From Perkinsus olseni (taxonomy: Eukaryota), in NCBI GenBank assembly GCA_013115125.1, contig JABANN010000381.1:1-33856 (forward strand): DNA of 33,856 bases, read 5' to 3'. Shown piece after piece: positions 1-33,856 of this stretch. The notes below the pieces were generated by a model. That model did no database searches. It worked only from the letters and a program-made list of their open reading frames with translations, and had not been told where the DNA came from. Position 1 is the stretch's first letter. The number at the start of each line of letters is the position of its first letter. Position numbers and translations under genes: made by a program.

Positions 1-11800: not shown

Positions 11801-13272
11801 CTGATGAACTCATGGGGCGACGACTGGGGAGAACACGGTTGTTTTAGGATGCTCCGAGGTAGCCGCCGCAGTTGATCTTCTGTCCCTCCCCTCTTCCTTC
11901 AATTGCGTTGTAGGCCGCAACCTGTGTGGCATCGAAGAGCTTCCGGTCGGCATGGACCCGATCAACGTTGATCAACTCGACTCCCAGTAGGCTCCCCCCG
12001 TGCCTTAGTCGCTAGCCGCTTGCCACGTATGCTCGTCATGAATCCGTCCAAGCTCGAACCAGCGTCGCTTGAAAAATGCGACGCAGGCTCGTTCTTGTGT
12101 GAAGCCTCATGCTCCTTCCGAACTGCTGCCACGCTTGCTTCAGACCGAGTGTGTTTGACTTATGCGCTGACAGAGCTCGCAAGCGTTCGGAAACCTGCTT
12201 TCCTGCGAGGTTTCCCATTATCGGTCCGATCAACCTCCTACCGCCCGATATTCTCTCGCGGCTGGCTGACACCACTGCAGCGGAGGCCACTCTCGCCGCC
12301 GAAGCTGCGCAAGACCTCAGTAACCGTATGGCTCGACAAGGCCTCGCGAATGCTGCCATCACTCAGGCTCTGTGGGCAGTCCTTCATCCGGCTCGTCCTG
12401 GTCGTTCCAGGACGACTCGCCGGGTCTGACCAAGGCTCACACGGCCACGACCGTAGGGAACTGGCGAACGCAGGTGCGAGTCATCGGAGTTGGGTTGCAT
12501 TTGCTTCCAGCGAACTGTTGTTGAGGGAGTATATGGGCTGTTGTCAGGACCCCACTGCGGAGTACTGGAAGTCGTTCTTCCAACGACATAAGCCTGAGGT
12601 CTTGCACGCCCTCAAGGTTGACAATTCGGAAGAGCGAAATGTGGTGGTGGAATGCCTAGAGTCCCAGGTAGATCCAGCGCTTCCTCGTATGCCATGCGCC
12701 TTAACAGGGCGACCTTACTGTTTTCTCTCAAGGTCGTGTTCGGTACGCTCATCCACATGCACTTGAGGTTGGAGTCAGCGGACGAATCACTCGAGTCCGA
12801 CGTGTAAGAAGGGATCTCCAGGGAAAGAAGGGTGGCGTGGCTGATGAGTACCCTGCGCCAGGTACATACACGTCGACCCCTTCGGCCGGTGCGAAGTCAC
12901 TCTGGGGGTCCCTGGCGATCCGTCTTCGTATTCGCAACCGCATGACCGGGCTCAGACCGCTTGATAACCCTCCCTTTGCCGATAGCTGGACCTCTTCCTC
13001 TCGTCGTAGTGTCCACCGTGTACTAGAAGTTTCTCGCTGAGGTTTGGTTGCTAAGTTCGTCTCCGCTTCACGAGTTGAGTACCGAGTGTATAACCGAAGT
13101 TGAGGACTGAGCAGTCGAATCGTTGACGTGTTGTGATGTAGACCAGGTAAGGCATTTGGTCCATGACATCGATTCTGTAACTTCCTCAACCCTTCTCTGG
13201 ACACCGAATCGGAATTTCGGTGTTGAAAACGAGGTGAGCCCGATCTGCTAGTATAGTAGAGCTAGATTCATG

Positions 13273-13284
13273 CCGTTGATACCA
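13273..13284 (-). promoter_or_regulatory. Primer-binding site, probably for initiator tRNA-Met
   Basis: TGGTATCAACGG is complementary to a tRNA 3' end ...CCGUUGAUACCA. U72-A73-CCA matches eukaryotic initiator tRNAs (compare the common TGGTATCA PBS). Confidence 0.6.
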
Positions 13285-13457
13285 GTAAAATGGTGAAGTG
13301 TTTTGTGTCTTAATCTATGCTAAACGTCAGTCCGAGTAACGTAAAGTGTTCCCCATGTGGTCCATTCTTCGTTACTTAGTCGCGCTGAAGGCTCCAGCCT
13401 GTAACGATTCAATCGCTGCGATGCTTCTCTGTGTAGAGGCGTGGACTGTATCATACA
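13285..13457 (-). repeat. Putative 5' LTR (~173 bp)
   Basis: Begins TGTA and ends TTTTAC immediately before the PBS. No second copy is present to confirm it. Confidence 0.45.
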
Positions 13458-13553
13458 GCCCAGGTCTCATGCAGTCGGGATAAGATTTATGCGATAAACT
13501 TAAGAGGTAGGTGTTTCAAGGAAGCATATTCGAAAACCCAACAGTAAAACAGC

Positions 13554-15515
13554 TCATTCTACGGTCAGCTTCTTGCCGGATCGGCACGACGCTTGAACCT
13601 TCAGGGGAACGGTCCACATCGACACGGACAGCGCTTCCGACTGAAAAAACAGCAGGCACTTCGATTAATGAGATTCTAGTAAGACGAGGAGCCCAGGGGC
13701 CCAACTCACGATATCTCGCAGGACTGAAATGACCATGGACAGCCAAGACAGCAGAGCGAAGGTGGATACAAAAACGAGCAAAAATGGCTCGTGGATTGGA
13801 GGCCGGTTGTCGGGTGACAGGAGGCCGAGGACGCAGTTACCTGAAGATTCAATTCTCTCACTGGATATTAGCGAGAAAAAAATCCACATGCTATTATCAT
13901 GACGGGCACGATACAGGGCCAATGAGAGGGTGCGAGGTCGCCGTCGCACACATGAGCCACCTGAAGGGAAAATTTGTCGCTGTAGCAGTGTTAAAAGAGC
14001 GTCACAAAAGCTTTCGAAATTTGGACCGAGTGATACAATTCCACATGTTTGGCAGCCCTGCGCGAGCGTTTCCAGACCACGCAACTGTGCGGTAGGTCGA
14101 AGCCGTAGACGAATCATGGATAGTCTCGCAGCGATCACACGTCTCGGTTGGATTACCTGTATCATCGCTACTGTATAAGAGAATAGGATACCAATGAACC
14201 ATATGGTGAGCCTGGGGTGTTGGGCCGCGACACCCTCAGGAGAGAACGTCACCCACAGACAAGCGAGGACCACACCAACACAGTACGGTGCGGCCGTCGA
14301 GAACGCATGATGCAGATCATGAGTTCGAGTATCTGAAAACTTCTAATCAGCACATCATGAACCGGGAAGGCTGGGTCTTCACTCATTCGTTTCTGTTGCG
14401 ACCCGAACCCGAACTTGGTGAGATGACTATACACTCCATAAACGTGGTTCAAGGTGATTAGGATGGCCGAAAATAACATCCTGAGCGCAAAGTGATCCTC
14501 CTCGCCGAGACGATGCGCACGCTCACAGGACGAGGGTTATGTCACAGCGCTGGAAGCTGCCTCCAATGAACGGCAATGTCTCCTTCACATGCCAGAAGGA
14601 GGAGTAGTCGCTCATGAGGGAGCTCAGCAGGTACACAGTGGCTACGACGAAGATCCCCTCGTTGGGACCGTTGATGTATGGTAGAATGAATTCACCTGAT
14701 CGAAGCATTTGAGTTCCACAACTCTACCATGGACGAGCAAACCTCGATAATATTCGTCCCAGGTTGCAAAGAAAAATTGGGTAGAAGTCATGAAGAGCAT
14801 CGCCAAAGTCCTGAGCACGAGAAAGAGGAATTAGTACAAGTGAGTAGTCAACAGGGGGAGTATCGCACTCACCTCAATCCTGCTCCGTACTGGAATAGAG
14901 CAGCTGTCGAGAAGATACTAACCACAACGTTAATGCTGTCACAGCCATGGTCTATCAGGAGGCCGAGGGGACTGGACAGACCGAGCCGACGCGCCTACGG
15001 AGTAGTGTGCGATACGGCACAAAGAATCTAGGGTTAGCACCTGCTTCCCGTCTAAGTTGTCGAAGAACGAGTAAGCGATAACCATGATGCCCGTCAAGGC
15101 CCACACCCAGGCAGGGCAGGGTTCAGTGAGGGAGGGGCAGTACCTAGGGGAGTGAACAGTGCTGGGAGGCTGCGGACTGGCTATTACCAAAAAACGATGA
15201 GATGTGATATAACATTACAAAGAAGTCCACAAAGAGTAAGAACATTAGGATGGACCTGCAGCTTGGTAAAGCGACCTCCTCACTTGGTCATGCCCTACCC
15301 ATTCAGGGACCCATTGTATGATAACTTCACACAGCGGAGATAATACATAGTTGTAAAGCAGGCTGCGATCTTCCCCTACGAATTTAAAGGCCCTCACTTC
15401 CTTCGCATCCTCCGAGCTCAGATACCTAAGAACAGGCCGTAATGGGAGGTTTATCACGCTATTCAACTCACCTGGGGAGGAGGATACTATAAAGAAACCG
15501 CATAGATGGTTTCAT
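13554..15515 (-). CDS. CDP-alcohol phosphotransferase (ethanolamine/choline phosphotransferase, EPT1/CEPT-like), copy A
   Basis: Spliced product: MKPSMRFLYSILLPR-YLSSEDAKEVRAFKFVGEDRSLLYNYVLSPLC...HPNVLTLCG...[26 protein letters not shown] (complete DxxDGxxARx8Gx3Dx3D motif)...WDEYYRG...NGPNEG...GKKLTVE*. About 12 short introns. Alternative start at 15503. Confidence 0.92.
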
Positions 15516-15519
15516 CTGG

Positions 15520-17100
15520 GTCGCTGCCCTGCGAGACGAGATTGAAGACCATGAGCGGTCTGCATTGCTAGGCCCTTGTGGCTCAGCATCAACACCAGAA
15601 GGTTTCCGCGTGGCACGACTCGCAAGAGGCATGTTTATGGCGGATGATAAGCGAGAAGGAATCAACGATCGAGCAATGAACCGCGTTTTGAAGCACGCGT
15701 GCGCGAAGCATTTCTCGTGACGATGATCTTGTCGATGTAAGACAGCGCCTGGCTCCTGGGTCAGGAGTCCTGGCCCCATAAGACTCGGCGATGCAAAGAA
15801 CAAGTTTGAAGACGCATGGGCAAAAGCCGACGCACAGTATGGAACAGACAACCCACGGCGTCAGCCGTGGGTATGTAAAATCGCGGCAGGAGCCTGGTCA
15901 TGCTAGCTTGTCGGGCCAGCCTAGTGACTAGGCCCTAGTCCGCATCAGCGGACACTCATGTGCTTGCGTGCAACCGAGTGTGCGTGTTAGGAATTATGTT
16001 GGTAGCGATTTTCGCTCTGCTCTCGACATAGTGGTTGCGACAAGCAGCAGCTATCAATGCATCATCGACTGCGCTATCGTGTGCTCCGCGCATCAGTAAA
16101 CTACCGAGCACCCCTCGCAATGGTTATCGCTAGCGTTGAGTATGACTGGAGCCTAAACGCGGCATCACCGCGCTCGGTGACGGGGCGTTCGGGGCCGGGT
16201 CGGTGTTGGAAGCTCTGTTGTCCATGAACAGTTGTCGAACGCGATGTACGTTCTCTACCCCCGCGTTTACCTTCCTCTTGCAGAGGAATGGCTCCCTTGA
16301 GTCCTAAGAAGTCCTTAGGAGTCGCCCGGCTGGAGGCTTCTCGGCTGGTCAATCCGCGAGTCGCGACGCTAGCTGTCCCTCACCAGTGTTCAGCGAGTTC
16401 GCGGACGGTGGATCGGGACGTTCACAGCATCAATATCGTTGTTATTCTTATTCCAAGTGCGTCTCCGCAAAGCGCGCCCCTTGCCAGTTCCTTTCGGCGA
16501 CCGAAGTCGGCCAGGATTTCAGCTAAGGCGAGAAGTCTTGGTTGCCTTCGTGAGAACTTCTGACTCAGAAGCAACCTCATACCTTTTGTCATTGTGGTCG
16601 GATATGATGCTGTCCTCAGCGGTATTTCTAAGATCGTCCATCGAGTAAGTCCGTCGTCATGGATCACTAAGACCATGCTCATCTCGCGGTGAAGCTTCCA
16701 TGTCTTGGACATCAAGACTTGATGTTGTGTTTACGACGCTTCGAGCTCGTCTTCGGAACGGACTCATAGAGGCGCATTCACCCCGGTGTTGCCATGCTGC
16801 TTCTGTTCTGACTGCTTAGTATTCTTGCGACAGCTCGATACCAGAGGCCTTGCCAAAAATGTGACGAGTCAGTCTGTGGAGAGACTAAGTCTTTGGAACA
16901 GTCAAATCCGTGGTGCCCATTGTTCCGGCCGCGGGTTGGCTGTTTTGCTTGTCTTCCTGTGCCCAGGCGATTTCGTCGAATCTTGCCGGATTTCGCTTGC
17001 CCGTCTACTGGGCACTCTTTGCTCCTGCATGCCCTTTCAAAGGAGCTCATTATCATAGTACGATGGTCGTACCCTGTCACTTAGACCATCATAAGCACTG
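15520..17100. other. Decayed coding-like sequence between the paralogues (gene or TE relics)
   Basis: Stop-interrupted protein-like frames on + (15520-15900, VAALRDEIEDHERSALLG...DAKNKFEDAWAKADAQYG) and on - (16400-16770, MDDLRNTAEDSIISDHNDKRYEVASESEV). No family recognised. Confidence 0.25.
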
Positions 17101-17317
17101 TTCCTCACTTAGAAGCAAACTGAAACAATCCCTTAGAGACGGTTCGTGGTGTCCTATGAGCAGCTGTGAACATGTGTCAACCCTACCTGGCTCTTCAGTG
17201 ACGCGACGGCGATTTCTGCGCAATTATTGCTGTACAACTCGGAGGCGTAGAACGTACGAACTCAAGGGCAGATGATTTTTGAAAAGAGTTTAAAAAAAAA
17301 TCGAACAGTAGAACAAG

Positions 17318-19370
17318 TCAGTCAATGGCACGCTTCTTGCCGGATCGGCACGACGCTTGAATCTTTAGAGGAACAGTCCACATCGACACGGACAGCGCTT
17401 CCGACTGAAAAAGACAACAGCCACAACGTCATGGAATGGCATTTGAGTGGACGAAGCGCTGAGGGGCCCAACTCACGATATCTCGCAGGACTGCAATGAC
17501 CATGGACAGCCAAGACAGCAGTGCGAAGGTGGATACAAACATGAGCAACAACGGCTCGTGAATTGGAGGCTGGTTGTCGGGTGACAGGAGGCCGAGGACG
17601 CAATTACCTGACGAGACAATTTCCTCGCAGGGAATGGGCGAGAAATGGTACATGATATTATGCAGACGGGAAGGATACAGGGCCATCGATAGGGCGTGAG
17701 GTCGCTATCACATACATGAGCCACCTGAAGAGATAGTTGGCTGCTCTCACTGGGTTCAAAGAACGTATTAAAAGCCCTCTAGATATGATACGATGGCCCG
17801 CCGTCGGCGGGTCATCAGATTTAGCTTGTTCAAAAGCCCGGCAAGAGCCTTCCCAAACCACGTAAAGTTAAAACTCGGCAAAGATTAACGGGATGTTGAA
17901 CATCGGATGTTCTCGCAGCCATCACACGTCTCGGTTGGATTACCTGTATCATCGCTACTGTATAAGAGAATAGGATACCGATGAACCATATGGTGAGCCT
18001 GGGGTGTTGGGCCGCGACTCCCTCAGGAGGGAACGTCACCCATAGACAAGCGAGAATCACACCAACACAGTACGGTGCGGCCGTCGAGAACGCATGATGC
18101 AGATCATGAGTTCGAGTATCTGAAAACTTGGAGTCCGCCGACCGGGACCCGGAAAATCCCCGCCCCTTTCCATAACGAGGAAGAGAGTTCTCACTCATTC
18201 GCTTCCGCTGCTCAGGAGGCGTGGTGAGGTAACTGTACACCCCATAAACGTGCGTTAAAATGACTGGAATGGCCGAGGTGGAACACCTGAGCTCAGTGTC
18301 GAGCCCAAGGCAAGACGATGCGCACGCCTACAGGACGAGGGCTATGTCACAGCGCTGGAAGCTGCCTCCAATGAACGGCAATGTCTCCTTCACATGCCAG
18401 AAGGAGGAGTAGTCGCCCATGAGGGAGCTCAGCAGGTATATAGTGGCTAGGATGAGGACACCTTCATTGGGACCGTTGACGTATGGTAGAATAAATTCAC
18501 CTAATCGTCATCGAGACAGCGTTCAAGTTGGTATAATGGGGTAGCCTACCTCGATAATATTCATCCCAAGCAGCAAAGAAGAACTGACTAGAGGCCATGA
18601 AGAGCATAGTCAGAGTTCTAAAGAGGAAGAGTAAATACTGACGTGGGAAACGCACCCCAGTGAATAGTTGACGACATGTAGTTCGTCGATCGCGCGCCGT
18701 AGCCAGCGTCCTCATCACTCACCTCAATCCTGCTCCGTACTGGAACAGAGCGGCTGCAGAGAAGGTACTCATCACTACGTTAATTCCGTCACAGCCATGG
18801 TCTACTAGGAGCCCGAGGGCACTTGAGAGACCGAGCCGACGCGCCTGCAGGGAACTGGTGGGTGCAAGGCGAAGAAGGGAATCTGGGGTGGGTACCTGCT
18901 TCCCGTCTAAATTGTCGAAAAGTTGGTACGCCAGGACCATGATGCCCGTCAAGGCCCACACCCAGGCAGGGCAGGGTTCAGTGAGGGAGGGGCAGTACCT
19001 AGGGGAGTGAACAGTGCTGAGAGGCTGCGGACTGGCTATTACCAAAAAACGATGAGATGTGATATAACATTACAAAGAAGTCCACAAAGAGTAAGAACAT
19101 TAGGATGGACCTGCAGCTTGGTAAAGCGACCTCCTCACTTGGTCATGCCCTACCCATTCAGGGACCCATTGTGTGATAACTTCACACAGCGGAGATAATA
19201 CATAGTTGTAAAGCAGGCTGCGATCTTCCCCTACGAATTTGAAGGCCCTCACTTCCTTTGCATCCTCCGAGCTCAGATACCTAAGAGCAGGCCGTGATGG
19301 GAAGTTTATTACCCTATTCAACTCACCTGGGGAGGAGGATACTATAAAGAATTTGCATAGATGGTTTCAT
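17318..19370 (-). CDS. CDP-alcohol phosphotransferase (EPT1/CEPT-like), copy B
   Basis: Same exon structure as copy A. Contains [31 protein letters not shown] and ends SEALSVSMWTVPLKIQASCRSGKKRAID*. Confidence 0.92.
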
Positions 19371-20157
19371 CTGGCGACTTGTGAGGTGTTAAAGCGCCCA
19401 ACGCAGATGCGCAGCGTCACGCGCCACGAAATTCAGTTCAGTCTCTATTACGCCTTAGTATGCCGCGCCAGAATACGCCTACTTAGTAACTCCTATTTCC
19501 ACAGCTCGCGTGTAGAGAAGATTATTTCCGATGAGACTTGTCATTGGTATAACCCGTTTCGCGAGCATGCCCGGAATGCCTGTAATTTCGGCGAAATGCG
19601 GTATTCAATTTCGCGGTAGTTGGGCCAGTTTATTTGTTTCGCCATTTACTCGGCTACGCGACACCCACCAGCCGCGCTGCTGTCTCAACTCACTAATATC
19701 CTCGGCTCCCGGCGTAAAGGCCGCACCCTAGGCCTTATACACTTCTCGCTACTCCCTTGGTCGTGAATTTGAGGGCCTTACCCGCGGGATTGAACTCCGT
19801 ATTCGAGGCCTGCCGCTGAAATGACTTCTCTATTCGCCAACTTAACGTCCTCATTTCGGCCCTGTCTTTACTCGCTAAAGTGACGATATCCTCGCCTACT
19901 GGCATAGCGACCTCTAGGCGTCTCTCAACGCTTCAGCCCACAGCAAGCACAGAGTAGTGCCTGGTCGCAGGTTCTGTCACGTATGAAGGTCAAGCAGCAG
20001 TTAGTTGAGTCAGCTTCTCAGCCGGTTATGTGTAGAACTCAGTAGGTAGCGGGTGTAACCTTGAGCTCTGTCAACGCGAGCTCTAGGCCTAGTACGCCTC
20101 TTAACAGGCTGGGTTGTGGTGCACTTGGCCACGTTCAGTTGTTTCGTCCCGTCCCCG

Positions 20158-21834
20158 ATGTCTCAGCTTGATTTCCTGAGGGCACTGCGTGCGGAAGAGG
20201 AAGAGGATGCTCAGGAAGACGGCGAGAGGCCCACTGGGGACGTATCTCCCTTAACGTCCGAGGGCGACCCTGTGTCTGAGCCGTCTGAAGGCGCAGCTGC
20301 CAGTAAAGGAGGCTGGGGTGACATACTCGCTGCACAACAGGTAGTAAAGTAAAGGAAGCTGTGAGAGGATTCGGGATATCCTTCGCTGTGCGAAGGAACC
20401 GAGTGTACTCTTGTAGCTCTCATAGAGCTACTTGAGGTTGATGATACTCGATGTGGAGTGGAGGGTGTCCCGGAACTTCTCATCCAATTTGGAAGCAATT
20501 TTCCGGTCGGTAGGTGAGGGTTTTATGACGATACTTTGAGGAGACCTCGAAAAGTGCTTCAGAAATACATTGTTCGAGCTCCTAAAATTTTATAGGAAGT
20601 CAAAAGCTCGACGTTTAGGTCACACTTTTTCACATCAACCATTTAGCAACCCAACGAGTATGTCGAAAAAAGAGAGAAAAACTTCTCATAACGCGTTCTC
20701 GCGTTTTAACTCGTTCTAACTCGTAACGTGAATGGCCGACCTTCATAGAACTGATTTTTTGTTCAACGATGGTAATTGTCGCTGTGAACTGATTAAGATC
20801 GTGAGCATCTCCTTATTCCGTGTAATATCGCACCGGCGGAAGCTCTGGCACCTTCTGGCTGAGTTTGCTTCTGGATTTGTGTGTTTTGTGGATTACGGAG
20901 ATCATAATTTTCCTGTGTCCAGGACACGGCGTCAGCTAGCAGTGGGCAGCCTGGGGGAAGTGGTGGTGGTTGGGGATCTATCTTGGGAGGCGGAGCGAAG
21001 CGCAAGGCAGACGAAACCTGGGCTGAGCCTGCTTCAAAGACTGTCAAGACTGGAGATGGTACTGCGAGACACTCGGACTGCTCGCTGTTGACTCTCCGGT
21101 TTCAGAGAGCACCACGGCCGAGTTCCCCGAGGCAGCCCATATAAAGATCCTCTTCTACGCTTCTGAGGGAGTTGAGGTATCAGCAGAAGACGTTCACAAT
21201 TACAAGACGTCTCTGAAGACCACAGATAAGGGGTCAGAAGAGGAGTTGCTACGGGGTGCCGTACTTGGACTTGCAGGTCCGCTGCCGCACAGGAAGCTTC
21301 GACCGGTGGACCTCCGCGAGCGTTCGGGCTGTCAGGTGGGTCGCCTGGCTGTTGGATTCGCGGATGTTGTGGTATGGCAGATGAGCATGGGGAGAACGAA
21401 GCAGTTGGTGTGGCGAGCATTCCTAAGGAGGAATTTAAAGAAGTTCTGGATAAGTTGGTATGGTCGATGGACACAGACACGGAGCCCCTATGGCGGAGGG
21501 CCCATCCCAACGAGGTCGGCTGCTTCTACTCCTATTAGCGCTCCAACTTCTCGCTGTGGTTCAGCTGAGCGCATATTTCAACTACGGTCTGAATGAGCAG
21601 CTCTTTCGAGAGTACATGCTGGATAAGCAGATTTGCCTGCGGTTGGATCGGGCGAAGCGGAACAAGATTACTGTAATTTTGTGAAGTGCCAGAGTCGACC
21701 TCAAGATTCTCTCGATACAGGTCGGGACGTATCCAGCTCAAGGGAATCTAGGCATCATGAACGCTGCACCGGGAGGAGGGCCGGGTCGGGCTTTGCCTGG
21801 TAATAATACCGTCGGGTACCACCGAGGTACTTAG
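20158..21834 (+). CDS. FIP1: Pre-mRNA 3'-end processing factor FIP1-like protein (may continue into the RRM exons to 22777)
   Basis: Acidic N-terminus MSQLDFLRALRAEEEEDAQEDG. Removing intron 21515-21564 gives PLWRRAHPNE-LSAYFNYGLNEQLFREYMLDKQICLRL, matching the Fip1 motif (PWRxPGADLSDYFNYGFNExTWxxY). Intron 1 is long (20341-20922). Confidence 0.85.
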
Positions 21835-22122
21835 CATACTCCTACCGTACCGAACATGCAGCATTTTGAGTAACGTGGATTACCACTACCAGCGAAAGCA
21901 GTCTAGCTCTTTTCCGTTCGTTTGACGTCACCACTGAGTTCTGGTATGTTGAAACCAGGCTACGATTGGTAGCCTACGAAGCGAGCGCTTCGCTTGGACT
22001 TTTCCCGTGAATTGACTGCTGAATTATGGTACGTTGAAATGAGCATAGATTCCGTCGTCGTGACAGAGCCAGCATAGATGATGATTGATTTATGTATCAT
22101 CGTGATGGCGGGCGATGTTCAG

Positions 22123-22777
22123 GTGGTCCTGGCCAGAGGCACGTGAATCCGAGGGACATGGAGGACATGCCAGGTAGGGTACGGACGATACACGTATGTT
22201 GAGAAGAAGTCCCTCAGGCGCCAATGACCCCAAACGATCGTTGTATGTCTGTGGGTTCCCTGCGGAATGGGGCGAGCAGGAGCTACATGACTTGTTCGTC
22301 AAATTCGGTAATAGAAGTTTGCTGCTGTGGGGTCCACGCACTGCTGTATGGCCAGGGCAATTGGAAAGTGTTGTTATTATGCCTAACAGAGTTGGGCACT
22401 CGAGAGGTGCTGGCTTCGTGAACTACGATGACAATGTTCTCAGTCAGCAGGTAATTTCGTGGCGCAGTGACAAGATTACAGTGGGAGTATCTTTAGGTCG
22501 TCCTGGCCATGAATGGGTATTGTGTACCAGACAGGCCTGACTGTACTCTAGCCGTCCGATTTGCGAAAGCCAAGACGCAGCAGCTGCCCGCGGGAGCTCG
22601 GGAACGAGACTCTCATCGTGGAGGGAGTTGGGGTAAAGGAAAAGGCAAGGGGGATGGTCATGTAGGTAGCTTTTGTGTGGAGGTCGAGTGTACGGTCGTT
22701 GTCTGCAGTACGGCCGAGGCAAAGGCAAAGGGAAGGGTTGGGAGAGCAGAGGGAAGGGAGGAGGCTTTTATCACTGA
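22123..22777 (+). CDS. RRM-domain exons with a Gly/Lys-rich tail (ELAV/CELF-type RRM); C-terminus of FIP1, or a separate gene from ATG 22092
   Basis: Spliced: SLYVCGFP (RNP2) AEWGEQELHDLFVKFG-QLESVVIMPNRVGHSRGAGFVNY (RNP1) DDNVLSQQ-VVLAMNGY...TLAVRFAK...GKGKGKGDGH-YGRGKGKGKG...FYH*. Confidence 0.88.
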
Positions 22778-22799
22778 ACAGTTGCATTTCTCACGTATT

Positions 22800-25700
22800 C
22801 TCGAGTGTTGTGTGACAGTCGGTCGAGAGTGATAGCTAGAGGTGTCAGAAAGTAGCCCATCCGACCAGGACACCCGATCCCCTTGAAAAGGTACACAGAA
22901 ACTAATAATTATAATAGCCAATCTAAGATAAGCTTGCCCATGGTAGCGGCACAAAGACCGCTCAGGACAACTAGAGAATACACCCCACCACAAATTGTTA
23001 GCATATCCGCTTTTTCGACTTGTGCGCTGTCACCTGGACGAGTACGGTACTCGAAGAGCGTCTTTCAGAGAGCCATCTCTCCATGTTTCATCCCAAAAGC
23101 CTTATGATAAGAACATACCTCCCTGAGTTGCAGTAGAGAATGTGCGGACACAGACTAACTGCTGATCCCTAAAAACCGGAGGAGAATCTTCTCTTCCTGA
23201 TGAGAGCACAGGGGCACTGATCGCCTAGCACCGGTGGCGATGTGGAAACTAGAACACAAGAGAGCACTGATAAGTCCGTACAGTCGGTATGGCTGAGACC
23301 AATCCTGTGAGGTCATGTGTAATGTACTGCGCAATGGTACAGTAATGGTAGTAGGAGTTTTATGGTACTACCCCCTTGGGGGAGTCTCAATTCGAGGAGG
23401 GGGTCTCCAATAGGAGTAGTTGCCACACCCACTGAGGCTGCGTCGATGTAGACCGTGCTGGGTTCTCGGGCACCCCAGTGTTGGTCCGGCACTGCGCGAA
23501 CGATCAGAGCTAGCGGCGAAGTCCCGGCTGGCTGGTCGGCTAATGATGGCAAGCAGTGGGCACTGGGGAAGAGCGGCAGTGGGACTTACCCACGGTCGGG
23601 TAGGTAGTCTGTGGACATGATCCGGATGAACTGGTTGTCCCGCAAGGAGGATGAAGACGGGCGACTGAGCTGCTCGCGCTTCTGCTTGGCGGCTCGTTTG
23701 GTGAGGTATCGAGGAGAACTCGACGGCCGCTGTGCTTGCTGCGGGGAGGCCTCGGCGGAATCTACGAGAAGTGTCCCTCTGACTGCATAGGGAAGGTCAC
23801 CTTGCTGATCACAGGGCTGACCATCCACGAGTTCTGGCGGGCTTCCCTTTGGGAGTTCCTCTAGTGACAATAGAGCGGTGCATTGCTGTTTAGAATTGAC
23901 AAAACCTTCGCCGTCCAGAATGGGCTCCCACACTCGGGACTCGTCACCGTCTTCATTCCTTCCCTGAGGAGCGATGGAGGAGGGCCGAGAGTGGCTTGGC
24001 TCCGACCTGCCCTTCCGTGCCGTCGCTTCCAGCAGGTGACGGTAAGCAGTCCAGAATGTCAAGATTGACGACCTGTGTGGACCTTCTCTTTGCTCTCATG
24101 AAGGCGAGTAGCCCTACCTTAGTGATGGACTGGTTCTCAGCCGCCCAGTCGCCGCGACTGATGATGGCGTCTAAGTCGGGGCTCTCAGCGGCCCATTCTC
24201 TCCGGAGACTCTCCAGTAGACTCTGAGGGATCTAACCAAGCCATGCAGCCTGTTGTTACCGAGAGACGCACGAACCTTGGCGTCGAGCAGCAAGGCGTGA
24301 CGAATGATGATCTCGGGATCGAAGCCTCGACACATCATCGAAGGTCTTCTCGTCAGGGGAGCCCTCCAGGGGACGGGAGGGGATATGTCGCATAGAGCAG
24401 AGCCCCAGCCGGATGATCCAAGCGTGTACTTATGAATCTGAAGGCAAAGGTCAACACTGAGACAGCCTCTGAACACAATTGTGATGGGAGTCCATACAAA
24501 TAGTGGAGAGGCTGCGAAGAGTGTTCAACAAGTTCCAATTTCGGAAGGCACTTTTTCACGCCCCCAGCGGCTGTGGAGGTTCACACGGCGAATATCGAAG
24601 CGGAACTCGAGCAATACACTCTCGAGACACGCATCGAGCTAGGTTGGAAATATCGAGCGCTCGCGAGATGCCTTTCAAAATTAGATGAGAAGCAAATGGG
24701 ACACCCTTGACGGTGGAAATAAGACCGCTTGTTCACCTGCAAGAGTTTCTTCTTGCGAGTCGTGGCTGGAGGAGAGTAGCTGCCACGGTACTCGTCGAAG
24801 CTGTCGTGACCACCGGCAGAGTGAGACGAGGTACCACCGATGTCGTTGAGGACCTGAGGGGGCCTGTGAGAAGAGAAGTAGTCGCAGCTCGTGCCTGATG
24901 AAGTCCGGCAAAGGTCTTCTCCTTAAGGAACCTCTTAGACGAAAGGGACATGATAGCCAACGATAGCAGCAACAGACTCCTGGGGAAGCCCAAGTGCGGC
25001 GGCAAGGGCGGACAAGAGGCGAAGAGGAAGTCCCACAGCCGGAGGACCTGCCATTGATCGTGATGCCGGTACGACCAGCGTGTCGTCGGGTTACAGTGGA
25101 GAGAGGGAGGCTGTAGGCAAACAGGGTCATGAACCACTTGGTGGCGTACATGTCTGTGACGTCAATGAAGATGCCCTCGGCCTCGCTGATGCTTCGGAAG
25201 TGACTGAGTGGCTGTCGTGCAGAGCGGCCCAGCGGACGGTGAGCTGACTTGTCCAAGTGGGGCAGCTGCGTTTCTAGTAGTCGGGTGAATGTGAACTTGA
25301 GTAGGGACAGTAGTGCCTTGTCCACAGTGAAGAGGGGTGCTAGGTTGTGTCTATGCATGAGGAGACAGAGCAGCCAGAAAGTGTCATCCTGAGTGGGGGG
25401 AGGGTGGTAGCTTCGAAAGGAAGGTCCATGGGCACCTCAGAATGAGTCACTTGAAGCAGCATGCCACTGACGAAGTTCATGCCTTGGCAGTAGCCCAAGT
25501 AAGAGTTACTCGCCGCGAAGGTGTATATAACCCGACCAAGACTGAGGGGAAGAGTTGCTGAGCGTGCGGTAGGGCGATGGTTACGCGTCCAGGTTGCTGT
25601 CTTTATTGAAGTAGTCTGAGCCCGGAAATGTCCGACGGAGGTCCCGATGCAACTCAGCGGCTATGGACGGGTACCTGAGATGTTCCGTCACTCGCCACGA

Positions 25701-26534
25701 AATTAGTTGGCATTCCCACACAGCCAGCTTGGTGTGACTGCTTGCAACGCTTGGGCTAGGCTGATGCTCCTGCGTCGGTCGATTGCACGACGGGGAGTCC
25801 AAGCCCTGCTCGGTGGCAGCCTTCTGACGGGCCGACTTGGAAGGGGGAGTCGCCGCAATAGCGTCGTCCGGCGTTGACGACCAAGCCACTTTGTCACCGC
25901 GCAGGCCTGGACCAGGGACATGCACATGACCACAGTCTGAGGGACCAACCCGTGCAGAGCTTTGCGTAGGTGCCTGGCCTGAGTTGTTCCCTCCAGCCCA
26001 TCACTGCTCGCCAGCACAGCGCCCGAAAACGGGGAGGGGCACCGATCCGAGCCAGCAACGACCTAAGACGCTCTGCTGCACGCCCGCCGTCGAAGCTTCA
26101 GAGACACTGACCGGAAACCATTGGGGTCGCCGTTGTAGGATTCGGTAAAGTCGCCGTCCTTGAGAAGCTTGAACCACCGTATCAGTCTCTCTTTGTCCGG
26201 GCTCTCCGAGGTTGACAACGCCTGCACGAACTCTTGGACAGTCATTTCGTATCTGTGGGACGCCCTGAGTTTCCCGTTGTTTCTGTGCGCTCACAAAAAT
26301 TGTCTCCTTTTTCTGCTGCCCGGTTGCTCACGGGGAGTGACTTCGGTCACTCGGTCGCGAGGAGCTCCTTCCCGGGCGCCCTCTACGCCTGGCTGAGCTG
26401 AAGACAAGTCCTGTTTCACCAGTCTGCCCGCTGAGGGACTCACTCGTGTGCGCTCTGAGCTGACCGACTGCGTGGGGGGACTCTGCTGAAGCGGTGGTGG
26501 TGTGGTATCGGTATTTAGAGAAGCCACAGCCCAT
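22800..26534 (-). CDS. TBC-domain Rab GTPase-activating protein
   Basis: ELHRDLRRTFP (Arg finger, ~25620-25655), LGYCQGMNFVSGMLL (Gln finger, ~25455-25500), DDTFWLL, YATKWFMTLFAYSLP and RLWDFLF. Starts MGCGFS at 26534. The 3' exons and stop position are uncertain. Confidence 0.88.
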
Positions 26535-27758
26535 AGGTGAGGATTACACAGCAGTGAGCATAAAAGTTCATTAATGTACTGCAGAGAAGCTGGACCAAAC
26601 CATGCTCCGCAAACCTGTGCATTTTGCCTCCGCCGTTCTGCGCGAGGCGTGACAGGGTAGAAGACTGCAAGCGAGCTAATAATAAGGCGGTAGTGTCTAG
26701 ACATACGCTACTACGTAGTGTGTCATCGCCAAAAATATTAGTCCTAGAATCAACATAACAGATCATGTAGAGCACATCGGCAGATCCCAGTCAGCGTTCT
26801 GGACTTCTATTCTGACTGCGTGACATCGTAGCCGTACGAGGTACACAAGCCTTCGGAACTTTCGGGATTTCCTGCAGCAAGATCATTTTCGGGTACCGGT
26901 TGGCAATCCTGGGACGACCTTCAGGAGGTTCAAATTGAAACACGCAGCCTGCGGTGCAATCGAACCCGATGAGGCGCTCCGTGTCGCCGCTGATCCCGCC
27001 ACCACGGCCAGATTGCCTTCAAACTTAATGACATATCTGCTGAATACTCATGTCCGATCATCTAACAATCATCAACACCGATGCCCAACCGTCTGCTCAT
27101 GCAGGACTCGTCGAAAGTTTAAACTCGGAACCACTGTATCCAAGTCAAGTCCGACCATTTCGTATCCTCCTAGACCCAGGAGTCCTACTCAAAACGGCAT
27201 CGGGATCGCGGCCCACGGGTACATTGATGTGCTCTCAAGTCTTATTCTCTGCGAAGCTTCCCTCGTGCAGCTTACCCGGCGGCAGGCTTCCGACTCAAAG
27301 TTCGAGGCTTCCCCGTCCCGCACCAGCCAGACTCCTGTGAGGAGTTTGGTATGCTGAGAACTTGTCGGGTGGGCACCGGATGAAAATCGACCAGCCCGGG
27401 CCTGTGGGCACTGGCTAGTTCAATCCCAAACGTTCTCGAACCACCAATGTTAGCGATTGGCCAACGACAGCGAAGAGCGCTGAGAGATCTCAAAGAAAGG
27501 CGATGGATTCCAGTTGGCGGGCCTTCGCTATACGCGGAATTTGCTTCTGAAAGTTAATAAAACTGTAAGGCGTCTGAGTGAGTTCCGGCTAACCGTAACG
27601 CACCTTATATTGATATCCCAAGGGGCCGTTATAGAATGTAGAAAGGCTCTTCAAAAGGTGCCACTTGAATACGCAGTCAACGCGCCATTGAGGTATAGCA
27701 AGATCTTCAAGATTGGCAAGAAAGTCGTGTAGGGTTCGAATTTTTCAGCTTCGTTTTT

Positions 27759-29005
27759 ATGATGAGCGAGCCAGCCAACAGCGAGGAGGGTCGGGAGAAG
27801 TACACCGCCCTGAAGCTGAAGGAACTGCAGAACCTGTGCAAGGAGAAGGGACTTCAGTAGGAAGCGTCTTTGGCTCGCTTCTACCGGAATGCGTCGACGG
27901 ACCGCGTTAACTGAAGTCCGGGTGTTGAATCGACTACCTCTCCTGGATTTCAAGAGGGGCTTCTTAGGACGTCTTTTACGCGTTAAGATCACTACTGAAG
28001 GCACCCTTGACGCTGGGGGGAGGTCTATTGGACACCTTCGCTGGTTCTGAGACTCAAAATCAATTCAGAAATTGTTTACGCGTAAAATGCGAAATTGCAG
28101 AATTAATTTTGGGGGTCAGAATTGCCTTGATTGAGGGTCTTCTGAATTTGGAGTGTCCGAAAGCATTGTGGACAGTTTGGAGGGGTGTCCCTCGCCTGGG
28201 AGTTGCGGATAGTGTGGTACGACTTGTGGTGTAGGGTCATCGGACGGAAGGATGTACTGATATCTCGCCTGGTTGAATATGACGTTGCCAATGCAGCTGA
28301 AGAGGTTACGCCCGACCTCGACGGAAAAAAAGATACTTCCTCAAGTGAGCTCGGAGGGCCCTCTGGAAGTAGCCATGGTGCTCATTAAGGTTCGCCCCGA
28401 AAGATCTCTACCGGCGTCAGCGGAAGTCCGAGAAAGTCCGTGGTTGAAGCTGGCTCTCAACAGGCCACGCCTGGGAAAACTATCATTTCTACCACCGTGG
28501 ACACGGAGGCGACCAAGGTGAACTCGTGATAAGACGATCGTAGTGGATTCATTTTCGAGGTTCAGGTCTCTCCAACGGCAGAGAAAAGCGAGGAGCAGCG
28601 GAGGTTGGAGCGGGCCAAACGGTAGTAATGTGGACGGGCTGAGGTGGCTGCTGGTGACTTGCCTTGGTAGGTTCGGCACTGAGACTGTCGAAGACAAGAA
28701 GCTCGAGAGAGCTTTGCGGTTCGGTATGGTTAGTAAGGAGACGGAAGAGGCGAAAATGAAAGCTCGGTACTGCGGCGTCGTTGCACAATGACCGACGAGA
28801 GTGTTCGTCGTAGGGCCGAGAGATTCGCCAGTGCCCAGGATACTGAAAATCCTGACGAAGAGGCTGCGAGGAAATTGAAAAGAGCTCAAAGGTCATAGTT
28901 TGTTAGTGTTGTAGCCCAGGATTTCGGAAGGGCAGGTTCGGCATGGTCACCGCGGATACCGAAGCTGAAAAGAAGCGACTAAGGAGCATACGTTTTGGTA
29001 CGTAA
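27759..29005 (+). CDS. SARNP: SAP-domain ribonucleoprotein (SARNP/CIP29/Tho1/MOS11), mRNA export factor
   Basis: SAP domain spans intron 27858-28233: YTALKLKELQNLCKEKGLQ-VIGRKDVLISRLVEYD. C-terminal repeats RAKRFG, RALRFG, RAERFA, RAQRFG and RSIRFG. Confidence 0.88.
28045..28110 (+). repeat. Short dispersed repeat, copy 1 (SARNP intron 1)
   Basis: TCTGAGACTCAAAATCAATTCAGAAATTGTTTACGCGTAAAATGCG aligns with 31024-31074. Confidence 0.65.
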
Positions 29006-29112
29006 ATTTGGATGACGATGATGCAGCTTGTGACGGAGCGCGTCGTCTGTGTCTTAATCAAGCTACGTTTGGGTGTTGCGTGGTTACTTATAGAAGAGAA
29101 GGGGGCGTTGAG

Positions 29113-29202
29113 TAAACCAATTCCGGATCTCAGAATCGAGTCTGGTACCGCATTTTTCGTGCAAAAATCTATCCCAGAATCGATTCTGAGCTTCAGAATC
29201 AC
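29113..29202 (-). repeat. Short dispersed repeat, copy 2 (MITE-like, with internal inverted repeats)
   Basis: The reverse complement TCTGAAGCTCAGAATCGATTCTGGGATAGATTTTTGCACGAAAAATGCG resembles the other copies. Inverted pair CTCAGAATCGA (29129-29139) / TCGATTCTGAG (29180-29190). Confidence 0.65.
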
Positions 29203-29311
29203 TGTTTGAACGAGGGAGACTTTGTGAGTTTGACGAGTTTCTTGAGGGCGCTTCGCGGAAGTTCAGTTTATTTTAATTAGCAGCTCATTCTCGGCCCAGT
29301 AGAAGAGGACC

Positions 29312-29343
29312 ATGACCAGCCCGGGTGAGCTGTGGAAGGCTCC

Positions 29344-29405
<62 letters not shown>

Positions 29406-32400
29406 GGGCCTGTCCGTAGGTGTTTCAGTGATGAGCACTGAGGAGAAGATGGAGCGGTTGGCTAATAAGTATCTTAAACTGCGGGGGCAATATGGTAATA
29501 GGGGAGATCGATCTTCGTGGCACGGTGCCCAAAACTGAGGGAGGAAATATGAATGTAAAGGCTGTGCAATAGAAAATTTCCCGTAGATTCAGAATAGGTA
29601 ATTATTTCTGTTTTATTGTCGAGCATGACAGCCAAGAAACCGATTATGCATTTTTCGTACTCCACGCACGCCCAAGCTTAAGCTCAGCCGGACAGTCAAT
29701 CTGGTCAATCTGGATTGACCATTGGCGAGTAATGGGGGTCGGGGTGGCTGTATTCATGTCTTTCCGAGCGGCTCATCCGTCTAAGGCCAGGGGCAGCCTG
29801 AGGTTCTCCAACGTAGATACGCTGAAGAGAAACTATGCCGACTCTCAAAGAGAGAAACGGGAACTTCAAAAACAGTTGTCGTCAAAGACGAACGGCGCAG
29901 TAGGTGGTATAACTCGGGAGGAACTCAGGGAGCCGCGCCTTAGGAATACCCGTCCGGGAACGCTGGCTCGACCAGTCCGTCAGAGGTTGTGGATGAGTCT
30001 GAGGGTAGTTGGCCCTCGCCGGCGAATGGATATCTGCATCGCTCCGCTCAGAAGCGTCTATTTCGCACTATAAAGAACGCATACGAGAGCTGGAGGAAAA
30101 GCTGAGGAGTTTGGAGGAGAAGAATAATCAGCCGAAGCCCTCTCCTACCACCTCAGTATTGGGCTTCGGTGCTATGAAGGTCGGCTGAGCTGCGACAGAA
30201 AGCTTTGGCGAGGTCGAATGAATTTCAGGGTCTGCTGGGCCCCACGGGCGCCTTGGGAATGGGGAATGGTAGAGACCATCAGGACGCTCAGGATCGGATG
30301 AAGGAGCTAGAAGCGATTGTGGAGGAGTTACAGACCAGAGTGGAAGTTGTTAACGACGACTGCAAGGTAATAGTGGGGATTGTCACCGTTGACCGATAAT
30401 AGGGAGGCGATGAACGGTATAGTCACAACGCAACGTCGACCCCCAGGGCCTGCCTGTGAGCTCAGGGAGCTGGCGTGTCTTTCTCTTCTCCTTGCGAAGA
30501 ATGGCCAATGCAATGCTCGTTCGCGTTCACTCGGTGCGTGGTTCGTTGGGGTAAGGAGCGAGGAGGAACTCGAATCCGCTGGAAAATTCCGCGAGGAAAA
30601 ATTGAAATGGCTACTTGTTTGTATTGGAGAGAAAATTACTGTTTTGAATGGCGGTGAGAGCGCGGTTAGGGCTCGGGACTCGGCCGCCACCGGGGTGCCC
30701 GATCGCTGTGTTGCTGCAGAGGCTGCAGGATGAGTTAGCGTCCGTGAGTCGAGAACGGGACGACCTGCTGGCCAGGACAGAGGGGTTGACTCGGGAGAGG
30801 GAGAAAGAGGCGGCGCTTTTGCGGGAGTAGGACGGCTGCGCTCGACTCGGCATTCTATGGTCGCGTGGTCAGCTTGCGCACCTCCTCGGAGTCCGCTAGT
30901 AGACGCATATGCGTGTTGCAGGAGGAAAAGGAGAAGCTGGGGAAAGAACTGTTGGCTGCAGAAGGTGAGGCGGAAGGTTACGGCCGGGCTACCACTGGCA
31001 TTCTCCCTGTTCGATAGAGTAACTCTGAGAGTCAGAATCGACTCTGGAATTGGTTTTTTTACGCGTAAAATGCGTTTCCAGATTTTATCCAGATTTGGCT
31101 TAGTTATCAAACTCGTACCCTGCTATCTTACTCGTAGCCCAACACCATCACCACACGTTAGCTTTTTGCCGTCGAGCTCGACTGAGTCTTTGTACTGGGA
31201 CCAGCCCAATAGTTATCGTGGCGGGCAGACGTGAATCGTTCACACTCAATATTCATGATCAACATGGCTGCCGCTTCTTCCAACTCGGCGCGGTTTTTTA
31301 TTACTTCTGTAGGCATGGTGTCTTCTCTGGAAGCGGAGAAGGGGGCACTCGAGAGCTCCAACGAAGCACTGAGTCAAAGGATAGCGGCTGTTGAGGGCGA
31401 ACTGGTAGACCCCCGTTCTAAGGAAAGTGAGGTCGTGTTACCGACGGTGCTTGCTTCAGACGGGGAGCCTCGGGGGCAAGGGATCGCGTTGCAAAGAAGT
31501 CTCAGTTTCTGTTGCTTCTGTGACGAGCCGGTAGGGTGTGTGTTCTGATCATAGTAACGTGAGGAGTTCTCCTGTTAGGCACCCGATGCGCAGCGTAGCG
31601 ACGGAAACGATTCCGCGGGACACCTCCTCTCTGAGTTCAGTGAAGGATTTGATGGACTTGGCGGAACTTTCTTCGCGGCAGCGGCATGCGCAAGCTCTCA
31701 CGGACGAGTCGGCCTCGCGAGCCCTGACAGACCCAGGCGACCACCGGGACTTGTGGACGGTAGGATGCTGTTGTTGGGGTATGGACTCGAGTAGAGTGGT
31801 GGAGATCGTTATTTGGATTGAAATACTCCAGAGCTGGGGAAACTCAAGGGAAGGCAAGATGAGCAAGACTGAACTTGTTCAGGCCTCGGCACCTCGAAGT
31901 CCCTATTCTTTCCAAGGGCTTACGAGCTCACCCTCGTATGGAGGTGCGATGAAGTTACGAGCGGACTTGGTGTCACCGCCGGACAATCAGGGTGCAGTGA
32001 CGGTGAAGCTGTCATCGTCCTCATCAGCAGAGTAAGTAGAGCCGTAGGCGGCGGGATTGAATGTTCGCGCAAGGGCTGTGAAAAGTCGCTACCCGGATTT
32101 GAACCGGGGTTGTCACGGCCACAACGTGACGTCCTAACCACTAGACGATAGCGACTTACATTTCGTGAAGCCGGGACCTACTCGAGCCACCTCTTCGTCC
32201 ATTCTGAGCTTACTGACCCCGTTTTCTTTGCTCAGGGCAATTTCTCCCCGGGGATCCACCTTGTGCATGCTGGTTGAAGCGCTCCGGCAAGAAATACATC
32301 AGGCCAATGCCAAGTGGGCTGGCCCGCCGCATCTTGTCAGTCTCCGACTCTCTTGCTGATTCTCTCAGGCATTTGATATTGGTATCAGAAATAGCTCTGT

Positions 32401-33096
32401 CAGCATCACACCTTTCGACGGTCTCGGAGGACCGAGATATTGCGGTAGGTGGATACCCTCCGCAGAGCTGCCACCGATCACGGTATCTTCAGGTAAACGA
32501 GGCCCGGGCTCTCCGTGCAGCACTTGAGGAGGTTGAGTTGGAGCTCTCGACGACTAAGATGAGGTCAGCTAAAGGGCACCGGCGTGTCGCTCATATCCTC
32601 CAATTCGTGTCCATGTCTAAGCAGCCTCACTGAAAGTAGGCTGCTGGATAGGAACTGAGTCGTATTTTATCGCGGCACTTGTCGCAATCGTTGCTCACAT
32701 GATGTTACTTCGGTTCGCTGTTTGAAACATCTAGTGTTCCCTCCGCGCCGGGAGGGTTATTGGATATTTCTCGACAGTTACGATGAGCAGCTAGGGGCAC
32801 TCACGGACCACCTCTGCCAAATGCAGCAGCTGGTGGAGGAGAAGGAGGGACTTGTGAATCAAACGCTCGAGCACAGGGTCCGTCGCCGCTCTGTGGTCGC
32901 CTTCGTTGCACCGTCTTGCTTTGTGTAGATATACTGTGGGCGATGTGGCTGCTGGAATCAATTGAAATCCCTCGTCAGTGGTGGTGGGCAATGCAGCCTC
33001 TGTGGCGGCCGGGTGCTGGTCCTTGGCTGGGTCGAAGCACCTCCTGACGCTGCGGATGATGAAAAGGCTGCGCCGCTGCCGAATCAGTCGTCCTGA
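29312..33096 (+). CDS. PPP1R21: PPP1R21 / KLRAQ1 / FERRY subunit 2-like coiled-coil protein
   Basis: N-terminal EKMERLANKYLKLRGQY-DTLKR resembles the KLRAQ domain. C-terminal ELELSTTKM-SYDEQLGALTDHLCQMQQLV (intron 32564-32777) matches the TTKRSYEDQLSMMSDHLCSM motif as I recall it. Coiled-coil exons lie between. The last exon encodes CGRC...CSLC. Confidence 0.78.
29344..29405 (+). repeat. (TCA)20 microsatellite in intron 1 (29325-29419) of the PPP1R21-like gene
   Basis: Perfect trinucleotide run between a GTGAGC donor and a CCGTAG acceptor. Confidence 0.97.
31021..31095 (+). repeat. Short dispersed repeat, copy 3 (intronic)
   Basis: TCTGAGAGTCAGAATCGACTCTGGAATTGGTTTTTTTACGCGTAAAATGCG. Confidence 0.65.
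32084..32155 (-). tRNA. trnH-GUG: tRNA-His (GUG)
   Basis: Cloverleaf GTCGCTA-TC-GTCTAGTGGTTAGGAC-G-TCACG TTGTGGC CGTGA-CAAC-CCCGG TTCAAAT CCGGG-TAGCGAC-T, with fully paired acceptor, anticodon and T stems. It runs into a T4 Pol III terminator. Confidence 0.96.
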
Positions 33097-33174
33097 CGTC
33101 GAAGTTGTCTGTCTCTGACTTTCCGAAATCATTTGCTATTCCATCTATCAGTGAACCATGCTCCACGGAGTGTA

Positions 33175-33500
33175 TCAGGTACCAATGGTACTGTAAGATT
33201 GAATCCTGCGCCTGTTGCGTTTAGTGCAGAGGCTTGTGATTCCCTTCGGTGACGAGGCATCGCTGAGCTTCGTGAGCAGCATTGGCAACAGGGCCGCTTG
33301 CTCCGTCAGGTGGTGGCGATCATCCGGCCCGTGTATGCGTCCAGAGAGGGGCGCTGCCGGGGAGCACACGGCCGAACTTTCGGTCTTCTGACCCTTCCAG
33401 TCCTCCTGATACATGAATTTACATCTCGGAAGTGCTGAGTCTCGGTCACTATCCGTGGGACACCCAGGAGAAGAAACGTTGCGAATCGTAAGCTGTACGT
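33175..33500 (-). CDS. Probable 3' exon of a hypothetical gene extending to the right
   Basis: Open frame after a CAG acceptor: LTIRNVSSPGCPTDSDRDSALPRCKFMYQEDWKGQK...YSTIGT*. No family recognised. Confidence 0.3.
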
Positions 33501-33856
33501 CACGAGTCTCGTCAATGCATGGAAATGGTGCAAAAGGCCCATTATCTAGCTCCGAGCTCTGTCACTGACAGACTGTCAGTGACAGACTGTCACGAAAAAG
33601 CAAATGAGCCAATAGGAAGAAGCTTGCTTTTTGAAGGGAGTAGAGTGCTTGACTGTATGGTGGCTGCTGATTTGATTGGATTGCCGGTCGCGCAGTTGTG
33701 TCACGCTGAGAATAGCAGCGGGAGGATTTCCGGTATGGCTCAAGTTGACCCCCCGAAATTGTGTCCTTATCAGCGAAATTGACTGACGAACTACACGAAG
33801 CCCGCGCAGTGTAGAGTGGTGCAAATACAGAGACGAAGCAAGCGCTCGCCTGCGGC

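Follow-up and report, generated by a model that had tools for sequence, protein, structure and literature searches.

The stretch of Perkinsus olseni DNA analysed here, hereafter the window, spans 33,856 nucleotides (contig JABANN010000381.1). Perkinsus is a shellfish parasite. At 20158-22777 on the + strand, the window carries a gene whose 12-exon model encodes 431 amino acids with no internal stops. The predicted protein has, in order, an acidic N-terminus, a divergent motif of Fip1 (normally an unstructured scaffold within the machinery that adds mRNA tails), a Gly/Pro linker, one RRM, and a Gly/Lys tail. The exons carrying the Fip1 motif match Pfam PF05182 at 26 bits (cut-off 22.7, single open frame), and the RRM exons, in tandem with them on the + strand, match PF00076 at 26.9 bits (one open reading frame). 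The features of the gene are as follows.

20137-20138, + strand: trans-splice acceptor AG, followed by a 19-nt 5′ UTR at 20139-20157 (contig from run X19)
20158-20340, + strand: exon 1, with the ATG, a conserved N-terminal motif, and an acidic run; joined to exon 2 in 3 of 4 runs
20923-21058, + strand: exon 2, Gly/Ser-rich and weakly conserved
21106-21232, + strand: exon 3, containing a conserved block specific to the family at about amino acids 114-147; seen in 4 of 4 runs
21277-21335, + strand: exon 4, 59 nt, both flanking joints in 4 of 4 runs
21381-21514, + strand: exon 5, first part of the conserved Fip1 domain, with the Trp equivalent of human W150
21565-21672, + strand: exon 6, core Fip1 motif YFNYG with the equivalents of human F161 and W170; PF05182
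21721-21799, + strand: exon 7, Gly/Pro linker, ending at the donor in use; 4 of 4 runs
21800-22122, + strand: Fip1-RRM intron, 323 nt, GT..AG, containing an unused donor at 21827, a stop at 21832-21834, and an ATG at 22092
22123-22173, + strand: exon 8, linker; 4 of 4 runs
22218-22307, + strand: exon 9, RRM β1 (RNP2 with Tyr) and α1
22356-22450, + strand: exon 10, RRM β2-β3 (RNP1 with Arg, Ala, and Phe)
22497-22661, + strand: exon 11, end of the RRM and start of the Gly/Lys/Arg tail
22709-22777, + strand: exon 12, encoding a Gly/Lys-rich tail up to the stop TGA; joined in 2 of 4 runs

Several other features lie in the same window. On the minus strand, 13533-15519 and 17297-19374 form a direct duplication of ~2 kb (79.5% identity), head-to-head with the Fip1 gene. 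The translation of the duplicated unit resembles a CDP-alcohol phosphatidyltransferase, and a Pfam search of three single open frames of the unit gave no match. A gene with a Rab-GAP TBC domain (24681-25436, minus strand) is convergent with the Fip1 gene, and an open frame of 171 amino acids at 8240-8755 (minus strand) has imperfect acidic repeats, internal DNA repeats, and no Pfam match. Downstream of the Fip1 gene, ~110 nt past the stop, there is an AAAAG at 22886-22890, a motif that has been reported from the poly(A) sites of dinoflagellates and that, as a 5-mer, is expected by chance.

The exon boundaries are based on assembled contigs from 4 of 24 listed runs, which come from four different studies; one of these runs is recorded as RNA, two are guessed to be RNA, and one is unlabelled. 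A contig is not a single molecule, although the Fip1-RRM junction itself is bridged, and assembled contigs lose rare forms, such that a joint or depth missing from them is weak evidence of absence. All 11 GT..AG joints are found in these contigs: nine in all four runs, that of the first intron in three, and that of the last in two. Contigs of 1260, 1047, and 1040 nt each begin in exon 1 or 2 and reach exon 11 or 12, and contig and model positions agree without extra letters (the end of exon 6 at 760; 22356 at 981). An early model with a single exon at 21106-21276 was rejected, since the RNA contigs split this region into two exons. The GenBank model P0020 contains an extra exon of 84 nt at 20426-20509, which is skipped in three of the four runs and joined in none; it probably reflects a wrong prediction or an infrequent form. 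At the 5′ end, one contig, from run X19 only, carries nine non-genomic letters plus AG that correspond to the last letters of the Perkinsus spliced leader and are absent from the genomic DNA at this position, placing a spliced-leader end 19 nt upstream of the ATG at 20158. The Perkinsus spliced leader is reported to be 22 nt long (PMC9399869).

The junction between the two halves of the protein is bridged in all four runs, by one contig each, through a joint (21798>22122) that skips 323 nt and has 49, 49, 49, and 30 nt on its shorter side. A preliminary description of this DNA had proposed, from the letters alone, that the Fip1 exons are spliced to the RRM exons, and the RNA-derived contigs bear this out, together with the proposed acceptor, as the RRM-side exon starts at 22123. 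The donor named there, 21826|21827 (GT at 21827), has no joint in any of the four runs. The donor in use, 21799|21800, lies 27 nt upstream and is likewise in phase 1; it is also the donor of those public gene models that extend across the junction. Consequently, the 296-nt intron and the ...YHR-GGPG... junction that had been predicted need to be replaced by an intron of 323 nt at 21800-22122.

The fused architecture is also found in GenBank models from two species, namely P0001, P0004, and P0006 of P. olseni and P0002 of P. chesapeaki; P0020 of P. olseni (KAF4657111.1/KAF4660654.1) is identical to the window model except for the one predicted extra exon. Between the two species, identity is 73/75 in the Fip1 core, 81/85 in the RRM, 55/110 in the N-terminus, and 43/51 in the tail, and the exon-3 block is identical at 33/33 positions. 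The Gly/Lys-rich tail that had been proposed for the protein is thus present in the contigs and in the gene models of both species. Other models are split or truncated: P. olseni P0014 has the RRM only, P0007 ends at a read-through stop on a contig of 577 bp, and P. marinus PMAR019224 ends before the YFNYG exon. The fused models P0001, P0004, P0006, and P0002 all bear the GenBank name “poly(A) binding protein, cytoplasmic 1-like”. A cytoplasmic poly(A)-binding protein shares the possession of RRMs but is reported to have four of them, often with an MLLE domain (PMC12787238), whereas in the Perkinsus protein Pfam finds a single RRM and a Fip1 motif but no MLLE. Therefore, judged by its predicted domains, the name is a misannotation, and the fusion architecture is already in the databases, though misnamed.

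Two alternative readings of the gene structure can be weighed against these data. If the locus held two adjacent genes, the fusion would be an artefact of prediction or assembly. The split models in P. marinus and on some P. olseni contigs agree with such a reading, and so does an unspliced contig of run X1 over 21966-22151, which covers the ATG at 22092. However, X1 probably contains DNA or pre-mRNA, because further unspliced contigs of this run lie upstream and in intron 1. In addition, the intron is removed exactly at GT..AG in all four runs, the only spliced-leader end precedes the ATG at 20158, with none near 22092 where an independent 5′ end had been considered, and three distant single proteins (described below) carry both domains. 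The two-gene reading is largely refuted by the joints, and we find it scarcely credible. The second alternative is that regulated retention of the intron at 21800-22122, or polyadenylation within it, yields a Fip1 of 286 amino acids without the RRM beside the long form. The preliminary description had envisaged two such forms, and the read-through stop it pointed to (TAG, 21832-21834) does exist. Further in favour of a short form, the host intron measures 323 nt while nine of the 11 introns measure 44-50 nt, the GT at 21827 scores 7.75 against 8.0 for the used donor (with a matrix built from the 10 other donors), and the 74-amino-acid P0007 model ends with the read-through. Against it, the bin 21852-21965 has zero depth and the 21826 joint is missing in all four runs (weak evidence, given that contigs lose rare forms), the intron has no AATAAA or ATTAAA, and the 577-bp contig of P0007 is probably too short for the RRM exons. 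The existence of two forms thus finds no support in the contigs, and we regard this reading as quite improbable. Altogether, the P. olseni locus is almost certainly one gene that encodes a fused Fip1-RRM protein.

The identification of the N-terminal half as Fip1 is supported by several comparisons. PF05182 scores the Perkinsus proteins at 25.3-26.1 bits; three environmental proteins with the same architecture score 17.8-19.5, under the cut-off of 22.7. In the P. olseni genome, PF05182 and a canonical Fip1 without an RRM (P0012) each match one locus, the fusion gene, these counts being lower bounds. The best PDB matches of P0005, the Fip1 region with the linker and the first residues of the RRM, are fragments of human FIP1 (E 0.007 and 0.011), and a profile of the family aligned with P0012 gives a probability of 97 and an E value of 7e-11 over 62 columns. 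On this sequence evidence, the fusion gene is the genome's Fip1 orthologue and the only Fip1 detected in a search whose counts are lower bounds.

Human FIP1 is reported to bind CPSF30 through W150, F161, and W170, with a salt bridge from D159 as a supporting contact outside the three mutated residues (PMC9512404). Among the five family sequences aligned, the equivalent of W150 is W in all five, that of F161 is F in four and Y in one, and that of W170 is F in four and L in one, such that the predicted CPSF30-binding patch of Perkinsus reads W, F, F. The equivalent of D159 is lost in 5/5, being Ala or Gln. Upstream of this domain, residues 1-110 contain 11% Glu and 8% Asp, including the acidic run in exon 1, and the exon-3 block is, by its position only, a candidate contact for poly(A) polymerase or CstF.

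The preliminary description had contrasted this protein with a Fip1 that lacks a folded RNA-binding domain, a contrast that holds for animals, yeast, and plants; trypanosome FIP1, however, is listed as a CCCH protein in the source cited (PMC2873481). The cited portion of a survey of Fip1 domains across species lists no RRM (PMC3287031). Toxoplasma Fip1 is reported as a CPSF component and described as a mostly non-structured or FIP1-domain protein (PMC8313237, PMC8354455), one study reports, in the part cited, no clear apicomplexan Fip1 by BLAST (PMC6117058), and the cited sections of a review of dinoflagellate RNA binding do not mention Fip1 (PMC12787238). A Fip1 motif is also reported in a plant cyclophilin (PMC7641896).

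In the RRM of the C-terminal half, the RNP2 Tyr, the RNP1 Arg/Lys, and the RNP1 Phe are kept in all five family sequences, which preserves the aromatics at RNP2-2 and RNP1-5; RNP1 position 3 is non-aromatic, with Ala in 5/5 where Hu RRM2 has Val. In single-domain sequence comparisons, the best scores are to Hu RRM2 (30.5-31.4 bits, E ~1e-6), and the best yeast Pab1 RRM reaches 18.5. The “ELAV/CELF-like” label given earlier therefore agrees with the best per-domain match, but it does not establish orthology, as the resemblance is generic (ELAV, PABP, hnRNP A1, CELF). The structural model of P0010, one of the environmental proteins, has a standard β-α-β-β-α-β RRM with blocks mostly at pLDDT 83-90 and low confidence in the remaining chain, and Foldseek matches this RRM to solved RRMs; an AlphaFold model of P0004 itself, made with three sequences, was poor (pLDDT 33). 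These predicted features support RNA binding without indicating specificity.

To place the fusion among known proteins, 1.84 billion representatives were searched by phmmer with P0005. The six matches were P0001, the environmental proteins P0009, P0010, and P0013, the canonical P0012, and P0011, which was rejected as a repeat-protein artefact. The three environmental proteins are unnamed and carry both Fip1 and a RRM, although the query contained only the start of the latter. Relative to P0004, identity in the Fip1 region is 27/58 for P0009, 27/56 for P0010, and 25/55 for P0013; for the RRM the corresponding values are 36/79, 29/74, and 33/79. Over the two domains this amounts to about 40-48%. 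P0010 and P0013 share the N-terminal motif (9/16 identical over residues 1-16) and match the exon-3 block at 15/34 and 14/33 positions; P0009 appears partial. The Gly/Lys tail, conserved in Perkinsus, is missing in P0010 and P0013 and can therefore be considered accessory. We interpret the three proteins as probable orthologues from distantly related organisms, and the fusion would accordingly be old relative to the genus Perkinsus. As far as these predicted proteins can tell, the Fip1-RRM architecture is one that reaches well beyond P. olseni and P. chesapeaki.

Other searches returned less. Two metagenome scans for the environmental proteins gave 56 and 29 pattern matches, none of them confirmed and no contigs found. 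Word-index searches gave 3, 2, and 10 matches, which were Perkinsus Fip1 proteins, P0009, and generic RRM proteins only; these searches are insensitive, and their silence on dinoflagellates and apicomplexans is no evidence of absence. None of the searches run returned a named Fip1 from either group, and the ESM Atlas leads, at 0.79 (RRM) and 0.78 (Fip1), were both sub-threshold.

We also looked for partners of the protein in the 3′-processing machinery of the genome. PAP_central has 10 matches on five contigs (G000:C959, C848, C2670, C2202, and C1549), which suggests that several putative poly(A) polymerase genes are present. A separate CstF64-like gene with a RRM and a hinge was found (L002, G000:C3111), and a second, weaker hinge match under the cut-off lies at L003 (G000:C2180). 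No CPSF30 was recognised in 56 stretches, some of them overlapping, that were inspected by eye from 122 zf-CCCH and six PF15663 matches; three motif patterns also failed, in a partial inspection of a genome with short exons. Three matches of the last CPSF30 pattern were rejected as being at chance level and not CPSF30-like. Tandem CCCH fingers occur in one frame of 359 amino acids at L025 (G000:C69:24910-25158), a possible CPSF30-like partner that presumably resembles ZC3H3-type proteins. A YTH family search of the genome gave no matches and was uninformative, its controls also giving none.

We consider it reasonably probable that the fused protein is the Fip1 of this lineage's CPSF and that its RRM binds pre-mRNA near the cleavage site. 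In this mechanism, every step of which past the gene structure is drawn from homology, the Fip1 domain would dock on a CPSF30/Yth1-type zinc finger, and the acidic and conserved N-terminal part would recruit poly(A) polymerase. The tethered RRM, aided by the basic tail, would contact single-stranded pre-mRNA close to the point of cleavage. For human FIP1, binding to U-rich RNA through its Arg-rich tail is reported (PMC3287031, PMC9512404); the RRM may be a folded substitute for this unstructured tail and may help define 3′ ends. We count against this mechanism the unrecognised CPSF30, the divergent Fip1 motif with D159 lost, the Ala at RNP1-3, the split models, and the unspliced X1 contig.

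Two other readings keep the fused protein but change its role. It could act in CPSF without its RRM choosing sites, the RRM instead binding the nascent poly(A) tail or a protein (with effects on tail length, processivity, or export) or linking 3′ processing with the trans-splicing of the gene that follows. The Ala at RNP1 position 3 would fit such a role, as would the generic similarity of the RRM and the separate CstF64-like gene, which could already read downstream elements; moreover, the RRM of CFIm68 is reported to bind protein and not RNA (PMC3287031). Since both surface aromatics and the basic residue of RNP1 are nevertheless kept in all five sequences, and Hu RRM2 outscores the best Pab1 RRM, we consider this reading unlikely. 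The protein could also have left the polyadenylation machinery, its degenerate Fip1 motif binding another CCCH protein and its RRM serving another RNA pathway. The divergence of the motif, the loss of D159, and the failure of a partial inspection to find CPSF30 would be consistent with such a departure. However, no second Fip1 was found in the genome, the motif hardly varies from one Perkinsus species to another, and the Fip1 of Toxoplasma is a CPSF component in the reports cited above, which makes this reading very improbable. A bolder version of the site-binding mechanism holds that the fused RRM is the main poly(A)-signal reader in Perkinsus and related lineages, replacing the reading of AAUAAA by the CPSF30 zinc fingers and WDR33, with CPSF30 reduced or highly diverged. 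We consider this version unlikely; if true, poly(A)-site recognition would come in a third design, in addition to the reading of AAUAAA and the m6A/YTH reading in apicomplexans, with possible relevance to the dinoflagellate lineage, for which one study reports the poly(A) signal as unclear and non-canonical, with AAAAG/C at the site (PMC2488372).

The analysis yields a corrected splice site and an expressed, conserved fusion that is undescribed in the searched literature. Within that literature, which left outside most subscription papers and all supplements, including the domain tables of genome papers, we found no description of a Fip1-RRM fusion or of a Perkinsus Fip1, and the cited parts of PMC9912109, PMC5029490, and PMC2868825 do not describe the fusion. 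The surprise is limited, given that RNA binding is already a property of human FIP1 and that fusions of RNA readers to CPSF subunits are known from other protists. A core factor that is present in single copy and carries an RRM of its own would offer a concrete handle on 3′-end definition in Perkinsus and its dinoflagellate relatives: the binding motif of the RRM could be compared with mapped poly(A) sites, making it a testable candidate for mRNA end choice. In addition, our reading corrects the PABPC1-like name that conceals the Perkinsus Fip1.

Compared with Fip1/FIP1L1 of human and yeast, the Perkinsus protein has the same acidic N-terminus, central W...YFNYG domain with a hydrophobic patch, low-complexity Gly/Pro region behind the conserved domain, and basic C-terminal tail. 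It differs in having a folded RRM after the linker and no RE/D repeats, in the divergence of its domain (D159 lost; W170 replaced by F or L across the family), and in a tail of Gly/Lys, whereas that of human FIP1 is Arg-rich. The RRMs of ELAV/Hu, Sex-lethal, and CELF share the fold and include its best per-domain matches (Hu RRM2), but ELAV and CELF proteins have two or three RRMs (tandem RRM1-2 plus RRM3) where the Perkinsus protein has one, and the similarity is too low for a claim of orthology or AU-rich specificity. CstF64/Rna15 combines an N-terminal RRM with the hinge PF14327, to which the fusion protein has no match. The closest precedents for the architecture come from other protists and plants. 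In trypanosomes, which also trans-splice, FIP1 is reported to carry an added folded module of potential RNA binding (PMC2873481), although this module is a CCCH finger and not a RRM, and the lineage is unrelated. In the CPSF30-YTH proteins of apicomplexans and plants, a core subunit of CPSF is fused with an RNA-reading domain, likewise among alveolates, and the fusion is reported to guide 3′ ends in Toxoplasma (PMC8313237). There, however, the subunit is a different one, the domain is an m6A reader, and Fip1 itself is described as mostly non-structured (PMC8313237), whereas in Perkinsus it is Fip1 that carries the folded domain.
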